Shown one piece after another: positions 1-64,000 of a stretch of 64,000 bases of DNA. The translations under genes were made by a program, and so were the position numbers. The stretch spans positions 2,854,475 through 2,918,474 of the forward strand of contig OX638344.1 in assembly GCA_951813555.1 (NCBI GenBank). Direction: 5' to 3'. The DNA is from an uncultured Acidimicrobiales bacterium. GTDB taxonomy: Bacteria > Actinomycetota > Acidimicrobiia > Acidimicrobiales > Bin134. Below the pieces are notes generated by a model, which saw nothing but the letters and a program-made list of their open reading frames with translations, searched no databases and was not told where the DNA came from. Positions within the stretch are counted from its first letter, which is position 1, and each line of letters opens with the position of its first letter.

Positions 1-610
1 AAAATCCGTTGTACCAATCAGCGCAGCGAGCGGCGATCCGGCGAAGTCGCTCTCCTCCCCCACCGATGAGTACCGGAATCCCATTGGGGCGCAGGGGCAT
101 GGGATCAAAGACCGCGTCATTCAAGTTGACAAAACGGCCGGAATAGCTCACCAATTCCGGCGAATCGCATAGCAGCCGGAAAGCCTCGACCGTCTCCTCT
201 AGCAATGCCATACGGTCCCCAACTGCGGGATAGTCGACGCCGTACATGGCGTGCTCCGCGTCGTGCCATGCCGCACCCACTCCGAGAACGGCCCGGCCAG
301 CAGTCACGTGATCCAGCGTGACCGCCATCTTGGCCAAGAGCGCAGGGTGGCGGTAGGTCACGCCGGTGACCAGGGTGCCCACCTCAAGCTTCGAGGTGAC
401 CGCTCCAAGCGCAGCCAAGACGACCCAGCCCTCAAACTGGGGACCAGACGGCACTCCACCAACTGTCTCTTGCCGGGGGCCGGGGTTGAGGGGTACGAAA
501 TGGTCGAAGGTGAATCCGGCCGAAAATCCGAGCTGATCAGCTGCTTGCCACAAGTCGCGCAGGCGCGAGAAGTCGGTATGCTCCGGAGGCGTTTGGATGG
601 CCAGTTTCAT
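1..610 (-). CDS. LLM-class (luciferase-like) F420/flavin-dependent oxidoreductase, 3' end cut by window edge
   Basis: Own translation from ATG (cat at 608-610): MKLAIQTPPEHTDFSRLRDLWQAADQLGFSAGFTFDHF...TYRHPALLAKMAVTLDHVTAGRAVLGVGAAWHDAEH. The frame stays open to position 1. It is absent from the ORF track because it has no stop in the window. Confidence 0.8.
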   Translation of the reverse strand, partial: MKLAIQTPPEHTDFSRLRDLWQAADQLGFSAGFTFDHFVPLNPGPRQETVGGVPSGPQFEGWVVLAALGAVTSKLEVGTLVTGVTYRHPALLAKMAVTLDHVTAGRAVLGVGAAWHDAEHAMYGVDYPAVGDRMALLEETVEAFRLLCDSPELVSYSGRFVNLNDAVFDPMPLRPNGIPVLIGGGGERLRRIAARCADWYNGF

Positions 611-660
611 GTCAGATCACTCCTCAAGTGGTCATTTGTCGATCTTGGGCACACAGCTCT

Positions 661-2208
661 CTATGCCCAGCGTTCCTTCCCCCAGCGCTCTAGCGCGCTA
701 GCAGCTTGATAGGTAATGACTGCGAAGACAACCGCGAACACAATCGCAGCCCACGCTTCGGAATTCTCAAATGCAGCCCGCCGAGTGCTCAGGTGAAATC
801 CGAGTCCGTTCGTACCCATCAGCCATTCAGCCGTCAAGGCGGCCAGGAACACAATGGACGCGGTAATGCGAATACCGGTCAACACGTTGGGCACTGCGGA
901 GGGAACGGCCAAGAATACGATCCGCCGCCACCCCGGCGAACCGAGGGCCGAGAACACACTGTCTGCCCCTGGAGGACGAGCTCGGAGCCCTGAGAGGGCA
1001 AAGACATAAACCGGGAAGAAGGCAATCAGGCCTGCGACCACCAAGACCGTGGTCTGAGAAAACCCAGCTATGCGGGCGATCAAGGGGATTAGCACCACGA
1101 TAGGCACGGTCGGCATGACGACCACGATGGGCGCCAGCGAGTTGCGCAATATCGGCGACAAGGAGCTGACCAAGGCCAGCACTGTGCCCAGGACAAGGCC
1201 TATACCGAGCCCACCTACGGCTGAGAGCAATGTTACGAGAGTCAATTCGGCGTAGAGCCCGGGGTCGTCGATGATTGCTTTCAGAGTTTCGTAGGGCGTG
1301 GGAGCAATCAATTCCGGAACGTCTTCGATCTCGATCCAGAGCCACCAACAGGCAATTAGGGCAGCGACAACCCAGAACTGGGTCAAGGCAGAACGAGCCC
1401 ACCCTTGCTCGGTTCCCGACCGGTCGGTGTGAGCTCCGCAAATGGCGACTACCCGGCCGAAGATCCGCTCGACAATCCGCTCGACGGCACCCAACAAGAT
1501 GTAAGCGCCGCCTGCAAGGACAATGAGAACCACGCCGACGGCCCATAGCTGTTCAACTTGGAAGTTCCTCATCGAGTTGAGCAGCAGCACGCCGAGGCCC
1601 CGTTCAACTCCGAACCACTCGCCCAGGACTGCTCCCGAAACTGCGGCCGGGGCGGCGACTCGGAGGCCGTCAATCAAGTTGGGGACGGCTGTGGGTACTT
1701 GGAGGAGGCGGAATCTGGTGATCTTGCTCGAACCCAAGGCCGAGAACACATCGTTGGCTGATTGAGAGCTGCTCCGAAACCCCGCGCCAGCCGCTACCAG
1801 GATCGTGAAGAAGACGAACATCAGCGCGAACAGGACCGGTGTCTGCGAGGTCCATCCCAGGGCGTAGATGACCGGTCCGAGCGCGATGGCCGGAATAGCG
1901 TGGACCACGACTGCTCCGGTGTAGGTGCTGTTCTCTAGACGCGGGATGAGCAGCGCTATCACCGCCAATGAGACGGCGATGAGTGCCCCAAACAGATACC
2001 CCCACGCGGCCCGCTCCAGAGTGGCCGCCGCCGCTCGCCTGATCACCTCATCCTTGTCGCCGATCGCTTGAAGTGCGTCCGACAACGGCGGGAAGGTGCG
2101 CCCGAGCCATCCGTTGCGCCCCGTCGCCTCCCACAGTGTCAAGAAGCTGGCAGCACCAAGGGTGCCCAGGCCTATCCGGCTGACTCTGCTATTGAGAGTC
2201 AAGCGCAT
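661..2208 (-). CDS. ABC transporter permease, fused double-permease (NitT/TauT, SsuC/TauC-like)
   Basis: 515 aa and very hydrophobic, with two tandem permease-like halves. It overlaps the upstream ATPase gene by 20 nt. The operon also has an NMT1/SsuA-like binding protein. Confidence 0.8.
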   Translation of the reverse strand: MRLTLNSRVSRIGLGTLGAASFLTLWEATGRNGWLGRTFPPLSDALQAIGDKDEVIRRAAAATLERAAWGYLFGALIAVSLAVIALLIPRLENSTYTGAVVVHAIPAIALGPVIYALGWTSQTPVLFALMFVFFTILVAAGAGFRSSSQSANDVFSALGSSKITRFRLLQVPTAVPNLIDGLRVAAPAAVSGAVLGEWFGVERGLGVLLLNSMRNFQVEQLWAVGVVLIVLAGGAYILLGAVERIVERIFGRVVAICGAHTDRSGTEQGWARSALTQFWVVAALIACWWLWIEIEDVPELIAPTPYETLKAIIDDPGLYAELTLVTLLSAVGGLGIGLVLGTVLALVSSLSPILRNSLAPIVVVMPTVPIVVLIPLIARIAGFSQTTVLVVAGLIAFFPVYVFALSGLRARPPGADSVFSALGSPGWRRIVFLAVPSAVPNVLTGIRITASIVFLAALTAEWLMGTNGLGFHLSTRRAAFENSEAWAAIVFAVVFAVITYQAASALERWGKERWA

Positions 2209-3022
2209 TGATCAGCTCGTCGTAGAGGGCTTTGAATTCGGCGCTCTGGGAGACGTCCTTGTAGCGCGGTCGCGGGAAGGGAGCCTCTCTTTCCAGGATG
2301 ACCCGGCCCGGCCGCTGGGACATCACTGAAACCCGGTCGCTCAGCAGCAGCGCCTCTTCCACCGAGTGGGTGACCAAGACTGTTGTGACCTTCAGGCGGG
2401 ACCACAAGTGCTGGAGCTCGAGATTGAGGGCCCGCCTTGTGACCGCGTCTAACGCCCCAAACGGCTCGTCAAGCAGCAAGATGGTGGGGTTCAGTGCTAG
2501 CGCACGGGCTATCGACACGCGCTGGCGCATCCCGCCGGAGAGGTGCTTGGGCCGGGCCTTCTCAAAACCGGTGAGGCCGACCAACTCGATCAGCTCACTT
2601 ACCTTGTCCTTGTCAACGGCCTCCCCTCGGATTCGGAATGGAAGTCCAACGTTTGACCGCACACTGAGCCAAGGCATTAGGGCGTGATCCTGGAACGCCA
2701 TGCCAATGCCTCCTGCCTTGACCAATCTGTGAGGAGGCTCGGCAAAGTTCTGGACCGTTCCCGCATTGGGGATCTCGAGTCCGGCTATGAGGCGCAAGGC
2801 AGTCGACTTGCCGCAGCCAGACGGGCCAATGAGCGCCACAAACTCGCCGTCGCCGACGGCGAGATCGAATCTTTCCAGCGCAGTGACCGAGTGTCCGCGG
2901 CGTACTTCAAATACCTTCGACACTCCAAAGAGGCCGATTGCGGCAACTGGGCTCGCCTCCCCAGCATCCTCGGCGTCACCAGGTTGGCCTGCGTTGGTCA
3001 TATTCCCTCCACAGTCGGCCAA
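2189..3022 (-). CDS. ABC transporter ATP-binding protein (NitT/TauT family)
   Basis: Walker A GPSGCGKST, ABC signature LSGGMRQRVSIARAL, Walker B LLLDEPFGALD. The start may instead be the internal MTNAGQ (3001). Confidence 0.9.
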   Translation of the reverse strand: MADCGGNMTNAGQPGDAEDAGEASPVAAIGLFGVSKVFEVRRGHSVTALERFDLAVGDGEFVALIGPSGCGKSTALRLIAGLEIPNAGTVQNFAEPPHRLVKAGGIGMAFQDHALMPWLSVRSNVGLPFRIRGEAVDKDKVSELIELVGLTGFEKARPKHLSGGMRQRVSIARALALNPTILLLDEPFGALDAVTRRALNLELQHLWSRLKVTTVLVTHSVEEALLLSDRVSVMSQRPGRVILEREAPFPRPRYKDVSQSAEFKALYDELINALDSQ

Positions 3023-3091
3023 TGCGTACCCCGCTGGCGCACTCGGGCTCAGGTAAACGGGCCCTGCGGGGCCACCTCAGTCGGAGCTGTC

Positions 3092-4204
3092 TCAGTACAG
3101 GGTAGTCGCTCCATCGAATACCTCTTCGAGGACCGATTGATCCCAGAGGACGCCAATCTCCGGCAAATTTTCGCGGCCGGCAATCCTCAGACCCTCGTAT
3201 TCGCCCTCTATGACCGCTTCATCCAACCACATCAGGCCCTTGGCCTCAGTGGCATCACTGGTCATGAAGGCACTTTGGGCGACGAGTTGGGCGGCCTCTG
3301 TGGTGGCATCTAGGCCGAGGTCGACACCGTACTCGTTGACCGTCAGATCCACGGCCAGCGCATTGTCGGCAAAGGCGTGCTCCCATCCCTTGATTCCGGC
3401 CCGCATGTACCCGACGACAGCGTCGCGGTTCTCAGCCAGATAGGTCCGAGTGGTGGTCCAAAGCCTGCCATAGCGGGTCCATCCGAGATCCCCGAGGCTG
3501 ACCACACCGTGCTCTATTCCCCGGGCATCAAGGGCAAGGGGCTGATTGGTAAGGAATGCGTAATAGACATCGACTTCGCCTTCGACCACCGGAGAGGGGT
3601 CGAATCCAGTGGGCACGTACTCGTAGTCGGGTTCGATACCGTTGATCCTGAACAGCGTGTCAACGTCTGCGATCCCGGACTCGCCCTGGAGGCCAATCTT
3701 CTTGCCGATCAGATCTTCGATGGAGCTGACCGGGTTGTCGGGCATGTAGATGAACCCGATCGGCGACTGCTGTAGCGCAGCACCGAGCACAATGAGGTCG
3801 GCACCGGCGGCAATGGCGTCCACCGTCCGGGACAGGAACGAAATGGCACCAATCTCGATGCCCGGGCCGTTGATCGTCACCGGAGTCGAGATGCCACCGC
3901 CTCCCTGTACCAAGGTGGCCGCAATGTTGTTGTCGGCAAAATAGCCTTGATTGTCGGCGACAAAGTGGCCGGCGAACTGGACATTCTTGATCCAGTCGAA
4001 CTGGAATCGGACATTGCTGACCATCGGCTCCGGCGCCATGGTCGCGGTCGGCGTGGCCAGCGCTGCCGTTGCCGTCGCGGGACTTGGCTGGTCGTCGTCG
4101 TTTCCGCACGCGGCAAGGAAGGCAGGAGTGGTGACTACCGCCCCCGCCACTGCGGCCTTTGTGATGAAGTCTCGCCTGGTTATGACGATCGAGTCTTTCT
4201 TCAC
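3092..4204 (-). CDS. ABC transporter substrate-binding lipoprotein (NMT1/THI5/SsuA-like)
   Basis: N-terminus has a Tat-like RRDFITKAAVAGAVV followed by lipobox LAAC. It is the first gene of the permease/ATPase operon and is divergent from the LysR gene. Confidence 0.75.
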   Translation of the reverse strand: MKKDSIVITRRDFITKAAVAGAVVTTPAFLAACGNDDDQPSPATATAALATPTATMAPEPMVSNVRFQFDWIKNVQFAGHFVADNQGYFADNNIAATLVQGGGGISTPVTINGPGIEIGAISFLSRTVDAIAAGADLIVLGAALQQSPIGFIYMPDNPVSSIEDLIGKKIGLQGESGIADVDTLFRINGIEPDYEYVPTGFDPSPVVEGEVDVYYAFLTNQPLALDARGIEHGVVSLGDLGWTRYGRLWTTTRTYLAENRDAVVGYMRAGIKGWEHAFADNALAVDLTVNEYGVDLGLDATTEAAQLVAQSAFMTSDATEAKGLMWLDEAVIEGEYEGLRIAGRENLPEIGVLWDQSVLEEVFDGATTLY

Positions 4205-4343
4205 GTCAACTCCTCCCCGTTTCCCCCTTGATCTGCCGATGTTCCTCGACTTGCTCGGAGCAGCCGGGACATCGTGCGGACGCTCGTGCCTCCGAATGTA
4301 GGGCGGCTCCTAGGCCCGTCCAAGACCAGATTCCCCTACTTTG

Positions 4344-4358
4344 ATAATCTCCGCTTAT
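4344..4358. promoter_or_regulatory. LysR-type T-N11-A box (ATAA-N7-TTAT dyad) overlapping the LysR start codon; possible leaderless promoter
   Basis: ATAATCTCCGCTTAT at 4344-4358, with T(4345)-N11-A(4357). TAATCT (4345-4350) fits the -10 pattern TANNNT and lies 6 nt before the ATG at 4357. There is no room for a Shine-Dalgarno sequence. Confidence 0.4.
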
Positions 4359-5229
4359 GGACCTCTCGCTCCGGGTCGTGAGGTACTTTGTGACGGTGGC
4401 CGAGACCGGCCATTTCGGCCAGGCCGCCGATCGCTTGTTCATCTCCCAGCCCGCGCTAAGCCAGCAAATCAAGCGGTTCGAAGCCCAGTTTGGCTGCCAA
4501 CTGCTCGAGCGGTCGCGATCAGGGGTGAGCCTTACCCCCGCAGGCCAGGTTTTCCTCGATGAGGCACGAGCCCTTCTTGCTGCGGGAGAGGCCGCTGTCG
4601 CCCGTACGTTGCGGGCCACGGAGCAAAGCGAGATCATGATCGCCTTTGTGGCCGGAACTCCGCACGACCTCACGGCAAGGCTCTTTCATGCAGCCGAATC
4701 CATGCAATCTGATTTGGCCCTCAACCTGGTCCGAATCGACTGGGCATCGCCATTTGCGCACCTGCGCAGCGGAGCGGTTGACGCCGCAATCCTGCACCTT
4801 CCCTGTCAAGAACCCAACATAGACTACCAGCCAATACACAATGAACCACGGGTTGCGGTGCTGCCCTCCGATCACCGCCTAGCCGGACTTGAGAAGGTCA
4901 GCATCGATGACTTGGACCCAGAGCCGATGCTCGACTCCAACTTCAATCGGGAGTTCTGGTTGGTCATTCCCCGCCCCAGCAGTCGTGAGCCCTGTGTGGT
5001 GCAGCCGGCCCCGAACTCGGCAGAGCAGCTCATGGATCTCGTCGCGCAACGAAGGGGCATCGCAATCACCGCTCAAACGGTGAGTGAGCTGTACCAACGG
5101 CCCGATGTCGTGGCCGTCCCAATCTTGGACATTGACCAGGTCCAATTGGGCTTGGCATGGCCGGCTGAACATCCGGCCTCCGCCGTGCTTCGACTGGCCG
5201 ACGCGCTGGCCGTCGAGTGCTCCCCCTAG
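4357..5229 (+). CDS. LysR family transcriptional regulator
   Basis: N-terminal HTH LRVVRYFVTVAETGHFGQAADRLFISQPALSQQIKRFE and 290 aa length. It is divergent from the ABC operon. Confidence 0.9.
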   Translation: MDLSLRVVRYFVTVAETGHFGQAADRLFISQPALSQQIKRFEAQFGCQLLERSRSGVSLTPAGQVFLDEARALLAAGEAAVARTLRATEQSEIMIAFVAGTPHDLTARLFHAAESMQSDLALNLVRIDWASPFAHLRSGAVDAAILHLPCQEPNIDYQPIHNEPRVAVLPSDHRLAGLEKVSIDDLDPEPMLDSNFNREFWLVIPRPSSREPCVVQPAPNSAEQLMDLVAQRRGIAITAQTVSELYQRPDVVAVPILDIDQVQLGLAWPAEHPASAVLRLADALAVECSP

Positions 5230-5246
5230 TCGAGCGGGCAGGGATA

Positions 5247-7181
5247 TCAGCCAAGAAGGCTGTAGCGGATCGCGCCGTCGGCGTGGGCTGGACCGGAAAT
5301 CCCCATCAGGTAGGCCAGGGTGGGGGCGACATCGCGTAGTTGAATCGGAGTCTCGGGCATTCCATGGGCACCTAGCCCTGCTCCAAACCAAAGCGCCATC
5401 GCGCTGTTGTGGAACTCCCCGCGTTGTGCGCTGGGCAAATACGGGGTGTGAACGCCTGAGACCACATGGGTGGGAGAAATAGGGTTGCGGGCCATGCGCT
5501 GCGGTGTCAGCTCGCCGATGGTGTTGACGTCGCGAGAACCGTCCCAGGTGGTGTAGGTGGGCTTCAGGAAGTACACCACATCTCCGATGCGGTCTTGGGC
5601 TAGCCCGCTCAGGTTGAGCGCCTCTCGACGGGCGACGAGCTCAAAGGGCTTCTCGCCAGTCTCGGGGTCTACAACCGCGGAGAGCGTGTCAATCACCCGT
5701 TGGCGGACTGACTCGAACTCCGAGGGCTCGACCGGGCCGTCAGGTTCGCGGCCGGCCAGATTGACCCAAACGTGCTGGGGCTGAAGTGCGGGACCAACCA
5801 GGCTGTTGGCAGGATCGAGGACGTATCGAGAGCTTTCGCTGTCCCAGTCATAGGAGACAAGGCCCTCTTGGCGGAGGATGTCGAGCACCGAGATGTGGCG
5901 CCAACAGGGCAGACAGGCGTGGTCGGACACCACCACGACGCTGGTATGCGGATCGGCGCACTCTCGGACGATCCCGGCCACAAGCTTGTCCACCGCCCGG
6001 TAGGCCTCTTCATAAACCTGTTTCGTCAAGCGGGTGTAGGACTTAGCGGCATAGGGGTACTCGGGGTCGAGGTAACCGAGCATGGTGTGGTTGATGTAGT
6101 CGATGAAGTGGTAATGGGACATCAACAGGTCGAATGGCTCTTCAGCGTCCTGCTCACATATGACATCTGTCATCCACTGGACTTGCTGATCGGCCAGATC
6201 CAGCATGACGTCGTCACTGAGATTGGACGGTCCGAACGGCCGCTCGTCTCCCGCCCGGACATTTGGGCATTCCAGCCCCTCGACATAGGGGCCATGGGTA
6301 GCACTGAGTCGGGCAGCCAATCCAGGGGGGTGGGTGTAGCCATCGACGGGCTCGACCCGGGTCCGGTACAGCTCGAACCCGCCGTCTCGGTCAGCCCTAA
6401 TGAGCCGGAACCGAGTAGCGCTCTCTCGCCCATTGAGTTCGATCGAGATCCACGGCGACCACTGGCTGGGGCGCAAGTCAGCAACAATGGAACTGCCTCG
6501 GGCATCCCGGCTCAGTGCAAGACAGACCTCCCCGTCAACGACGCGGCGCTGAGCATGAAAACCGGCGGGCTCGAACCCCGAAATGGGGAGGAAGGTGGTT
6601 TCCGGGCCGCTTCCTGGCACCGAATCCCAAGCTTCTGTTTGCTCGAAGCCGACTTGCAGAGGGTTCATGGTGATCTCGTGGAGCTTCAAGACGGCATCGG
6701 TCACAGGTCCTTGGGCGTAGATCTCCTCAGGGGTTTGATGCCAGATCATCCCACCAGGCGTGTCGCCGCCGATTACCCGTACACCTTCGCCCTTAGGGGG
6801 CCAACCCACGGGATAGTTGATCACCAAGCTTGATCCGCCGAGGTCCCCGACTGTCTCCCACAGCAACTCGGCTCGCGAGGTTGTGGATCGCAGGCTTCGG
6901 GGTCGTTCTCTGTCTTGGGCAGTCAATTCCTCCCCCGCCCATTTGGCGATGAAGCTGTTGATGCCGTGGTTGACCGGCTCGGCACCAGTGGCCAGCGTCG
7001 TCCAGTTGGTCGGAGTGTCAACGGGAACGGCCGGCATGGCTTCAACCGCGGTGCCCGCTTCCAATAGCTTCGCTGTCTCGGGCATTGAGCCCGCCTTGAG
7101 ATATTTCTTGACCATCGAAAGCATCGCGCCATCGACGCCGATCATCAGTGCCCGCTTCGAATCGGCTTGCTCATGTCGCAT
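5247..7181 (-). CDS. Alkaline-phosphatase-superfamily protein (type I phosphodiesterase/nucleotide pyrophosphatase-like)
   Basis: N-terminus LMIGVDGAMLSMV...VPVDTPTNWTTLATGAEPVNHGI is the metal/nucleophile region typical of AP-superfamily enzymes, and an internal VVVSDHA motif is present. It overlaps the upstream Rieske gene by 11 nt. Confidence 0.65.
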   Translation of the reverse strand: MRHEQADSKRALMIGVDGAMLSMVKKYLKAGSMPETAKLLEAGTAVEAMPAVPVDTPTNWTTLATGAEPVNHGINSFIAKWAGEELTAQDRERPRSLRSTTSRAELLWETVGDLGGSSLVINYPVGWPPKGEGVRVIGGDTPGGMIWHQTPEEIYAQGPVTDAVLKLHEITMNPLQVGFEQTEAWDSVPGSGPETTFLPISGFEPAGFHAQRRVVDGEVCLALSRDARGSSIVADLRPSQWSPWISIELNGRESATRFRLIRADRDGGFELYRTRVEPVDGYTHPPGLAARLSATHGPYVEGLECPNVRAGDERPFGPSNLSDDVMLDLADQQVQWMTDVICEQDAEEPFDLLMSHYHFIDYINHTMLGYLDPEYPYAAKSYTRLTKQVYEEAYRAVDKLVAGIVRECADPHTSVVVVSDHACLPCWRHISVLDILRQEGLVSYDWDSESSRYVLDPANSLVGPALQPQHVWVNLAGREPDGPVEPSEFESVRQRVIDTLSAVVDPETGEKPFELVARREALNLSGLAQDRIGDVVYFLKPTYTTWDGSRDVNTIGELTPQRMARNPISPTHVVSGVHTPYLPSAQRGEFHNSAMALWFGAGLGAHGMPETPIQLRDVAPTLAYLMGISGPAHADGAIRYSLLG

Positions 7182-8349
7182 AATTCCCCGCTTCCGTGTG
7201 ATCTGCCGACCGGTTGTCCAACAATCCGTCAGACAACTCGTGCTTTAGTTCCACCAACCACCGGCGGTACTCAAGAGACATTCTGTCTGCGGTGCGAACG
7301 TGGAGTTCCGCGGTCAGATCCTCCGGCAGTTCCTCTGGCCGCTGAGATTCGACGATCTGGCGGTCCTGCTCGGCAATCTCCATCTGAAATCGGCAGAACG
7401 GCGCATCTGATTCATCTAGAGCAAAATTGCGGAAATTCAACATAAATGTGCGGGAAACATTTTGCGATACCGGTGAAGCAGCCACAAGCAGTCCGAAGAA
7501 CTGGTCGCCTGGCAAGCTCTGCTGCCACCACACAGTCAGCGGCATGTAGACCCTCCAGTTGTGGTTCGATGTAAGCGTCGGGTCTGACTCAACTAGCTGG
7601 CTGGAGTCCGTCTTGATGCTCTGCACCTCGGAGAAATGTCCCCACATGTGGATGTTGTCGGTGTCGCGTACAAGGTCGTGGACCGGGGCCTCGGGCCGGT
7701 CTCTGGTTCCCAACTGGCCGTCATGAATCCAAGGGATGTGGGCTAGATCAACGAAGTTCTCGATTCGCCGGGCCGCGCCGGCGTTCCAGTCCACCGGCGG
7801 TATCTGGACAACGCGGTAATCAGGGTCGTCGTGTTCTTGGAAAGGGGGGATGCCGAATCGGGGGACGTCTTCCAAGCAAACCCATACCAAGCCGCCCGAT
7901 TCAGCGCATTGGTAGTTTCTCAGCCGGGCCTTGGCCGGAATTCGCTGGTCGAGACAACTGGGAATAAGCGTGCAGACACCATCGCTGTTGTAGCTCCAAC
8001 CGTGGTACGCACATCTGATCTCGTCTTCTTCTACCCACCCGAGTGACAGCTTTGCTCCCCGATGGGGGCACAAATCAGCAAAAGCGCGTGGCCGGCCGCC
8101 CAGACGAACCAACACAATGTCGTCGTCACATAGGCGGGCTGCTACTGGCTGAGACCCGACATCGCTCGAATAGGCAACGGGATGCCAGAAATGCCGGAAC
8201 GATTGGTAGACCTCTGCCTCGCCTTCAGCAGACAGTTGTGTATCTATCACTCTGCCTCTCAAGCACTTGGAATCCAATCTTTCGGATCCAACAGCGCAAA
8301 CAGGATTCTTGCCAGTCGGTTCCAAGTCTTCCAACACCATTGTCCACAC
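7171..8349 (-). CDS. Rieske [2Fe-2S] non-haem-iron oxygenase, alpha-subunit type
   Basis: Rieske motifs CPHRGAKLS and CAYHGWSY. The C-terminal catalytic domain resembles VanA/phthalate-family oxygenases. The exact start is uncertain. Confidence 0.8.
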   Translation of the reverse strand: MWTMVLEDLEPTGKNPVCAVGSERLDSKCLRGRVIDTQLSAEGEAEVYQSFRHFWHPVAYSSDVGSQPVAARLCDDDIVLVRLGGRPRAFADLCPHRGAKLSLGWVEEDEIRCAYHGWSYNSDGVCTLIPSCLDQRIPAKARLRNYQCAESGGLVWVCLEDVPRFGIPPFQEHDDPDYRVVQIPPVDWNAGAARRIENFVDLAHIPWIHDGQLGTRDRPEAPVHDLVRDTDNIHMWGHFSEVQSIKTDSSQLVESDPTLTSNHNWRVYMPLTVWWQQSLPGDQFFGLLVAASPVSQNVSRTFMLNFRNFALDESDAPFCRFQMEIAEQDRQIVESQRPEELPEDLTAELHVRTADRMSLEYRRWLVELKHELSDGLLDNRSADHTEAGNYAT

Positions 8350-8403
8350 CAGAGATAAGCATTCGTTATCAAGCCTCTATCCGCTTCCATTATCTAGAGC
8401 CCG

Positions 8404-9180
8404 CTATTGCAAGCGGAAGCGGACGATGCGGGAGAAGCTGTCGACTTCGAGGGAGGCGCCGCCGACGAGGGCGCCGTCGATGTCGGGCTGGGCCATGAGC
8501 TCGGCCACGTTGACGGGTTTGACCGAACCCCCGTACTGGATGCGCACGCTGGCGGCGGCATTGGCGCCGAAATTGGCCGCCACCCGCTCTCGGATGGGCT
8601 CGCAGCCGGCCTGGGCGTCGACGGGGGTGGCGGTTCGGCCGGTGCCTATGGCCCACACCGGTTCATAGGCGATCACCATGGCACCGACCTGATCTCGCTT
8701 AAGTCCGGCCAGTCCGGCATCAACCTGGGCGGTGATGCGGGCCTCGGTCTGGTCGGCCTCCCGCTCTTCAAGCGTCTCCCCGCAGCACATGATCGGGGTC
8801 ATTCCCGCGGCCAGGATGGCCTTGAGCCTCAGGTTCACGTTGTCGTCGGTCTCTCCGAAGAGCTGGCGGCGCTCGGAGTGACCGGCGATCACGTAGCTCA
8901 CCGCCAGCTTGGCCAACATGGCCGGGGACACTTCTCCGGTGAACGCTCCGCTCTCCTCCCAGTGGCAGTGCTGGGCCCCCAGGGCGATGGGAATGTTGTC
9001 GGCGTCGAGCACCGTCTGGGCCGAGCGCAGGTTGGTGAACGGCGGATGGATCGATACATCCGCGGAGTCGTAATCGGCATGGTCAAGGGCGTATGACAGC
9101 TTCTGGATGAGCTGGATGGCCTCCAGATGGTTCATGTGCATCTTCCAGTTACCGCTGATCAGCGGTTTGCGCTCAGCCAT
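8404..9180 (-). CDS. tpiA: Triosephosphate isomerase
   Basis: MAERKPLISGNWKMH...IAYEPVWAIGTG...IQYGGSV. The ATG at 9178-9180 lies 2 nt after the pgk stop, so the track ORF start at 9195 is probably an extension. Confidence 0.95.
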   Translation of the reverse strand: MAERKPLISGNWKMHMNHLEAIQLIQKLSYALDHADYDSADVSIHPPFTNLRSAQTVLDADNIPIALGAQHCHWEESGAFTGEVSPAMLAKLAVSYVIAGHSERRQLFGETDDNVNLRLKAILAAGMTPIMCCGETLEEREADQTEARITAQVDAGLAGLKRDQVGAMVIAYEPVWAIGTGRTATPVDAQAGCEPIRERVAANFGANAAASVRIQYGGSVKPVNVAELMAQPDIDGALVGGASLEVDSFSRIVRFRLQ

Positions 9181-10303
9181 GGTGTCCCTTCTCATGGTTG
9201 CCGACGGATTCTCTCAGTGCTCGCAGACCGGGCAGGTCGCCCTGTTCGATCAGCTCCAGCGATGCCCCTCCCCCGGTGGACACATGGTCCATGTCCCGGC
9301 CTAGCCCGAATTGGCGTACCGCGGCGGCGCTGTCGCCCCCGCCCACCACGGTGAACGCCCGACTGTCGGCCAGGGCCTGGGACACCACCTTGGTTCCCGC
9401 CGCGAACCGAGGGTCTTCAAACAGCCCCATGGGGCCGTTCCACAGCACGGTGCCGGCCTCGGCGATTAGGTCGCTGAACTCAGCCGCGGTGCCCGGGCCG
9501 ATGTCCAGTCCCTTCCAGTCGGGGCGAAGGTCCACCCCGGCCTGCACTACTCGCTCCCCCGGCGCCAGCGCGGTGATGTCGGAGGGAAGCCGGATGGGTG
9601 CCCCCGAGCTCAATAGTCGACCGCAGGCCTCGATCTGATCTGGTTGCAGCAGCGAGTCGCCCACGCTGTGGCCCAGAGCAGCCAAGAAGGTGAAGCACAT
9701 GCCCCCGCCGATCACCACCTCATCGGCGGTTTCCAGCAGCGACTCGATCACCCCCAGCTTGTCGCTGACTTTGGCTCCGCCTAGCACCGCGACAAACGGC
9801 CGCTTGGGTTTGGCCCTCAGCCCGAGGAGCACTTCGGCCTCTTTGGCCAGCAGTCGCCCGGCTGCGCTGGGCACATAGCGGGGCGGTCCCACGATGGAGG
9901 CGTGGGCCCGATGAGATGCCCCGAAGGCATCGTTCACATAGCCATCGCAGCCATCGACGAGTTGCCCAACCAGTCTGTCGTGGTTGCCGGTTTCGCCGGG
10001 ATCGAAGCGCAGGTTCTCCAGCAATTCCACGCCCGGAGCGAGCTCGCCCAGTCGAGCCTGCACCGGGGCCAGCGAGTACCTGGGATCGGGCTTGCCGTCG
10101 GGGCGGCCAAGGTGACTGCACACGACCACCGCGGCTCCCTGATCGGTCAGCAACCGGATGGTGGGCAGTGCTGCTTTGATGCGGAAGTCATCGGCGATCT
10201 GGCCGCTGGCGTCGAGCGGGACGTTGAAGTCAGCCCGCAGCAGGATCCGTCGGCCGTCCAGCCCGCCCAGGGCCTCGCTCAGCGTTTCAAGGGTGGGCAG
10301 CAC
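9173..10303 (-). CDS. pgk: Phosphoglycerate kinase
   Basis: RILLRADFNVPLD...VVCSHLGRP...STGGGASLE hallmarks. I chose the GTG at 10301-10303, 8 nt after the gap stop. The track start at 10372 overlaps gap by 61 nt. Confidence 0.92.
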   Translation of the reverse strand: MLPTLETLSEALGGLDGRRILLRADFNVPLDASGQIADDFRIKAALPTIRLLTDQGAAVVVCSHLGRPDGKPDPRYSLAPVQARLGELAPGVELLENLRFDPGETGNHDRLVGQLVDGCDGYVNDAFGASHRAHASIVGPPRYVPSAAGRLLAKEAEVLLGLRAKPKRPFVAVLGGAKVSDKLGVIESLLETADEVVIGGGMCFTFLAALGHSVGDSLLQPDQIEACGRLLSSGAPIRLPSDITALAPGERVVQAGVDLRPDWKGLDIGPGTAAEFSDLIAEAGTVLWNGPMGLFEDPRFAAGTKVVSQALADSRAFTVVGGGDSAAAVRQFGLGRDMDHVSTGGGASLELIEQGDLPGLRALRESVGNHEKGHHG

Positions 10304-10311
10304 CTCGGTGC

Positions 10312-11322
<1,011 letters not shown>

Positions 11323-11458
11323 GCGGCTGACACTAACGTAGGCCCGCTGTGACAATGCGCACCTATAGGGACATCCGTCTGCATCTCGCAGAAGTTTCGA
11401 TGCTCGAGGCCATCCCCATCCCGTTCGACGTGAATGTCGACAAAGCTGGTTGCGACTG

Positions 11459-12460
11459 ATGGACTTCAACCGCATCGACTGGCTGGCCCAGCGGGTGGAG
11501 GAGGCCATTGATCCCCACCGGGAGATCGTGGATCCCCATCACCATTTCTACGACGGGGGCTTTATCACGTATCTCGCCGCCCACCACTTGGGCAACGTCA
11601 CGGGCTCGCACAACATCACGAAAACGGTGTTCGTTGAGACTGCGGCCTGCTACGACATGGCACTACCCGAGCACATGCAATCGGTGGGCGAGACGGCCTT
11701 CGCGGCGTCGCAAGGCGACGCCATTGATACGGCCGACGGACCGCCCCTTGCCGGCATCGTTGCCTTCGCCGACTTGATGCTGGGCGACGCCCTCGAAGAG
11801 GTTCTCGATACCCACGATGCCACCAGCAGTGGCCGCTTATGCGGAGTTCGCCACACGACGGGCATAGATCCCAGCCCTGAAGTCCCCCAAGGCCACGGCA
11901 ATCCCTTCCACCAGATGATGGGCACGGACCAGTTCCGGGCTGGACTGCGTACGCTCGTTGAACGGGACTTGGCCTTCGACGCCTGGCTATTTCACCCTCA
12001 GCTGCCCGAGGTGGCTGAACTTGCCGCAGCCATGCCCGAGCTGAGGGTGGTGGTCGGCCACCTAGGGGCCCCTCTGGGCGTGGGCCTTTACCGCGAAAAC
12101 CGCGACCAAGTGTGGGCCGACTGGCAAGCAGGGATGCGGGCCGTGGCCGCCCAACCAAACGCCGTGGTCAAAGTGGGCGGGATCGGAATGGACTTTCTGT
12201 TTGGGATGGGATGGGTTGACCTGCCGGTCCCACCCGGCTCAGAGGAAGTTGCCGCCCACTGGTCCGACGCAGTGCGCTTCTGCATCGACGCCTTCGGCCC
12301 CGACCGATGCATGTTCGAGTCGAACTACCCGGTCGACCGCGAGACCCTCACCTATCCGGTTCTATGGAACGCGTTCCAGATCATGGCCGACGGCTACTCC
12401 GATGCCGAGCAAGACGAACTGTTCTCAGGCACCGCAACCCGCACATACCGCCTGGACTAG
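11459..12460 (+). CDS. Amidohydrolase-family metal-dependent hydrolase (amidohydrolase 2 / TIM barrel)
   Basis: IVDPHHHFYDG metal-binding start, VVGHLG and FESNYPVD motifs. ATG at 11459; the track used TTG at 11450. Confidence 0.75.
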   Translation: MDFNRIDWLAQRVEEAIDPHREIVDPHHHFYDGGFITYLAAHHLGNVTGSHNITKTVFVETAACYDMALPEHMQSVGETAFAASQGDAIDTADGPPLAGIVAFADLMLGDALEEVLDTHDATSSGRLCGVRHTTGIDPSPEVPQGHGNPFHQMMGTDQFRAGLRTLVERDLAFDAWLFHPQLPEVAELAAAMPELRVVVGHLGAPLGVGLYRENRDQVWADWQAGMRAVAAQPNAVVKVGGIGMDFLFGMGWVDLPVPPGSEEVAAHWSDAVRFCIDAFGPDRCMFESNYPVDRETLTYPVLWNAFQIMADGYSDAEQDELFSGTATRTYRLD

Positions 12461-12485
12461 CGCACGTTCCCCTGTCCGCCGTCGA
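12457..12485. repeat. 29-bp direct repeat, copy 1 (partner at 13349-13377)
   Basis: ctagcgcacgttcccctgtccgccgtcga versus ctagcgcacgtttccctgtccgccgtcga, 28/29 identical. The two copies flank the DUF5615/DUF433 cassette. Confidence 0.9.
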
Positions 12486-12846
12486 GCCACCATACGAATG
12501 ACTCGATACCATCGAGGCCAGGCGCGTTCCTGTTGACAAACTCCGTCAGAGCGTCGGCCAATACACGCACATGGTTTGGAGCCGAGCGGGGGAACCGACG
12601 GGGATGGGTATAGACCAGTCCTGAGTGCTTCTCGCCCGCAGCAGAGACATGCCGATGAAGCACTGCGAAGTCTTTGATGTTTTCCGTGACCACTGCTCGT
12701 CCCTCGATTGCCGCCGCGTGAAGCAGATCTACATCAGACAGCCCTCGGAGATCATCGCGCTCCGTTACGGCGATGGTGTCGATCCCGCGAATCCGCAGTG
12801 CTTCTGCTACCGCCGGGGCGTGCATCTCATCGAGTAGGAGCTTCAC
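12457..12846 (-). CDS. DUF5615-family PIN-like putative toxin with a C-terminal tail copied from the SDR gene
   Basis: VKLLLDEMHAPAVAEALRIRGIDTIAVTE...SDVDLLHAAAIEGRAVVTENIKDF matches the DUF5615 pattern. GTG at 12844-12846 overlaps the partner stop (GTGA). The last 7 residues GGQGNVR are identical to the SDR C-terminus encoded by repeat copy 2. Confidence 0.7.
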   Translation of the reverse strand: MKLLLDEMHAPAVAEALRIRGIDTIAVTERDDLRGLSDVDLLHAAAIEGRAVVTENIKDFAVLHRHVSAAGEKHSGLVYTHPRRFPRSAPNHVRVLADALTEFVNRNAPGLDGIESFVWWLDGGQGNVR

Positions 12847-13265
12847 TCCGACAGAAGCCGTCGTTCGTTCTCCCACATGGCCATCTCATGATCGGCCGCC
12901 TCTTCATTGGCTGCCAGTTCAGCGTTGACCTCGTCAGAATATTCTGCGTAATAGCGGGAAGCGGCCCGCACTTGTCCCTCAGTCAAATTGAGCTGAGCAG
13001 CAGCCCTGCCGACTCGTTGCTCAACACTGCCGCGAAGATCGCGCAACAGCCCTGCGATCTCCCAGACATCAGGCCCCGCAGCCAAACCCGCTCGTCGTCC
13101 ACTCGGCCCATCGCGGAACACGACCCCGGGATGGGCCTCCATTCGCAGCCCCTCGTCGATAAGACGCTCCCCCACCGCCGATATCGACCCACGCCCTTGA
13201 GCAGCACGGCGCTTGAGTCGCTCGTAGACACCGGGGCGCTTAAACCTTATCGAGAGCACCGTCAT
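12843..13265 (-). CDS. Putative antitoxin, RHH-like N-terminus plus DUF433-like domain
   Basis: MTVLSIRFKRPGVYERLKRRAAQ (ribbon-helix-helix-like) followed by HPGVVFRDGPSGRRAGLAAGPDVWEI (DUF433-like). DUF433/DUF5615 is the usual gene pairing. Confidence 0.6.
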   Translation of the reverse strand: MTVLSIRFKRPGVYERLKRRAAQGRGSISAVGERLIDEGLRMEAHPGVVFRDGPSGRRAGLAAGPDVWEIAGLLRDLRGSVEQRVGRAAAQLNLTEGQVRAASRYYAEYSDEVNAELAANEEAADHEMAMWENERRLLSE

Positions 13266-13290
13266 GGTGATAGTGTAGTCATATATCACC
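13266..13290. promoter_or_regulatory. Inverted repeat GGTGATA-N11-TATCACC immediately upstream of the DUF433-like gene
   Basis: ggtgata at 13266-13272 and tatcacc at 13284-13290. On the minus strand TACACT lies 6 nt before the ATG, compatible with a leaderless promoter covered by an operator. Confidence 0.4.
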
Positions 13291-13316
13291 ATTTGTCACC
13301 AACAAAGGGGCCGGGT

Positions 13317-13352
13317 GGCTGGGATGGCGACCTCGACACCATGCGCGCCTAG
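13317..13352 (+). pseudogene. Relic of a vapB-type antitoxin 3' end
   Basis: Encodes [11 protein letters not shown]-stop; compare [12 protein letters not shown] in the intact vapB at 14340-14375. By my hand alignment the DNA is about 26/33 identical. There is no upstream coding body. Confidence 0.45.
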
Positions 13353-13377
13353 CGCACGTTTCCCTGTCCGCCGTCGA
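13349..13377. repeat. 29-bp direct repeat, copy 2 (partner at 12457-12485)
   Basis: See copy 1. This copy encodes the genuine SDR C-terminus [10 protein letters not shown]-stop. Confidence 0.9.
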
Positions 13378-14125
13378 CGGGGATGAGTTGGCCGGTGATA
13401 AACCGGGACGCATCTGAGGCCAGAAACACCATCACCGGCCCGAGGTCACGATCAGGGTCGCCGTATTCCTGGCCCAACGCGATGCTATGGATGTTCCGCC
13501 AGAACTTCTCCGTGCGCTCCTCATCGGTAGCCTGATCCCAGGATGCCTGGAACATAGGCGTCTTGATGGCCGGAAGCACGGCGTTCACCCGCACACTGTC
13601 GGCCCCCCAGGCTCCGGCCGCAGTGCGCGTCCAGGCGTGGACCGCGCCCTTGGACGCCGAATAGGCGGCCGCACCCGGTTCGGCCCGCTGGCCGGAGATC
13701 GACCCGAAATTGATGATGGCACCGCCTCCGGCAGCCTTGAGTCGCCGATATGCCGCCTGGTTGGTGAGCACAGTGCCCCGAACGTTCACCGCAAACATCC
13801 GGTCCCACTCATCAACCGTGACCTCTCCCGCAGTGGAAGCAGCATGAATGGCAGCCGGATGCGCCAGCGCATCCAACCCGCCCAATAGGTCATCCGCCTC
13901 CGCAAACGCCGCCTCCACCCGATCGCAATCGGCGACGTCAACTGAGACGTACGAAATTTCCCCGGGCCCTCCCGCCGCCGCATCGGCACAAACCGCCCGC
14001 CCCGCGTCGTTGGAAATGTCCATCCCCACCACGTGGGCCCCCGCCTTCACATAGGCCCGTACCGTCGCGGCCCCCATCCCACTCGCACACCCGGTAACGA
14101 CGATCCTCTTACCGCTCAACTCCAC
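13349..14125 (-). CDS. SDR family oxidoreductase
   Basis: [12 protein letters not shown] cofactor motif, YSASKGAV catalytic motif, 258 aa, GTG start. Confidence 0.85.
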
Positions 14126-14154
14126 AACAGCCTCCCCAATCTTAAGTCAAATTT

Positions 14155-14174
14155 TACACATTGAAGTGTATGAT
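14155..14174 (+). promoter_or_regulatory. vapBC operator/promoter: TACAC-N6-GTGTA dyad overlapping a TATGAT -10 box
   Basis: tacac at 14155-14159, gtgta at 14166-14170, tatgat at 14169-14174. The vapB ATG at 14181 is 7 nt after the -10 box, suggesting a leaderless transcript. Confidence 0.45.
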
Positions 14175-14180
14175 GGTGTC

Positions 14181-14411
14181 ATGAGCCGCACGAACATCGA
14201 CATCGACGATGAGCTCATTGAGCGCGCCATGCAGACGTTCGGACTTCGCACCAAGCGCCAAGCGGTACATCTCGCCTTGGAGCGCCTGCTGGGCGGCGGA
14301 CCGATGACCATTGAAGAGCAACTGGCCATGGAAGGAGTCGGCTGGGACGGCAATCTAGATGCCATGCGCGCCGACCGGTTTGCCGACTGGGACACCAGTG
14401 CTGATAGCTGA
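14181..14411 (+). CDS. vapB: Type II antitoxin, VapB family
   Basis: [37 protein letters not shown] is the classic VapB N-terminus. It overlaps vapC by 14 nt. Confidence 0.8.
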
Positions 14412-14790
14412 CACCTCTGTCTGGATCGACTTCTTGTCAGCGACGGGGTCAGCCCAGGCGAAGAGGATGCGCCAGGCAATCTCCAGTAGAGAGGTCATTA
14501 CCCTCGACCCAATCCTGTTGGAAGTAATGGCCGGCGCCCGCCGAGATGCTGTAGCCCGAACCCAACGGCTTCTGGAGGCACAGCAACACGAAGCGCTCTC
14601 CCCCAAGCTCGATTGGCTCGATGCCGCAACTATCTACCGAGAACTCAGGTGGCGGGGAATCACCATTCGTTCTCAAACCGATGCCCTCATCGCGGCCGTC
14701 GCCATTCGCCTCAACGTCCCCGTGCTCCACCACGACCGCGACTACGCCCACATCGCCAAGCACACCGCCCTCCAACTCGTCAAAGTCTGA
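14398..14790 (+). CDS. vapC: Type II toxin, VapC family PIN-domain ribonuclease
   Basis: [13 protein letters not shown] (first acidic PIN residue), later DALIAAVA and HHDRDY. GTG at 14398. Confidence 0.85.
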
Positions 14791-14917
14791 CACCACCGCC
14801 TCTGGGCCAATGAAGGTATGCCTATGAGGTGGCGTGGGAGTACGTTGCCGGGGTGAATGAGGTGTTTTCGGTGGGCTTGGTTGAGGGCATTGCCAGGGCC
14901 TGAACTGGGGTGCGGTC

Positions 14918-16420
14918 GTGCGAATAGTTGACCTGTTGGAGCGTGATGCTGCGCTCTATCCCCAGCGGACTGCGGTAGCGGTCGAGGGAGGTCCTTGGGT
15001 TACGTTTGCCGACTTGCGCGATCGGGTTCGCCGGCTGGCAGCTGGACTTGAAGCTGCCAGCGTGGGCCCCGGCGACCGGGTGGCGCTCATGGCCGACAAC
15101 GGGCTGGTCTTTTTTGACATCTATCTGGCGGTGGCCTATCTGGGCGCGGCGACTGTGCCGTTGAACACCCAGCTCACCGATCCTGAGCTGGCCTTCATCC
15201 TGTCGAACGCCGAGCCCACCCTCACCTTGGCAACCAGCGATTATGCCGAGCGGCTGGAGGCCATTGACTCCACTGGACAAGTGATCGACGTCGAGGGCGA
15301 CGACTACGCCGAGCTGCTGGCGTCGGTCCCGTTCGCCGAATTGGACCGCGCCACCGAGGACGACGTCGCTTTGATCATCTACACGAGCGGCACTACTGGA
15401 CGGCCCAAGGGCGTATGCCTCACCCAGCGGGGGCTGGCGTTCAACGGGCTCACCATGGCGCTGGTCCAGCGGTTTCAGCCCGACGATGTGTTCTTGTCGA
15501 CCACGCCGCTTTACCACGCGGCCACTGGCACGCGGGTCAGCTCCATGCTGGCCGACGGCCAGACCCACGTGGTGCTGCGATCCTTCTCGCCGGAGTCGTT
15601 CTTCGCCGCCGTTGCCGAGCACCGAGTGACAATCTCGATCCTGGTCCCCGCCCAGCTGCGCCGCATCCTCGATCACCCCGGATTCGACGAGGCCGACCTC
15701 TCCAGCCTCCGCCTGATCGTCTACGGCGCGGCACCTACCGCCGGACCGCTCATCCGACAGGCTTACGAGCGCTTCGGCTGCGGGCTGTATCAGGGTTATG
15801 GCATATCCGAGTGCGTCACCAACCTCACCGGGCTGCTGCCCGAGGATCACGACATGGCCATGGCCGGGCGTACTGAGCTGTTGGACTCGTGCGGGCGCGT
15901 CGTGCCCGGGGTCCGGATCGAACTCCACGACGACGACGGCACCCTCGTCGCCCCCGGCGATGTGGGCGAGATCTGGGTGAAGAGCGAGAAGGTAATGGCC
16001 GGCTACTGGCGCGATCCCGCCCAGACTGCCGAGGCCCTGGTCGACGGTTGGTTGCGAACCGGGGACCTAGGTCGATTCGATGACGACGGCTACCTATACA
16101 TCGTGGGCCGGGCCAAAGACATGCTGATCAGCGGCGGCGTCAACGTCTACCCCAGCGAGATCGAAGCGGTGCTCTATGACCACCCGGCTGTCGCCGAAGT
16201 GGCGGTGGTCGGTCGCCCCGACCCCGAATGGGGCGAGCGCCCGGTGGCCTTCGTCGAGCTGCGACCGGAGGAAACGCTCGACGGACTACAGGATTGGTGC
16301 CGCCACCGCCTGGCCAAGATCAAGGTCCCCGACGAGTTCATCGCCGTCGACACCTTCCCCCGCACCGTCACCGGCAAAATCCGCAAAGTCGAGCTCCGAG
16401 AACACCTCGCCACCAACTGA
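14918..16420 (+). CDS. AMP-dependent acyl-CoA synthetase/ligase (class I adenylate-forming)
   Basis: AMP-binding motif IIYTSGTTGRPKGV, plus YGISE, TGDLGRFDDDGYLYIVGRAKD and GKIRK. Confidence 0.88.
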   Translation: MRIVDLLERDAALYPQRTAVAVEGGPWVTFADLRDRVRRLAAGLEAASVGPGDRVALMADNGLVFFDIYLAVAYLGAATVPLNTQLTDPELAFILSNAEPTLTLATSDYAERLEAIDSTGQVIDVEGDDYAELLASVPFAELDRATEDDVALIIYTSGTTGRPKGVCLTQRGLAFNGLTMALVQRFQPDDVFLSTTPLYHAATGTRVSSMLADGQTHVVLRSFSPESFFAAVAEHRVTISILVPAQLRRILDHPGFDEADLSSLRLIVYGAAPTAGPLIRQAYERFGCGLYQGYGISECVTNLTGLLPEDHDMAMAGRTELLDSCGRVVPGVRIELHDDDGTLVAPGDVGEIWVKSEKVMAGYWRDPAQTAEALVDGWLRTGDLGRFDDDGYLYIVGRAKDMLISGGVNVYPSEIEAVLYDHPAVAEVAVVGRPDPEWGERPVAFVELRPEETLDGLQDWCRHRLAKIKVPDEFIAVDTFPRTVTGKIRKVELREHLATN

Positions 16421-16436
16421 CCGGGAAAAGGGCGCC

Positions 16437-18239
16437 TCAGGGCAATCTGATGATCTCCACCGCGTTGCCGGGCCACTCGTGATGAGGTGAGAAAACCTTT
16501 TCCTTTGGTACAACCTCGACTGATTTGTCGGTGCTACAGGCAACCGCGGATCTGCTGCAACCGCGTCTGACTACGAAGTCGGGATACGAGACCATCATCT
16601 GCGAGGGGACCTCGTTATCGTCGGCCCACCGCAACGGCGCCCGGAGCTCGAATCCCGGGAGGCCCGATTCGTGGGGCGGTTCATGAGCGATGATCGAATC
16701 CAACAGGACCGAGTTCGCTGATTCTCCCAGCTCTGCGATGACGTCGTCATAGATGCTGAGAAGCATGTTCCAGTTCCCGGAAGCTACGACAACCAGATCG
16801 TCCCGACCATAGAAAGCTCTCGGAGTCGTTCTCGCAGGGTGGAAAGTCGCGATGCCCACGACCGGGCCCTCAATCGGCGCCTCGCCGTCTTCTAGGTCAA
16901 TCACAATTACCGCGTAGGTCCCCTCGACAGTGTCCGAGAGCGCTGGCCGAGCTCTCACGAGATACCGGTCGCCATTGAGCAACACTCCGGCGATCTCAGC
17001 TTCAGATGCCAGGTCGGGCTCCACGACGGATTCGGCTCCAGCGGCTTCATTTTGCGACTCGTTGCTGTCCAGGGAACCCCATTGGGGCTCAGAGACGAAG
17101 AGCGCGTCAACGACGAATAACACCAGTCGGTCGCCTGCCACCATGCCTGTGGCGTTGTACCCCGAAACTGGTGAGATTCCCAAGAGTTCCCAGGTCTCGT
17201 TACGGGGCTGGTAGCTCAGAAGCAAGGACTCCGCTGTGCCGAGGCCGGTTCCCAAGTGGCCAGTCGAGACGATGAGCTCGGTTCCAGTCCATATCAGCGT
17301 CTGGCTCCCCAAGTTGCCTTCATAGCTTTCTGGTTCGGGAAGAGGTTCAGGCATTGCAGTCCACACATTTGTCGAAGGGTCGTACGCCGAACCGACTGCA
17401 CGCTCTGAGTAGCCGACATTCGCGGAGCCGGGAAGACCGCCCCACACAATGAGCTCTTCGTCGGTCCAAACCACATCGGGCATCGCCGGCCATGCGGGCG
17501 GATCGGGCAGCGTTCTCCAGGTGTTCTCAATGGGGTTGTAGGCGAGTCCCCTTTTCGTCGCTCGTGATGTTTCTGTTGGCCAAAGGACAAGCTCAGCGCC
17601 AGTCCATGCAGCTTCGCGGTTACGTCCCAGGGGAGTTGGTGGCGCGGCGGCCAACTCCCAGGCGTCTGTCATGGGGCGATAGACAGCGACTCTGTCTCCA
17701 GTCACAAGCAGGATTTCAGTGCCATTCCAGAGGATGTCGGCAGAAAACTCACTGGTGGTCGGTGCGTCGGGTAGTGAGCGCCATGTGTCAGTTTGCAGGT
17801 CATAGGCGGACACCGAGGGCCCCCAGAAGACGATGACCTCGCCATCGGTTTGGGCGCTCGCAGTGCCGTACATTGCAGGCCTGGGACTGGCAGCTAGCTG
17901 CCGCCACTTTGTTGTCTCCGGGTTGTAGGCAAACCCAAGACCGGCCTGGCTACCCCACAGCAGCAATTCGCTGCCGGACCAAGCGGCAATCAAATGCGGC
18001 CCCACCAGTGAATCGGGAAACTGGACTCTTGCCCATCCGGTGACCGGGAAGACTCCGGACGCCACCGGAATTTCAGAGCTGTCTTCGACAACGCCAGTCT
18101 CGACTTCACCTTCAACCGATGGCTGAGCCACCGATGATGACCCCACTTCATCGCCATCGCTTCCACAACCGCCCAAGACAGCCCCGACCCACACAATCAC
18201 CACTAGCGTGCCCACTGCGCGAGCGGCAGCGATGGTCAT
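16437..18239 (-). CDS. Secreted lipoprotein with Kelch-type beta-propeller repeats
   Basis: Start re-picked at MTIAAARAVGTLVVIVWVGAVLGGCGS (signal peptide plus lipobox LGGC; ATG at 18237-18239). There are six repeats of the type YNPETTKWRQL / YDLQTDTWRSLPDAP / YRPMTDAWEL / YNPIENTWRTLPDPP / YDPSTNVWTAMPEP / YQPRNETWELL. It begins 8 nt after the DUF4387 stop. Confidence 0.7.
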   Translation of the reverse strand: MTIAAARAVGTLVVIVWVGAVLGGCGSDGDEVGSSSVAQPSVEGEVETGVVEDSSEIPVASGVFPVTGWARVQFPDSLVGPHLIAAWSGSELLLWGSQAGLGFAYNPETTKWRQLAASPRPAMYGTASAQTDGEVIVFWGPSVSAYDLQTDTWRSLPDAPTTSEFSADILWNGTEILLVTGDRVAVYRPMTDAWELAAAPPTPLGRNREAAWTGAELVLWPTETSRATKRGLAYNPIENTWRTLPDPPAWPAMPDVVWTDEELIVWGGLPGSANVGYSERAVGSAYDPSTNVWTAMPEPLPEPESYEGNLGSQTLIWTGTELIVSTGHLGTGLGTAESLLLSYQPRNETWELLGISPVSGYNATGMVAGDRLVLFVVDALFVSEPQWGSLDSNESQNEAAGAESVVEPDLASEAEIAGVLLNGDRYLVRARPALSDTVEGTYAVIVIDLEDGEAPIEGPVVGIATFHPARTTPRAFYGRDDLVVVASGNWNMLLSIYDDVIAELGESANSVLLDSIIAHEPPHESGLPGFELRAPLRWADDNEVPSQMMVSYPDFVVRRGCSRSAVACSTDKSVEVVPKEKVFSPHHEWPGNAVEIIRLP

Positions 18240-18247
18240 GAACCAAG

Positions 18248-18571
18248 CTACCGCTTGATCTCGGTGTCGGCGTCTATGTCGATGTCGAGGATTAGGGATT
18301 GGTAGGACTTGCCGTGGGGGTCGGTGCGCAGGCTGCGGGACACTCCTCCGCCCAGGGCCTCGGTCATCACGAAGTTCAGGCCCTTGGTGCCGGGAAGTTC
18401 GTAGCGGGTGATCTCGCCCTTGACCAGGCCGCCGAACTTCTCCCGGACCTTGTCTACAGTGAGCTCGCGTCGCAGTACATCCCAATTGTCGTCGTCGTAG
18501 ACGAATACGCAGAGGTTCGAGATGTCGCCCTTGTCGCCGGAGCGGCTGTAAGCGAACTCTCGCAGCTTCAT
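18248..18571 (-). CDS. DUF4387-like small protein (usual partner of AtuA/DUF1446)
   Basis: MKLREFAYSRSGDKGDISNLCVFVYDDDNWDVL... Its ATG overlaps the stop of the upstream AtuA-like gene (ATGA at 18568-18571). Confidence 0.6.
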   Translation of the reverse strand: MKLREFAYSRSGDKGDISNLCVFVYDDDNWDVLRRELTVDKVREKFGGLVKGEITRYELPGTKGLNFVMTEALGGGVSRSLRTDPHGKSYQSLILDIDIDADTEIKR

Positions 18572-19896
18572 GCGTCGATGACCTCGGTGATCAGCTTCAC
18601 ATCCTCGCGGGGCAACAGCGCAGGGGTGACCCCGATGGCCGGGGCCATCTGGGTGTTGACTCCGCCGCCACCTGCCGGGCCCATCCATAGGAACTGGCCC
18701 TCGAAAGCCACCGCATCGGCGGTTTCCCGGTCATCGCAGCGGGCCGCGATGCGCAGGCGGACCTCGGCCGGTTCGCCGCCGGGAAGCTGGCCCTCGAACA
18801 GAGCGCTCACTCCGTGGAGGTCATAACGGATCTCGTCGATGCCCGACTGAAACGGCTCCAACCGCTTGGCCACCACCTCGGCGCCCAGGTGGGCCCGCTC
18901 AACGCAGCCCGGGCCGCCGTAGGAGATCTCGGTCACCACCTTCCATCCCTCGTCTACGCCAACCAGTACCTTGAGCGTGTCGGGGCGGGGACGACCCGTC
19001 GCACCACCGACCCGCACCCGATCAGGGCCGATCTCCTCCACCCACACTTGGGTGAAGTCCGCGGTGCTGTCTGGGGTGAGGTAGGCCGCCGGGTCGTGGA
19101 TCTCGTAGGCCAGCTGGGTCTTCATGGTGCCGATGTCCACCGCCCCGCCGGTGCCCTCCAGCTTGGTGATGATCAGCTCGTCTTCGCTCACGTGGGCCAG
19201 AGGAAATCCGAGGTGGACGATGTCGTCGAGCACCCGGTAGGGAGGATCGACGTAGTTCCCACCGGTGGCATGAGTGCCGCACTCCAGCAGGTGGGCAACC
19301 AGGGTTGCGGTGCCCATCTTGTCCCAGTCATCCAGCGCCCAGCCCATCTCATAGGCGATTGGACCTACATAGAGCGAAGGGTCGGCGATGCGGCCGCCGA
19401 GGATGAACTGCGCTCCTTCGTCCAGGAGTTCCACGATGGGATCGGCCCCAATGTAGGCGTTGGCCGACACCACCCGGGCGGCGATGGCCTGGGCGGTCAC
19501 CCCCATCTCGGGCAGCTCCAGATCCTGATCGAGCACATGGTCGAGCACGTCGTCGCCGTGGATCACCCCGACCCGCACCCCGGTGACACCGTTGAGCTTC
19601 AAACCCCTCAATACATCGTCGGCCGCCGCAGCAGGATTGGCCGCGCCGAAGTTGCCTACCATCTTCCCGCCTCGCCCCAAGAACCCGGCAAAGCGGCGCA
19701 TGAGTTCGGGAATGCGCTGATCGTGACCGGTGGTCTCGTCATCCAGGCGGCGCACATGGGCTAGCGCCATGGTCCGCTCGGCCAGGCAGTCGAATCCCAT
19801 GTGATCAACCAGCCCGCTGTCGGCCAGCTCCTGGGCCCAGTCGAGCCGATCGGTGGAATACGCCGACCCGCTGCCGATGGAAATGCCCTTGCTCAT
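18568..19896 (-). CDS. Acyclic terpene utilisation AtuA-family (DUF1446) protein
   Basis: MSKGISIGSGSAYSTDRLDWAQELADSGLVDHMGFDCLAERTMALA. Its ATG overlaps the CoxL-like stop (ATGA at 19893-19896). The 141 upstream codons in the track ORF are an artefact. Confidence 0.7.
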   Translation of the reverse strand: MSKGISIGSGSAYSTDRLDWAQELADSGLVDHMGFDCLAERTMALAHVRRLDDETTGHDQRIPELMRRFAGFLGRGGKMVGNFGAANPAAAADDVLRGLKLNGVTGVRVGVIHGDDVLDHVLDQDLELPEMGVTAQAIAARVVSANAYIGADPIVELLDEGAQFILGGRIADPSLYVGPIAYEMGWALDDWDKMGTATLVAHLLECGTHATGGNYVDPPYRVLDDIVHLGFPLAHVSEDELIITKLEGTGGAVDIGTMKTQLAYEIHDPAAYLTPDSTADFTQVWVEEIGPDRVRVGGATGRPRPDTLKVLVGVDEGWKVVTEISYGGPGCVERAHLGAEVVAKRLEPFQSGIDEIRYDLHGVSALFEGQLPGGEPAEVRLRIAARCDDRETADAVAFEGQFLWMGPAGGGGVNTQMAPAIGVTPALLPREDVKLITEVIDA

Positions 19897-22238
19897 TGCC
19901 GAGCGCTCCGGATGAGTTCGAAGACTTCGCGGGGACCGAGGGGAAAGGTCTCCACCTGCAAGCCGAGGGGGGCCAGAGCGTCGGCCACCGCATTGGCCAC
20001 CGCAGCGGGGGCTCCGATGGTGCCGCCCTCCCCCATCCCCTTGAAGCCGCCCTCGGTGTTCGACGGCGTCTCGATGTGGCCGCACTCGATGGGCGGGAGT
20101 TCGGGGGCGCTGGGTATGAGGTAGTCCATGAAGGTCGATGCCAGGGGGCTGCCCTGGTCGTCGTAGGCCATGTTCTCCCACAGTACGCCGCCGATTCCCT
20201 GCACGACGCCGCCGGCTATCTGGCCGTCCACGACCATGGGGTTGATCATGCGCCCGCAGTCCTCGCTGACCACGAAACGCTCCAGACTGACCAGGCCGGT
20301 CTCGATGTCCACCTCGCAAATGCAGATGTGGGTGGCGTTGGAGAACGTGAACACGTTGGGCGGCTGATAACGGTGGCTGGCCTCCAGACCCGGCTCCATG
20401 CCCGGAGGCAGCAGGTCGGTGCTGCGGTAGGCCATCCCGGCAATCTCGGCCAGCGTGACCTGGCGGGCCGGCGTGCCCACCACCGAGGCCACCCCATCGC
20501 TCACCTCTATGTCGGCTATGGCCGCTTCCAAATGGTGGGCGGCAATCTCCACCACCTTGTTGTGCAGGTGACGAGCCGCGCCGATAGCCGCCCCGCCGCC
20601 GATAACCGCTGATCGGCTGCCCCCGGTGCCGGCTCCGAAGGGAGTGGCGGTGGTGTCGCCCTGCATGAACTCGATGTCATCCAGTGCGCACCCCAGATGC
20701 TCGGCCACCAACTGCGACATGGTGGTGGCCAGGCTCTGCCCGTGGTCCCCGCTGCCCATGAGGATGCGCACCTTGCCGCCCGGATCAATCCGGAGCGAGA
20801 CCTGCTCGGTGGCCAACGAAGCCCACGCCATGCCCGATGGCTCCACATAAGAGCTGATGCCCAAACCGAGGTAGCGGCCCTCTTGTCGAGCGTCCCGCTG
20901 ACACTGGCGGAATTCGTCGTAGTCCACCATTTCCGCGGCCTGGTCCAGGCACTCCCGTAGCGACACGTTCTCGTACACCATTCCGGTGGCGGTGGTGTAG
21001 GGAAGCTCGTCGGCAGTGACCGTGTTGCGGCGTCTCAGATCAAGGGGGTCAATGCCCAGTTCACGGGCCACATGGTCCATCATCTGCTCCCGAGCAGTGG
21101 TCTCCGACAGCCAGGGACCCCGGTAGGCGGCCCGCCCCACGGTGTTGGTGTAGGCCGACCGGCTGGCGAACCCGTAGACCGGGATCCGGTACGGGCCGGG
21201 AAAGAAGCGGGCCAAGTTGCCTGATGCGCTGCTGTGCCCCCCCACTGCATAGGCACCGACGTCTTCCACATGGCGCACCCGACAACCGAGTATGCGAGCT
21301 TGGTCGTCCAGCGCCATCGATACTTCGAGCACCTCGGCCCGAGCCTGATTAGCCGCGATCAGGTTCTCGCTGCGGTCCTCGATCCACTTGATCGGCCGGC
21401 CCAGATACCGGCTGGCCAGCACGATGCAATCCTCATCCCGGGTGACCATCATCTTCTGGCCGAACCCGCCGCCAATATCGCCCATGCGCACATGAACCTG
21501 GTGATTGGCGATCCCGAGCAGGTTGGCGAAGTGGACGTGGTATTCGTGGGGGTTTTGCGACGACACCCATGCTTGGAGGGTGTCGGCAAACGGCGTCCAG
21601 CTAGCGATAATGCCGCGGGGCTCCATCGGCGCGTTGGTGGCCCTCGACTGGGTGAACGTGCGGGTCACCACATGGGCGGCCGACTCGAACACCGCGTCCA
21701 GGTCCGGCGGTTCGGTTGACGGCATCGACTGGGCCTCGTTGGAATCGCGTTCGGGATGGACCAGTTCGGATGCGTTGTCCAGTGCGGCCTGCGCTCCGAT
21801 CACCGGTATCTGCGGCTCGATGTCCACCTCAACCAGATCGGCCGCATCCCAGGCGGCATAGGGGCTATCGGCCACCACCACGGCGATGGGCTCGCCCACA
21901 TAGCGGACATCCCCATCGGCAAGAGCCCGCAGCGGCGGATAGGGCACTTGGTCGCCGATCAACGCGGCAAACATCGGCCCGGCCAACCGATTCAGCTCTG
22001 CGGCGGTCAGCACATCGACAACGCGAGGATGGGCCTCGGCCGCCTTGTTGTCGATGCTCCGAATCACTCCTCTAGCCACACTGCTGCGGACGAACCGGGC
22101 ATGAAGCATTCCCGGCACTCCCATGTTGGCGATGTAGGTGCCCCGTCCGGCGGTGAGCCGCCGGTCTTCTCGGCGGAGAATGCGCTGTCCGACGAACCTT
22201 CCGGCGCTCACTTCGTCACCGCGCCAGGCAGCCGCCAT
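19893..22238 (-). CDS. Xanthine dehydrogenase / CO dehydrogenase (CoxL)-family molybdopterin-binding large subunit
   Basis: 781 aa. N-terminus GQRILRREDRRLTAGRGTY, plus AAYRGPW and GFKGMGEGGTIGAPAAVANAV near the C-terminus. No FeS or FAD subunit gene is adjacent. Confidence 0.85.
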   Translation of the reverse strand: MAAAWRGDEVSAGRFVGQRILRREDRRLTAGRGTYIANMGVPGMLHARFVRSSVARGVIRSIDNKAAEAHPRVVDVLTAAELNRLAGPMFAALIGDQVPYPPLRALADGDVRYVGEPIAVVVADSPYAAWDAADLVEVDIEPQIPVIGAQAALDNASELVHPERDSNEAQSMPSTEPPDLDAVFESAAHVVTRTFTQSRATNAPMEPRGIIASWTPFADTLQAWVSSQNPHEYHVHFANLLGIANHQVHVRMGDIGGGFGQKMMVTRDEDCIVLASRYLGRPIKWIEDRSENLIAANQARAEVLEVSMALDDQARILGCRVRHVEDVGAYAVGGHSSASGNLARFFPGPYRIPVYGFASRSAYTNTVGRAAYRGPWLSETTAREQMMDHVARELGIDPLDLRRRNTVTADELPYTTATGMVYENVSLRECLDQAAEMVDYDEFRQCQRDARQEGRYLGLGISSYVEPSGMAWASLATEQVSLRIDPGGKVRILMGSGDHGQSLATTMSQLVAEHLGCALDDIEFMQGDTTATPFGAGTGGSRSAVIGGGAAIGAARHLHNKVVEIAAHHLEAAIADIEVSDGVASVVGTPARQVTLAEIAGMAYRSTDLLPPGMEPGLEASHRYQPPNVFTFSNATHICICEVDIETGLVSLERFVVSEDCGRMINPMVVDGQIAGGVVQGIGGVLWENMAYDDQGSPLASTFMDYLIPSAPELPPIECGHIETPSNTEGGFKGMGEGGTIGAPAAVANAVADALAPLGLQVETFPLGPREVFELIRSARQ

Positions 22239-22273
22239 CGACCGGCAAGAAAATCCCCATGACGCTCACTGTG

Positions 22274-23053
22274 TCATCGTGCCAGGTAGCCGCCGTCGAC
22301 CGGCAAAGTGACCCCGGTCACGAAGCTGCTGGCGTCGCTGGCCAAGAACAGGGCCACTTCGGCGATCTCCTCGGGTTGGGACGGGCGTTGCAGCGGCACC
22401 GAGGTCTCCAGGAACTCCTTCATGAGGGGCTTGACGTCGGTACCAGGCTCCCGCCCGAAGAACAACGGCAGCATGGGGGTGTCTACCGGGCCGGGGCAGA
22501 TGACGTTCACCCGGACGTTGGGGGCCAGCGCCAGGGCCAGGGATTTCCCGAACGTGACGATTGCCCCCTTGGTCATCGAGTAGAGCGGCGAGAACGGAGA
22601 GCCCACCACGCCCGACGTCGAGGCAGTGAGGATGACCGATGCATTGCCCGACGCCTCCAACAAGGGCACGGCCCGGGCAACGGTGAAAAAGGCCGACTTC
22701 ATGTTGATGGCCGCGGTCTCGTCGTAGTCGGCCTCGCTCATGTCGAGCCCGGCGGGACCGGGAATGCCGGCGTGGGCATAGAGCACGTCGATCTTGTGGT
22801 GGATAGAGCCGACCTCGGCCATCAGCGCCTCGATCTGGGCCACGTTGCTGACATCGAGCACGAACGAGCTGGCCGATCCCCCGGCCGCCGCTATCAGATC
22901 CACTGTCTCCCCAGCCGCTTCGCCGCGGATATCGGCCACCACCACATGGGCGCCCTCGCCGGCCATGCGGAGAGCAGCAGCCCGACCCATTCCCGAGCCG
23001 GACGCGGTGATCACTGCCACCCGTCCTTCCAGCACTCCCATATCAACCCCCAA
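22274..23053 (-). CDS. SDR family oxidoreductase
   Basis: VAVITASGSGMGRA, YSMTKGA, PGPVDTPM. The start may instead be 23041. Confidence 0.85.
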   Translation of the reverse strand: MGVDMGVLEGRVAVITASGSGMGRAAALRMAGEGAHVVVADIRGEAAGETVDLIAAAGGSASSFVLDVSNVAQIEALMAEVGSIHHKIDVLYAHAGIPGPAGLDMSEADYDETAAINMKSAFFTVARAVPLLEASGNASVILTASTSGVVGSPFSPLYSMTKGAIVTFGKSLALALAPNVRVNVICPGPVDTPMLPLFFGREPGTDVKPLMKEFLETSVPLQRPSQPEEIAEVALFLASDASSFVTGVTLPVDGGYLAR

Positions 23054-23071
23054 GCGACGCAGCCGCGTCGC
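23054..23071. promoter_or_regulatory. Inverted repeat GCGACGC-agcc-GCGTCGC in a divergent intergenic region
   Basis: 7-bp perfect arms at 23054-23060 and 23065-23071, directly upstream of the SDR start and divergent from the amidohydrolase operon. Function unknown. Confidence 0.25.
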
Positions 23072-23174
23072 CGGCCGCTAGTTCCAATCTGTACGGGCAG
23101 GGATGCTACCCGAACGGCGAGAACCTACTATTCGCGACAGCGCCTACCTAAGAAGGCCCACGAGAGAGAACGCT

Positions 23175-24431
23175 ATGGACCCACACGACCCGCTTGACGG
23201 CTTGAAGATCATCGACTGCGACTCCCATTTCACCGAGCCGCCCGAGCTGTGGACATCGCGGGCCCCGGCAGCAATGCAAGACCGGGTACCGGTGCAGAAG
23301 ACCGTCAACGGCGTCACCGCCTGGTACCTCGACGGCGAGCTGTGGGCCAGCACCGGCGGCAACACCATCCAGACCGGCCACGAGAAGATCCTCGGCAGCC
23401 ATGTGGTCCAGCCCTTCGACATCATCGACACCAGTGCCTGGGCGGTGAAGGAACGACTCGAGCTATGCGACGAGATGGGGGTCCATGCCCAGATCCTGTA
23501 CCCCAATGGCGTCGGCTTCTCCTCGAACCACGTCTTCGCCATCGAGGAACTGGCCCAGCGGCGGATGGTTCTGGAGATCTACAACGACTTCTTCGTCGAC
23601 GTGCAGCACGAGTCCAACGGCCGCTTATTCCCCCAGGCCATGCTCCCCATCTGGGACATGGAATTCACCGTGGCTGAGATGACCCGACTGCTGGACAAGG
23701 GCATCACCGGGTTCACCCTCTCCGACAAACCCGAGATGGTGGGCCTTCCCGAGCTGTGGGAGCCCTATTTCGAGCCCATGTGGGACGTGTTCAACCAAAC
23801 GGGGGCGGTGGCCAACTTCCACATCGGTGCCGGCATGAGCCGGGCCGAGATGGAGACCATCCGGGGCGCCCGCTTCCAACAGGCCCGAGTGGGCGGCAAG
23901 GTCGGCCCTGAGGATCTGCCCCGTCCCATCCCCTCCGCCCCCAAGACCTGGTGGGGCCAGTTCGACCACCAGCGGCGGCTGGCCATCCACGCCACCCAGA
24001 TGTACATGAGCAACGTGCGCATCATCGTCAACCTGTGCATGAGCGACTTGTTCGACCGCTACCCCAACCTCAAAGTCGTCTCGGCGGAGAGCGGCATCGG
24101 CTGGGTCCCGTTCATCCTCGAAGCCCTCGAGTACCAGTACGACGAGATGGTCACCGAGGCCCACGAGGTGGCCCTCAACGCCCGTCGGCCCCGGGAGTAC
24201 TTCAACGACCACATCTGGGTCATGTTCTGGTTCGAGAAATCGGCCCCGGCCAAGCTCATCGAAGAAGTCGGGGTCAACAACGTGCTGGTGGAGACCGACG
24301 TCCCCCACCCGACGTGCCTGTACCCGTCCACCCGGGAGCATTTCGCCCGAGTGCTGGCCGACGTCGACCCCCATATCCGGCGACGAGTGCTCCAGGACAA
24401 CGCCGCCGAGCTCTACGGCATCACTGTCTAG
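23175..24431 (+). CDS. Amidohydrolase-family protein (ACMSD/amidohydrolase-2-like)
   Basis: MDPHDPLDGLKIIDCDSHFTEPPELW and VETDVPHPTC motifs. ATG at 23175. Confidence 0.8.
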   Translation: MDPHDPLDGLKIIDCDSHFTEPPELWTSRAPAAMQDRVPVQKTVNGVTAWYLDGELWASTGGNTIQTGHEKILGSHVVQPFDIIDTSAWAVKERLELCDEMGVHAQILYPNGVGFSSNHVFAIEELAQRRMVLEIYNDFFVDVQHESNGRLFPQAMLPIWDMEFTVAEMTRLLDKGITGFTLSDKPEMVGLPELWEPYFEPMWDVFNQTGAVANFHIGAGMSRAEMETIRGARFQQARVGGKVGPEDLPRPIPSAPKTWWGQFDHQRRLAIHATQMYMSNVRIIVNLCMSDLFDRYPNLKVVSAESGIGWVPFILEALEYQYDEMVTEAHEVALNARRPREYFNDHIWVMFWFEKSAPAKLIEEVGVNNVLVETDVPHPTCLYPSTREHFARVLADVDPHIRRRVLQDNAAELYGITV

Positions 24432-24440
24432 GAGCCTCCC

Positions 24441-25520
24441 ATGCAGTTCGGCATGATCATCAGCGACGTGCCGCGTGAGGTTGACCCGATCGAGCAGTTC
24501 GACGGCATCCTGCGCCAAGTGGAGGCCGGACAGCGCAACGGTCTCAGCCATTTCGTCATCGGCCAGCACTTCTTGTACGGCGACCTGCGCTGGCTACAGC
24601 CGGTTCCCCTCCTGGCTCGCCTGGCCGCTGAGATTGACGACAACGTGCGGCTGGCCGCCACCGTGCTCCTGGCCCCCAAGTACCACCCGGTGATCCTGGC
24701 CGAGGAACTGGCCACCCTCGACATCGTTACCCGGGGAAGGCTGGACATCGGCCTAGGACTCGGATACCGGAGCGAAGAGTTCGACTTGATGAATATCCCA
24801 TTCAACAAGCGGGTGAGCCTGTTCGACGAATGCCTCGACATCATGAAGCTGTGCTGGGCCATGGAGGACTTCGACTACCACGGCCAGCATTGGCAGATCC
24901 GGGGAGCTACCCCTCATATCCAATGCGTGCAGCAGCCCCATCCCCCCATCTGGATGGGAGCACACTCCCGCAAGGGGGCTCGGCGGGCTGGTCGAGTGGG
25001 CGACCGCTTCATCATCCCGCCCGAATACGACATCGAAGAGATGCGAGTCCGTTTGGGCATCATGGCCGCCGGATTTGCTGAACGAGGCAAGCCGATGGGC
25101 CACCAACCCCTGCGGCGCAACGCCTTCGTCGGCGCCACAACCGAGGAGGCCATCGCCAGTTTTGTGGAAGTCAGCAAAGACCGCTATCTCACCTACGCCC
25201 GCAAGGAGCTCGACATATTGGATGAGGAAGCTCTCGTGAACAATTTCTTCGACGAGGTGAAAGGCTCGGTGGCCGTTGGCACGGCCCAAGAGGTGATCGA
25301 CCACTTCACCGAGGTGGCCCGAGAACTGCCGATAGACCCGTTCGTGGTCAAGCCCCAATGGCCCGAAATGCACATAGACGAGGTGATCGACTATCTCGAC
25401 ATCATGGGCCGCGAGGTCATACCCGCGCTGGCCGAAGTCCCGCCTATGCCCATCGAGGACATTCCTGCTTCGCTGGCTCCCGTGGCCGATGAGGTCGCCG
25501 AGGCATTGGAGGCCATGTGA
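24441..25520 (+). CDS. LLM-class flavin-dependent oxidoreductase
   Basis: MQFGMIIS...RLAATVLLAPKYHPVILAEELATLDIVTRGRLDIGLGLGYR is a typical luciferase-like core. It starts 10 nt after the amidohydrolase gene. Confidence 0.85.
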   Translation: MQFGMIISDVPREVDPIEQFDGILRQVEAGQRNGLSHFVIGQHFLYGDLRWLQPVPLLARLAAEIDDNVRLAATVLLAPKYHPVILAEELATLDIVTRGRLDIGLGLGYRSEEFDLMNIPFNKRVSLFDECLDIMKLCWAMEDFDYHGQHWQIRGATPHIQCVQQPHPPIWMGAHSRKGARRAGRVGDRFIIPPEYDIEEMRVRLGIMAAGFAERGKPMGHQPLRRNAFVGATTEEAIASFVEVSKDRYLTYARKELDILDEEALVNNFFDEVKGSVAVGTAQEVIDHFTEVARELPIDPFVVKPQWPEMHIDEVIDYLDIMGREVIPALAEVPPMPIEDIPASLAPVADEVAEALEAM

Positions 25521-26329
25521 CATCAGCTTCATTCGACGAGGCCATCGCCCACACTCCGTTGGGCGATGGCCTTTTCCGCACCGCCACTCCCCCGTCGTGG
25601 ATGGCCTCGGGCCGTGTTCCCGCCGGGCTCGTGGAGGCGCAATTGATGGCCGGACTCTCGGCCACGGTCGCCGACCCCCAATACCGGCCGCTGTCGTTTA
25701 CCGCCCATCTGCTGCGGGCACCGGGCGAGGGCGACTATGAGGTGCAGACCGAAGTACTGCGCACTGGCCGTACCCTCGTAAGCACGGCGGCCAGAGTGGT
25801 GCAACAGGGCAAGCTGATCGCCGCCGCGTTGGCCAGCTTCGCCACTGACCGGCCCAGCCCGGAGTTCGACGAACTGCCCATGCCCGAGGTGGCACCGCCC
25901 ACCCCAGGACGGGAGACGGACGGATTTGTCCCCGAATTCGCCTTTCCGTACGGCGACAACGTGATCATGCAAGACCGACTCGGACCGAAACCGTTCACCG
26001 CCCCCGATGGGCCTATGGAGCGAGTGGGTTGGGCTGGTTTTACCCAGGCCCGCCCTATAGACGCCCCCGGTCTGCTGATGATCGGCGACATCGGGATGAT
26101 GGGCTGGTGGGTGCGCCTTGACCGCATGTACACCACCGCCACTCTCGACCACACCACGTATTTCCGGGCCGACCTGTCCACCGTGCAGGCCGACGACATG
26201 GTGCTGTTGCGGTCGCGCACCGGGCTGGTGCGGGGCGGCTACCTCGACTGGGACCTGGACATCTGGGCACCCGACGGCACGCTTCTGTGTCAGTCGCGCC
26301 AGATCCTGGCCATCCTCGGACCAAGCTGA
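25517..26329 (+). CDS. Acyl-CoA thioesterase-like (TesB-type double hotdog) protein
   Basis: 270 aa. The pattern ...GRVPAGLVEAQLMAGL...FTAHLLRAP...VLRTGRTLVSTAARVVQ resembles TesB-like thioesterases. GTG start overlaps the LLM stop (GTGA). Confidence 0.65.
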   Translation: MTSASFDEAIAHTPLGDGLFRTATPPSWMASGRVPAGLVEAQLMAGLSATVADPQYRPLSFTAHLLRAPGEGDYEVQTEVLRTGRTLVSTAARVVQQGKLIAAALASFATDRPSPEFDELPMPEVAPPTPGRETDGFVPEFAFPYGDNVIMQDRLGPKPFTAPDGPMERVGWAGFTQARPIDAPGLLMIGDIGMMGWWVRLDRMYTTATLDHTTYFRADLSTVQADDMVLLRSRTGLVRGGYLDWDLDIWAPDGTLLCQSRQILAILGPS

Positions 26330-26330
26330 C

Positions 26331-27518
26331 ATGACCCAGCCGGAGCCGCTTCGCATCGCGGATTTTTCGACCCACATGTCGGGCCCGCTGGCCTCGCACC
26401 TCCTGGTGGAGATGGGCGCCGACGTCATCAAGGTCGAACACCCTGTTCAGGGCGACGGCAATCGGGGAAATGAGCCCAAGATCGCCGGGATCAGCGACCT
26501 GCACCTCGCCCTCAACCCCGGCACCCGCAGCATCGCCGTGAGCACCCGCTCGCCCCACTGGCCCGACGTGGTGGCCGGGGTCACCGGGTGGGCCGATGCG
26601 GTAATCGTCGGCTCCCGCCCGAAGGACGCCGTCCGCCGGGGCCTGGACTTCCACACCCTGCTCGAGGCCAACCCTGAGCTGGTGTACTGCGTGATCTCGG
26701 GCTACGGATTGACGGGACCGTGGGCCGAGTACAAGGCCCATGGTCAGAACATGGATGCGCTGGCCGGACGGGTCGACATTGAGTGGAACGACGGCCAGCC
26801 CCAGACCAGGGTCGGATGGCGCTCAGCCGGCGTGCTGCTGGCCGGCGTCTTCGGCGCCATGGGGGTGCTGGCCGCCATCGTGAAGCGAGACCGGGGTGGC
26901 GGGCCGCAGTTCGTGCACACCTCCATCTGGAACACCGCGCTGTGGTGGAACTGGCGCGACGTGAACACCTGGGCCAACAACGACGAGCCTTGGCACGAGT
27001 ACCGCTCGCTCGGTTCCCGCTACTCCATGTACGCCGCCTCCGACGCCCGGGCGCTGCTCATCTGCCCGCTGGAGAAGATCGCCTGGGAGCGATTCTGCGA
27101 CTTGGCCGGGCTGGACGGACTCCGATCGCGGGGTGAGTGGACCCACAGCATGGACTTCGGTTACGACGACGAGTTCCCGCTGATTGCCGAGGCTTTCAGC
27201 CGCCGCACTTTCAACGAGTGGAACCGCCTTCTCGACGAGGCAGAGATCCCGTTCGCCCCGATTCTGACCCTTAGTGAGGCAGTGAACAGTGAGCACGCCC
27301 AGCTCAATCGGGTTCTGCGGGGAACCGAGGTTCCTGGAGGCCGGGCCCAAATGGCGGCCTCGCCGGTGCAGCTCTCCTCCGATCCTGATGAGGCTGCTCA
27401 ACCCGACCTCGCCGACCTGCCGCCACCCCCCGACCTCGGTGCCGACACCGACGAGGTCCTGGCCGAAGTCGGCTTAGGCAAGCTCGTCGGTGAAGACCTC
27501 TCAGGAGGACTCGCATGA
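26331..27518 (+). CDS. CoA-transferase family III (CaiB/BaiF) protein
   Basis: MTQPEPLRIADFSTHMSGPLASHLLVEMGADVIKVEHP is the canonical family III N-terminus. The ATG lies 2 nt after the thioesterase stop. Confidence 0.85.
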   Translation: MTQPEPLRIADFSTHMSGPLASHLLVEMGADVIKVEHPVQGDGNRGNEPKIAGISDLHLALNPGTRSIAVSTRSPHWPDVVAGVTGWADAVIVGSRPKDAVRRGLDFHTLLEANPELVYCVISGYGLTGPWAEYKAHGQNMDALAGRVDIEWNDGQPQTRVGWRSAGVLLAGVFGAMGVLAAIVKRDRGGGPQFVHTSIWNTALWWNWRDVNTWANNDEPWHEYRSLGSRYSMYAASDARALLICPLEKIAWERFCDLAGLDGLRSRGEWTHSMDFGYDDEFPLIAEAFSRRTFNEWNRLLDEAEIPFAPILTLSEAVNSEHAQLNRVLRGTEVPGGRAQMAASPVQLSSDPDEAAQPDLADLPPPPDLGADTDEVLAEVGLGKLVGEDLSGGLA

Positions 27519-28714
27519 CGAGGCCCCTCGATGGCATCCGAGTGTTGGACTTCACCCGTCACATGGCCGGCCCCTACGGCACCATGATTTTGGGGGACTA
27601 CGGGGCCGACATCATCAAGGTGGAGAGCCTCCCCCACGGCGACGGCAGCCGAGGTGTCGGAACCGCGTTCGTCGATGGGGAGAGCGCCCTATTCCTCATC
27701 TGGAACCGGGGCAAGCGCAGCCTCGCTATAGACATGCGCAAACCCGAGGGGCTCGAGGCCGTTTACCGGCTGGCCGCCACCGTCGATGTGGTGTTCACCA
27801 GCTACCGGCCCGGTGTCGCCGACGAGATTGGCATCGGCTACGACGCCCTGTCGGCCATCAACGATCAGATCGTGTATGTCTCCCTCACCGCCTTCGGCTC
27901 CGATGGTCCGCTGGCCCCCTTCCCGGGAACCGATCCGGTGGTCCAGGCGGTCTCGGGGGTGATGTCGGTGACCGGTGAGCCTGACCGGGGACCCAACCTG
28001 GTCGGTGTCCCGATGGCCGACTTCACTGGAGCCTTGGTGAGCGCCCAAGCGGTCATGCTCGGGCTGTTCGCCCGACAGCAAACCGGCAAGGGCCAGATGA
28101 TCGACGTCTCGATGCTGTTTGCTCTGATGTCGTCGCTGACCACCCGTCTGGCTTCGCACTGGGTGGACGGCGATGATCCGGAGCGCTACGGCAGCGCTCA
28201 CAGCGTGGTGGTGCCCTATGAGGCTTTCCAAACCGCCGATGGCTACATCGTGGCCGGGGTATGGGGCGGCGCAGACGGGTGGGAGCGCTTCTGCCAGTCC
28301 ATCGGCGAGCCGGAGTTGGCCACCGACGAGCGCTACCTGACCAACCAGCAGCGGGTGGACGCCCGGGTTGAGCTCACCGAGTACCTGCAAGGCATCTTCA
28401 TAACCCGGACCAGCGCCGAGTGGGAGGAGTCGTTCAACCAACACCGCGGGCTGTTCGGGTCGGTCCACACCTTTTCGCAGATCCTCAACCATCCCCAGGT
28501 GCAGCAGGCCGGACTGGTGCAGTCGGTGGAACACGCCACCCTCGGCGAGATTCCCCAGTTGGGCCCGGTGATCGGCCTGCACGACACCCCCGGCGCGATC
28601 ACCGGCCCCCCACCGGTGCTGGGCCAGCACAGCGAGGAGATCCTGGCCGAAGCGGGCTACAGCCGAGAGGAAATCGCGGCCTTGATGGAGGCAGGGGTGG
28701 TCGGCTCGGCCTGA
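27515..28714 (+). CDS. CoA-transferase family III (CaiB/BaiF) protein, second copy
   Basis: LDGIRVLDFTRHMAGPYGTMILGDYGADIIKVE. ATGA overlap with the preceding CaiB gene. Confidence 0.88.
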   Translation: MTRPLDGIRVLDFTRHMAGPYGTMILGDYGADIIKVESLPHGDGSRGVGTAFVDGESALFLIWNRGKRSLAIDMRKPEGLEAVYRLAATVDVVFTSYRPGVADEIGIGYDALSAINDQIVYVSLTAFGSDGPLAPFPGTDPVVQAVSGVMSVTGEPDRGPNLVGVPMADFTGALVSAQAVMLGLFARQQTGKGQMIDVSMLFALMSSLTTRLASHWVDGDDPERYGSAHSVVVPYEAFQTADGYIVAGVWGGADGWERFCQSIGEPELATDERYLTNQQRVDARVELTEYLQGIFITRTSAEWEESFNQHRGLFGSVHTFSQILNHPQVQQAGLVQSVEHATLGEIPQLGPVIGLHDTPGAITGPPPVLGQHSEEILAEAGYSREEIAALMEAGVVGSA

Positions 28715-28717
28715 ACC

Positions 28718-29653
28718 CTATTGGCCTGAACCCAAATGCTGGCCCAGGGCTTCGGCGGCCTCCAGGGTCTCGGCGGGATCGTACGAGACGACCACCATGT
28801 TGATGGCATCGGCCCCGGCTTTGCCCAACTCAGTCAGAGTTCCGAGCGTGGCTTCCCGATCGGTCAAGTCGAGCACGTTCGGGTTGTGACCCCCCATCGC
28901 CGATGGCCAGGTGGTGGCCACGGTGAACGGCTGGTCGGCTCGGGCCGATTGCTTGCGCTCTTGGCGCAAGAAGCTCACATGCTCCCGCAAGCCCTCCGGA
29001 GTCATCCGCGAAGCCAGCCAGCCGTCTCCCACCGCTGCGGCCCGGCGAAGCGCGGGCCGGGAGTGGCCGCCCAAAAGAATGGGCAACGGCGACTGCACCG
29101 GCTTGGGCCTCATGTTGAGAGGCGGAAACGAGTGGGTTTTCCCCTCATAGGAGGGATGCTCTTGCTCCCACAGTGCGCGCAAGATCTGGATGCCGTCCTC
29201 CAGCGCCTGGCGACGCCGGGGATAGTCGGCGCCAAGGGCTTCGAACTCCTCGCGAAGCCAACCGAGCGTCACCCCGAAAATCACCCGTCCCCCCGACAGG
29301 TAGTCGAGGGTGGCCACGGCCTTGCCGACGATCACGGGGTTGCGCTGGGGAAGCACGCAGGCGTTGACCGCGAGCCGAATGGTGGACGTCGCCCCAGCAA
29401 CAAAGGCCAAGGTGGTGAGCGCCTCCATCCGGGGGTTGTCGGTGGGATACGGATACTTGCCGTCGGCCGTGGTGGGGTTCGGCGAGGAGAACTCCACCGG
29501 GAAGGCGATGTGGTCGCCCACCCACACCGAGTCCAGCCCGGCCAACTCTGCGGCTTTCGCGACGTCTACGATGTCCTGAGCCGTGGCCGGGCCTTCATAG
29601 GGCAGACAGAGGCCGATCTTTGGACCGTGGTAGGGCGTGTTGTCCGATCCCAT
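28718..29653 (-). CDS. LLM-class F420-dependent oxidoreductase
   Basis: IGLCLPYEG...LDSVWVGDHIAFP...TIRLAVNACVLPQRNPVIVGKAVATLDYLSGGRVIFGVTLGW. Confidence 0.85.
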   Translation of the reverse strand: MGSDNTPYHGPKIGLCLPYEGPATAQDIVDVAKAAELAGLDSVWVGDHIAFPVEFSSPNPTTADGKYPYPTDNPRMEALTTLAFVAGATSTIRLAVNACVLPQRNPVIVGKAVATLDYLSGGRVIFGVTLGWLREEFEALGADYPRRRQALEDGIQILRALWEQEHPSYEGKTHSFPPLNMRPKPVQSPLPILLGGHSRPALRRAAAVGDGWLASRMTPEGLREHVSFLRQERKQSARADQPFTVATTWPSAMGGHNPNVLDLTDREATLGTLTELGKAGADAINMVVVSYDPAETLEAAEALGQHLGSGQ

Positions 29654-29692
29654 AGACTCTGCTTTCGGTAGTTGGGGCTTTCGGTTACCGAG

Positions 29693-30682
29693 CTAGCCGG
29701 ACAATAGCGGGACCACCTCGGCGCCGAACCGCTTGAGTTGCGCCATGGCGTGGGCATGGTCGTATCCGGGCCACTGCGGTTTGTAGATGAAGTGCGAGTG
29801 CTCGACCTGCTCCATGAGGTAGGAGAGCCCCTCGGCCACCTGGGAGGGGTTGCCGAGCACGAACCGATCGTCCAGCCAGTCGCGGTGGCCGAGGCCGTCG
29901 TCCACGTCGAGCCCCCACGAGCGATACGTGCCATAGCGCGAGGCCGCCCCCGATGACACCGCCGCTTCGGCTTCGGCCGGGTTGTCGGCGATGTAGACCT
30001 CCCGACGGACCGGGATGGCTGTTAGCGCTCGATTGCCATAGGCCGCCCGCTCTTCCCGGTACGCCTGAAAGAGGTCGACGAGCTCCCGATGTGTCGGGAA
30101 CGGTGCGGCGTACCAGGCGTCGCCCACCCGGGCGGCACGGCGCACCGAGGCCTCCACCTGGGCACCGACCCAGATCGGAGGGTGGGGCTGCCGGACCGGA
30201 AGGGTGGACAACTCGACGTCGTCGAGCTGGTAGAAGCGGCCATGGTGGTTGACCGGCTGTCCAGTCCACAGCGCTCTGATGATCTCCACCGACTCCTCGA
30301 ATCGCTCAGTTCGAGTGGTGCGGTCTACGCCGAAGGCATCGAATTCGTCTTGGCTGTAGCCGATCCCCACTCCCATGATCACCCGCCCGCCGGTCACCGC
30401 ATCCATGGTGGCCACTTCCTCCGCAATGGTGAGTGGATGGTGCAAGGGCAACAGCAGGATGCCGGTGGCGACTTCGACAGTCGGAAACTGCATGGCAATC
30501 GAGGTCAGATACGGGATGGGCTGGAGGTAGCGCAGCGTGGGCGCGGCAAAATGCTGGCCCGCCACGACGAGGTCGAACCCGTGATCCACGGCAACTGATA
30601 TCAGCTCGTGGTGTTCGGCGATCTGTCGGTCCACAGGCACCGACCGGTCGTGTACCGAAGTCAACAGCAGGCCGAATCTCAC
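29693..30682 (-). CDS. LLM-class flavin/F420-dependent oxidoreductase
   Basis: VRFGLLLTS...FDLVVAGQHF...VEVATGILLLPLHHPLTIAEEVATMDAVTGGRVIMGVGIGY. I prefer the GTG at 30680-30682; the track start at 30793 would run through the conserved 25-nt block. Confidence 0.8.
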   Translation of the reverse strand: MRFGLLLTSVHDRSVPVDRQIAEHHELISVAVDHGFDLVVAGQHFAAPTLRYLQPIPYLTSIAMQFPTVEVATGILLLPLHHPLTIAEEVATMDAVTGGRVIMGVGIGYSQDEFDAFGVDRTTRTERFEESVEIIRALWTGQPVNHHGRFYQLDDVELSTLPVRQPHPPIWVGAQVEASVRRAARVGDAWYAAPFPTHRELVDLFQAYREERAAYGNRALTAIPVRREVYIADNPAEAEAAVSSGAASRYGTYRSWGLDVDDGLGHRDWLDDRFVLGNPSQVAEGLSYLMEQVEHSHFIYKPQWPGYDHAHAMAQLKRFGAEVVPLLSG

Positions 30683-30726
30683 CGGGCTATCTTTGTTCAA
30701 GCAGACCACAGTGTGCTGAACACGTG

Positions 30727-30769
30727 TTGCCGCCGGTCTGTAGACGTCGCTAGACAGTCGCCATGCGAC
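30727..30769 (+). promoter_or_regulatory. Conserved promoter/operator-like block, copy 1 (TTGCCGC-N11-CGTCGCTAGACAGTCGCCATGCGAC)
   Basis: The 25-nt core at 30745-30769 is identical to 46030-46054. TTGCCGC lies 18 nt upstream of the core start in both copies. The core contains TAGACA and the 13-bp palindrome GTCGCcatGCGAC, which includes an ATG. Confidence 0.5.
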
Positions 30770-30971
30770 AGGATACGCCGCCACCCCCGGCATCTATCTC
30801 ATATGAGCATCGCCTTCCCCGGCTGTGGCAACCAGTCGCGTTGTTATCGCCCACGAGTCCCGTAGCCCACGGCGGGGCAACAGGAACGAACCGCCCAGCG
30901 CAACTTTGTTCGCTGAACAGGCTGCATTTGACAGATTGCTAGTACGAAGGGCAAGACCTAAGGGACAAGAC

Positions 30972-32579
30972 TTAGGCATCCCCAAGGATCATGTCTGATG
31001 CCCTTTCTGCGATCATGATGGTGGCGGCTTGAGTGTTGGAGCTGACGAGATCTGGCATCACGGATGCACAACAAACCCGAAGGCCTTCTACCCCGCGAAC
31101 CATGAGATCAGGCGAGCACACGGACTCGTTCCCCGATCCCATCGCGCAGGTGCCGACGGGATGGTACGCGGTCCGTCCAAAGTCCCGGGCATAACGTATC
31201 AACTCGTCTTTGGAGTTCCCGTAGGACGAACTCGGGTGATGCTCGCCCTGGACGTATTTCGAGAAAGCGGGCTGGTTCATGATTTCTCGCATCTGGCGCA
31301 TACCTGCGATGCTGATTTCCACGTCATACTCCTCGGCGAGGTAATTCGGGTCAATTACGGGTTGAGCCATGGGATCAGAGGAGGCTAGTTGTACCGAACC
31401 CCGGCTATGGGGCCGTACGAAGTAGCTATTGAGTGTGCATCCATATCCTGGCTCAGTGGAGGTGATTCCCGCTTCAGCCCCCGCGGCGGGGAGAAAATGG
31501 AACTGCAAATCCGGTGTCGGAGCAGCGTCGTCGCCGTAGGTGAAGGCACCGCCCTCTACGACCGTTGAGGTGAGCGGGCCACGCCGACCGAATGCATAGC
31601 GCAGGAGCGCTCCGACGCTCTCCAGTCGGACCTGAAGCAAGCGATCGAAGGACAGCTTTTTCCGGAGCGAGTAAACGATGTCGAGGTCGCAGTGGTCTTG
31701 AAGGTTCTGGCCTACGTACGGCGATACGATGGCGGTTTCAATGCCGATTCTACCCAGCGCTGCGGGGTCACCAATTCCTGACAACTGCAGAATTTTGGGC
31801 GTGTTGATGGCACCGGCAGCCATGAGCACCTCCCGTTCAGCTTTGTAGGCGATCTTGCTTCCCCGAGCCGTCGCTTCGACACCGACGACCCGGCACCCGT
31901 CGAGAATGAGCCGCAACACATGGCTTTCGAGTTCCACTTTTAGGTTGGGGCGATGTTCGGCTGGCTTGAAGTAAGCGGTGGCGGCACTGCAACGTTTGCG
32001 GTTGCGGTTGGTGATCTGGTACGCACCCACGCCTAGCTGCGACTCTCCGTTGAAGTCACGGGTCTCGGGGATACCGGCCTGCTTGCCAGCCTCAATAAAC
32101 GCCTCCGTCAGCGGGTGGAGTTGGAGAAAGTCTGAGACTCCCAGAGGGCCATCGGTTCCGTGCCATGGAGCACCCAGCCTGCTGTTGCCTTCCGAGCGGA
32201 TGAAGTACTTTTGAATCTCGGCAAAACTCCAGCCGGTACAGCCGTATTTCTTGCTCCAACGGTCATAGTCTTCAGGGGCTCCGCGGGTGAATACCTGGGC
32301 ATTGATCGAACCTCCTCCACCAAGCACCTTCCCCTGCGCGTACGGGATAGCACGGTTTTGGCAGTGCAACTGGGGACCGGTTGAGAATCCCCAGTCGTAA
32401 GGACCGGCGGTCAGCTTGGCAAAGCCGGCGGGAATATGGATCAGGGGGTGCCGGTCGCGCTTTCCGGCCTCGATGAGCAGAACGGAGACATCGGAATTGG
32501 CACTAAGTCGCGCCGCCAGGACACAACCTGCGGTACCGCCACCCACGATGACGTAGTCATAATTGCGGGTTGCCTTCAA
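30972..32579 (-). CDS. GMC family oxidoreductase (choline dehydrogenase-like)
   Basis: FAD fold DYVIVGGGTAGCVLAARLS, VLGGGGSINAQVF, C-terminal HPVGTCAMG. TTG start overlaps the stop of the upstream LbH gene. Confidence 0.9.
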   Translation of the reverse strand: MKATRNYDYVIVGGGTAGCVLAARLSANSDVSVLLIEAGKRDRHPLIHIPAGFAKLTAGPYDWGFSTGPQLHCQNRAIPYAQGKVLGGGGSINAQVFTRGAPEDYDRWSKKYGCTGWSFAEIQKYFIRSEGNSRLGAPWHGTDGPLGVSDFLQLHPLTEAFIEAGKQAGIPETRDFNGESQLGVGAYQITNRNRKRCSAATAYFKPAEHRPNLKVELESHVLRLILDGCRVVGVEATARGSKIAYKAEREVLMAAGAINTPKILQLSGIGDPAALGRIGIETAIVSPYVGQNLQDHCDLDIVYSLRKKLSFDRLLQVRLESVGALLRYAFGRRGPLTSTVVEGGAFTYGDDAAPTPDLQFHFLPAAGAEAGITSTEPGYGCTLNSYFVRPHSRGSVQLASSDPMAQPVIDPNYLAEEYDVEISIAGMRQMREIMNQPAFSKYVQGEHHPSSSYGNSKDELIRYARDFGRTAYHPVGTCAMGSGNESVCSPDLMVRGVEGLRVCCASVMPDLVSSNTQAATIMIAERASDMILGDA

Positions 32580-33010
32580 TGTGCGCTCCCGTTGGTTGCC
32601 GGTGTGCCTGCCACCCGTCGTCCAGCCTCAATGATGGTGCCACTAGTCACAGTCGAGCGGGGCGCGACTACTGCTCCTAGGCCCACAACCGCCCCAGCCA
32701 AGACGATAGCTCCGTCGCCAATAACCGCGCTGGCCATGATGTGACACCCTTCAATGTGGACGGCAGTGCCGATAATGGCCGAAGAATCGATGGTAGTCGG
32801 ACGACCGGGAGTGACGTGAACAACGCAACGTGGTCCGATCACAACACCGTCACCGATAGAGATGGGGGCATCATCGGCGCGCAAAACCGCGCGGCTGCCG
32901 ATCACACTGTGGGCGCCGATTGTCACGTCGCCGATCACTACGACGTCGGTTTCAACGGTTGCATGTGGATCAATCTCGGGTTCGGCACCGCCAAATGTGT
33001 AGCGAATCAC
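32576..33010 (-). CDS. Left-handed beta-helix (hexapeptide repeat) protein, gamma-carbonic-anhydrase/PaaY-like
   Basis: Repetitive [IV]G-x4 hexapeptide pattern (VVVIGDVTIGAHSVIGSRAVLRAD...ISIGDGVVIGPRCVVH). 144 aa, which is shorter than typical family members. Confidence 0.65.
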   Translation of the reverse strand: MIRYTFGGAEPEIDPHATVETDVVVIGDVTIGAHSVIGSRAVLRADDAPISIGDGVVIGPRCVVHVTPGRPTTIDSSAIIGTAVHIEGCHIMASAVIGDGAIVLAGAVVGLGAVVAPRSTVTSGTIIEAGRRVAGTPATNGSAH

Positions 33011-33037
33011 AATCGTGGAGCCTTGAATTCCTGGCGG

Positions 33038-33202
33038 TCAGCGCAGCCTGGAACAGGACTGTGCACTCGACCCGCGTTCGCATTGCGTCACCCAAAGCTC
33101 TGCCGGTTGCCCGATTGCGGCCGCGCCAAAGACGAGTTGGGTAACCTCTAGGCCAGTTCGGCCAAACGACCGTCTCCACGTCGACGCTGGTTCTGACATC
33201 AT
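33038..33202 (-). pseudogene. Relic of an aldo/keto reductase N-terminus
   Basis: The translation MMSEPASTWRRSFGRTGLEVTQLVFGAAAIG matches the AKR N-terminal pattern (R-x-LG-x-TGL-x-VS-x-G-FG). The similarity is then lost and the frame stops 24 codons later. Confidence 0.4.
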
Positions 33203-33245
33203 GGGAGCACCAAGGACCGTCGCCTGGAGGGAACGAGAAGGCCTA

Positions 33246-33304
33246 GGCATGTGGGCCCGCACCGCGAGGGGAGGGGGTACCGCAGCGGTGCGGGCCCACA
33301 TGCC
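33246..33304 (-). terminator. Perfect 20-bp stem hairpin downstream of the sugar-binding protein gene
   Basis: ggcatgtgggcccgcaccgc (33246-33265) pairs with gcggtgcgggcccacatgcc (33285-33304), with a 19-nt loop. It lies 27 nt past the stop at 33332. There is no clear U-tract, as is common in high-GC actinobacteria. Confidence 0.6.
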
Positions 33305-33331
33305 GACAGGAGGATGGGCTTGAACCACTTC

Positions 33332-34636
33332 CTACAGTGCGGGGGTGTTGGCTCGGCTGAAGGGGTCGTCCCAGAGGGCTTGGTAGTTAGCGGGATCAGG
33401 GTCGCCGGTGAAATCGCCAACGTTGGAGGCGTCGATCAGCACGTCGTCGTGGAATGCGACTCGCTGTCCGTCCGGCACCGAGTTGATGTCGAGCTGGCCA
33501 GTGAGAACCTGGTGGCAGATCGCAAGTCCGATGCCACCCTGGTAGGGGGCGTCGGGAGAGATCGTGACCGCAAACTCTCCGGCCTCCACAGCGGCCAGGC
33601 CCTCAGGGGTGGCGTCGATTCCAACAACGGGGACGACACCGGCCTTGCCCGCAGCCCGTAGCGCCTCCACAGCCCCGATGCCCATGCCGTCGTTGGCGGC
33701 CCAGATGCCGCCAATATCATCGCCATACTGGGCCAGCCAAGCTTCGGTCACCGACTGGGCTTCATCGATCTGCCATCCAGCGGTTTGATCGTCGAGCAAG
33801 GTGATTCTGGGGAACTTCGCCAGCGCGTTCTGCAAGCCCTCGAATCGAGTCTGCGCGGCGCTGTTGTCCAAGATCCCCTGCAACGCGACGATATTGCCCT
33901 CGCCTCCCATCGCCTCAAACAGCGCCGTCGCGATGGCCTCGCCGCCAGCCACACCATTGAAAGTGACATGCGCAGCCCAATTGTCCGAGTCCAGCGGGCT
34001 CAAATCATCAGGACGACTCCACTGAGTCACCATACATGCACCGGCCTCTTCCACGGTCTCGAGGATTTGGGGTACGATCGAGGTCTCATTCGGGTCCACG
34101 TTGAGAGCTACGCAGGGCCCATCAACAGCTAAAATCGACTGGATCTGAGACAACTGCTGCGCCGAATCTGACTCCGAGGCCAAGAACTGATAGGGCGCAC
34201 CTGCCGAATCGGCAAAGAACCGCGCACCCGCATCGGCAGCCACGTAGTACGGATTCGCCAACGTCCGACCCGAAAATACCAACGACACCTCATCAAGAGC
34301 ACATACGCCTGCCGTAGCAGCGTCGCCTTCGCCGGTGTCTGTTGCTTCAGTAGTCGTTTGCTCACCAGCGTCGCCTTCGCCGGTGTCTGTTGCTTCAGTA
34401 GTCGTTTGCTCACCAGCGTCGCCTTCGCCGGTGTCAGTTGCTTCAGTAGTCGTTTGCTCACCGGCGTCGCCTTCGCCGGTGTCTGTTGCTTCAGTAGTCG
34501 TTTGCTCAGGGCTTCCGACAGCAGGGTCGTCATCGTCGTTGCCGCAAGCGGCAAAAGCAAGCGAGATGACAGCGAGCAGCGCCAACAGCACTTGCAATCG
34601 GCTGCGGTTTGGAGTGTATGGGTTTTGCATAAGCAT
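33332..34636 (-). CDS. Sugar ABC transporter substrate-binding lipoprotein (periplasmic binding protein type I, RbsB-like) with repeat linker
   Basis: Signal peptide plus lipobox LAFAAC, then four copies of EQTTTEATDTGEGDAG, then a PBP domain (VSLVFSGRTLANPYY...WAANDGMGIGAVEAL). Confidence 0.85.
   Translation of the reverse strand: MLMQNPYTPNRSRLQVLLALLAVISLAFAACGNDDDDPAVGSPEQTTTEATDTGEGDAGEQTTTEATDTGEGDAGEQTTTEATDTGEGDAGEQTTTEATDTGEGDAATAGVCALDEVSLVFSGRTLANPYYVAADAGARFFADSAGAPYQFLASESDSAQQLSQIQSILAVDGPCVALNVDPNETSIVPQILETVEEAGACMVTQWSRPDDLSPLDSDNWAAHVTFNGVAGGEAIATALFEAMGGEGNIVALQGILDNSAAQTRFEGLQNALAKFPRITLLDDQTAGWQIDEAQSVTEAWLAQYGDDIGGIWAANDGMGIGAVEALRAAGKAGVVPVVGIDATPEGLAAVEAGEFAVTISPDAPYQGGIGLAICHQVLTGQLDINSVPDGQRVAFHDDVLIDASNVGDFTGDPDPANYQALWDDPFSRANTPAL
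34320..34508. repeat. Tandem repeat, 48-bp unit, about 3.9 copies, in frame inside the binding-protein gene
   Basis: Units start at 34320, 34368, 34416 and 34464 (gcgtcgccttcgccggtgtctgttgcttcagtagtcgtttgctcacca), with only 2-3 substitutions among the copies. Confidence 0.95.
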
Positions 34637-34683
34637 TCTCCTTTATGTCGGCCAACGCACGCTGAGTCAACGCAACTCGGTTC

Positions 34684-34697
34684 AGATATCGATTTCT
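34684..34697. promoter_or_regulatory. Candidate LacI operator 1 (AGAAATCGATATCT on the minus strand)
   Basis: Near-palindrome agatatcgatttct, 48-61 nt upstream of the binding-protein start at 34636. It shares the AGAAAyCGAT core with 40302-40313 and 40413-40424. Confidence 0.45.
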
Positions 34698-34836
34698 AGC
34701 CTATCCAACGCACCGTTGTCAAGACTCAGTTCTCTGCGCTGATCTGTGGGGGACAGCCAGCCCAACCAGCGTTCAACGGCCAAGGACGAGGAGTGAGTAA
34801 TCGGTTGCTTGACTTTTCTCCGTTTTGCTGGTCGCG

Positions 34837-35922
34837 ATGATCTGCGCGGCTAGACTCCCAGCGTCAGACTTTGTGCACAAGACGACCCTAGATGGAGTTC
34901 CTGCGGTGGCTAACCGGAAGCCCACAATCTCGGATGTGGCACGGGTTGCCCAGGTGTCAGAGGCCACGGTTTCTCGGGCGCTCCGCGGTATTCAATCTGT
35001 TGATCCAATCTTGGTGGCACGGGTTGAGGCAGCCGCCGAGCGGCTGGGCTACACACCCAATCCGGTGGCGCAGGATCTTCGATTCGGATCCTCTCGGGCA
35101 ATCGGGATCATGGTGCCAGATCTTGCGAATCCCTATTTTGGACGGTTGGTGCGGGCGATATCCCGGGCTGCCACGGCCAAGGGTTACAGGACCCTGCTGA
35201 GCGACACCGGCGAAAATCCCGATGAGGAGCTGGGAGCGCTGGGAACTCTCGCTCGCCATGTCGATGGTGTGGTGATGTGCTCACCACGGATGTCGGACAG
35301 CAACTTGTCGCAGGCGGCAAAGTTGTTCCAGCCATTGGTCATGACGGCGCGGCTGAGTCGTGGCGTGGGCATCACGTCGGTTGCGGTCGACTCCTACCGG
35401 GATTGCGGCGAGCTCATCGGCCAACTTCACAAGCTAGGCCACCGACGACTTGTCTTTGTCTCAGGCCCCGAGCACAGTTGGCAGAACGCCGAGCGAGCAC
35501 GAGCCGTCATCGACTCTGGGGCGTTTGGGATGCATTGCGATGTCGTGGCCGGTGGAACGGAGATCGTCGATGGCTACAAGGCGGTAGACCTTGCACTGGA
35601 AGCGAACCCAACGGTGATCGTGGCATTCAACGATATTCTCGCGATCGGCGTCTACGAAGCGCTGCGCGAGCGTGGCGTTGCGATCCCCCGTGACGTCTCG
35701 GTCGCATCGTTTGACGACATCTCTATTGCTGCGCATCTGACCCCGGCGCTCACGACTGTGCGCAGTCCCCGCGAGGAGATAGGACAACGGGCCCTCGACG
35801 CGCTGATGGCTCTAATCAAGGAAGAGGAGGTGCCGGCGACTCACTCCTTGACTGCGGAGGTGGTCATGCGCGAGTCAACGGGACCCGCACTCCAGATTGA
35901 CGAGCAGTCAACCCGGCTGTGA
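34837..35922 (+). CDS. LacI family transcriptional regulator
   Basis: HTH PTISDVARVAQVSEATVSRALRG followed by a periplasmic-binding-protein-like effector domain. ATG at 34837; the track used TTG at 34825. Confidence 0.9.
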   Translation: MICAARLPASDFVHKTTLDGVPAVANRKPTISDVARVAQVSEATVSRALRGIQSVDPILVARVEAAAERLGYTPNPVAQDLRFGSSRAIGIMVPDLANPYFGRLVRAISRAATAKGYRTLLSDTGENPDEELGALGTLARHVDGVVMCSPRMSDSNLSQAAKLFQPLVMTARLSRGVGITSVAVDSYRDCGELIGQLHKLGHRRLVFVSGPEHSWQNAERARAVIDSGAFGMHCDVVAGGTEIVDGYKAVDLALEANPTVIVAFNDILAIGVYEALRERGVAIPRDVSVASFDDISIAAHLTPALTTVRSPREEIGQRALDALMALIKEEEVPATHSLTAEVVMRESTGPALQIDEQSTRL

Positions 35923-35931
35923 CGCAATGGG

Positions 35932-36753
35932 TCAATAGGGTTGGAGCGATGCGTATGAGGACACCACAGCGTCGAATGCCTCTTGAGGAGGCAGCGCCCA
36001 CAGCCGATTACTGAGAACCTCTACCTCCACAGGGCCCGAGTAACCAGCGGCATCAACAAGCCCCCCAAGTTTGCAAAGGTCGATAAAGCCCTCCCCTGGA
36101 AGACCTCGGCTGGTAAGCCCGCCGTGGATAGGAAGGATCCAGTCGGAAATCTGGTAGCAGAATGTCCGGCCTGCCGACTGCTCGATCAGGGCTTCGACGT
36201 CCGGATCCCAAAAGACATGATAAGCGTCAAGGGCCACACCTACGTTCTCGCTCGGGAATCCGACAGCGAGCGCAAGCGCCTCAGCCAGAGTGACGATGAC
36301 CGAGCGGTCGGCAACCATCATCGGGTGCAGCGGCTCAACGGCCAGTCGAACGCCGCACGAGGCAGCGTGTTCAGCGACGGCCTCGATACCGGCGCGCACC
36401 TGCTTACGGCTCCGCTGGAGGTCTCGGTCTTTTACGGGGCCGCAAACCAGAACAAGCGACGCCGCGCCAAGCTTGGCCGCTTCATCGATCGCCCGAAAAT
36501 TATCCTCAATCGCGGCTTTCTCGTTTGCCGAGGTCGTGGCGGTGAACATGCCGCCGCGGCATAGGCTCGAAACTGCGATACCAGTGGCGTCAAGAGATGA
36601 CCGAACTCTTTCGAGGCCCGCACTCTCGACGCGGTCACGCCAAAGCGCCACCCAACGGATACCCTTTTCTGCGCACTTTTCTATGAGATCGATGGAAGTC
36701 CATCCGCGGATGCAAATCTCGTTGACGCTAAGGCGATCGAGGGTGTGGATCAC
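35932..36753 (-). CDS. Sugar phosphate isomerase/epimerase (xylose-isomerase-like TIM barrel)
   Basis: 273 aa. The pattern ...AAKLGAASLVLVCGP...VRLAVEPLHP...DAYHVFWDP is typical of the AP-endonuclease-2/TIM family. It overlaps the upstream permease stop by 4 nt. Confidence 0.8.
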   Translation of the reverse strand: MIHTLDRLSVNEICIRGWTSIDLIEKCAEKGIRWVALWRDRVESAGLERVRSSLDATGIAVSSLCRGGMFTATTSANEKAAIEDNFRAIDEAAKLGAASLVLVCGPVKDRDLQRSRKQVRAGIEAVAEHAASCGVRLAVEPLHPMMVADRSVIVTLAEALALAVGFPSENVGVALDAYHVFWDPDVEALIEQSAGRTFCYQISDWILPIHGGLTSRGLPGEGFIDLCKLGGLVDAAGYSGPVEVEVLSNRLWALPPQEAFDAVVSSYASLQPY

Positions 36754-37712
36754 TTGATCACCGGGAGCCGCGAGCGATCGATGGTCACCGCTACGGAAAC
36801 GATGGCGAGCATGCCAAATATGACGGGCTGGATTGAGGTCTCCACACCTGCGACATCGAGGCCTACTCGCAGTACAGCGACTATCAGCGTTCCAATCAGA
36901 GTTCGTCCTACGCCTCCGACACCCCCGGTAATTGCCGTCCCGCCCAGGATTACCGCCGCGATGGCCGGAAGCAGCAGCGAGTTTGCGGTTGTCGGCGATG
37001 CAATCTCAAGCCACGCAATGAGCACGGTCCCGGCCAGGCCGGAGAAAAAGCCAGAGATTGCAAAACCGATCAGCACAATCCGGTCGGCGTTAACGCCAGA
37101 CAGCGAAGCCGGGCGCTGCCCGTTGCCGACTGCGAAGAGCCGTCGGCCGAATGTGCAATTTGCCAGCAGATACGCGTAGCCCACGGCTACGACAACAGCC
37201 GCAATAGCGGCGTTCGGAATGCCCAACGTGCGGTCGAAGAGCCTAGACGCCACGCCGGGGTCGACACTGAGACTCCGTCCCTCGGAGATGAAGAGCGCCA
37301 GCCCCGACCACACCCCAAGACCACCGAGGGTGATCATGAAGGAGGCAACCTGGGCCCGCATATGCAACCAGCCGTGAAGTGCACCGATCCCAGACGTGAT
37401 GGCGATAACAGCCACGATTCCAAATGTTCCGAGATCTGGGGCCCATTTCGCCATCAAGATTGCTGCGAAGGAGGTAACGGCTGCATTCGCCAGATCGATG
37501 CGGCCCAAGAGGATGACGGTCATCTGCCCCATAGAGAGCATAAAGATCAGTGGAAACTGCTCAGCAAGCGTCCGGAGGCTGGCCGCTTTCAGGAAGCTTG
37601 GTTCAAGCAGGCTGACCCCGGCAACCAGCGCTACCAGCATGGCCAGGGGGGCCAATTGAGCTAGACGACGACGCAAGAGCCGAATTGGCGCCGTGTCGGC
37701 TACGACGGTCAC
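36750..37712 (-). CDS. Sugar ABC transporter permease (RbsC/AraH type)
   Basis: Hydrophobic 320 aa. GTG at 37710-37712 lies just downstream of the ATPase stop at 37714-37716. The upstream part of the track ORF lies inside the ATPase gene. Confidence 0.8.
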   Translation of the reverse strand: MTVVADTAPIRLLRRRLAQLAPLAMLVALVAGVSLLEPSFLKAASLRTLAEQFPLIFMLSMGQMTVILLGRIDLANAAVTSFAAILMAKWAPDLGTFGIVAVIAITSGIGALHGWLHMRAQVASFMITLGGLGVWSGLALFISEGRSLSVDPGVASRLFDRTLGIPNAAIAAVVVAVGYAYLLANCTFGRRLFAVGNGQRPASLSGVNADRIVLIGFAISGFFSGLAGTVLIAWLEIASPTTANSLLLPAIAAVILGGTAITGGVGGVGRTLIGTLIVAVLRVGLDVAGVETSIQPVIFGMLAIVSVAVTIDRSRLPVIK

Positions 37713-37713
37713 G

Positions 37714-39237
37714 TCACACCATCCACTCGATGAGATCCACCGGGACCGGCTTGGCACTGGCCGGCGCCTCGATCTCGGCAGTCTGCCGACCATCACGCAA
37801 CACGATGATGCGATTGGCAAGCCCGATAGCTTCTTCGAGCGTGTCGGCAAGCAACATGACCCCGACACCGCGGTCCGCGGCGTCGCGGATGACCTCATAA
37901 ACATCTGCTTTGGCACCCACATCGAGCCCACGGGAAGGGGTCTCAGCGACCAGCACCCGGAGTCGGTTGGACAAAAGCCATTTGGCGAGTACGACCTTTT
38001 GCTGATTTCCGCCGCTGAGTGATCGCATGGGCACGTCGATTCCCGGGGTCTTGACACTCAGCCGCTCGACCCACTCCTTGGTCGCCGCCCGCTCCCGCCG
38101 ACGCGAGACCATGTGCGAGGTGGCGAATTCGTCGAGGTAGGCAAGCGTGAGGTTCTCGCGCAACGACAGGCTCAAGAGCGCGCCGTCGGTCTTTCGCTCA
38201 GATGGCACATAGCCGATGCCGAGCTTGGCGGAATCGGAAGGGCGGCGGATGGCCGCGGGAGCACCGTCGATCACGATCTTGCCAGAACTTCGTTCCGAAA
38301 CGCCCACTACCCCACGGGCGACGGCCTCGGTACCCGACCCCTCGGTGCCTACGAAGGCAACAACTTCACCCCCGCGGAGCTCGAAAGACAGTGGCTCCCT
38401 CATCCCCTTAACCAAGAGATCTGTCACCCGAAGCCGTACTGGGCCGAAGTCAGAGCGCTGGCGCTCGATACCGAAATAGTCATCGCTATGTTCGGCACCG
38501 ACCATCAGCAGGTGCAGATCGTGCTCGGTCGCGCCTTCGGGACGGCACTCGGCAACGACCTCGCCGTCTCTGAGGACATATACCCGGTCGCTGATCCGCA
38601 ACACTTCGTCGAGACGATGTGATATGAACACCACCGCACTGTCTTGTCGGAGCTTTTCGATGAGCGAAATGAGCCGCTCTAGGTCATCTCCCTCAAGAAC
38701 CGACGTCGGCTCGTCGAGAAGCACCACCGGAGCTTGGCCCGAACTCTGGCCGATGAGCAGCACCTTTGCTATCTCGATCAACTGACGCTGCACGAATGTG
38801 AGGTCTTCAACAACTGTGTTCGGGTCTAGGTCGATTCCTACCGGTTCAAGTGCTTGGAGCGCGAGACGGCGACGTTTAGAGCGGCGTATCACTCCGAATC
38901 GGGTTAGTGCCGCCTCGCGGCCGAGAAAGAGGTTTTCAGCGATGGTGAGGTTGGGAATAACCGACTGCTCCTGGAAAACCATTCCGATGCCCTTGGCTGT
39001 CGCGTCGCGAACTCCTCGCAAATGCATGATTTCGCCATTGATCAAGACCTTCCCTGATGTCGGAGCTTCGACTCCGGTCAGAATCTTCAACAAGGTCGAC
39101 TTCCCCGCACCGTTTTCGCCAATGAGTCCTAGTACCTCCCCGACCCGAAGCTCGATAGACACACCCGCAAGTGCGACGGTCCCCGGATACTCTTTGACAA
39201 GATCCCTGACAGCCAAGATCGGCACCTGCGAATTCAT
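37714..39237 (-). CDS. Sugar ABC transporter ATP-binding protein, duplicated ATPase (RbsA/MglA type)
   Basis: Two cassettes: GENGAGKSTLLKIL ... LDEPTSVL and LSGGNQQKVVLAKWL ... Its ATG overlaps the upstream permease stop (ATGA at 39234-39237). Confidence 0.9.
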   Translation of the reverse strand: MNSQVPILAVRDLVKEYPGTVALAGVSIELRVGEVLGLIGENGAGKSTLLKILTGVEAPTSGKVLINGEIMHLRGVRDATAKGIGMVFQEQSVIPNLTIAENLFLGREAALTRFGVIRRSKRRRLALQALEPVGIDLDPNTVVEDLTFVQRQLIEIAKVLLIGQSSGQAPVVLLDEPTSVLEGDDLERLISLIEKLRQDSAVVFISHRLDEVLRISDRVYVLRDGEVVAECRPEGATEHDLHLLMVGAEHSDDYFGIERQRSDFGPVRLRVTDLLVKGMREPLSFELRGGEVVAFVGTEGSGTEAVARGVVGVSERSSGKIVIDGAPAAIRRPSDSAKLGIGYVPSERKTDGALLSLSLRENLTLAYLDEFATSHMVSRRRERAATKEWVERLSVKTPGIDVPMRSLSGGNQQKVVLAKWLLSNRLRVLVAETPSRGLDVGAKADVYEVIRDAADRGVGVMLLADTLEEAIGLANRIIVLRDGRQTAEIEAPASAKPVPVDLIEWMV

Positions 39238-40292
39238 GCCACTACTCGCAGTTTCGCTCTGGCCGACCAATTCATCGCGATCACCGCGGCGACGACAATC
39301 GCCCCCTCGACCGCATCCTGAAGGAAGGGGTCTACACCCGCCAGGACCATGCCATTTCGCAACACAATCATGATGATGATCCCCACGCTGCTTTGGAGAA
39401 CTCCCCCGCGGCCACCTGACAACAACGTCCCTCCCAGCACCACGCCAGCGATGGTGGTGAAGAGGCGCCCCTGAGAGGCCGTGACATCGGCGACACCAGC
39501 ACGCCCTAGGGCAAATGCGCCACCGAGCCCTGAAAGCACCCCGGCCATGGTGAACACCATGACCTTCACCCTCCGGACATGGACACCACTTTGCGACGCG
39601 AGTTCTTCGTTTCCTCCGATTGCGTAGATGTGACGGCCTAGCCGGGTGTGGCGCAGCAGGAGAAAGCCGAGCGCTACCACGATTACCGCGATAAAGAACA
39701 TCTGCTGAACGCCCAAGCGCTGCACCGTGACCCAGTTCCGTGCCTCGAGATCAATCCTGGGAGGTTGTCGGCCCAATAGGCGCTGGGCGACGCCGATGCC
39801 GACGAACCACATTCCAAACGTGACCATGAAAGACGGAATGCGCAAGTAGGCGTTCACCATGCCGTTTACTGCTCCAAATGCTGCGCCTATCGCCAGTCCG
39901 ACGATGATCGCCAACACGCCAAGATCGAGATCATTGACATTGTTGGCGGCCATGAGAGCGACGCTGAACATCGTGGCGACCATTACTCCCTCGATCGAGA
40001 GGTCGATGGCTCCGAGCAGAATCACCATGGCCAATCCCACGCCGAGTACAAGTGGAATGGCGCTTTGATTTGCAATCGTCTTGATATTGGCAGCGGTGGC
40101 GAACTTGCTGTTGACAATGGTGAGAACCAGCACCAACGCACCAAGGGTGATAACCGGACCCCAAGCTGCGAGCATCCTCCGTCGCCGTGGTGTGAGCCAG
40201 TCCGCCCCGGACGGCGAATCAGGCAACGCTGATGCGCTATCGGCGAGATAGTCGGTCTGCACCACCAAGCTCACCTCCCCCGTCCTGCACAT
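39234..40292 (-). CDS. Sugar ABC transporter permease (RbsC/AraH type)
   Basis: Hydrophobic 352 aa and first gene of the operon. The exact start is uncertain. Confidence 0.8.
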   Translation of the reverse strand: MCRTGEVSLVVQTDYLADSASALPDSPSGADWLTPRRRRMLAAWGPVITLGALVLVLTIVNSKFATAANIKTIANQSAIPLVLGVGLAMVILLGAIDLSIEGVMVATMFSVALMAANNVNDLDLGVLAIIVGLAIGAAFGAVNGMVNAYLRIPSFMVTFGMWFVGIGVAQRLLGRQPPRIDLEARNWVTVQRLGVQQMFFIAVIVVALGFLLLRHTRLGRHIYAIGGNEELASQSGVHVRRVKVMVFTMAGVLSGLGGAFALGRAGVADVTASQGRLFTTIAGVVLGGTLLSGGRGGVLQSSVGIIIMIVLRNGMVLAGVDPFLQDAVEGAIVVAAVIAMNWSARAKLRVVA

Positions 40293-40301
40293 TACGCCGC
40301 A

Positions 40302-40313
40302 AGAAACCGATTT
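40302..40313. promoter_or_regulatory. Candidate LacI operator 2 (AGAAACCGATTT)
   Basis: Lies 10 nt upstream of the permease ATG at 40292 and shares the AGAAAyCGAT core. Confidence 0.4.
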
Positions 40314-40412
40314 ATAGTCGAGTCATGTCACACGGTCAAACATCTGTTGCTAGATCAGTCGGGGCAGATCGTCCAATGGGGCAGCCATTTGACGAAAACG
40401 AAGTCGCCGTAT

Positions 40413-40424
40413 AGAAATCGATTA
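40413..40424. promoter_or_regulatory. Candidate LacI operator 3 (AGAAATCGATTA, contains the AATCGATT palindrome)
   Basis: Ends 2 nt before the SDR ATG at 40426 and shares the AGAAAyCGAT core. Confidence 0.4.
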
Positions 40425-40425
40425 C

Positions 40426-41181
40426 ATGACATCCTGTGTGGCAGTGGTCACCGGTGGAGCATCGGGCATCGGTGCGGCCATTGCGCGCCGACTTGCCGGC
40501 GACGGATTCACGGTCGCGATTCTCGACCGAAACCGTGAGGATGCCGAGGCGGTCGCAGCTGATATCTCGCAATCGAAGAGGACCAGAGCCATCGCCCTGG
40601 AAACCGACATCACCGCTGCGGCGTCGGTCATCACCGCAGTCGAGACTGTCGTCAGGGAGTTCGGTCGGATCGATGTGTTGGTCAACAACGCTGGTTATGG
40701 GATCGCCAAGGGCATCGACGACACAACCGAGCACGACTGGGATGCCCTCATGGCCACGAATGTCAAAGGAGCATTCTTGTGCGCCCAGGCGTGTGTACCT
40801 TTCCTGCGTACTACCCGGGGCACGATAGTCAATATCGGATCTGTTGCGGGCCATGTCGGGCTCCCCAACCGGGTGGCATACTGCACCTCCAAGGCGGCGA
40901 TACACGGACTGACCAAAGCTCTCGCTGTAGACCTCGCCTCCGACGGGGTCCGGGTCAACGCGGTTGCGCCCGGAACGGTCATGGGCCCGTTCTATGACAA
41001 GCTCCGCGGCCCTGAGGAGACCCGAGAGACCTTTCACAAGCGTCTGGCATCGCGCCAGCTCATGGGACGCTGGGGCGAGCCTGAGGAGATTGCCTCCGCA
41101 GTGGCTTTTATGGCCGGCTCCGGGGCCTCGTTCGCAACCGGTTCCATTCTGGTGATCGACGGCGGGCTTTCAGCCCAGTGA
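40426..41181 (+). CDS. SDR family oxidoreductase (FabG-like)
   Basis: VAVVTGGASGIGAA, NNAG, YCTSKAAIHGLTK, PGTV. Confidence 0.88.
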   Translation: MTSCVAVVTGGASGIGAAIARRLAGDGFTVAILDRNREDAEAVAADISQSKRTRAIALETDITAAASVITAVETVVREFGRIDVLVNNAGYGIAKGIDDTTEHDWDALMATNVKGAFLCAQACVPFLRTTRGTIVNIGSVAGHVGLPNRVAYCTSKAAIHGLTKALAVDLASDGVRVNAVAPGTVMGPFYDKLRGPEETRETFHKRLASRQLMGRWGEPEEIASAVAFMAGSGASFATGSILVIDGGLSAQ

Positions 41182-41197
41182 AACCCGAAAGAACTCC

Positions 41198-42694
41198 GTG
41201 AAGGCGACCATTCTCGAACCCGACGACGCAATTGCATCGATTCGCAATGGCGCCACAATCGCATTCGCTGCGTCGGGAGGAGGCTTGCTCGAGCCCGACG
41301 CGCTGTGCCAGGCGATTCGGCGTCGCTACGAGAATACCGGGGAGCCCCGGGATTTGACGTTGGTACACGCACTCGGGATTGGCGACGGCCAGGTGAGGGG
41401 GCTCAACGCGTTCGGTGCTGAGGGAATGGTGAGGAGCGTCATCGGCGGACATTGGAGTTGGGCCCCGTCACTACAGCACTTGGCCAAGGCGGGCCATGTA
41501 GAAGCACATGTGTGGCCCGCTGGAGTCATCTCTGCTTGGCTGCGAGAACTCGGGGCGCGCCGTCCCGGGTTGATCACGCAAACCGGAATCGACACCTTCG
41601 TTGATCCCGTCGAATCTCCCGACTCCATGGTGGAGCGAATCTCCCTAGACGGAGTCGACCATTTGTGGTTCCGGCCCACCAACATCGATGTCGCGATCGT
41701 ACGCGCCAGCCGCTCCGACACGGCCGGCAATCTTGTATTCGACCGCGAAGCCGCCAAGCTTGATGTGCTAGCCGCCGCTCAAGCCGCAACGGCCAATGGC
41801 GGCGCAGTTATCGCCCAGGTGGAAGAGGTTGTCGAGCTTGGCGACCTCGACCCCCGAGCGATCCACGTGCCAGGTTTGCTAGTTGACATTGTGGTACCTG
41901 TTGCCAACCAGTGGCAGACATATGCCAGCAAATATGACCCAACCCTGTCCGGCGAGCTCCGTGCCACAAACATCTCACTAACGGAGACCGACCATCTCGG
42001 AAAGCGCATCGTTGCTAGACGTGCTGCACAGGAGGTAATCGACGGTGAGATCATCGCCCTAGGATTCGGCGCATCCGCCGACGTTATCGGGGTTCTTGCC
42101 GCCGAGAATCGGCTTGACGCCGTAACAATCTGCATCGAGCAAGGCCACATCGGGGGCGTACCCGAAGCGGGTGACCTATTCGGAGCTGCCCGCAACTCCC
42201 AGGCAATCCTCTCCTCCACAGACACCTTTGACATCATCGGAGGCGGGATACTAGACCTAGCGCTCCTTGGAATGGGAGAAACCGATGCAACTGGTGCCAT
42301 CAACGTCAGCCACCTAGGAACTGTCGTAGGGCCCGGAGGATTCATCGACATTGCCCAGAACGCTGCCCGACTCGTCTTCTGCGGCACTTTCACTGCGAAG
42401 GGGCTTCACCTCTCAATCAGCGATGGGCAACTTCGCATCGAAAGCGAAGGCAGCATCCAGAAGTTTGTCGACGCTGTCCAGGCAGCCAGCGTGCGTACCG
42501 CAAGCCCGGCTTGCCGTGCCACCTCAGTCACTTGGATCACCGAGCGGGCCGTATTCGAGTTCACTCAAGGGGAACTCGAACTCGTCGAGGTCGCGCCCGG
42601 CATCTCCATTGCCGATGACATCATCGCCCACATGGGATTTGCCCCCAGAGTGAAGAACCCCCGATTGATGAACCCAGCCCTCTTCGAAGTCTGA
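41198..42694 (+). CDS. Family I acyl-CoA:acetate/3-ketoacid CoA-transferase (fused, YdiF/propionate CoA-transferase-like)
   Basis: 498 aa. N-terminus AIASIRNGATIAFAASGGGLLEPDAL..., internal glutamate region SEGSIQKFV..., and a length typical of fused alpha-beta family I enzymes. Confidence 0.75.
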   Translation: MKATILEPDDAIASIRNGATIAFAASGGGLLEPDALCQAIRRRYENTGEPRDLTLVHALGIGDGQVRGLNAFGAEGMVRSVIGGHWSWAPSLQHLAKAGHVEAHVWPAGVISAWLRELGARRPGLITQTGIDTFVDPVESPDSMVERISLDGVDHLWFRPTNIDVAIVRASRSDTAGNLVFDREAAKLDVLAAAQAATANGGAVIAQVEEVVELGDLDPRAIHVPGLLVDIVVPVANQWQTYASKYDPTLSGELRATNISLTETDHLGKRIVARRAAQEVIDGEIIALGFGASADVIGVLAAENRLDAVTICIEQGHIGGVPEAGDLFGAARNSQAILSSTDTFDIIGGGILDLALLGMGETDATGAINVSHLGTVVGPGGFIDIAQNAARLVFCGTFTAKGLHLSISDGQLRIESEGSIQKFVDAVQAASVRTASPACRATSVTWITERAVFEFTQGELELVEVAPGISIADDIIAHMGFAPRVKNPRLMNPALFEV

Positions 42695-42715
42695 AACGAT
42701 CGCCGAGGTCGCCCC

Positions 42716-43846
42716 ATGCCAGTCAACCAACTCCTCAGGGAAACGGTCGAGCGATTCGCACGAGACAGGGTCAGACCGCGCGCCGAACAACTCGATACGA
42801 CAGAGGAATTCCCTGCCGACCTTTACGAGGAGATGGGAGAACTCGGCCTTCTGGGAATCACCGTGCCCGAAACCGACGGAGGCGTCGGAGGCACCGTGCT
42901 TGACTACACGACCGTCATGGAAGAACTCGCCTACGGCTACGCATCGGTAGCTGACCAGTGCGGCCTAGTTGAGTTGATCACCTCGCTGCTGACGACATTC
43001 GGGACACCCGCCCAGAAAAACCTGTACATGGCTGGGCTCCAAGATGCCAGCATCCGGCCTGCCTACGCCCTGACCGAAGCTGAATCCGGCTCGGATCTTG
43101 CTTCCATCAAAACACGGGCGGTGCGCGAGGGAGAGTCTTGGATCCTCAATGGAGAAAAGGTGTACATCCACAACGCACCAATCGCAGATATGGCCGTTGT
43201 GCTTGCGGTTACCGACCCTGAGGCCCGCTCCAGCCGACGACTCTCGATGTTTCTCGTTGACATAGAGGCGACTGACGGTGCCGAGAGGGCTTACAAAGAG
43301 CACAAAATGGGCCAGCGGGCATCTCAGGTGGGGGGGTTCGTATTCACCGACGCACGGCTCGATGCCAATGGCCTCCTCGGCGAAGAAGGGACTGGTTTCC
43401 CGGCGATGATGAATGTACTGGACAAGGGCCGTGTTGGGATCGCCGCCCTTGCTCTTGGGATCCATCGTGCCGCCCTCGACGCCGCCGTCACCTACGCCAA
43501 AGAACGCAAGCAGTTCGGCCAGCCCATAGGGGATCACCAGGGAATCGCCTTCCAGATTGCCGACATGGCTACCGACTATCAGGCGTCGCGCCAGCTCATC
43601 CTCCACGCAGCCAATGCACTCGACTCCGGCGAGCCGGCGGCCAAGCTTTGCTCAATGGCCAAACTCTTCGCTTCAGAAAAAGCGGTGCGCCACACTTCCA
43701 CCGCCGTTCAGGTCCACGGAGGGAGCGGCTACATTCGCGGGGTCGAGGTAGAACGTCTGTACCGTGACGCTCGTATCACAATGATCTACGAGGGAACTAG
43801 CGAGATCCAGCGCATGATCATCTCCCGAGCCCTATTGCGCGACTAG
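42716..43846 (+). CDS. Acyl-CoA dehydrogenase
   Basis: PAYALTEAESGSD, ending in QVHGGSGYIRGVEVERLYRDARITMIYEGTSEIQR. Confidence 0.9.
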   Translation: MPVNQLLRETVERFARDRVRPRAEQLDTTEEFPADLYEEMGELGLLGITVPETDGGVGGTVLDYTTVMEELAYGYASVADQCGLVELITSLLTTFGTPAQKNLYMAGLQDASIRPAYALTEAESGSDLASIKTRAVREGESWILNGEKVYIHNAPIADMAVVLAVTDPEARSSRRLSMFLVDIEATDGAERAYKEHKMGQRASQVGGFVFTDARLDANGLLGEEGTGFPAMMNVLDKGRVGIAALALGIHRAALDAAVTYAKERKQFGQPIGDHQGIAFQIADMATDYQASRQLILHAANALDSGEPAAKLCSMAKLFASEKAVRHTSTAVQVHGGSGYIRGVEVERLYRDARITMIYEGTSEIQRMIISRALLRD

Positions 43847-43868
43847 AAGCCCCCTTTCGCCAGAAGTA

Positions 43869-44954
43869 TCACATGTCGCCAAGTTGTAGCCCGAGCGCTC
43901 CCAAGTAGGACTCGACACGCCAACGGGCCAACTCGGGATCGGAGAAAAGGCCGATGTCGTCGGCAAGTCGCCACAGGGCGAAATAGTGAGCGACCGAGCG
44001 CCCCGATTCCGCACCGCCGACCATTCGGAAGTGGGTTTGGAACCCACCGAGGTAGGCGAGCCAAACCACTCCAGCCTTGTAGAACTGCGTCGGTGTCTCG
44101 AACAGTCGCTTGGCCAGTGGAATGGTCGGCTGGAGCAGACAGCGATACTCAGACTCGTCGCCACCCTCGAGCGCGGCCAGCGCGCGGGCGGCTATGGGCG
44201 CGAGCGGGTCGAACACCCCTAGAAGGGCGTCGCTGTGACCTTTATCGTCGCCGGCAATCAGATCCACAAAGTTGAAGTCGTCCCCCGTATACAGCCGCAC
44301 GCCGTCGGGTAAGCGACGCCTGAACGCAATCTCGAAGTCGGCATCAAGGCGCGATAACTTGACTCCATCCACCCGGCCCGAGGCGCAAAGCTCTAACACC
44401 ACTTCCGCGGCCTCATTGATCGAGTGCGGTGACCAATAGCCGAAGAATGCAGGATCGAACATCTCCCCCAACCAGTGGAGGATTACGGGGCGGCGGGCAC
44501 CTTCAAGAACCTCTCGGTAGACCGACAGGTAATCTTCAGCGCTCGAAGCAGATGCCGCGAGTTGGCGACTGCACATGACGACTCCGATTCCGCCACGGGC
44601 CTCCACAAATTCGAGCTGCTCGAGATATGCCTCTGCCAATGCTGACAGTCCAACACCTGCACCCGGCGGCAGTTGATCGGTAACCACCCCGCAGGCGATC
44701 GGAGCCTGATCTCCAAGTTCGTTCAACGTGGCATCAATGAGCTTCTGGGCGATTGCCCAATCGACTCCCATACCTCGCTGGGCAGTGTCCATCGCTTCCG
44801 CGATGCCAAGTCCCAAACTCGAAAGGTGGCGGCGAAACGCCAGCGTGGCTTCGAAGTCGATTGTTGCACCAGCCTCCGACTGGCTCGACACCGCTGGGAC
44901 AGCCACAACGTGAGCAGCCGCAAACGCCGACCGCTGCCCACTTGTTTCATTCAT
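43869..44954 (-). CDS. DUF993 family protein (DapA-like TIM barrel)
   Basis: AFAAAHVVA...IDFEATLAFRRHLSSLGLGIAEAMDTAQRGMGVDW is close to the DUF993 signature as I recall it. ATG at 44952-44954. Confidence 0.7.
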   Translation of the reverse strand: MNETSGQRSAFAAAHVVAVPAVSSQSEAGATIDFEATLAFRRHLSSLGLGIAEAMDTAQRGMGVDWAIAQKLIDATLNELGDQAPIACGVVTDQLPPGAGVGLSALAEAYLEQLEFVEARGGIGVVMCSRQLAASASSAEDYLSVYREVLEGARRPVILHWLGEMFDPAFFGYWSPHSINEAAEVVLELCASGRVDGVKLSRLDADFEIAFRRRLPDGVRLYTGDDFNFVDLIAGDDKGHSDALLGVFDPLAPIAARALAALEGGDESEYRCLLQPTIPLAKRLFETPTQFYKAGVVWLAYLGGFQTHFRMVGGAESGRSVAHYFALWRLADDIGLFSDPELARWRVESYLGALGLQLGDM

Positions 44955-45187
44955 GGCTCGCCTTCTTTCCAGCAATCGGTTTCTGCAAGCTATCTGTAGC
45001 TCTCGGTCTCAGCCAAGACACTCACGGCACAGCAACCATCACGAGCGACTTTTCGCTTTCTACTCCTACTCCGACAACGCGCCGAGAAGGCAGGGAATTG
45101 CCGTCGGTGAATCCCCCCTCACCCACCGGCATGCTCGCATAATGCACTACCCTCCTGCCCAACACCGCAATAGGGCATCGTGTTCAC

Positions 45188-45901
45188 ATGAACCAATCAC
45201 AAACCAAGGTCGCCGTCGTAACCGGAGCAGCAGGCGGGGTCGGAGCCCGAATCCTCGCAGACCTCACCCACCACGGGATAGAAGCCATCGGACTCGATCT
45301 ACGCCTACAGGCAGATCAACCTGGACGCTTGTTGAGTTGTGACATCACTGAACCCGACAATGTCGACTGCGTCATGGCCGACATCGCTAACCAATTCGGC
45401 AAGATCGATGTCCTGGTCAACAATGCTGGAATCCTCGAGGAATCACCGCTCGAAGACTGCGACCCTGAACTGTGGCACCGCACCCTTGCCGTGAACCTTA
45501 CCGGCGCCTACTACTGCATCCGTGCCGCTCTCCCCCACCTTCGCAGATCCGACGCTGCCTCCGTAGTGAACATTGGATCCCAACTCGCCTTCAAGGGCGC
45601 CCCAAACACTGCGGCCTACAGTGCATCCAAGGCAGGACTAATCGGGCTAACCCGCGCCCTGGCTGTCGAACTTGCACCGTCAATTCGCGTCAACGCCGTC
45701 GCTCCCGGCCCAATCGAGACTCCGATGATAGAGCCCTACGCGACACAAGCGTGGGTGGCGAGCCGTACCCGCTCGCTCGCGCTTGGACGCCTAGGCAGAC
45801 CAGATGAAGTGGCTAACGCAGTTCTGTTCCTGATATCAAGCGCCGCATCCTATTTCACGGGACAGACCCTCCACCCCAACGGCGGAGGTGTAATGCCATG
45901 A
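45188..45901 (+). CDS. SDR family oxidoreductase
   Basis: VAVVTGAAGGVGA, NNAG, YSASKAGLIGLTR, PGPIETPM. Confidence 0.88.
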   Translation: MNQSQTKVAVVTGAAGGVGARILADLTHHGIEAIGLDLRLQADQPGRLLSCDITEPDNVDCVMADIANQFGKIDVLVNNAGILEESPLEDCDPELWHRTLAVNLTGAYYCIRAALPHLRRSDAASVVNIGSQLAFKGAPNTAAYSASKAGLIGLTRALAVELAPSIRVNAVAPGPIETPMIEPYATQAWVASRTRSLALGRLGRPDEVANAVLFLISSAASYFTGQTLHPNGGGVMP

Positions 45902-46011
45902 GCCTTAAGATGCCCCACATTTAGACGCCCACACTTTGTCGGCCACGTCGGCGTATACGGACTCCACATCATGATCATGCGAGAGGTTTACGGGAGTGTG
46001 CTGGGCCTGTA

Positions 46012-46054
46012 TTGCCGCTCGCCCATGTCCGTCGCTAGACAGTCGCCATGCGAC
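46012..46054 (+). promoter_or_regulatory. Conserved promoter/operator-like block, copy 2
   Basis: TTGCCGC at 46012-46018. The 25-nt core at 46030-46054 is identical to 30745-30769. Its ATG (46048) is in frame with the downstream CDS. Confidence 0.5.
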
Positions 46055-47232
46055 GGATTGCTATACAACTGCTGGGCGCATTTCGACGGATCTCCCTCTT
46101 GTTCCGGAAAATGCGGGGTAAGACCCTCGACGACGTGGCCGAACAGCGGGTGGTCAGCGGCAAAGCGTGGGAGGAGTTCTGCGATTCCTTGAAAGCGGCG
46201 GGAGCGGCGATGAATTTCCCCGGCGCGCCGCGAGACCCGTTCAACCAGGCGGAGGGCTACCGGCACCTGAGCCGGCTCACCCGTGCCGGGCTGATGGCGT
46301 TCGTGGAGCACGCCGACCCCAAAGCGCCCGTGATACATCGCGTGGCCAACGAGACTACCAAGCTGGGCGCCGACAACCCCGACAACTACTACTACACGGC
46401 CTCATTGGACGGGAGCTACGACTACAAGATCACCGGGCGGCGCAACACCATCGCCTACCTGAGCATCGGAACGCAGTCGGGCAACTACGGCCAAGGCGGC
46501 GGTCTGCCCCCCACCGGACACATCGAAGCCGACCAGATCGACATGGACGCCGACGGGTGCTTCGAGCTGATCCTCAGCAGCACGCCGCAAGAGAGCAACT
46601 GGCTGCCGATGACGCCTGAGACCGGCACGTTGGTGGTGCGTCAGACCTTTGCCGACCGCAACACGGAAGTTTCCGCTGAGCTGGCCATCGAGCGCATCAA
46701 CTGTGCTCCCGAGGAACGCCAACCCTCACACCTCACGCCGAGAGCCTTGGATGAGGGCTTGAAGAACGTCGGGGCGCTGGTGATGGGCGCACCGCTGCTG
46801 TTCACCAAGTGGGCTCGAGACTTCTCCAAGCACAGCAACCAACTGCCGCAATTCGACCCCGACGTGTCACTGAACGCTGGCGGCGACCCCAACATCACCT
46901 ACTACCACAGCCACTGGGCGCTGGGGCCCGATGAGGCGCTGGTGATCGAAGCCACTCCCCCCGAATGCGAGTACTGGAACTTCCAGCTCAGCAACTACTG
47001 GATGGAATCGCTGGACTACCGCCACTACACGATCCACACCAACAGCCATCTTGCCCGCTGCGAAGCTGACGGGTCAGTGCGGCTGATCGTGGCCCACCGC
47101 GATCCGGGCCTGCCCAACTGGATCGAAACCGCAGGCCACTCGCTCGGCACCATGTCGTTCCGCTGGGTGCGGGCCACCGAGACTCCGCAGCCTCATTGTC
47201 GTGTAGTGCCGCTGAGCAGCCTGCGGGACTAG
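46048..47232 (+). CDS. Conserved hypothetical protein (possibly DUF1214-like)
   Basis: Long ORF with normal composition, NPDNYYY and YWNFQLSNYW motifs. The family call is tentative. The start is either 46048 (leaderless, inside the conserved block) or ATG 46111. Confidence 0.6.
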   Translation: MRRIAIQLLGAFRRISLLFRKMRGKTLDDVAEQRVVSGKAWEEFCDSLKAAGAAMNFPGAPRDPFNQAEGYRHLSRLTRAGLMAFVEHADPKAPVIHRVANETTKLGADNPDNYYYTASLDGSYDYKITGRRNTIAYLSIGTQSGNYGQGGGLPPTGHIEADQIDMDADGCFELILSSTPQESNWLPMTPETGTLVVRQTFADRNTEVSAELAIERINCAPEERQPSHLTPRALDEGLKNVGALVMGAPLLFTKWARDFSKHSNQLPQFDPDVSLNAGGDPNITYYHSHWALGPDEALVIEATPPECEYWNFQLSNYWMESLDYRHYTIHTNSHLARCEADGSVRLIVAHRDPGLPNWIETAGHSLGTMSFRWVRATETPQPHCRVVPLSSLRD

Positions 47233-47236
47233 CCGC

Positions 47237-48478
47237 TTGACGTCCACCGACTACCAGAGCCCCTATCGCCCGATCCCCATCCGGGCGCTCAACCGCCTGG
47301 CCCGCGCCGGGGAGCGCTTCGGGGTCACGGGCCGCTTGGACGTCGACAAGCTGGTCAAACATGCGAGGCGCAAGACCGGGCTCTCCGACTTCGGCGACGA
47401 CGGGCACCTGGAGGCCTTGCGAGTGCTGGTGGAGTCGATCAACGACGAGGCCCAGTTGACTCCCACTGGCCTGCTGATTCAAAAGTCCAGGCTGGCCGGC
47501 GCGTTGATTCAACGGCTGCGCATTCAAGACCTGCTCAAACGACATCCCGAAATCGACGACATCGACCTCGGCACGGTCATCGTGATCACCGGACTTCAGC
47601 GCACCGGCACGACGCTTCTTCACCGCCTCATCTATTCCCACCCCGAGATCCGGGGCATCTCCGGCGAGGAAGCGCTCATACCCGTGGCAGCGGCCGATGC
47701 GCCTGAACGCGCCGAGCGATCCCGAAAGCGGCGGGCGGTGCTGGCCGAGCGGGCGATTTCCTACCTGTCGCCTGATTTCATGGCCGTCCACCCCATCGAC
47801 CGGGAACAGCCCGAGGAAGACGTACTGCTGCTCGACCTCAACTTCATGAGCCAGTCAGCCGAGGCCATCCTGCACGTTCCGAGCTATTCCCGTTGGCTAG
47901 CAGAGCAAGACCACACGGCGACATATGAGTACTTCCGCCGAGTGTTGAAGGTGCTGACCTGGCAGCGGCCGGCCCGGGCCTGGGTGCTCAAGACACCTCA
48001 TCACCTGGAGTACCTCGACGTATTGCTCAAGGTGTTCGGCGGGGCAACGGTCGTGCAGACCCACCGCGATCCCCGGGTGGCCGTCTCCTCCTTTTGCAGC
48101 ATGGTGGCCCACGGTCGGGGCATGTTCAGCGATCACGTGGACCCGGCCGAAATCGGACGCCACTGGTGCGACAAGACGCATCGAATGGTTGAGCGGGCCA
48201 TGAAGACGCGAGCAGAGACCCCCGGCGGTCGATTTGTCGACGTTTCGTACTACGACCTGACCCGCGACCCGATGTCCCAACTCCGGCGGATCTACGAGGT
48301 GGCAGGAATCGAATTCGGCGACGAAGCCCAGGAACTGGCCGAGCAATACGTGGCCGCGAATCCCCAGAACCGCTTCGGAAAGCACCACTATCGGCTAGAA
48401 CACTTCGGTCTGAGCGAGCAGGTCATGGACGAGACTTTCGCGGTGTACCGAGAGGCCTATGCCATCCCCTTCGAATAG
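47237..48478 (+). CDS. Sulfotransferase family protein
   Basis: 5'-PSB-like loop ITGLQRTGTTLLHRLI and 3'-PB-like THRDPRVAVSSFCS. TTG start 2 nt after the preceding stop. Confidence 0.8.
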   Translation: MTSTDYQSPYRPIPIRALNRLARAGERFGVTGRLDVDKLVKHARRKTGLSDFGDDGHLEALRVLVESINDEAQLTPTGLLIQKSRLAGALIQRLRIQDLLKRHPEIDDIDLGTVIVITGLQRTGTTLLHRLIYSHPEIRGISGEEALIPVAAADAPERAERSRKRRAVLAERAISYLSPDFMAVHPIDREQPEEDVLLLDLNFMSQSAEAILHVPSYSRWLAEQDHTATYEYFRRVLKVLTWQRPARAWVLKTPHHLEYLDVLLKVFGGATVVQTHRDPRVAVSSFCSMVAHGRGMFSDHVDPAEIGRHWCDKTHRMVERAMKTRAETPGGRFVDVSYYDLTRDPMSQLRRIYEVAGIEFGDEAQELAEQYVAANPQNRFGKHHYRLEHFGLSEQVMDETFAVYREAYAIPFE

Positions 48479-48481
48479 GCC
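48463..48481. repeat. 19-bp direct repeat (sulfotransferase 3' end), copy 1; copy 2 at 49438-49456
   Basis: catccccttcgaataggcc is identical at both positions, and the sequences diverge immediately after it. Confidence 0.9.
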
Positions 48482-48500
48482 ACAAGGTCGGGTAGCTGGC

Positions 48501-49190
48501 TCAGGCCGTCTTCTCGCCAACTAACCAGTCTCTTAGACCGTCGTTAGCATCGGCAGGAACTTCAGGAAATGGCGGATCAGACTCATTATCCACAAGTGCA
48601 AATACTACTCCTCGTTCTGGATGGTCAAGGATCCAGCCCTGCGGCGTGGTGAAGTACCATTCATTGCCGTCGTTCCGAGTGTTCCACCAAACGCCTTCGA
48701 GAGGGTCGTTGTTTGGCTGCAAATAGATAACGTTTCGAGAGCCTATAGGCAGTACAGAACGAAGCTGTGCAATATCCGAATCCATTGGTCTAGGCAACTG
48801 AACGTAATATCTCGTCCTGTCCTCCGTCTCAAATACAAGATTTAGAGTCACGCCTTCGGGTTCTGTCACAGAAGCGCCAAAGAAACGTCCGTTCTCGATA
48901 TCAACCAGCGTCGCTTCAACGACGACTGTTGAACGCTTGGCCAGATCCTCGACTGTGGTAGCCGGGTTGTAGTCAAATGCAAAGGACTGAAAGTACGAGT
49001 CGTAGGAATAGGAGAATGCTCCCTCGGACTCGGCGTTGGAACCACATGCAACCGCTATCAGGGCTGCGATGGCGAATGCAAGATATTGAAGCAGATGAAC
49101 GTGGATATGGCGACTAGCCGGCCTCTGAACTGTTGGATGTGGGCCTAGTGCTGCGGTTGCAAGCGCTGAATGTGACTTCATAGTCTCCAT
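48501..49190 (-). CDS. Hypothetical lipoprotein on a low-GC islet
   Basis: METMKSHS...LAFAIAALIAVACGS (lipobox). There is an AG-rich stretch (agaaagaga) just before the ATG. Hand-counted GC is 53% at 48601-48660 and 42% at 48721-48780. I recognised no known domain. Confidence 0.6.
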   Translation of the reverse strand: METMKSHSALATAALGPHPTVQRPASRHIHVHLLQYLAFAIAALIAVACGSNAESEGAFSYSYDSYFQSFAFDYNPATTVEDLAKRSTVVVEATLVDIENGRFFGASVTEPEGVTLNLVFETEDRTRYYVQLPRPMDSDIAQLRSVLPIGSRNVIYLQPNNDPLEGVWWNTRNDGNEWYFTTPQGWILDHPERGVVFALVDNESDPPFPEVPADANDGLRDWLVGEKTA

Positions 49191-49233
49191 TCTCTTTCTT
49201 CTGCTTGCAACCATAATGTGGATACACGGCTTG

Positions 49234-49281
49234 AAAAAAGGGAGTTTCAAAACATGACAAGTTGTCGTCATGTTTTGAAAC
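49234..49281 (-). terminator. Canonical hairpin plus T-run (15-bp perfect stem, 8-nt loop) on the minus strand
   Basis: gtttcaaaacatgac (49244-49258) pairs with gtcatgttttgaaac (49267-49281). On the minus strand the stem is followed by TCCC then TTTTTT (A-run at 49234-49239). It lies upstream of the lipoprotein gene, so it may act as an insulator, attenuator or operator. Confidence 0.45.
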
Positions 49282-49334
49282 TTGAAAAGCATGGAACAGG
49301 CATGTAAGTCGGCTGCTCTCGCTCGCAGGCGAGT

Positions 49335-49456
49335 CTGACCGGCCCGCGCCTGGGTGCTCAAGACCTCGCATCACCTGGAGCGCCTTGAAGTATCTTTCGA
49401 GGTGTTCGGCGGCGTGGCGGTCGTGCAGACCCTCCACCATCCCCTTCGAATAGGCC
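49335..49456 (+). pseudogene. Internally deleted sulfotransferase fragment
   Basis: 49341-49432 aligns with 47971-48062 (encodes VLKTSHHLERLEVSFEVFGGVAVVQT versus VLKTPHHLEYLDVLLKVFGGATVVQT). It is joined directly to the last 19 nt of the gene, including the TAG. Confidence 0.75.
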
Positions 49457-49488
49457 GAGTGCTCACCGGCAACGAGGTAGCTTTGGCC

Positions 49489-50487
49489 ATGACACGAGCA
49501 CCAAAGAGGCGCACCGTGGCCAACGCGATTGTTGAGGCGGTTCGTGACTTCCGCAATCTGAAGACACCCGATGTCGAACCGGTCCCCGACGATGTGCGGA
49601 TCGACGGCAAGACGTGTCTGGTGACCGGGGCCAACTGCGGCTTGGGCCGGGCGGCGGCCATTGAACTGGCCCGGCGGGGCGGCAACATGATCCTGGCCTG
49701 CCGCCCCGGCCACGACGAAACCTGCGATGAGATCAGGGAGGCGTCTGGATCTGAGACCGTGGAGATGCTTGAGGTGGATCTGGCCGATGTCCGCTCGGTG
49801 CATCGCTGCTGCGACGAGATGCAACGACGCGGCATCCGCATCAGCATCGCACTCATGAACGCCGGCCTGATGACGCCCACCGCGCGGGAGACCCCGCAGG
49901 GGTACGACACCATGTTCGCGGTCCACTTCCTGTCCAAGCGAGTGATGATCGACCGATGGCTTCAAGATGGAGTGATCCGTCCCGCGGAGCCGGGCGGCGA
50001 GCCGCCCAGGATCGTGTTCGTCTCATCGGAATCACACCGGTCCGCCGACGCCATCGAGTTCGATCACCTCGGCGAGTACGCCGAATACGGGATCAAGGAG
50101 AGTATGCGGCACTACGGGCTGAGCAAGCTGCTGTTGAGCACCTATGCCACCGAGCTGTCGCGCCGACTGAACCCGAGCGGAACAACCGACGTAGCCGTGC
50201 ACGCCTTGTGCCCTGGTGGCGTCTCCACGAGAATCGCCCGCGACGCTCCGGCGTTGCTGAAGCCGATCGTCAACCCGGTGTTGCGGCTGTTCTTCCGGTC
50301 CCCCGAGAAGGCCATCGCACCGATCACCTACCTCTGCTGCGCTCCAGAAGCAGGCACGTCCACCGGGATGTACCTCCACCTGATGAATCGCAAGCCGGTG
50401 TCGGACAGCGCGGCCAACCCCGACAACGGCGCCAAACTGTGGGAGGACAGCGAAGCCATGGTGGCGAGATCGCGGGACGCCACCTGA
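49489..50487 (+). CDS. SDR family oxidoreductase (retinol-dehydrogenase/WWOX-like)
   Basis: CLVTGANCGLGRAAA, YGLSKLL, 332 aa. The upstream part of the track ORF is the sulfotransferase relic. Confidence 0.85.
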   Translation: MTRAPKRRTVANAIVEAVRDFRNLKTPDVEPVPDDVRIDGKTCLVTGANCGLGRAAAIELARRGGNMILACRPGHDETCDEIREASGSETVEMLEVDLADVRSVHRCCDEMQRRGIRISIALMNAGLMTPTARETPQGYDTMFAVHFLSKRVMIDRWLQDGVIRPAEPGGEPPRIVFVSSESHRSADAIEFDHLGEYAEYGIKESMRHYGLSKLLLSTYATELSRRLNPSGTTDVAVHALCPGGVSTRIARDAPALLKPIVNPVLRLFFRSPEKAIAPITYLCCAPEAGTSTGMYLHLMNRKPVSDSAANPDNGAKLWEDSEAMVARSRDAT

Positions 50488-50511
50488 ACCCTGTTCCTCC
50501 GTCTCTCCGGG

Positions 50512-51387
50512 CTACTTGTCGATGTCCCGGTGGATGACGAGGGGGCGAATACCGAGCTCTCGGTTCTCGACGAGGCGGCGGTTGATGTCCTCGGCCACGA
50601 AGACCGAGCGGTGGTGGCCCCCGGTGCAGCCGAAGGCGATGGTGAGATACGACTTGCCCTCCCGCACATAGGCGGGCACCAGCATGGTCAACAGATCCTC
50701 GGTCTTTTTGAGGAAGGACTCGGCCATGGGCTGGCCGTTGAGCAAGAAGTCCCTCACCGCCTCATCTCGGCCGGTGAGCGGACGGAGCTCCTCCACCCAG
50801 TGGGGGTTGGGCAAAAAGCGGCAGTCCAGCACCAGATCGGCGTCGAGCGGGATGCCGTGCTTGAAGCCGAAGGACATGATCCGGGTGGTCACCGACTCGG
50901 GTCCGGCGTCCAGCTCGAACACCTCGTCGATGAAGCGGTTGAGCTGGTAGATGCTGTACTCGGAGGTGTCCACCACCACGTCGGCTTCGCTGCGGAGATA
51001 GCCCAGGGCCTCCCGCTCGGCCTCGATGGCGTCGGACACCCCCATCGGCGAGGTGCCGGCGAACGGGTGGCGGCGCTTGGTGCTCCCGAACCGCTTCACT
51101 AACTCGGGGGTGGAGGCGTCGAGGAAGAGGATCCTCACCGAACCCTCGGACGAGGCCTTGAGGTCGGCCAGCGCAGGAGCTACTTCTTCGTGGTAGAGGT
51201 TCAATCCCAGCACCAAGCCCACTCGGGAGATGCCGCTGTCAGCGGCGTCGGCGAACTCTCTAACCTTGGGCAGCAGTGCGGGCGGCAAGTTGTCCACCAC
51301 GTACCAGCCCAGGTCTTCGAAGTGGTTGGCGGCCTGCGACCGGCCCGCCCCCGACATCCCGGTGATCACCACGAACTCGGCCACCAC
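50512..51387 (-). CDS. rapZ: RNase adapter protein RapZ (YvcJ-type P-loop NTPase)
   Basis: FVVITGMSGAGRSQAANHFEDLGWYVVDNLPPALL ... GCTGGHHRSV. Confidence 0.92.
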   Translation of the reverse strand: MVAEFVVITGMSGAGRSQAANHFEDLGWYVVDNLPPALLPKVREFADAADSGISRVGLVLGLNLYHEEVAPALADLKASSEGSVRILFLDASTPELVKRFGSTKRRHPFAGTSPMGVSDAIEAEREALGYLRSEADVVVDTSEYSIYQLNRFIDEVFELDAGPESVTTRIMSFGFKHGIPLDADLVLDCRFLPNPHWVEELRPLTGRDEAVRDFLLNGQPMAESFLKKTEDLLTMLVPAYVREGKSYLTIAFGCTGGHHRSVFVAEDINRRLVENRELGIRPLVIHRDIDK

Positions 51388-51452
51388 TTCAGGCTAATGG
51401 CCGAGATGGGACTGCTCAGGCTCTTTCGCGAACTCCAGTGCGAAAGGGCAGG

Positions 51453-52205
51453 TCAAACCGCCTGCGGCTCTTTCCGGCACACCAGCACCAGCAGGCGGGG
51501 AATGGTCTCGGCTTGGGGATATTCCGGGGCTGCGGCCAAAAAGCCGGGCGGCGGGGCGGGCTCCAGCATCCGGTCGATGGCCAGCCCCGCGTCCCGCAGC
51601 GCGTTCACGTACCGGCTGAGCGGGCGGTGGACGAACGGCAGGAACACATCCTTTTGCACCTCTTCGATCATCACGCTCTCCCGCAGGTACGGACCGATCC
51701 GCCAGTACTGCTCGGGCGGGTCGAGAATGTGGTCGTCGATCCAGCCGCTGTCTGGGGTTTGCAGCAGCGGATGATTCAAAAACAGCAGGAACCGCCCACC
51801 GTCGCGCAGCATTCGGGCGGCCTCGGCCACCGCGGCGTCCATGGCGTCGATGTGCTCGAAGACCAGGCAGGCCACGGCCGCGTCGAACCGCTGATCGGCC
51901 AGCGGCAGCGCCTCGGCCTGTCCCCTCGCGTAGACCTCTCCCCCTCCTCGGCGGGCGGCCTCGGCTATCTGAGCCCGAGTGGGGTCGACCCCAACCACTA
52001 GGGACGCACCCAGCCCGGCCGCGAGCCGGGAGAGCTGCCCCTCGCCGGCACCGATGTCCAACACCCGGTCGTACCCGGCCAATAGCTCGGCGGCCAGCGG
52101 GACGATCAGCTCGGCGTACTCGGGATCGGCCCCATCGGTGCACTGCGCCTGCCACCACCCGGCGTGTTGCTCCCACAGGTTCTCGCCCGGGAGTTCTTCA
52201 TTCAT
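51453..52205 (-). CDS. Class I SAM-dependent methyltransferase
   Basis: Motif I VLDIGAGEGQL, then FDAAVACLVFEHI. Its ATG overlaps the uvrC stop (ATGA at 52202-52205). Confidence 0.8.
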   Translation of the reverse strand: MNEELPGENLWEQHAGWWQAQCTDGADPEYAELIVPLAAELLAGYDRVLDIGAGEGQLSRLAAGLGASLVVGVDPTRAQIAEAARRGGGEVYARGQAEALPLADQRFDAAVACLVFEHIDAMDAAVAEAARMLRDGGRFLLFLNHPLLQTPDSGWIDDHILDPPEQYWRIGPYLRESVMIEEVQKDVFLPFVHRPLSRYVNALRDAGLAIDRMLEPAPPPGFLAAAPEYPQAETIPRLLVLVCRKEPQAV

Positions 52206-54061
52206 TGCGGGCCGTGAAGCTTCTCGTACACCGCACAGGCCACCGCGTCGGGGAGCCAGCGCAGCTCCAACAGGTCGTCGAGTGAGGCCCGCTCCACCGC
52301 CCGCACTCCGCCCAGCTCTTTGACCAGGCGGGTTCTGCGGGTTGGACCGAGGCCCTCGATCCCATCGAGCGACGACTTGGTCATCCGCTTGCCCCGCAGT
52401 TGGCGGTGGTAGTCGTTGGCGAAGCGGTGGCTCTCGTCCCGGATGCGCTGGAGCAGGTACAGGCTCTCCGATGGCCGGGGTATCTCCACCGGGTGGGGTT
52501 GGCCGGGCACGAAGACCTGCTCGAACTCCTTGGCCAACCCGGCCGGAAAGATCTCCCCGTCGAGGCCCAGCTCGGCCAGCACCCGCTCGGCCACACCCAG
52601 TTGGCCCTTGCCGCCGTCCACCACCAGCAGCTGGGGCGGATAGGCGAACTTCCCCCGCTCCTCCACCGGGCGGTCCCGCTCGGCCAGGTAGTTTGACAGC
52701 CTGCGGGTGAGCACTTCCTCCATGGCCGCGTAGTCGTCGTTGCCGTCCACCGTGCGCACCTTGAAGCGGCGGTATTCCGACTTGCGGGGCAGCCCGTCTT
52801 CCATGACCACCATCGAGCCCACGTAATCGGACCCCTGGAGGTGGCTCATGTCGTAGCACTCGATCCGCAGGGGGGCCTCGGGCAGAGCCAGGCACTCCTG
52901 AAGGTCGTTGAGGGCCCGTGCTCGGCTGTTGTGGTCGGAGGTCCGCTTGAGCCGGTGGCGGGCAAACGCATCGGCCGCGTTGCGGGCCACCGTCTCCTGG
53001 AGCTTGCGCTTGGCCCCCCGCTGGGGCACCGAGATGCCCACCTTCGACCCCCGCTGCTCTCGCAGCCACTCCTCATATAGTTCCTGGTTGTCGGGCAGGT
53101 CGGGCACCAGTACCTGCTTGGGGCCGCCCAGCGGGTTCTCCTCGAAATACAGCCGCTCCAGAACCCGGCTCACCAGCTCGGGGCGGCTGAGTTGGCCGGC
53201 CTTGTCCACGATGAAACCACGGCGGCCCATCACCCGGCCCTTGCGCACGTAGAACACCTGGCAGGCGGCCTCCAGCTCGTCGTCCACCAGGCCGATCACG
53301 TCGTAGTCCTCCGAGCGGCCCCCCACCATCTCCTGGCCCTCGATGGCCTTGCGCACGCTGGCCAGCCGGTCCCGGCAGCGGGCGGCCTGCTCGAACTCCA
53401 GGGCGGCCGCGGCCTGGGCCATGTCGTCCTCCAGCCGCTTGACCACCTCCTCGGTGTCGCCGCCGAGGAAGGCCAGCAAATCGTCCACCATCTCGTCGTA
53501 GTGCTCCCGCTCCACCTCGCCCACGCACGGCCCCGCGCACTTCTCGATGTGGTAAAGCAGGCAGGGCCGGCCCAGCCGGGCGTGGTGGTTGAACTTGTTG
53601 TCGCTGCATGTGCGGATGGGAAATGTGCGCAGCAGCTGGTCGAGGGTCTCCCGGATGGCGTAGGCGTGGCCATAGGGGCCGAAATAGCGGTTGCCCTTCT
53701 TCTTGCGACCCCGGATGACCATGGCCCGGGGCCACTCGTCCATCATGGTCACACACAGGAACGGGTAGCTCTTGTCGTCCCGGTAGCGGACGTTGTACCG
53801 GGGCTGGTGCTGCTGAATGAGGCTGTACTCCAGCATCAGCGCTTCCACCTCGGTATCCACCTGAATCCACTCCACTGACTCGGCCTCGGCCACCATCTGA
53901 GCGGTGCGGGGGGGCAGGTAGGCCGGGTTCTGGAAGTAGCTGCCCAGCCGGGACCGCAGGTTCTTGGCCTTGCCCACGTAGATGAGCCGTCCGTGCCGGT
54001 CCTTGAACTGGTATGAACCCGCGGCGTCGGGGATGGTGCCAGGGGGCGGGCGGTTCAACAT
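52202..54061 (-). CDS. uvrC: Excinuclease ABC subunit C
   Basis: GIY-YIG start GSYQFKDRHGRLIYVGKAKNLRSR, UVR domain, C-terminal HhH. 619 aa. Confidence 0.95.
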   Translation of the reverse strand: MLNRPPPGTIPDAAGSYQFKDRHGRLIYVGKAKNLRSRLGSYFQNPAYLPPRTAQMVAEAESVEWIQVDTEVEALMLEYSLIQQHQPRYNVRYRDDKSYPFLCVTMMDEWPRAMVIRGRKKKGNRYFGPYGHAYAIRETLDQLLRTFPIRTCSDNKFNHHARLGRPCLLYHIEKCAGPCVGEVEREHYDEMVDDLLAFLGGDTEEVVKRLEDDMAQAAAALEFEQAARCRDRLASVRKAIEGQEMVGGRSEDYDVIGLVDDELEAACQVFYVRKGRVMGRRGFIVDKAGQLSRPELVSRVLERLYFEENPLGGPKQVLVPDLPDNQELYEEWLREQRGSKVGISVPQRGAKRKLQETVARNAADAFARHRLKRTSDHNSRARALNDLQECLALPEAPLRIECYDMSHLQGSDYVGSMVVMEDGLPRKSEYRRFKVRTVDGNDDYAAMEEVLTRRLSNYLAERDRPVEERGKFAYPPQLLVVDGGKGQLGVAERVLAELGLDGEIFPAGLAKEFEQVFVPGQPHPVEIPRPSESLYLLQRIRDESHRFANDYHRQLRGKRMTKSSLDGIEGLGPTRRTRLVKELGGVRAVERASLDDLLELRWLPDAVACAVYEKLHGPQ

Positions 54062-54284
54062 GCTGGTTCCATCCTATGAGCCGAGCAGCCGTCGCTTGTC
54101 TTCTCGTATGGGCTCGACTTCCCCTTTTCTTTGGGGGATTGGGGCGGATATGATTTCTATCCACGCCGGCCAGGTATCCGGCGACATATCTAACTCTGAG
54201 GCCGACATCCCCGTGGCGAGGCGACCTGGCTGCCCCCACCGGCCGTTAATTGGAGTTCTCCTACCTCACGGAGGTTCCCAAAAC

Positions 54285-55379
54285 ATGTTGCGCGTTCAGC
54301 GACCGCTTCCCGAGCGGTACACAACGGCACCGCCCGAGCAGTTGTCGGGCTGGATCGCCGACGCCAAGGAGGCCTTGGGCGACCGGCTGTTCATTCTCGG
54401 ACACCACTACCAACGAGATGAGGTCATGGCGTGGGCCGATGCCCGGGGCGACTCCTTCCGGCTGTCAGTGCTGGCCCAGCAGCGACCTGAAGCCGAATAC
54501 ATCGTGTTCTGCGGCGTGCACTTTATGGCCGAGTCGGCCGACATCTTGACCGGCGACCACCAGCAGGTGGTGCTTCCCGACCTGAACGCGGGCTGCTCCA
54601 TGGCCGACATGGCTGATATCGACCAGGTGGAAGAGGCCTGGGAGGAGCTGTCGCGGGTAACCGACATCGATCGGGTGGTGCCCATCACCTACATGAACTC
54701 GGCCGCCAACCTGAAGGCGTTCGTGGCCCGCCACAGCGGGGCGGTGTGCACGTCGTCCAACGCCCGAGCGGTGCTCTCCTGGGCCCTGGAGCGGGGCGAC
54801 CAGGTGCTGTTCTTCCCCGACCAGCACCTGGGGCGCAACACCGGCTTCGACATGGGATACAACGAGAGCAACATGGCGGTGTGGAATCCCCGCTTTGATG
54901 TGGGAGGACTGTCCGAGACCGAGTGCAAAGAGTCGGTGCTGCTGCTGTGGAGGGGGCACTGCTCGGTGCACCAGCGGTTCCAACCTGACCATGTGGCCGC
55001 TTTCCGGGCCGAGCACCCCGACGGCATTGTGGTGGTCCACCCCGAGTGCAGCCGGGAGGTGTGCGCCCTGGCCGACCAGGTAGGCTCCACCGACTACATC
55101 ATCAAGGCAGTGGCCGCGGCGCCGGCTGGCTCGGTAATCGGCGTGGGCACCGAGATCCACCTGGTGAACCGGCTGAACAACGAGACGCCGGACAAGACGG
55201 TGATTTCCCTCGATCCGCTGATCTGCCCGTGCTCGACCATGTTCCGCATCGACGCCGCCCATCTGGCCTGGACGCTGGAAGGCCTGGTGGAGGGCAAGGT
55301 CCGCAACCGCATCAACGTGGACCCTGATATCGCGGCTGATGCCCGCATCGCCCTCGACCGGATGCTGAGTATTACCTAG
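54285..55379 (+). CDS. nadA: Quinolinate synthase
   Basis: ILGHHYQRDEV...FCGVHFMAESADIL...PECS...CPCSTM cluster-ligand pattern. ATG at 54285; the upstream part of the track ORF is non-coding. Confidence 0.9.
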   Translation: MLRVQRPLPERYTTAPPEQLSGWIADAKEALGDRLFILGHHYQRDEVMAWADARGDSFRLSVLAQQRPEAEYIVFCGVHFMAESADILTGDHQQVVLPDLNAGCSMADMADIDQVEEAWEELSRVTDIDRVVPITYMNSAANLKAFVARHSGAVCTSSNARAVLSWALERGDQVLFFPDQHLGRNTGFDMGYNESNMAVWNPRFDVGGLSETECKESVLLLWRGHCSVHQRFQPDHVAAFRAEHPDGIVVVHPECSREVCALADQVGSTDYIIKAVAAAPAGSVIGVGTEIHLVNRLNNETPDKTVISLDPLICPCSTMFRIDAAHLAWTLEGLVEGKVRNRINVDPDIAADARIALDRMLSIT

Positions 55380-56542
55380 CTGTCCCGGTCCACGCTCAAC
55401 TCGGCGTAGCGCTCCACCGCGTGGTGATAGTGCTGCAAGCTCGGCTCATTGCGCCCGAACAGCACCTCGGCGGTGGCTCCGCTCTTGAGGGCTTTCTGGA
55501 TCTGGAAGCCGACCCAGTAGTCCTCGTCGCGCACCGCCTGGAGTACTAGGGCGCTGAACTGCTCGGCTGCCTCGCGCTCTTCATCAGTGGACGGCTCGTG
55601 GCGGCACAGCACCGTCTGGACGGTGAGGCTGGTGTCGACGGTCGGGCCCGGAAACAGCTGGCTCAGCAGGCAGTAGTCGCCCAGGATCCCGGAGATCGAG
55701 ACGTTGGGGAAGATCGAGTGGATCAGGCGGATGTGCTCGTCTAGGTCCCACTCGCTTTCGGGCTGGCCGACCAGCTTGGGCAGCGACTTGCGGCCGAACA
55801 CGATGCGCTGGTGGGGACCCCAGGTGTCGTGGGCCATGAGATTGCCGATGGTGTTCAGCCCCACGGTCTTGGGGTGGAGCCGCTCCTGGTGGTAGCCCTC
55901 GAGGTAGCCGTCCCATGCCACCTTCCAGCCCGGGCCGTCGAGGGTGCGCTGCTCGAAGATGTGCCACTGGTCGAGGTCGAGGGCGGCAACGTAGGGGCCG
56001 AAGTCGCCCAAGAAGGTGTCGATGTCGAAGGTGACGCCGGGGGTGAGGCAGGCGAATACGAAGCCAGCTTTCTCGGCACAGGCCAGTGGGGTGAGCGAGA
56101 GGTGGTCTCGGTCGACATCGCCGAAGGTGTGGGCGCCGAACATGCCCACTAGGTCGCCGGCGGTGTCGTAGGACCAGGCGTGGTAAGGGCAGCTCAGCCG
56201 TTGAGCCGACCCCGACCCGGGCTCGCACAGCGGCGACCCCCGGTGGCGGCAGACATTCAGAAATGCCCGGGCCGCGCCGTCGGCACCTCGAGTGAGCAGC
56301 ACCGGAACGCCCATGACGTCCATGGCCTTGTAGCTGTCCGGGGCGGGAAGCTCCGATCCCAGAGCCAGCGCCAGGGGCAGATGTTTGAAGATGCGATCAG
56401 ACTCGAACTCGAAGCGGCCTTGATCGAGGTAGGCCTGAACCGACTGGCGCATTACGTCGGGGGCCAGGTCGGTGGTGTTGTCCTGCCACAGATCGAAGAC
56501 CCGGCGGGTCAAGTCCCGGATCGCGTCGTCGGTGTAGGCCAT
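55376..56542 (-). CDS. Rieske [2Fe-2S] aromatic-ring-hydroxylating oxygenase alpha subunit
   Basis: CRHRGSPLC and CPYHAWSY. 388 aa. It is convergent with nadA and shares the CTAG stop overlap. Confidence 0.85.
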   Translation of the reverse strand: MAYTDDAIRDLTRRVFDLWQDNTTDLAPDVMRQSVQAYLDQGRFEFESDRIFKHLPLALALGSELPAPDSYKAMDVMGVPVLLTRGADGAARAFLNVCRHRGSPLCEPGSGSAQRLSCPYHAWSYDTAGDLVGMFGAHTFGDVDRDHLSLTPLACAEKAGFVFACLTPGVTFDIDTFLGDFGPYVAALDLDQWHIFEQRTLDGPGWKVAWDGYLEGYHQERLHPKTVGLNTIGNLMAHDTWGPHQRIVFGRKSLPKLVGQPESEWDLDEHIRLIHSIFPNVSISGILGDYCLLSQLFPGPTVDTSLTVQTVLCRHEPSTDEEREAAEQFSALVLQAVRDEDYWVGFQIQKALKSGATAEVLFGRNEPSLQHYHHAVERYAELSVDRDS

Positions 56543-56608
56543 CGGTCAACCCTACCTAGTGGGGAAATCTGACTTGGAACTAGACACGGCGGCTGTTGCG
56601 GCCCTTCT

Positions 56609-58153
56609 CTACGGCTGGCGGGCCAGGTATTCCTCGCGCAGGGGCTTCTTGTAGAGCTTGCCGGTGGGGAGACGGGGGAAATCGGCCCGGAAGTCCACCA
56701 CCCGGGGCACCTTGTAGATGGCCAAGCGCTGGCGGGCGTAGCTGCGCAGCTCCTCGGCCAGAGCATCGGACGGCTCGATTCCGTCCTCAAGCTGCACCAC
56801 CGCATGGACGTACTCCCCCATCTCTTCGTCGGGCAGGCCGATGACGGCCACGTCGGCCACCTCGTGGTGCAGGGCGAAGCAGGCCTCGATCTCCTGGGGA
56901 TAGATGTTGACCCCGCCGCTGATGATCATGAACGTGGCCCGGTCGGTGAGGTACAGGTAGCCGTCGTCGTCGAGGTATCCGACGTCGCCCACCGTGGACC
57001 AGTTGTCGTGTTGAGGGTGGCGGGAGTCCTTTGTCTTCTCCGGGTCGTCGTGGTACTCGAAGGTCGGTGTTTCCTGCTCGAAGTAGACGACGCCGGGTTC
57101 TCCGGGTCCGAGCTCGCGGCCGTCGTCGTCGCAGATGTGGGGTATTCCCATGATCGCCTTGCCCACCGACCCCTTGTGGTCAAGCCAGTCTTCGGCACCG
57201 ATGAAGCACAGCCCGTTGCCTTCGGTGGCGGCGTAGTACTCCTGCACGATCGGGCCCCACCACTCGATCATCTGCTCTTTGACCGGCACCGGGCAGGGAG
57301 CGGCCGCGTGGACCGCCATCTTCAGCGATGACAAGTCGTAGCGGTGGCGGACCTCGTCGGGAAGCTTGAGCAGGCGGATGAACATGGTTGGCACCATCTG
57401 GGTGTCGGTCACCGAATACTGCTCGACAAAGGCCAAGAAGCGCTCCGGGTCGAAGCGGTCCATGATCACCAGCGTGCCGCCCAGCTCGTGCACTCCGGCG
57501 CTGTACATCAGCGGTGCGGAGTGGTACAGAGGCGCCGGGCTCAAGTACACCGAGCTCTCGTCCATGCCCAGCAGGTGGTGCTCGAGCATGCCGATGCCCG
57601 ACAGGCTGGCGTCGTCGATGGTGAGGCCCGTCAGGGGCCGCAGGATCCCTTTGGGGCGGCCGGTGGTGCCCGACGAATACAGCATCACCTCGCCCTTGGG
57701 CAGGCGGGCCAGCGGCTCAGGGGGCATGGCGGCCACCGCGTCCTCGTATGACTCGAAGCCGTCAGCGGCGCCGTCGATCATCAGCTTGTGCTGGCAGCCG
57801 GGGATGAGGTCGAGCATCTTGGTGGCTGGATCGGCCATCGCCGCGGTGGTGATCAGCGCGATAGAGCCGCTGTCGTTCACCAGATAGGCCGCTTCTTCGG
57901 GCGACAGATAGCGGTTGATGGTGGTGAAGTACAGGCCCGAGGTCATCGCCGCCCAAAAGACCTCGTAAAAGCGGCGGTTGTTCTCGGCGAAGATCGAAAT
58001 GTGGTCGCCCTCCCGCAACCCCCGCTCGTAGAGAAGCTGGGCCAGGCGGTTGGCTGAGTCATCCAGCTCACGGTAGGTGGTGACCTCCCCCGTGGAGGCC
58101 ATGATCTGCGCCGCCTTGTCCGGTGTGGTTTGGGCGTGCTTCCCCGGATACAT
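56609..58153 (-). CDS. Acyl-CoA synthetase (AMP-binding, FadD-like)
   Basis: MLYSSGTTGRPKGI, YYAATEG, VGDVGYLDDDGYLYLTDR, GKLYK. Confidence 0.88.
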   Translation of the reverse strand: MYPGKHAQTTPDKAAQIMASTGEVTTYRELDDSANRLAQLLYERGLREGDHISIFAENNRRFYEVFWAAMTSGLYFTTINRYLSPEEAAYLVNDSGSIALITTAAMADPATKMLDLIPGCQHKLMIDGAADGFESYEDAVAAMPPEPLARLPKGEVMLYSSGTTGRPKGILRPLTGLTIDDASLSGIGMLEHHLLGMDESSVYLSPAPLYHSAPLMYSAGVHELGGTLVIMDRFDPERFLAFVEQYSVTDTQMVPTMFIRLLKLPDEVRHRYDLSSLKMAVHAAAPCPVPVKEQMIEWWGPIVQEYYAATEGNGLCFIGAEDWLDHKGSVGKAIMGIPHICDDDGRELGPGEPGVVYFEQETPTFEYHDDPEKTKDSRHPQHDNWSTVGDVGYLDDDGYLYLTDRATFMIISGGVNIYPQEIEACFALHHEVADVAVIGLPDEEMGEYVHAVVQLEDGIEPSDALAEELRSYARQRLAIYKVPRVVDFRADFPRLPTGKLYKKPLREEYLARQP

Positions 58154-58220
58154 GTGGTGGGTACTCCCCCTTGGTCAACTGACAGAGGGAGAGTAGTGGC
58201 CCGTACTTGAAGCAGTCTTC

Positions 58221-58592
58221 CTACAACTCGTTGCAGCCGCGGAAGCCGGGGTCGGGGCCGCCGCGGCGGGGCGGGGCGAAGAAGTCATTCTCATCGTCGT
58301 CGAGCCGGTTGCACTTGCGCAGCATCGCCCGCCTCTCGGCCTCCAAGAACAGATACCGGGCCACGTCGTCAGGGGTGTCGTCGCTGGCAAACAGGTCGCT
58401 GGCCACCGGATCGCGCATGAGTTCTCTGCGGATGTCGTCTTTGGTGATCGCCGTGCCGTCAGGGCCGACGGTGCGCACCTTCGCCAACTTCCGCCGGTAC
58501 CACTTGTTTCTCAAGAAGGGGTACAGCAACCCCAGGTTGAACATCATCAACCCGAAAGACCCGTACACCGCCACCGTCAGGAGCACACCCAT
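58221..58592 (-). CDS. Hypothetical small membrane-anchored protein
   Basis: One N-terminal TM segment (MGVLLTVAVYGSFGLMMFNLGLLYPF) followed by a charged tail. I recognised no family. Confidence 0.45.
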   Translation of the reverse strand: MGVLLTVAVYGSFGLMMFNLGLLYPFLRNKWYRRKLAKVRTVGPDGTAITKDDIRRELMRDPVASDLFASDDTPDDVARYLFLEAERRAMLRKCNRLDDDENDFFAPPRRGGPDPGFRGCNEL

Positions 58593-58727
58593 CCTGTGTT
58601 TCTCCTCGCATATGCGAATTGCCTGGGCGCCCTGAAGGTCGGGTGCGATACTTTCTAGCTATCATACTAATTTTCAATGTATGTTAATGCAAATGAAGAT
58701 GTTGATGGTAGGTCAGCGGCATGGATC

Positions 58728-58741
58728 CTGCGGATCCGCAG
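58728..58741. promoter_or_regulatory. Perfect 14-bp palindrome CTGCGGATCCGCAG upstream of hicA
   Basis: Lies 17 nt before the hicA ATG at 58759 and just after an AT-rich stretch (58640-58710). Confidence 0.35.
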
Positions 58742-58758
58742 TGCCTCGCCCAAGCTAG

Positions 58759-59013
58759 ATGACACGAGACGAAAAGCGGTTGGAGAGAATCCGGAACAAC
58801 CCGGGCGATGTCTCGTGGGCTGACCTGGTCGCGGTTTGCGACCTATGCTTTGGCAAGCCGCGGCGACGTAGGGGCAGCCACCTGATCTATGACACTCCGT
58901 GGATGGATCATCCGTTGCTGGTCCTTCAGCCCCGCAAGGGCAAGGCGAAGCCCTACCAGGTACGCCAGGCGCTGCGGGCGCTCGACGAGATGGAGGAACA
59001 CGATGGCAATTGA
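58759..59013 (+). CDS. hicA: HicA-like type II toxin
   Basis: GSHLIYDTPWMDHPLLVLQPRKGKAKPYQVRQALRAL fits the HicA GSH...P-x-H...lk pattern. It precedes and overlaps the hicB-like gene by 11 nt. Confidence 0.6.
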   Translation: MTRDEKRLERIRNNPGDVSWADLVAVCDLCFGKPRRRRGSHLIYDTPWMDHPLLVLQPRKGKAKPYQVRQALRALDEMEEHDGN

Positions 59014-59236
59014 TCAGTATCGGTTCTGGACTGAGTGGTCTGACGAGGACGGCGAGTGGGTCGGCCTGTGCGACGGCTTCCCCTTGATCAGCTGGCTGGA
59101 GCCGGATCGGGAAGCAGCGGAGTCGGGCATCCGGGCCGTGGTTGCCGAGGCCATCGAACACCTATTGGATCAGGGCAAGCCTCTGCCTGAGCCTGGTGTG
59201 GCATGGCCGCCTCAAGTGGCGGCGCGCCGCCTTTAG
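59003..59236 (+). CDS. hicB: HicB-like antitoxin (UPF0150 fold only, no DNA-binding tail)
   Basis: MAIDQYRFWTEWSDEDGEWVGLCDGFPLISWLEPDREAAESGIRAVVAEAIEHLLDQGKPLPEP. Confidence 0.55.
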   Translation: MAIDQYRFWTEWSDEDGEWVGLCDGFPLISWLEPDREAAESGIRAVVAEAIEHLLDQGKPLPEPGVAWPPQVAARRL

Positions 59237-59314
59237 GCCGATTTGAGGTCTCAAATGGTAACAACACAGACATAACCATGGGACGCAGCGGCTCACCTGC
59301 GGACTGAAGAGGAC

Positions 59315-59539
59315 GTGATTGCGTACCTGGACGCCGCTTTTGCCGAGAGCGATCCAGGGTTGATCGTCGCCGGTCTGAGTGACGTCGCTCGCGCCAAAGG
59401 CAAGACAGAAGTCGCCAAGGATGCGGGGCTCCTTCCCGACGATATGTCAAACAGCAACAACCCCGGCCTCGGGTCCGTGCTCAGGGTGCTTGACGCCCTC
59501 GGCCTACGCCTCCACGACACTCTCGCGTCAAGTACCTGA
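59315..59539 (+). CDS. Solo addiction-module antidote protein (HigA-family HTH), N-terminally short
   Basis: IAYLDAAFAESDPGLIVAGLSDVARAKGKTEVAKDAGL...NPGLGSVLRVLDALGLRL matches the 'probable addiction module antidote' family. The frame is closed by TAA at 59273-59275. There is a GTG start and no cognate killer gene upstream. Confidence 0.6.
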   Translation: MIAYLDAAFAESDPGLIVAGLSDVARAKGKTEVAKDAGLLPDDMSNSNNPGLGSVLRVLDALGLRLHDTLASST

Positions 59540-59571
59540 CTGGTAACAAGGGTGCAGCGTTTCCCATTGAG

Positions 59572-59588
59572 ATGTACGATTCGTACAT
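59572..59588. promoter_or_regulatory. Palindrome ATGTACGA-T-TCGTACAT overlapping the phd start
   Basis: Perfect 8-bp arms at 59572-59579 and 59581-59588. The second arm contains the preferred ATG (59587). Confidence 0.45.
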
Positions 59589-59838
59589 GACAGAAGTGCC
59601 AGTTAGCGAGGCCCGAAACCGGTTGGCCGAAGTGATCGAGGAGGCCCGGCGATCAGGCGAGCCCATCTCGGTAACCCGCCGAGGCCGACGAGTTGCTGTG
59701 ATCTTGGATTCAGACGCCTTCGACCGGCTCGTCGACATCGCTGATGACATCGAGGATCGCCGTGAACTCGCTGCGGCGCGAGCCGACGACGACTATGTGC
59801 CCTGGGATGAGGTCAAGGCTGCACTGGGACTCTGGTGA
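59587..59838 (+). CDS. Phd/YefM family antitoxin
   Basis: MTEVPVSEARNRLAEVIEEARRSGEPISVTRRGRRVAVIL. Confidence 0.85.
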   Translation: MTEVPVSEARNRLAEVIEEARRSGEPISVTRRGRRVAVILDSDAFDRLVDIADDIEDRRELAAARADDDYVPWDEVKAALGLW

Positions 59839-60101
59839 GCCGATACACCGTCGAGATCGCCCGTCGGGCCGTCAAATCGATTGCTGCTCTGCCGCGCAAA
59901 GAACAGCAGCGGATTCGAGCTGCAATAGATCTGCTGGCCGACGAGCCACGGCCCCCTGGCTGCGTTGCGCTCACCGGTGAGCAGTCTGTGTATCGAGTAC
60001 GCGTCGGTAACTATCGAATCTTGTATGAGGTCATCGACACCGGCTTGGTGATTCTGGTGATCCGTGTCGGACATCGCCGTGATGCCTATCGATCCCGCTG
60101 A
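59835..60101 (+). CDS. RelE/ParE family toxin
   Basis: GTGA overlap with phd. YRVRVGNYRILYEVIDTGLVILVIRVGHRRDAY. Confidence 0.85.
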   Translation: MSRYTVEIARRAVKSIAALPRKEQQRIRAAIDLLADEPRPPGCVALTGEQSVYRVRVGNYRILYEVIDTGLVILVIRVGHRRDAYRSR

Positions 60102-60137
60102 GGCAAAATGAATTACCTTGGGACGTTCCTATAGATG

Positions 60138-61253
60138 TCAAGTGCGGGTTGTGAGGGTGGCGAGGTCGGCTCGGAGGGTGCGGTAGAGCTCTCGGGCGAC
60201 GAAGCGTTTGAGGCAGCGGATGGCTTCTTTTTTGGTTTTGCCCTCGGCGACTCTGCGGTTCAGGTAGCTGCGGGTTTGTTCGCAGTAGCGGAGCCGGACG
60301 ATGACGATCATGTGCAGGGCGCGGTTGGCTTCGCGGTTGCCGGCGAAGTTGAGCCGGTGACGTTTGGTGCGTCGTGGCGATGCGGGGACGGGCGCGGCGC
60401 CGCACAGGTGGGCGAAGGACGCCTCGGAGTTGAGCCGGTCGATGTTCTCGCCGGCGGCGACGAGCAGGGCCGCGGTGTAGTGGGTGCCGCATCCGAGGCG
60501 CGACAGGGTTGTGGGCGCTGCGACGGCGACCAGCCGGTCGAGGCGGCGCTCGAGTTCGGCGGCATCGGCGCCGAGTTGGGCGATGCGGCGGCCGAGGCGG
60601 CGCAAAGCGGCTTTGGCGGCCTGGGCGGGATCGGCGAGGAGTCTGGTGTCTGGGCGCAGCCGTGCGCACACCGAGGCCTTGCCCTCGAGGGTGCGACGGC
60701 CGTCGAGCTGCTCGCGCAGCGCGGCGGGTGCAGTGACCAACAGGTCGCCGAGCTGGCACAGCGCAGCCGCCCGGGCCTTGACGGCGCTGCTGCGGGCGAC
60801 GCTGAGCTGGCGGATCGCCTCGACGATCCCGGTGGTGTCTTTGGCGGCAGCGGTCGCTTCGCCCGAGAGCACCTTGCGGGCCGCGGCCTTGGCGTCGATG
60901 GCGTCGTTCTTGCCGCGGCGGGCGCGCAGGTGCCGATGCGGCTGGTTGACCTCGACCACCGCACAGCCCCGCTCCAACAGAGACCGGGTCAAGGCGGCTC
61001 CGTAGGATCCGGTGGACTCGACGCCGACCGCGGCGATCTGGCCGAACGACGCGAGCCACTCATGGGTCGAGCGATAGCCGGCACACCTCGCGGGGAACGA
61101 CTCGGTGCCCAGCACCCGGCCCAATGGGTCGAGCGCGGCGGCGACATGGAAATCGGTGTGGCAGTCGATCCCCGCGATCACCGTTTGGTTCTGATCTGAA
61201 ATGCTGCTGTCCTTCTTCTCGAAGCGGCTGGCGTGCCGGGACGGGACGGACAT
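60138..61253 (-). CDS. IS110 family transposase (DEDD recombinase)
   Basis: VIAGIDCHTDFHVAAALD, VGVESTGSYG, KNDAIDA, and the C-terminal LCGAAPVPASP...GNREANRALHMIV module. Confidence 0.9.
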   Translation of the reverse strand: MSVPSRHASRFEKKDSSISDQNQTVIAGIDCHTDFHVAAALDPLGRVLGTESFPARCAGYRSTHEWLASFGQIAAVGVESTGSYGAALTRSLLERGCAVVEVNQPHRHLRARRGKNDAIDAKAAARKVLSGEATAAAKDTTGIVEAIRQLSVARSSAVKARAAALCQLGDLLVTAPAALREQLDGRRTLEGKASVCARLRPDTRLLADPAQAAKAALRRLGRRIAQLGADAAELERRLDRLVAVAAPTTLSRLGCGTHYTAALLVAAGENIDRLNSEASFAHLCGAAPVPASPRRTKRHRLNFAGNREANRALHMIVIVRLRYCEQTRSYLNRRVAEGKTKKEAIRCLKRFVARELYRTLRADLATLTTRT

Positions 61254-61453
61254 AACAGTGATGAGGCATCTGTCGCACAGGTTCCTATAAGGTCACGTCG
61301 CTCGTCCCGGACCGGCCGCCGTCAGCAACCCCGGAGACGGGCCGCCAACATCGACGAGTCCCAACCAAGGCACCCGCAACGCACGGGGCCAGTTTCACGC
61401 CAACCCAGACGCCGACGGCCCGCCCCGCACACATCTTCACTGTTTCACGCAGG
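61254..61453 (-). ncRNA. Speculative IS110 bridge (guide) RNA region in the 5' non-coding arm
   Basis: About 200 nt of non-coding sequence upstream of the recombinase, the location where IS110-group bridge RNAs have been described. It contains a 9-mer identical to the opposite IS end and a direct repeat gtttcacgc (61392-61400, 61442-61450). I could not verify any fold by hand. Confidence 0.2.
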
Positions 61454-61482
61454 CCCTGGGACCCCCTGGGTTTGGTGGAGGC

Positions 61483-61749
61483 GTGAATGCAGATGTGCGG
61501 CATAAGCAGACGTCGCGGCGGTATTCGCCGGAGCAGAAGGAGCACGCGGTGCGGATGGTGTTCGCGCTGTGTGAGGAGCTGGGCACCTCGGCGGACACGA
61601 TCACGCGTGTGGCTCGCCAACTCGGTTATGGGGTCGAGTCGGTCCACAAGTGGGTTGACCGGGCCAAGATCGACGCTGGGACCTGGGCGGGGCTGACCTC
61701 GGCGGAGAGCGAGGAGCTTAAGCGGTTGCACCAAGAGAACCGTGAGCAT
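61483..61749 (+). pseudogene. IS3-family transposase OrfA (HTH) fragment, 3'-truncated
   Basis: RRYSPEQKEHAVRMV...ITRVARQLGYGVESVHKWVDRAKIDAG...LTSAESEELKRLHQENRE. Similarity ends at about 61747. There is no frameshift site or OrfB, and GC content drops from about 61800. Confidence 0.7.
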
Positions 61750-61838
61750 CGTGCCGTTGGCCACCACAGCACACGGAGAAACTGTCACAGCCGTCGATAC
61801 GGTGGTCTAGGAGTCTGCAATTCTGAAAGGAAAACCAC

Positions 61839-62039
61839 ATGGAGACAATCGAGCGATTTACCTGGGGTGAACTGCTATGCACAATCTTGACCATATGGGG
61901 CGGATGGCTTTGGTTCTTCGCTGTCTTCGGCCTTGTCTTCTACGTCATGGACCTCAACCACATCACAGGACGTTGGAGATACCTGTTTCCACTAAGTATT
62001 GGGCTCGCGATTGTGTTATTGATCTGGATATTGTGTTGA
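61839..62039 (+). CDS. Hypothetical small two-TM membrane protein (low-GC block)
   Basis: aaaggaaaaccac precedes the ATG (SD-like). 66 aa with two hydrophobic helices (LLCTILTIWGGWLWFFAVFGLVFYV; YLFPLSIGLAIVLLIWIL). Confidence 0.5.
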   Translation: METIERFTWGELLCTILTIWGGWLWFFAVFGLVFYVMDLNHITGRWRYLFPLSIGLAIVLLIWILC

Positions 62040-62055
62040 ATTCGATGAGCTAAGC

Positions 62056-63027
62056 TTGTTTGACAGATATGGTATAATTGGAGCCGCAGTACGAGAGAAT
62101 GAATTGCAAGATATGGGTATTCACAAGATACTTAAGCCTCGTAGCCGTGAGGGACGAGTTCGCCTACTCAGCAAGCAAGGTCTGAATCATACTTGGTCAA
62201 TAGCTCAAATTTGGATCAGCGCCTGTGTGCTTATGTATCCTGCCCATAGCGCACGCTATATCTCAAGCGCTCTGGTATTGACTGTGCTGATTTGCTTGCT
62301 GCTGTCCGTTGAGGTCATGCCTTTGATGACTGTACTGGCCACTGTGTACATAGCGATGGAGTTATTTGACAGGTTTGCTCAGTCGCGTCGCAGGAATTTC
62401 GAGGGGAGTAGATTCCACGATGTTGAGAAACTGGACAATTTACAAAGAATCCTTATCTACAAGCGAAAGCAATTCTGGGCACAACGATTGCTTGCATCCT
62501 ATTTGCAAACCGAGCTTGACAGACGAAAATACTTGCAGTTTATGGTAGATGAGGGGCAGTGGGGAAGCCCGCCGTACGAATATGTGCGCATCATGGAATT
62601 CGAAGAGTGGCTAAATACGCGTATACAGGAATTCGGAGACTTCGGTCCCTGTGGGGAAGCGATTATGAACAATGCGCTCACTATTTCGCCTTGGGATCGT
62701 GAAAATACGGTCGATCAAGTGGAAAATGTCGTTGCAGCAGTGGACATGATGGTGGAACTCTGGGAAGGCGTTGCAAAATGGATACTGCGATGCCGTTCCG
62801 TGTGTGTGCATGACAGCGTAGGAGAAATACCTCAGGGCCTATCGGTGCTCGGCATGAGCATGTTCAGCACTCTACGCGATCTGCCTGGTGAGCTAACTTC
62901 TGTGATAGGCGAGATGATTGAAGAGCTAGGACGATATGGCGGTGAATGCAGTGTCACTGTGACTTTTGAGGCTGACGCTGAAGAGTTTTCTGGAGCCATA
63001 CAAGATGTTCTAACAGCGGTTGATTAG
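62056..63027 (+). CDS. Hypothetical membrane-anchored protein, no recognisable domain (low-GC block)
   Basis: Two predicted TM helices near the N-terminus, then a soluble region of about 210 aa. It starts 16 nt after the small TM gene. The start is TTG 62056 or ATG 62113. An extended -10-like TGgTATAAT lies at 62070-62078. Confidence 0.55.
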   Translation: MFDRYGIIGAAVRENELQDMGIHKILKPRSREGRVRLLSKQGLNHTWSIAQIWISACVLMYPAHSARYISSALVLTVLICLLLSVEVMPLMTVLATVYIAMELFDRFAQSRRRNFEGSRFHDVEKLDNLQRILIYKRKQFWAQRLLASYLQTELDRRKYLQFMVDEGQWGSPPYEYVRIMEFEEWLNTRIQEFGDFGPCGEAIMNNALTISPWDRENTVDQVENVVAAVDMMVELWEGVAKWILRCRSVCVHDSVGEIPQGLSVLGMSMFSTLRDLPGELTSVIGEMIEELGRYGGECSVTVTFEADAEEFSGAIQDVLTAVD

Positions 63028-63130
63028 AGGAAGCGATTGCATCTGAAATATGATCTCGGAAGACCATGCGCCACTCTCGTATATTAGTTTCATTAGAGGA
63101 AATATATTTACTGCATTGAAGCTTTACATC

Positions 63131-63259
63131 AAGCTTGGCCACCGTGGCCAGCGACAGGCTCATCTGAGCGGCCACATGGGCCTGAGACTTACCCCCCTGG
63201 ATCCGCTGGATGATCAACAACCACCCCATAGGGGTCAGGCATGCACTAGCGTGCGACAT
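63131..63259 (-). pseudogene. IS481-family transposase N-terminal (HTH) relic
   Basis: MSHASACLTPMGWLLIIQRIQGGKSQAHVAAQMSLSLATVAKL; compare the IS481 consensus start MSHANARLTP-GR-LL. No catalytic domain follows. Confidence 0.55.
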
Positions 63260-63429
63260 CGAGCTTCCCTTGCCAACTGTGAATGATCGCAATCACCACA
63301 CAGGCATCGGAGACTCACCTCATAGCGGAGCTAACAACCTCTGTGGACAGAATAGCTAGGGGCTGGTGGCCACGGGGAATCACTATTCGATCGACATGCG
63401 ATTGTAAATGCCAAGAATACCTTTACTCT

Positions 63430-64000
63430 CTATGGGGCAGTCTCCATCCCAGGAAATTGTTGATTTTCGTAACCGCTGATTTTCTTCTTCGTCCACCGCA
63501 TTAGAGAAATTGCACTTGGATGATCAGTTGCGTGGAACATGTGGTATTGTGGCCTCCCTGTATCCGGGTCCCTGATTGGCTGGGGTATCACATATTGATA
63601 CCCCAGCCCTCGTAGAAGATCTGCGTAACGTTCGACTAGCGCGCCGCTGGGCTTGTCGCTTTCCCACAGATCCCACCAATTGCCTCGCCTTCCGAAGATG
63701 CGATCGAGTGTACTAGCGCTAAGGGTTTCCGGATATCTCGACCGATCATCAGGCCAAAGGCGATAGATTGCTTGGTGGGAGTTGAATAAAATCCAAAGTT
63801 CCACTTTGCAAGCCCTAGGTCTACCATTAGACGTTGGTGGCGGCTCATAGCTCTTCCAATGGGCCAATGCTTCAATAGTATTCCATTCAAGTTGAGTGGA
63901 ATCCTGGTCCAACAGGACGAAGCACGGTCGAGAACAATCCAGGCGAGTCAGCTGGAGCAATTCTGGAATAACCTGGTTGCAGTCCCCCTGGTGCAGCGAG
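63430..64000 (-). CDS. Three-Cys-motif partner protein (TcmP)-like, 5' end beyond the window
   Basis: The frame is open to position 64000 (..SLHQGDCNQVIPELLQLTRLD..). FVLLDQDSTQLEWNTIEALA, KVELWILF, LDRIFG..W and YHMFHATDHPSAISLM match my recollection of the TcmP layout. Confidence 0.55.
   Translation of the reverse strand, partial: SLHQGDCNQVIPELLQLTRLDCSRPCFVLLDQDSTQLEWNTIEALAHWKSYEPPPTSNGRPRACKVELWILFNSHQAIYRLWPDDRSRYPETLSASTLDRIFGRRGNWWDLWESDKPSGALVERYADLLRGLGYQYVIPQPIRDPDTGRPQYHMFHATDHPSAISLMRWTKKKISGYENQQFPGMETAP

Follow-up and report, generated by a model that had tools for sequence, protein, structure and literature searches.

The element described here is very probably an insertion sequence (IS) of the IS110 group that works, or once worked, by means of a bridge RNA and that lies nested in the terminal repeat of an IS3-type element; the copy itself is now most likely immobile. 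It was found near one edge of a stretch of 64,000 nucleotides, which is referred to below as the window. The reading is built on features that are observed directly in the DNA, namely the ends of the element, its nesting, the fold of its non-coding left end, four guide matches, and the covariation of guides and flanks across related copies. A first-pass annotation of the same DNA had proposed that an IS110 element interrupts the left end of an IS3, and this is borne out by the domains of the recombinase, by an IS3-type orfA to the right of the element, and by the termini of about 30 copies.

Further copies with which the ends of the element could be fixed were sought in the window's own genome, and none was found. 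Because the element is single-copy in this 3.8-Mb genome, its termini were taken from relatives. A protein-guided scan of genome contigs yielded about 30 copies, with amino-acid identities of 81-92%, from metagenome-assembled genomes (MAGs) of sponge-associated Acidimicrobiales (Candidatus Poriferisodalis, Poriferisocius and others); one sponge-associated MAG contains at least 11 copies. Of 40 species genomes that were searched in the window's genus, 5 contain the element, each with one or two copies, and two of these are fragments. A search of a plasmid collection returned only distant IS110 relatives (64-70%).

The outer flanks of these approximately 30 copies are mutually unrelated, and the same two termini recur throughout. 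In the orientation of the element, AGTGAAGATGTG opens every copy, directly after a flank that ends in AAC, and CTATAGGAAC closes every copy, followed by GTCCCRGGG, a few bases, and TCA. The left end of the element begins with AGTGAAG and its right end closes with TATAGGAAC, and AAC stands before both junction points in nearly all copies. As is characteristic of the IS110 group, terminal inverted repeats are absent, and a short core at both junctions replaces a long target duplication. This core is a dinucleotide, GT on the plus strand and hence AC in element orientation (Table 1). Upstream of the recombinase gene there are 188 non-coding bases (61254-61441), and 13 bases follow its stop codon.

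These termini revise the extent that the first-pass annotation had given. Its left boundary, 60125, was exact, whereas its right boundary, 61462, lies 21 nt too far, the related copies placing it at 61441. The alignment of copies that it had put forward as a way to fix the ends does reveal termini shared by about 30 relatives, with a right terminus that differs from its own. Likewise, the arm it had described as about 200 nt long is indeed non-coding and upstream of the recombinase, and measures 188 nt. In the longer extent, i.e., 60125-61462, CCYTGGGAC would be a 9-bp target duplication, as the near-identical 9-mers at 60117-60125 and 61454-61462 might suggest. We rejected this possibility, whose probability we consider negligible: homology between copies stops at 61441, a paralogous IS3 end at another place in the window's own genome carries 61444-61486 without a break, and other copies have no such duplication. 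The segment 61444-61462 is accordingly part of the IS3 repeat. The CCYTGGGAC pair, which had been taken for junction repeats, is instead a motif internal to the IS3 repeat.

Table 1. Coordinates in the window of the IS110-family element, its predicted RNA and guides, its recombinase gene, and the surrounding IS3 remnant.
Feature	Position	Strand	Basis or remark
IS110-family element	60125..61441	minus	1317 bp including one copy of the core dinucleotide; termini common to about 30 related copies
Second core copy (AC in element orientation)	61442..61443	minus	left junction; first copy is 60125-60126
IS3 left inverted repeat tip, TGAATTACCTTGGGAC	60109..60124	plus	matches tips beside other copies; cut from the remainder of the repeat by the IS110 insertion
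Rest of IS3 left repeat, leader and orfA remnant (start 61483)	61444..61751	plus	HTH_Tnp_1; weak IS3 NCBIfam match
Left end coding for the predicted bridge RNA	61249..61441	minus	consensus fold and pair counts, 33 arms; last stem overlaps start codon 61251-61253
First stem-loop (target-binding loop), composed of an outer stem, an internal loop and an inner hairpin	61339..61421	minus	helix 1: 9/17 pairs changed on both sides; 92% of cells paired
Last stem-loop (donor-binding loop)	61249..61299	minus	helices 6-8
Left target guide, GCGUGAAAC	61392..61400	minus	same sequence as 61442-61450 (core and 7 nt of flank), 9/9
Right target guide, UUGGGAC	61358..61364	minus	complementary to right flank GTCCCAA (60118-60124), 7/7 Watson-Crick
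Left donor guide, UAUAGGAAC	61281..61289	minus	same sequence as the final 9 nt at the right end (60125-60133), 9/9
Right donor guide, UCACUGU	61255..61261	minus	complementary to core plus first 5 nt of left end, 7/7
Recombinase gene, 371 aa, open frame	60138..61253	minus	Pfam, NCBIfam; D30, E79, D117, D120; IS621/ISCro4 chain alignment, alignment A2
Pro293-Arg294 codons	60372..60377	minus	family has catalytic Ser-Gly here; PASPR in the window copy versus PASSG

To the left of the element lies a Phd/YefM-ParE/RelE pair, whose ParE/RelE-type toxin gene ends at 60101, and to its right an IS3-type orfA (HTH_Tnp_1) starts at 61483. Beside about 25 other copies, the downstream flank carries on its opposite strand TGA(A/T)TC...GGGAC, i.e., the tip of an IS3-type terminal repeat. 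On account of these tips we place that of the window's IS3 at 60109, so that it begins 7 nt past the stop of the toxin gene and the IS110 element sits 16 nt inside the left inverted repeat. The first-pass annotation had this repeat start at TGAGG, on the relE stop, which is 9 nt off; its reconstructed leader of 43 nt also gives way to a joined leader of 57 nt. The hosts of the sibling copies are IS3 elements with a full orfA (HTH_Tnp_1) and orfB (HTH_21 plus rve), and their genes point away from the tip where the left repeat was entered and towards the tip where it was the right. Thus, we conclude that this IS110 family homes to IS3 terminal repeats. Its usual insertion point is 16 nt from the IS3 tip; in one sibling (L037) the insertion lies at a similar motif 45 nt inside.

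The IS3 element in the window has been reduced to a stump. Its blastn similarity to the IS3 copies of relatives spans 61509-61751 only; the repeat and about 90 orfA codons are left, and orfB and the right end are missing. Past about 61751 the GC content drops from about 65% to 47%, and an unrelated low-GC block starts there. The IS3 host is a relic, as is, most likely, this IS110 copy. The low-GC block that stands in place of the IS3 body (61751-64000, 46-51%) contains an ORF of 323 aa (62056-63027) with no Pfam or NCBIfam match, and a TcmP-type gene (63430-63999, TIGR04474) that is cut by the window edge.

The window's own genome was searched for the exact empty target site, which was not found. 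The best look-alike, at 1565649, has 3 mismatches and adjoins a metallophosphoesterase gene rather than an IS3 body. This unoccupied, IS3-repeat-like site (about 1565649-1565675; locus L125:1750-1776) agrees with the left guide at 8 of 9 positions and needs two G-U pairs in its right half; it is located directly upstream of the metallophosphoesterase gene, and an IS3 orfA/orfB lies about 0.9 kb away.

Short stretches that resemble the first bases of the IS110 left end (22-47 nt, 90-97% identical), with no recombinase attached, occur at 1945638-1945780 and 1947153-1947290 of the window's own genome (locus L120:839-977 and 2354-2491) as well as in relatives (L023, L025, L026, L027, L029). Several of them adjoin an IS3-repeat-like flank, and in the window's own genome they occupy the leaders of two genes that are tandem duplicates; such stretches could be scars left by insertions since lost. 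Given such short look-alikes at many loci, the last 36-47 nt of the arm were also considered as target DNA, and this was rejected because distant relatives begin likewise. In a contig of Frankia sp. AiPs1 (L071:1226-1330) the first 51 nt of the left end are tandemly duplicated, and the first duplicate stops exactly at the DNA coding for the left target guide, as if it were a half-target for a second insertion.

The structure of the non-coding arm was derived from an alignment (A1) of 33 left ends, comprising 27 close copies and 6 from relatives in Kribbella, Frankia and Streptomyces. The consensus fold consists of a long first stem-loop, with a large internal loop and a hairpin cap, a small middle hairpin, and a last stem-loop of the same design as the first. 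That is, the left end would specify a non-coding RNA with two internal loops flanked by stems, which is the arrangement expected of the IS110 group. Across the 33 arms, standard pairs make up 92.6% of cells, and 15 pairs have changes on both sides. None of 500 column shuffles reached the observed pairing values, and when partners were slid by 1-3 columns pairing fell to 33-46%. The fold of the arm as a single sequence is no more stable than those of its shuffles (z = -0.56), and the case for the structure therefore rests on covariation, not on energy.

Several details of this fold may be noted. Its last stem (GACGUGAC with GUUAUGUC) contains the start codon of the recombinase, and no Shine-Dalgarno sequence is visible there (61249-61261). 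Each of the two loops is closed by stem pairs of AC with GU, letters that are also those of the core. After the right target guide comes UC (61355-61357), which does not pair with the AC core, and the right donor guide runs into GU.

According to the published rule for bridge RNAs, each loop's 5' side pairs with the bottom strand over 8-9 nt and the 3' side pairs with the top strand (PMC11208160); a 5' guide therefore reads like the top strand. The window copy fits this rule four times, once per guide (Table 1). As in the IS110 group, the guides of the first loop match the target flanks, by identity on the 5' side and by complementarity on the 3' side, and those of the second loop match the joined ends, i.e., the donor. 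The chance of such a match in shuffled arms is 0.0003 for the left target guide, 0.017 for the right target guide, 0.00004 for the left donor guide, and 0.006 for the right donor guide. The left donor guide is identical to the core together with the final 7 nt of the right end. Within the 64 kb of the window its 9-mer, GTTCCTATA, is present at two places and no more, namely 60125-60133 and 61281-61289, for a chance expectation of 0.07, and two matches were seen in 0 of 100 shuffles.

Much of what the first-pass annotation had surmised about the arm is supported by these results. Its suggestion that the arm may be a bridge RNA is upheld by the covarying stems, the two internal loops and the four guide matches; the fold that it had envisaged, with two internal loops whose guides match the ends and the target, was found, and the arm is conserved in structure, with the paired changes and shuffles described above. 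The 9-mer it had singled out as a guide-to-donor match is the left donor guide. The ccytgggac flank, which it had named as the target, forms the target's right half and complements a guide of the first loop.

Whether the guides track their flanks can be read from the 25 distinct guide/flank pairs among the related copies, in which the left target guide occurs in 13 versions and the flank in 18. On average, guide and flank are identical at 4.48 of 6 variable positions, as opposed to 2.66 with shuffled flanks, and none of 20000 flank shuffles reached the observed identity. In most pairs 8 or 9 of the 9 positions agree. Mismatches of the left target guide cluster at positions 4 and 6, where 14 and 15 of the 25 pairs match, versus 19-25 at the other positions; several of the mismatches are complementary flips, e.g., T against A or G against C (A1 columns 44-52). 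The right target guide of most other copies is CCUGGGAC, paired with GTCCCAGG; that of the window has UU in its place, and pairs with the window's own AA. On the donor side, GGAAC has become GGAGC in the distant relatives in Kribbella, Frankia and Streptomyces, both in the guide and, in step with it, in the right end. The columns of the right donor guide are invariant in 33 of 33 arms. Such tracking is predicted by a bridge RNA, and not by a protein-binding repeat or a plain leader.

The arm could nonetheless be thought of as a mere untranslated leader, or as a protein-binding end, with the 9-mer as a subterminal repeat to which the recombinase binds and not an RNA guide. An Rfam scan of 59000-64000, with E-values up to 10, gave two chance hits and none on the arm, and a scan of the integrated copy for promoters of the sigma-70 type found no convincing one, as one might expect of such an arm. 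In the joined right and left ends there is a perfect -35 hexamer, TTGACA, which lies 11 nt from the right end and overlaps the stop codon of the recombinase, but there is no acceptable -10 (the best candidates match at 2 of 6 positions). The same two negative results, i.e., no such promoter in the integrated state and no Rfam family on the arm, are also points against a bridge RNA, as are the right target guide, which, unlike its IS621 counterpart, stops short of the core, and the left target guide, with its frequent mismatches at positions 4 and 6. However, a leader or a protein-binding end offers no account of the 9-nt segment of the first loop that changes with the flank outside the element in 25 distinct pairs, nor of the compensatory changes in the stems, and we deem it highly improbable. 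The arm is thus best explained as the coding region of a bridge RNA.

The recombinase matches PF01548 (DEDD_Tnp_IS110, 1.4e-23), PF02371 (1.3e-09), and NCBIfam NF033542, 'IS110 family RNA-guided transposase', with a score of 141.3 against a cutoff of 140. D30, E79, D117 and D120 are invariant in the family alignment (A2) and are aligned with the DEDD residues of IS621. In a profile search of solved structures, the PASSG motif of the family aligns with ESG of IS621 (S241-G242). Mutation of S241 abolishes recombination by IS621, and G242 holds the loop (PMC11208158). In the window copy both the catalytic serine and the glycine are absent, a loss that the first-pass annotation had not remarked on, and its membership of the family is one of descent. 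Ser-Gly is found in every other close copy that can be read at the motif (about 30) and in nearly all more distant relatives, with the exception of two copies in which the same codons carry the same Pro-Arg change, one in a congeneric genome (L008) and the other being the second copy of another genome (L058). Based on the analogy with the S241 mutant, we conclude that the window copy most likely cannot move by itself, despite its open frame and intact RNA. The open frame, together with a dN/dS of about 0.3-0.4 relative to siblings, would allow for some residual function of the recombinase; live and dead copies are not told apart by this ratio.

A single clade (support 100/99) unites the three Pro-Arg copies, whose terminal branches are long (0.04-0.06); the sister of this clade is a Ser-Gly copy. 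Both sisters of the window copy are broken, one by a frameshift and the other by a 52-bp deletion. Their flanks are not homologous to those of the window copy, so that the clade occupies three sites in three species; synteny among the three copies was looked for and was not found. The same change at three non-homologous sites suggests that the lineage moved after the change had occurred.

One way in which it could have moved is under its own power, i.e., the window copy would still be autonomously active, with Ser292, which is kept in PASPR, or some other residue as the nucleophile. The recombinase has an open frame of 371 aa and intact DEDD residues, the four guides are intact and match perfectly, and the distribution of the clade over three sites could be the product of such activity. 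However, the serine that precedes the glycine is conserved from this family to IS621, where its mutation abolishes activity; moreover, both sister copies are decaying, each genome has one copy of the clade, and the terminal branches are long. We therefore regard autonomous activity as unlikely.

Alternatively, the Pro-Arg lineage, whose ends and bridge RNA are intact, may have spread as a non-autonomous passenger, for which the recombinase came in trans from a Ser-Gly sibling that shared the cell. This fits with the Ser-Gly sister copy, which resides in the same genome as one of the Pro-Arg copies, with the non-homologous flanks of the Pro-Arg copies, and with the guides of the window copy, which suit the site that it occupies, the UU:AA pair included. 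The same pattern could however result from gene conversion among copies or from flanks that were rearranged later, and the window's genome today has no close Ser-Gly sibling, the nearest being 49% identical. Mobilisation in trans is accordingly a tentative proposal. It is possible, with similar reserve, that the Pro-Arg clade reached its three non-homologous IS3 ends after the change, either as trans-mobilised passengers or, less likely, with Ser292 as the nucleophile. For the copy in the window, immobility on its own remains our preferred reading.

Three other genes for IS110-family recombinases are present in the window's own genome, outside the window. One of them (2752477-2753508) is the gene with 49% identity, and its Ser-Gly motif is intact. 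The other two (2711977-2713047 and 2714894-2715964) are an inverted pair with 33% identity and equal scores, about 1.8 kb apart.

From these observations, and from homology with IS621, we propose the following mechanism. The 188-nt left end would encode an RNA with two internal loops, whose transcription, like the formation of a circular intermediate and the chemistry of strand exchange, is proposed by analogy with IS621. The first loop would read the terminal inverted repeat of an IS3-family element, its left half by identity, i.e., by pairing with the bottom strand, and its right half by complementarity. The second loop would read the joined right and left ends of the element itself, which would constitute the donor, and the RNA would thereby bridge the donor and the IS3 repeat. 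A tetramer of the recombinase would then cut after the AC core through a phosphoserine intermediate, exchange the top strands, and resolve the junction. The predicted product, flank-AC-left end ... right end-AC-flank, is that observed. As to the order of events in the window, the IS3 element would have landed 7 nt downstream of the parE/relE-type toxin gene before the IS110 element entered 16 nt inside its left repeat, and the truncation of the IS3 element probably came after that insertion. In its present state, the copy would be a well-preserved fossil.

The mechanism of bridge RNAs was itself described in 2024, and the window copy is an ordinary and probably dead example of it. It is a clean natural case of targeting by a bridge RNA, from an uncultured, sponge-associated actinobacterial lineage, and the element can now be annotated with exact ends. 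The related copies point to one IS110 family specialised on IS3 terminal repeats, in which the right target guide is fixed on the conserved tip of the repeat, and the left target guide, now diversified, exists in at least 13 versions, which track different IS3 subfamilies; this would be natural reprogramming of the kind exploited in genome engineering. Orthologues that combine an AC core with a long right target guide, of 7-8 nt, could be drawn from this family. The loss of the catalytic serine, shared by a small clade, is a modest lead on trans-mobilisation.

The targeting of the ends of other mobile elements is already known in the wider IS110 family. IS4321 and IS5075 insert in the terminal repeats of Tn21-family transposons.

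Among characterised systems, the closest comparison is with IS621 of E. coli and with ISCro4, of the IS110 group (Durrant et al. 2024, PMC11208160; Hiraizumi et al. 2024, PMC11208158). The window element shares with them the DEDD RuvC-like and Tnp domains, an RNA that is specified by the left end, upstream of the recombinase gene, and in which the target loop precedes the donor loop, 5' guides of 9 nt that correspond to a left half plus the 2-nt core, 3' guides that complement the right halves, and the lack of terminal inverted repeats. The similarity of the proteins is remote (profile E-value of about 1e-20). The core is AC, versus CT in IS621; the right target guide has 7-8 nt and leaves the core uncovered, whereas that of IS621 has 4 nt and extends over the core; and a terminal repeat of IS3, instead of a REP-type sequence, is targeted. 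Unlike in IS621, the last stem of the RNA overlaps the start codon, and the window copy lacks the catalytic Ser-Gly.

The IS1111 group, with its 3' seekRNA (Siddiquee et al. 2024, PMC11187229), has in common with the window element the recombinase superfamily and an RNA-guided choice of site inside the terminal repeat of another mobile element. In that group, however, the RNA is located downstream of the gene and there are subterminal inverted repeats, whereas the RNA of the window element is upstream and such repeats are lacking. Lastly, ISPpu9 and ISPpu10 of Pseudomonas putida (bioRxiv 10.1101/2025.01.17.633520, 10.64898/2026.03.19.712850) likewise belong to the IS110 family and home to a repeated sequence of the host under the guidance of an RNA; as described there, their targets are REP or intergenic repeats of the host, whereas the window element targets the ends of another IS.

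What the first reader, a model, noticed from the sequence alone, without database searches (positions are those of the whole stretch)
61790..63027. Low-GC two-gene membrane cassette of unknown function inside a TA/IS hotspot: candidate novel defence or abortive-infection module
GC content falls sharply at about 61800, to 45% in my count of 62101-62160 against 67-80% in core samples. This happens exactly where an IS3 orfA is truncated. The block encodes a 66-aa two-TM protein with an SD-like site. Sixteen nt later it encodes a 323-aa protein with two N-terminal TM helices and a soluble domain in which I recognise no family. The pair is bracketed by phd/relE, hicAB, IS110/IS3 debris, an IS481 relic and a TcmP-like gene. 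Small membrane protein plus uncharacterised effector is a layout used by several abortive-infection systems, and defence islands are where new systems tend to be found.
Basis: partly seen in the sequence, partly recalled or inferred. Interest (0 to 1): 0.7.

Follow-up and report, generated by a model that had tools for sequence, protein, structure and literature searches.

The report
Membrane-anchored relative of DUF4062 phage-defence proteins
The low-GC block holds one conserved gene for a membrane-anchored protein whose cytoplasmic half matches the non-enzymatic half of recently described DUF4062 (TIR-like NADase) anti-phage proteins, so it is probably a single-gene phage-defence protein that uses a membrane hairpin in place of the NAD-destroying enzyme.

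Summary
GC falls from about 65% to about 47% at 61777, next to a truncated IS3 orfA. A 66-aa two-TM ORF (61839-62039) and a larger ORF follow. Homologues show the larger gene starts at ATG 62113 (304 aa), not TTG 62056.

No Pfam, NCBIfam, PHROG or PADLOC family matches either protein. The 304-aa protein has eight close relatives, all from metagenomes. All five with enough flank sit among known defence genes: DISARM, SIR2-HerA, AbiE, DRT and PD-Lambda-3.

Its cytoplasmic all-helical domain (residues ~104-296) is homologous to the C-terminal half of at least 200 DUF4062 proteins of ~385 aa. DUF4062 was shown in 2026 to be a TIR-like NADase effector of the single-gene defence systems Swarozyc and Evangelion. 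Here a two-TM hairpin replaces DUF4062. A second lineage (P0014) made a similar replacement independently.

The small ORF accompanies the gene in only 2 of 8 loci, so the conserved unit is one gene, not a pair.

Best reading: a phage-sensing abortive-infection protein with a membrane effector. This is inferred from homology and context, not shown. I rate it a new variant of a known kind, of moderate interest.

The parts
61483..61776 (+). Truncated IS3-family orfA (HTH_Tnp_1) that abuts the left edge of the low-GC block
   Evidence: Pfam PF01527, E 3.6e-7, residues 9-91. Homology of the cassette to L001 begins at 61777.
61777..61808 (+). 32-nt non-coding element AGAAACTGTCACAGCCGTCGATACGGTGGTCT. 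It is 100% conserved in L001. Its first 30 nt are identical in a Ca. Poriferisocius MAG (L011). It marks the junction between a shared flank and variable low-GC cargo.
   Evidence: Unique in the window. No Rfam match.
61826..61832 (+). Shine-Dalgarno-like AAAGGAA, 6 nt before the small ORF's ATG
   Evidence: Read from the sequence. Conserved in L001.
61839..62039 (+). Small ORF of 66 aa with two hydrophobic helices. It is an accessory, lineage-restricted neighbour, not an obligate partner.
   Evidence: ORF. Hydropathy. A 46%-identical 67-aa ORF at L001 8724-8927 is the only relative. dN/dS is about 0.48, with the same dS as the large gene.
62070..62078 (+). TGGTATAAT, a perfect extended -10 consensus 35 nt upstream of the large gene's ATG. 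It is a possible own promoter, but this is a consensus match only.
   Evidence: Read from the sequence. The two-hexamer scan did not report it. It is only partly conserved in L001.
62113..63027 (+). The conserved gene. It encodes a 304-aa membrane-anchored protein: a basic N-terminus, a two-TM hairpin and a cytoplasmic all-alpha domain.
   Evidence: The start is fixed by eight homologues. dN/dS is 0.11-0.26 for distant pairs. AF2 model has mean pLDDT 79, and above 90 in the soluble domain.
62260..62364 (+). Two-TM hairpin (residues 50-66 and 68-84, one-residue turn (E67)). Predicted topology is N-in/C-in.
   Evidence: Kyte-Doolittle peaks 2.68 and 1.76. Residues 1-48 hold 8 K/R against 1 D/E, and an RRR follows TM2. 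The helices appear in the AF2 model. Many positions are invariant across 9 sequences.
62422..63024 (+). Cytoplasmic helical domain, homologous to the post-TIR half ('stalk + AUX') of a DUF4062 protein lineage. It carries the conserved motif LWE(G/D)vAxWxLRCRSVxV.
   Evidence: phmmer E 2.7e-13 to 9e-8. Profile search finds 214 proteins, most with PF13271. tblastn gives 28.6% identity, E 6e-17, to P0028. The order of secondary-structure elements matches in the two models. No PDB or BFVD structural match.
63028..63061 (+). Remnant of the ancestral last ~12 codons and stop of the 313-aa clade. A 1-nt deletion near 63010 put it out of frame.
   Evidence: DNA alignment with L001, L003, L006 and L007.
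63152..63259 (-). IS481-family transposase N-terminal (HTH) relic
   Evidence: tblastn to an annotated IS481 transposase on a Microbacterium plasmid: 58% identity over 36 aa, E 6e-5. No Pfam hit.
63430..64000 (-). TcmP (three-Cys-motif partner) gene. It is open to the window edge and lies in the same low-GC island.
   Evidence: NCBIfam TIGR04474, E 2.1e-19, profile positions 127-261 of 263. Weak PADLOC PDC-M41A hit, E 5e-5. The frame is open to 63999.

Best explanation
The functional unit is one gene, 62113-63027. It encodes an inner-membrane protein with a basic cytoplasmic N-terminus, a tight two-helix membrane hairpin, and an acidic all-helical cytoplasmic domain of about 200 residues.

That domain is the same one that forms the non-enzymatic C-terminal half (stalk plus auxiliary 'AUX' region) of a lineage of DUF4062 proteins. 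In the characterised DUF4062 systems, Swarozyc and Evangelion, the AUX region is needed for defence. In KpSwz it binds a phage protein (the portal) and assembles side by side. That assembly switches on the N-terminal TIR-like NADase and the infected cell dies.

I propose that the window protein is the membrane-effector version of this design. The cytoplasmic domain would recognise a phage-derived trigger and oligomerise. This would cluster the membrane hairpins so that the membrane is breached or depolarised, aborting the infection.

Shown here:
- homology of the domain to the DUF4062 lineage;
- absence of DUF4062 from the window protein;
- the TM hairpin;
- purifying selection on the gene;
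- residence in defence islands;
- the gene standing alone in most loci.

Inferred:
- that this AUX type senses phage;
- that the hairpin is an effector rather than a mere anchor;
- the abortive outcome.

The 66-aa ORF is a local accessory or passenger, not part of the conserved system.
For: (1) Homology. A single-sequence phmmer search of 1.84 billion representatives finds eight distant relatives besides the close homologue P0002. Seven of them align to query residues ~123-315 (E 2.7e-13 to 9e-8); the eighth, the 121-aa P0011, aligns to residues 56-156. One relative, P0015, has DUF4062 (PF13271, E 8.5e-18). A profile search gives 214 proteins, of which the listed ones are almost all ~385 aa with PF13271. 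tblastn gives E 6e-17 to P0028. The AF2 models of both proteins show the same helix order.

(2) The DUF4062 relatives look like active enzymes. Their profile hits the solved KpSwz DUF4062 domain (E 5.5e-5), and their invariant E89 aligns with the position of catalytic E97. The P0028 model hits TIR and nucleoside-2-deoxyribosyltransferase-like folds with probability ~1.

(3) Literature. DUF4062+AUX proteins are single-gene abortive defence systems, and AUX is required. In KpSwz, AUX binds the portal as a 13-subunit crescent (bioRxiv 10.64898/2026.05.01.722283; 10.64898/2026.06.25.731849).

(4) The N-terminal replacement recurs. P0014 has a one-TM N-terminus on an AUX that is 54% identical to that of a DUF4062 protein.

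(5) TIR and TM effectors alternate on the same chassis in other systems (abstract of 10.64898/2026.08.12.744502).

(6) Context. L002 has DRT UG22, AbiEii, TmtA-like and DpdF-like genes. L004 has SIR2+HerA. L005 has DISARM DrmABC and PD-Lambda-3_B. L001 has PD-Lambda-3_B, HerA-like and MTase genes. L003 has AbiEi/Eii, PDC-S15 and a type I S subunit. The window has Phd/ParE, TcmP and IS elements.

(7) The flanks differ in every locus and only the gene is shared.

(8) dN/dS is 0.11-0.26, in the TM part as well as the soluble part.

(9) The positive-inside rule places the domain in the cytoplasm.
Against: - There is no experimental or expression evidence. No RNA runs were found.
- The AUX type here is not detectably homologous to the only structurally characterised AUX. 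KpSwz AUX is an HTH/winged fold, whereas this domain is all-alpha, and neither profile hits it. Its sensing role is therefore an analogy.
- A two-helix hairpin may be only an anchor.
- The clade is very rare: 9 sequences among about 15 billion proteins, with none in phage, plasmid, GTDB species or JGI collections.
- The window copy has lost the last ~10 residues of its clade through a 1-nt deletion. The 301-aa clade ends at about the same point, however.
- No PADLOC model matches.
Confidence: 0.5

Rival explanations
1. The 66-aa two-TM protein and the 304-aa protein work together as a two-gene abortive-infection system. The small protein could be a pore-former or holin-like killer, or an immunity or antitoxin partner of the larger membrane protein.
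For: The two ORFs are inherited as one block in the window and in L001, with the same dS (0.85 against 0.84). They share a conserved upstream element and Shine-Dalgarno site. The small ORF stays open in both, with a 3-nt indel, and its dN/dS is about 0.48.
Against: Six of the eight loci have no homologous small ORF and no other small hydrophobic ORF upstream. In L002 and L004, IS fragments abut the gene start. The small protein has no other relatives. In L011 the same upstream element precedes a different small two-TM ORF with no large gene, so the small ORF seems to go with the element rather than with the large gene. A possible own promoter lies between the two ORFs.
Confidence: 0.12
2. Same sensor but a non-lethal output. 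The membrane-tethered domain binds a phage protein or incoming complex and sequesters it at the membrane. This would be exclusion or assembly blocking, as with superinfection-exclusion proteins, and would not kill the cell.
For: The homology and context evidence is the same as for the best explanation. A two-helix hairpin with a one-residue turn (E67) is a minimal anchor. KpSwz AUX binds the portal stoichiometrically.
Against: In the related DUF4062 proteins the N-terminal module is a killing enzyme, so replacement by another effector is the more economical reading. The TM residues are as conserved as the soluble domain (dN/dS 0.22 against 0.20) and many are invariant. That is more conservation than a mere anchor needs.
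Confidence: 0.15
3. The protein is a regulator or decoy of DUF4062-AUX systems. An enzyme-less, membrane-tethered AUX would co-assemble with, or compete for the trigger of, a DUF4062-AUX protein encoded elsewhere. This would make it a dominant-negative brake or an anti-defence factor carried by a mobile element.
For: It keeps the stalk and AUX part, through which KpSwz oligomerises, but lacks the enzyme. DUF4062-AUX relatives occur in the same metagenome sample as one homologue: L005 and L008/L010 are both from ERZ25071132.
Against: No DUF4062 gene lies in the window or within the flanks of any of the seven homologous loci. There are no relatives in phage or plasmid collections. Identity to the DUF4062 lineage is only 20-31%, which is low for co-assembly.
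Confidence: 0.07
4. It is not a defence gene. It would be an uncharacterised membrane protein carried as cargo of mobile DNA, or a decaying copy silenced in this genome, whose island location is incidental.
For: Low GC (47-54%) in hosts whose surrounding sequence is mostly 57-71% GC in all eight loci marks foreign DNA of any function. IS debris lies on both sides. The window copy has a 3' frameshift. There is no transcription evidence.
Against: Purifying selection acts across the clade. The domain is specifically homologous to the partner domain of a proven defence effector. Five of five informative loci carry several known defence systems immediately adjacent.
Confidence: 0.15

Closest known systems
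Swarozyc (KpSwz) and Evangelion (Eva01): single-gene DUF4062/TIR-like NADase + AUX anti-phage systems (bioRxiv 10.64898/2026.05.01.722283; 10.64898/2026.06.25.731849)
   Same: A single gene in defence islands or mobile DNA. A two-part design with an N-terminal output module joined by helices to a C-terminal auxiliary region that matches no Pfam family. The window protein's C-terminal half is homologous to the auxiliary half of one (untested) DUF4062 lineage.
   Different: The window protein has no DUF4062 domain. A two-TM hairpin takes its place, so NAD depletion cannot be its output. Its AUX type is all-alpha and not detectably related to the HTH/winged AUX of KpSwz. None of the three 2026 DUF4062 preprints contains the word 'transmembrane'.
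The ~385-aa DUF4062 proteins of metagenomic/MAG origin (P0015, P0018-P0129, e.g. P0028; one is annotated 'DUF4062 domain-containing protein [Chloroflexota bacterium]')
   Same: The same C-terminal domain, with the motif WED.A.W.LRCRSVRV and the same helix order. They also lie in integrase/AlpA islands next to helicase-type defence genes.
   Different: They carry an N-terminal TIR-like domain with an invariant Glu. Their GC is 61% with GC3 0.75, close to their hosts, whereas the TM clade has GC 47-54%. Identity to the window protein is only 20-31%.
Defence effectors in which TM helices alternate with TIR on one sensor chassis (Pycsar/Pucsar TM versus TIR effectors; CARF-TM of Panoptes; CBASS 2TM effectors)
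   Same: N-terminal TM helices fused to a cytoplasmic sensing domain. The TM module stands where relatives carry a TIR-type NADase (abstracts; the rest is my own knowledge).
   Different: Those effectors bind a nucleotide second messenger made by a partner cyclase. Here there is no cyclase neighbour and no nucleotide-binding domain. The trigger would have to be sensed directly.
P0014 (340 aa; loci L012/L013)
   Same: An enzyme-less, TM-anchored version of the same AUX domain, next to a large DUF4011/AAA_11/AAA_12 helicase.
   Different: It has one TM helix and a long linker. Its AUX is 54% identical to the DUF4062 lineage but only ~23-30% identical to the window protein. It is therefore an independent fusion with high GC (0.62).

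Membership tests
Swarozyc / Evangelion (DUF4062 single-gene defence) | N-terminal DUF4062 (PF13271) TIR-like NADase core with catalytic Glu | tested here: not met
   No Pfam hit at E <= 0.1. The N-terminal 100 residues are a basic tail plus a two-TM hairpin. tblastn with five DUF4062 N-termini finds nothing in the window.
Swarozyc / Evangelion (DUF4062 single-gene defence) | C-terminal auxiliary (AUX) region attached to the output module | tested here: met
   Residues ~104-296 are homologous to the C-terminal half of DUF4062 proteins, with the same predicted helix order.
Swarozyc / Evangelion (DUF4062 single-gene defence) | AUX related to the characterised KpSwz AUX (HTH/winged fold with hairpin anchor, portal binding) | tested here: not met
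   Profiles A2 and A8 do not hit the AUX part of PDB 10wc/11cq/11cv. The model is all-alpha, and its best PDB hits are talin-rod bundles at E >= 0.19. The Foldseek PDB copy ends 2026-04-08 and may lack KpSwz.
Swarozyc / Evangelion (DUF4062 single-gene defence) | Stand-alone gene located in defence islands or mobile elements | tested here: met
   Only the gene is shared between loci. Known defence systems are adjacent in L001-L005.
Swarozyc / Evangelion (DUF4062 single-gene defence) | Phage-triggered NAD+ depletion and abortive infection | not testable with these tools
   This needs infection assays. NAD+ depletion is not expected without DUF4062.
TM-effector abortive-infection proteins (Pycsar/Pucsar-TM, CBASS 2TM, CARF-TM) | N-terminal transmembrane helices fused to a cytoplasmic sensing domain | tested here: met
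   Two hydrophobic segments at 50-66 and 68-84, with a positive-inside N-terminus. The helices appear in the AF2 model.
TM-effector abortive-infection proteins (Pycsar/Pucsar-TM, CBASS 2TM, CARF-TM) | Second-messenger-binding domain and a partner cyclase in the operon | tested here: not met
   No cNMP, SAVED or CARF domain. No cyclase among the neighbours in any locus.
TM-effector abortive-infection proteins (Pycsar/Pucsar-TM, CBASS 2TM, CARF-TM) | Membrane disruption on activation | not testable with these tools
   This needs membrane-potential or dye-uptake assays.
   A small-ORF homologue is present in 2 of 8 loci. It has no other relatives.
   PADLOC gives no hit for the small protein, and only E 0.025-0.041 noise for the large one.
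Site-specific gene cassette (integron-like) | Conserved recombination site at the cassette boundary, with a cognate integrase | tested here: inconclusive
   A 30-32-nt element is identical at the left boundary in three loci, with different cargo in L011. There is no inverted-repeat structure, no second copy at the right boundary and no integrase in view. Only three instances are known.

The most novel reading that the evidence does not exclude
The helical domain would be a portable phage-sensor module that nature has wired to two unrelated killing devices: a TIR-like NADase (DUF4062) and a membrane hairpin. That would make this the first natural effector swap in the Swarozyc/Evangelion superfamily. 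It would also offer a way to find the trigger, because the same sensor gives two read-outs.

In addition, the exactly conserved 30-32-nt element at the left edge (61777-61808) could be a site-specific recombination or promoter junction. Low-GC defence cassettes in sponge-symbiont Acidimicrobiia would be exchanged behind it, as in an integron-like hotspot.
Probability: 0.12. Interest if true: 0.8.

Novelty: new variant of a known kind. Interest (0 to 1): 0.55.

Why it matters
DUF4062+AUX proteins were recognised as a widespread defence family only in 2026, and what their diverse AUX regions sense is mostly unknown. A natural variant that joins the same AUX-type domain to a membrane hairpin instead of the NADase would have three consequences.

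- It supports the view that AUX is an autonomous sensing and assembly module.
- It predicts a second, NAD-independent output for this family.
- It gives a matched pair of proteins (P0028-type and the window type) whose escaper phages should map to the same trigger.

It also adds an unnamed domain family of at least 200 members that is missing from Pfam and PADLOC, so current defence finders miss these genes. The host is an uncultured sponge symbiont (a Ca. Poriferisocius-like member of the Acidimicrobiia), whose defence repertoire is poorly explored. If the gene does nothing against phage, the finding reduces to a rare orphan membrane protein on foreign DNA.

Tried and rejected
- Family searches. 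Pfam, NCBIfam, PHROGs and PADLOC on both proteins gave nothing significant. The PADLOC hits HEC-02B and REase_MTase_IIG (E 0.025-0.041) are noise. PADLOC on eight relatives (seven with, or truncated from, the DUF4062 architecture, plus TM-anchored P0014) gave nothing, so this lineage is not in PADLOC-DB 2.0. Weak DUF6218 hits on P0010 and P0015 (E 0.03-0.04) are below threshold and were ignored.
- Structure searches. Foldseek of the window model against PDB and BFVD gave no match with E <= 0.001. The talin-rod hits are generic helical bundles. PDB sequence and profile searches for the AUX domain gave nothing.
- Searches for more family members gave nothing. I tried GTDB species genomes, JGI metagenome contigs, phage records and plasmid records.
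- The small protein finds only itself in the 5.8-billion-cluster search.
- I suspected that the 313-aa and 301-aa genes next to P0028 in L008 and L010 were paralogues of the TM clade. tblastn shows they are not; the matching lengths are coincidence.
- Shorter relatives without PF13271 (P0027, P0035, P0067, P0078, P0080, P0081, P0092, P0121) are N-terminally truncated calls of the DUF4062 architecture, not new architectures.
- Promoter/terminator scan: one promoter-like and one terminator-like site, no more than the shuffled controls give. Repeat search: no terminal repeats around the block. Rfam: nothing.
- Read mapping. Run X1 holds the locus exactly at about 7x. Run X3 matches only the IS-like parts. 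No RNA data were found, so this says nothing on transcription or on presence/absence polymorphism.
- The third DUF4062 preprint (10.64898/2026.09.04.749371, 'NIR') could not be opened. A full-text search shows it does not contain 'transmembrane'.
Full report
**Observation.** Base composition drops from 0.62-0.75 GC (60300-61800) to 0.44-0.52 (61800-63100). It stays near 0.5 to the end of the window.

Upstream lie several mobile and toxin-antitoxin genes:
- an IS3 orfA remnant (HTH_Tnp_1, residues 9-91);
- an apparently intact IS110 transposase;
- a PhdYeFM antitoxin and a ParE/RelE-type toxin;
- a weak HicA-like ORF (E 0.05).

Downstream lie an IS481 HTH relic and a TcmP gene that runs off the window.

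The host is an Acidimicrobiia bacterium close to Candidatus Poriferisocius. Named members of the 90% clusters of two window proteins say so.

**Gene boundaries.** The large protein has eight close homologues (52-71% identity; 313 or 301 aa), all from metagenome assemblies. All of them begin at the position of M20 of the TTG ORF. DNA similarity to the other loci starts at 62111-62112. The gene is therefore 62113-63027 and the protein is 304 aa.

Distant pairs give dN/dS of 0.11-0.26, equally in the N-terminal 100 residues and in the rest. It is a real gene under purifying selection.

Relative to the 313-aa clade, the window copy has a 1-nt deletion near its 3' end. This creates the present stop. 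The old last ~12 codons and the TGA remain recognisable up to about 63061. The 301-aa clade ends at about the same place, so this is probably harmless.

**Architecture.**
- Residues 1-48 are basic (8 K/R, 1 D/E).
- Residues 50-66 and 68-84 are strongly hydrophobic, with a one-residue turn (E67).
- An RRR cluster follows.
- The rest is acidic (17 K/R, 34 D/E).

By the positive-inside rule this is an N-in/C-in hairpin with a cytoplasmic C-terminal domain.

The AlphaFold2 model was built on an 84-sequence alignment. It has mean pLDDT 79 overall and above 90 through most of residues 120-300, and it is all-helical. Foldseek finds nothing meaningful in PDB or BFVD; the best hits are talin-rod bundles at E 0.19. 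Pfam, NCBIfam, PHROGs and PADLOC give no family.

**The key relationship.** An exhaustive phmmer search of 1.84 billion representatives finds eight more distant proteins. Seven of them match query residues ~123-315 (E 2.7e-13 to 9e-8); the eighth, the 121-aa P0011, matches residues 56-156. One of the seven, P0015 (388 aa), has an N-terminal DUF4062 domain (PF13271, E 8.5e-18).

A profile search then returns 214 proteins. Almost all of the 120 listed are 367-398 aa with PF13271. The shorter ones are truncated calls of the same architecture. tblastn aligns window residues 104-296 to the C-terminal half of P0028 (28.6% identity, E 6e-17).

The two AF2 models share the same order of helices and two short strand bridges in this region. 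The most conserved shared feature is the motif LWE(D/G).A.W.LRCRSV.V.

The DUF4062 relatives look like competent enzymes:
- Their profile hits the solved KpSwz DUF4062 domain (PDB 10wc, E 5.5e-5). Their invariant Glu (E89) aligns to the position of catalytic E97, which is Ala in the deposited E97A construct.
- The P0028 model matches TIR domains (TIR-STING, RPP1, SPARTA, RPS4) and nucleoside-2-deoxyribosyltransferase-like enzymes with probability ~1.

**What is known about DUF4062.** Two 2026 preprints are relevant.
- DUF4062 is a TIR-like NADase. DUF4062+AUX proteins are single-gene abortive-infection systems named Swarozyc. KpSwz needs its AUX domain, which binds the phage portal as a crescent of 13 side-by-side subunits and thereby activates NAD+ hydrolysis (10.64898/2026.05.01.722283).
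- In Evangelion, a conserved DUF4062 core is coupled to highly variable AUX regions that are essential and match no recognised domain (10.64898/2026.06.25.731849).

Neither text mentions transmembrane variants. A full-text search finds no 2026 DUF4062 paper with that word.

The AUX type studied here is not detectably related to KpSwz AUX.

**Interpretation.** The window protein keeps the stalk and AUX half of one DUF4062 lineage but has a two-TM hairpin where the relatives have the NADase. The same kind of replacement happened independently in P0014. That protein has one TM helix and a linker in front of an AUX that is 54% identical to the AUX of a DUF4062 protein. It sits next to a DUF4011/AAA_11/AAA_12 helicase.

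TIR and TM effectors are known alternatives on one chassis in other defence families, for example Pucsar/Pycsar and CARF-TM (abstracts; otherwise my own knowledge).

The most economical mechanism has three steps. The cytoplasmic domain senses a phage component and oligomerises. The hairpins then cluster and damage the membrane. The infected cell is lost. Only the anatomy and the homology are shown; the trigger, the oligomerisation and the membrane effect are inferred.

**Context.** Every homologous locus with enough flank is a defence island.

| Locus | Neighbouring defence genes |
|---|---|
| L001 | PD-Lambda-3_B, HerA-like ATPase, type II MTase |
| L002 | DRT (UG22), AbiEii, TmtA-like, DpdF-like helicase |
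| L003 | AbiEi/AbiEii, STAND-like ATPase, PDC-S15 (FRG), type I S subunit |
| L004 | SIR2 + HerA |
| L005 | PD-Lambda-3_B and MTase on one side, DISARM DrmA/B/C on the other |

The neighbours differ in every case. Only the gene itself is shared between loci and with the window.

No DUF4062 gene lies in the window or in those flanks.

The DUF4062 relative P0028 occurs with an identical sequence in three different integrase/AlpA or IS-rich islands.

**The small ORF.** A 46%-identical 67-aa ORF precedes the gene in L001 only. The other six loci have no homologue and no other small hydrophobic ORF upstream. The large protein database returns only the query itself.

Between the window and L001 the small ORF has the same dS as the large gene (0.85) and a dN/dS of about 0.48. 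It is probably a real but weakly constrained membrane peptide inherited with this sub-lineage.

A perfect extended -10 consensus (TGGTATAAT, 62070-62078) lies between the two ORFs. This fits independent expression of the large gene, but it is only a consensus match.

The two-gene reading is therefore not the conserved unit.

**Composition.** The gene is 47-54% GC (GC3 0.45-0.61) in all eight loci. The more distant flanks (600-5000 nt from the gene), where present, are 56-71%. The DUF4062 relatives and P0014 are 61-62% GC with GC3 0.75, close to their hosts. The TM clade thus looks persistently foreign to its high-GC hosts. I have no tested explanation for this.

**A junction element.** The first 32 nt of the block (61777-61808) are 100% identical in L001, although the block as a whole is about 75% identical.

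The exact 23-mer core occurs once in the GTDB species genomes, in a Ca. Poriferisocius MAG (L011). There it is followed by a different small two-TM ORF and other low-GC ORFs, without the large gene.

L001 and L011 share the flank on the other side of the element. In the window that flank is replaced by the IS3 remnant. The element therefore marks a boundary between a shared flank and variable cargo. It could be a promoter or operator, or a recombination site.

Three instances are too few to decide, and no more were found.

**Verdict.** The defence interpretation is supported by homology and context, but as a single-gene system rather than a pair.

It is not a member of the Swarozyc/Evangelion family in the strict sense, because it has no DUF4062 domain. 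It is best described as a membrane-effector variant built on the auxiliary domain of one DUF4062 lineage. I rate it a new variant of a known kind, of moderate interest, and untested experimentally.

Noticed in passing
window 61777-61808; L001 8665-8696; L011 1772-1807 (-): A 30-32-nt non-coding element is exactly conserved at the left edge of the low-GC block in three diverged loci. In L011 (Ca. Poriferisocius MAG OZ242341.1) it precedes a different small two-TM ORF and different cargo. L001 and L011 share the opposite flank. It may be a promoter/operator or a recombination junction.
   Followed up: partly
window ~63005-63061: A 1-nt deletion relative to the 313-aa clade moves the stop to 63025-63027. 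The ancestral last ~12 codons and the TGA remain recognisable downstream.
   Followed up: yes
window 62113-63027 and the homologous genes in L001-L007: All eight genes of the TM clade are 47-54% GC in hosts of mostly 57-71% GC, even after diverging to 52% protein identity. The DUF4062 relatives are 61% GC. The persistently foreign composition is unexplained.
   Followed up: partly
L012 8001-9023; L013 4575-5597: P0014 is an independent TM-anchored (one helix) version of the same AUX domain. Its AUX is 54% identical to that of a DUF4062 protein. It lies directly after a 1346-aa DUF4011/AAA_11/AAA_12/MTES_1575 helicase.
   Followed up: partly
L008, L009, L010 (gene at 10001-11164 in each): The identical DUF4062-AUX protein P0028 sits in three different islands. 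Two have a tyrosine integrase plus AlpA. The neighbours include MZB helicases, DUF4365 and PD-Lambda-3-like (Hypoth_Ymh) genes. This indicates recent horizontal spread.
   Followed up: no
L002, L004, L005 (301-aa clade genes): The three closest pairs have dN/dS of 0.46-0.61, against 0.11-0.26 for distant pairs. This could be relaxed or diversifying selection, or simply short divergence.
   Followed up: no
window 62060-62078: TTGACA and TGGTATAAT lie only 7 nt apart in the 73-nt gap between the small ORF and the large gene. The second is a perfect extended -10, so the large gene may have its own promoter.
   Followed up: no
window 63430-64000 (-): A TcmP (TIGR04474) gene is open to the window edge and lies in the same low-GC island. 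It has a weak PADLOC PDC-M41A hit (E 5e-5). Its three-Cys-motif partner would lie beyond 64000.
   Followed up: no
window 60138-61253 (-): The IS110-family transposase (371 aa, both Pfam domains) looks intact rather than debris. Related copies are at high depth in the metagenome runs.
   Followed up: no
window 62236-63027: The public gene call for this locus (P0001, 264 aa) starts at an internal Met. It cuts off the basic N-terminus, so automatic annotation under-calls the protein.
   Followed up: yes
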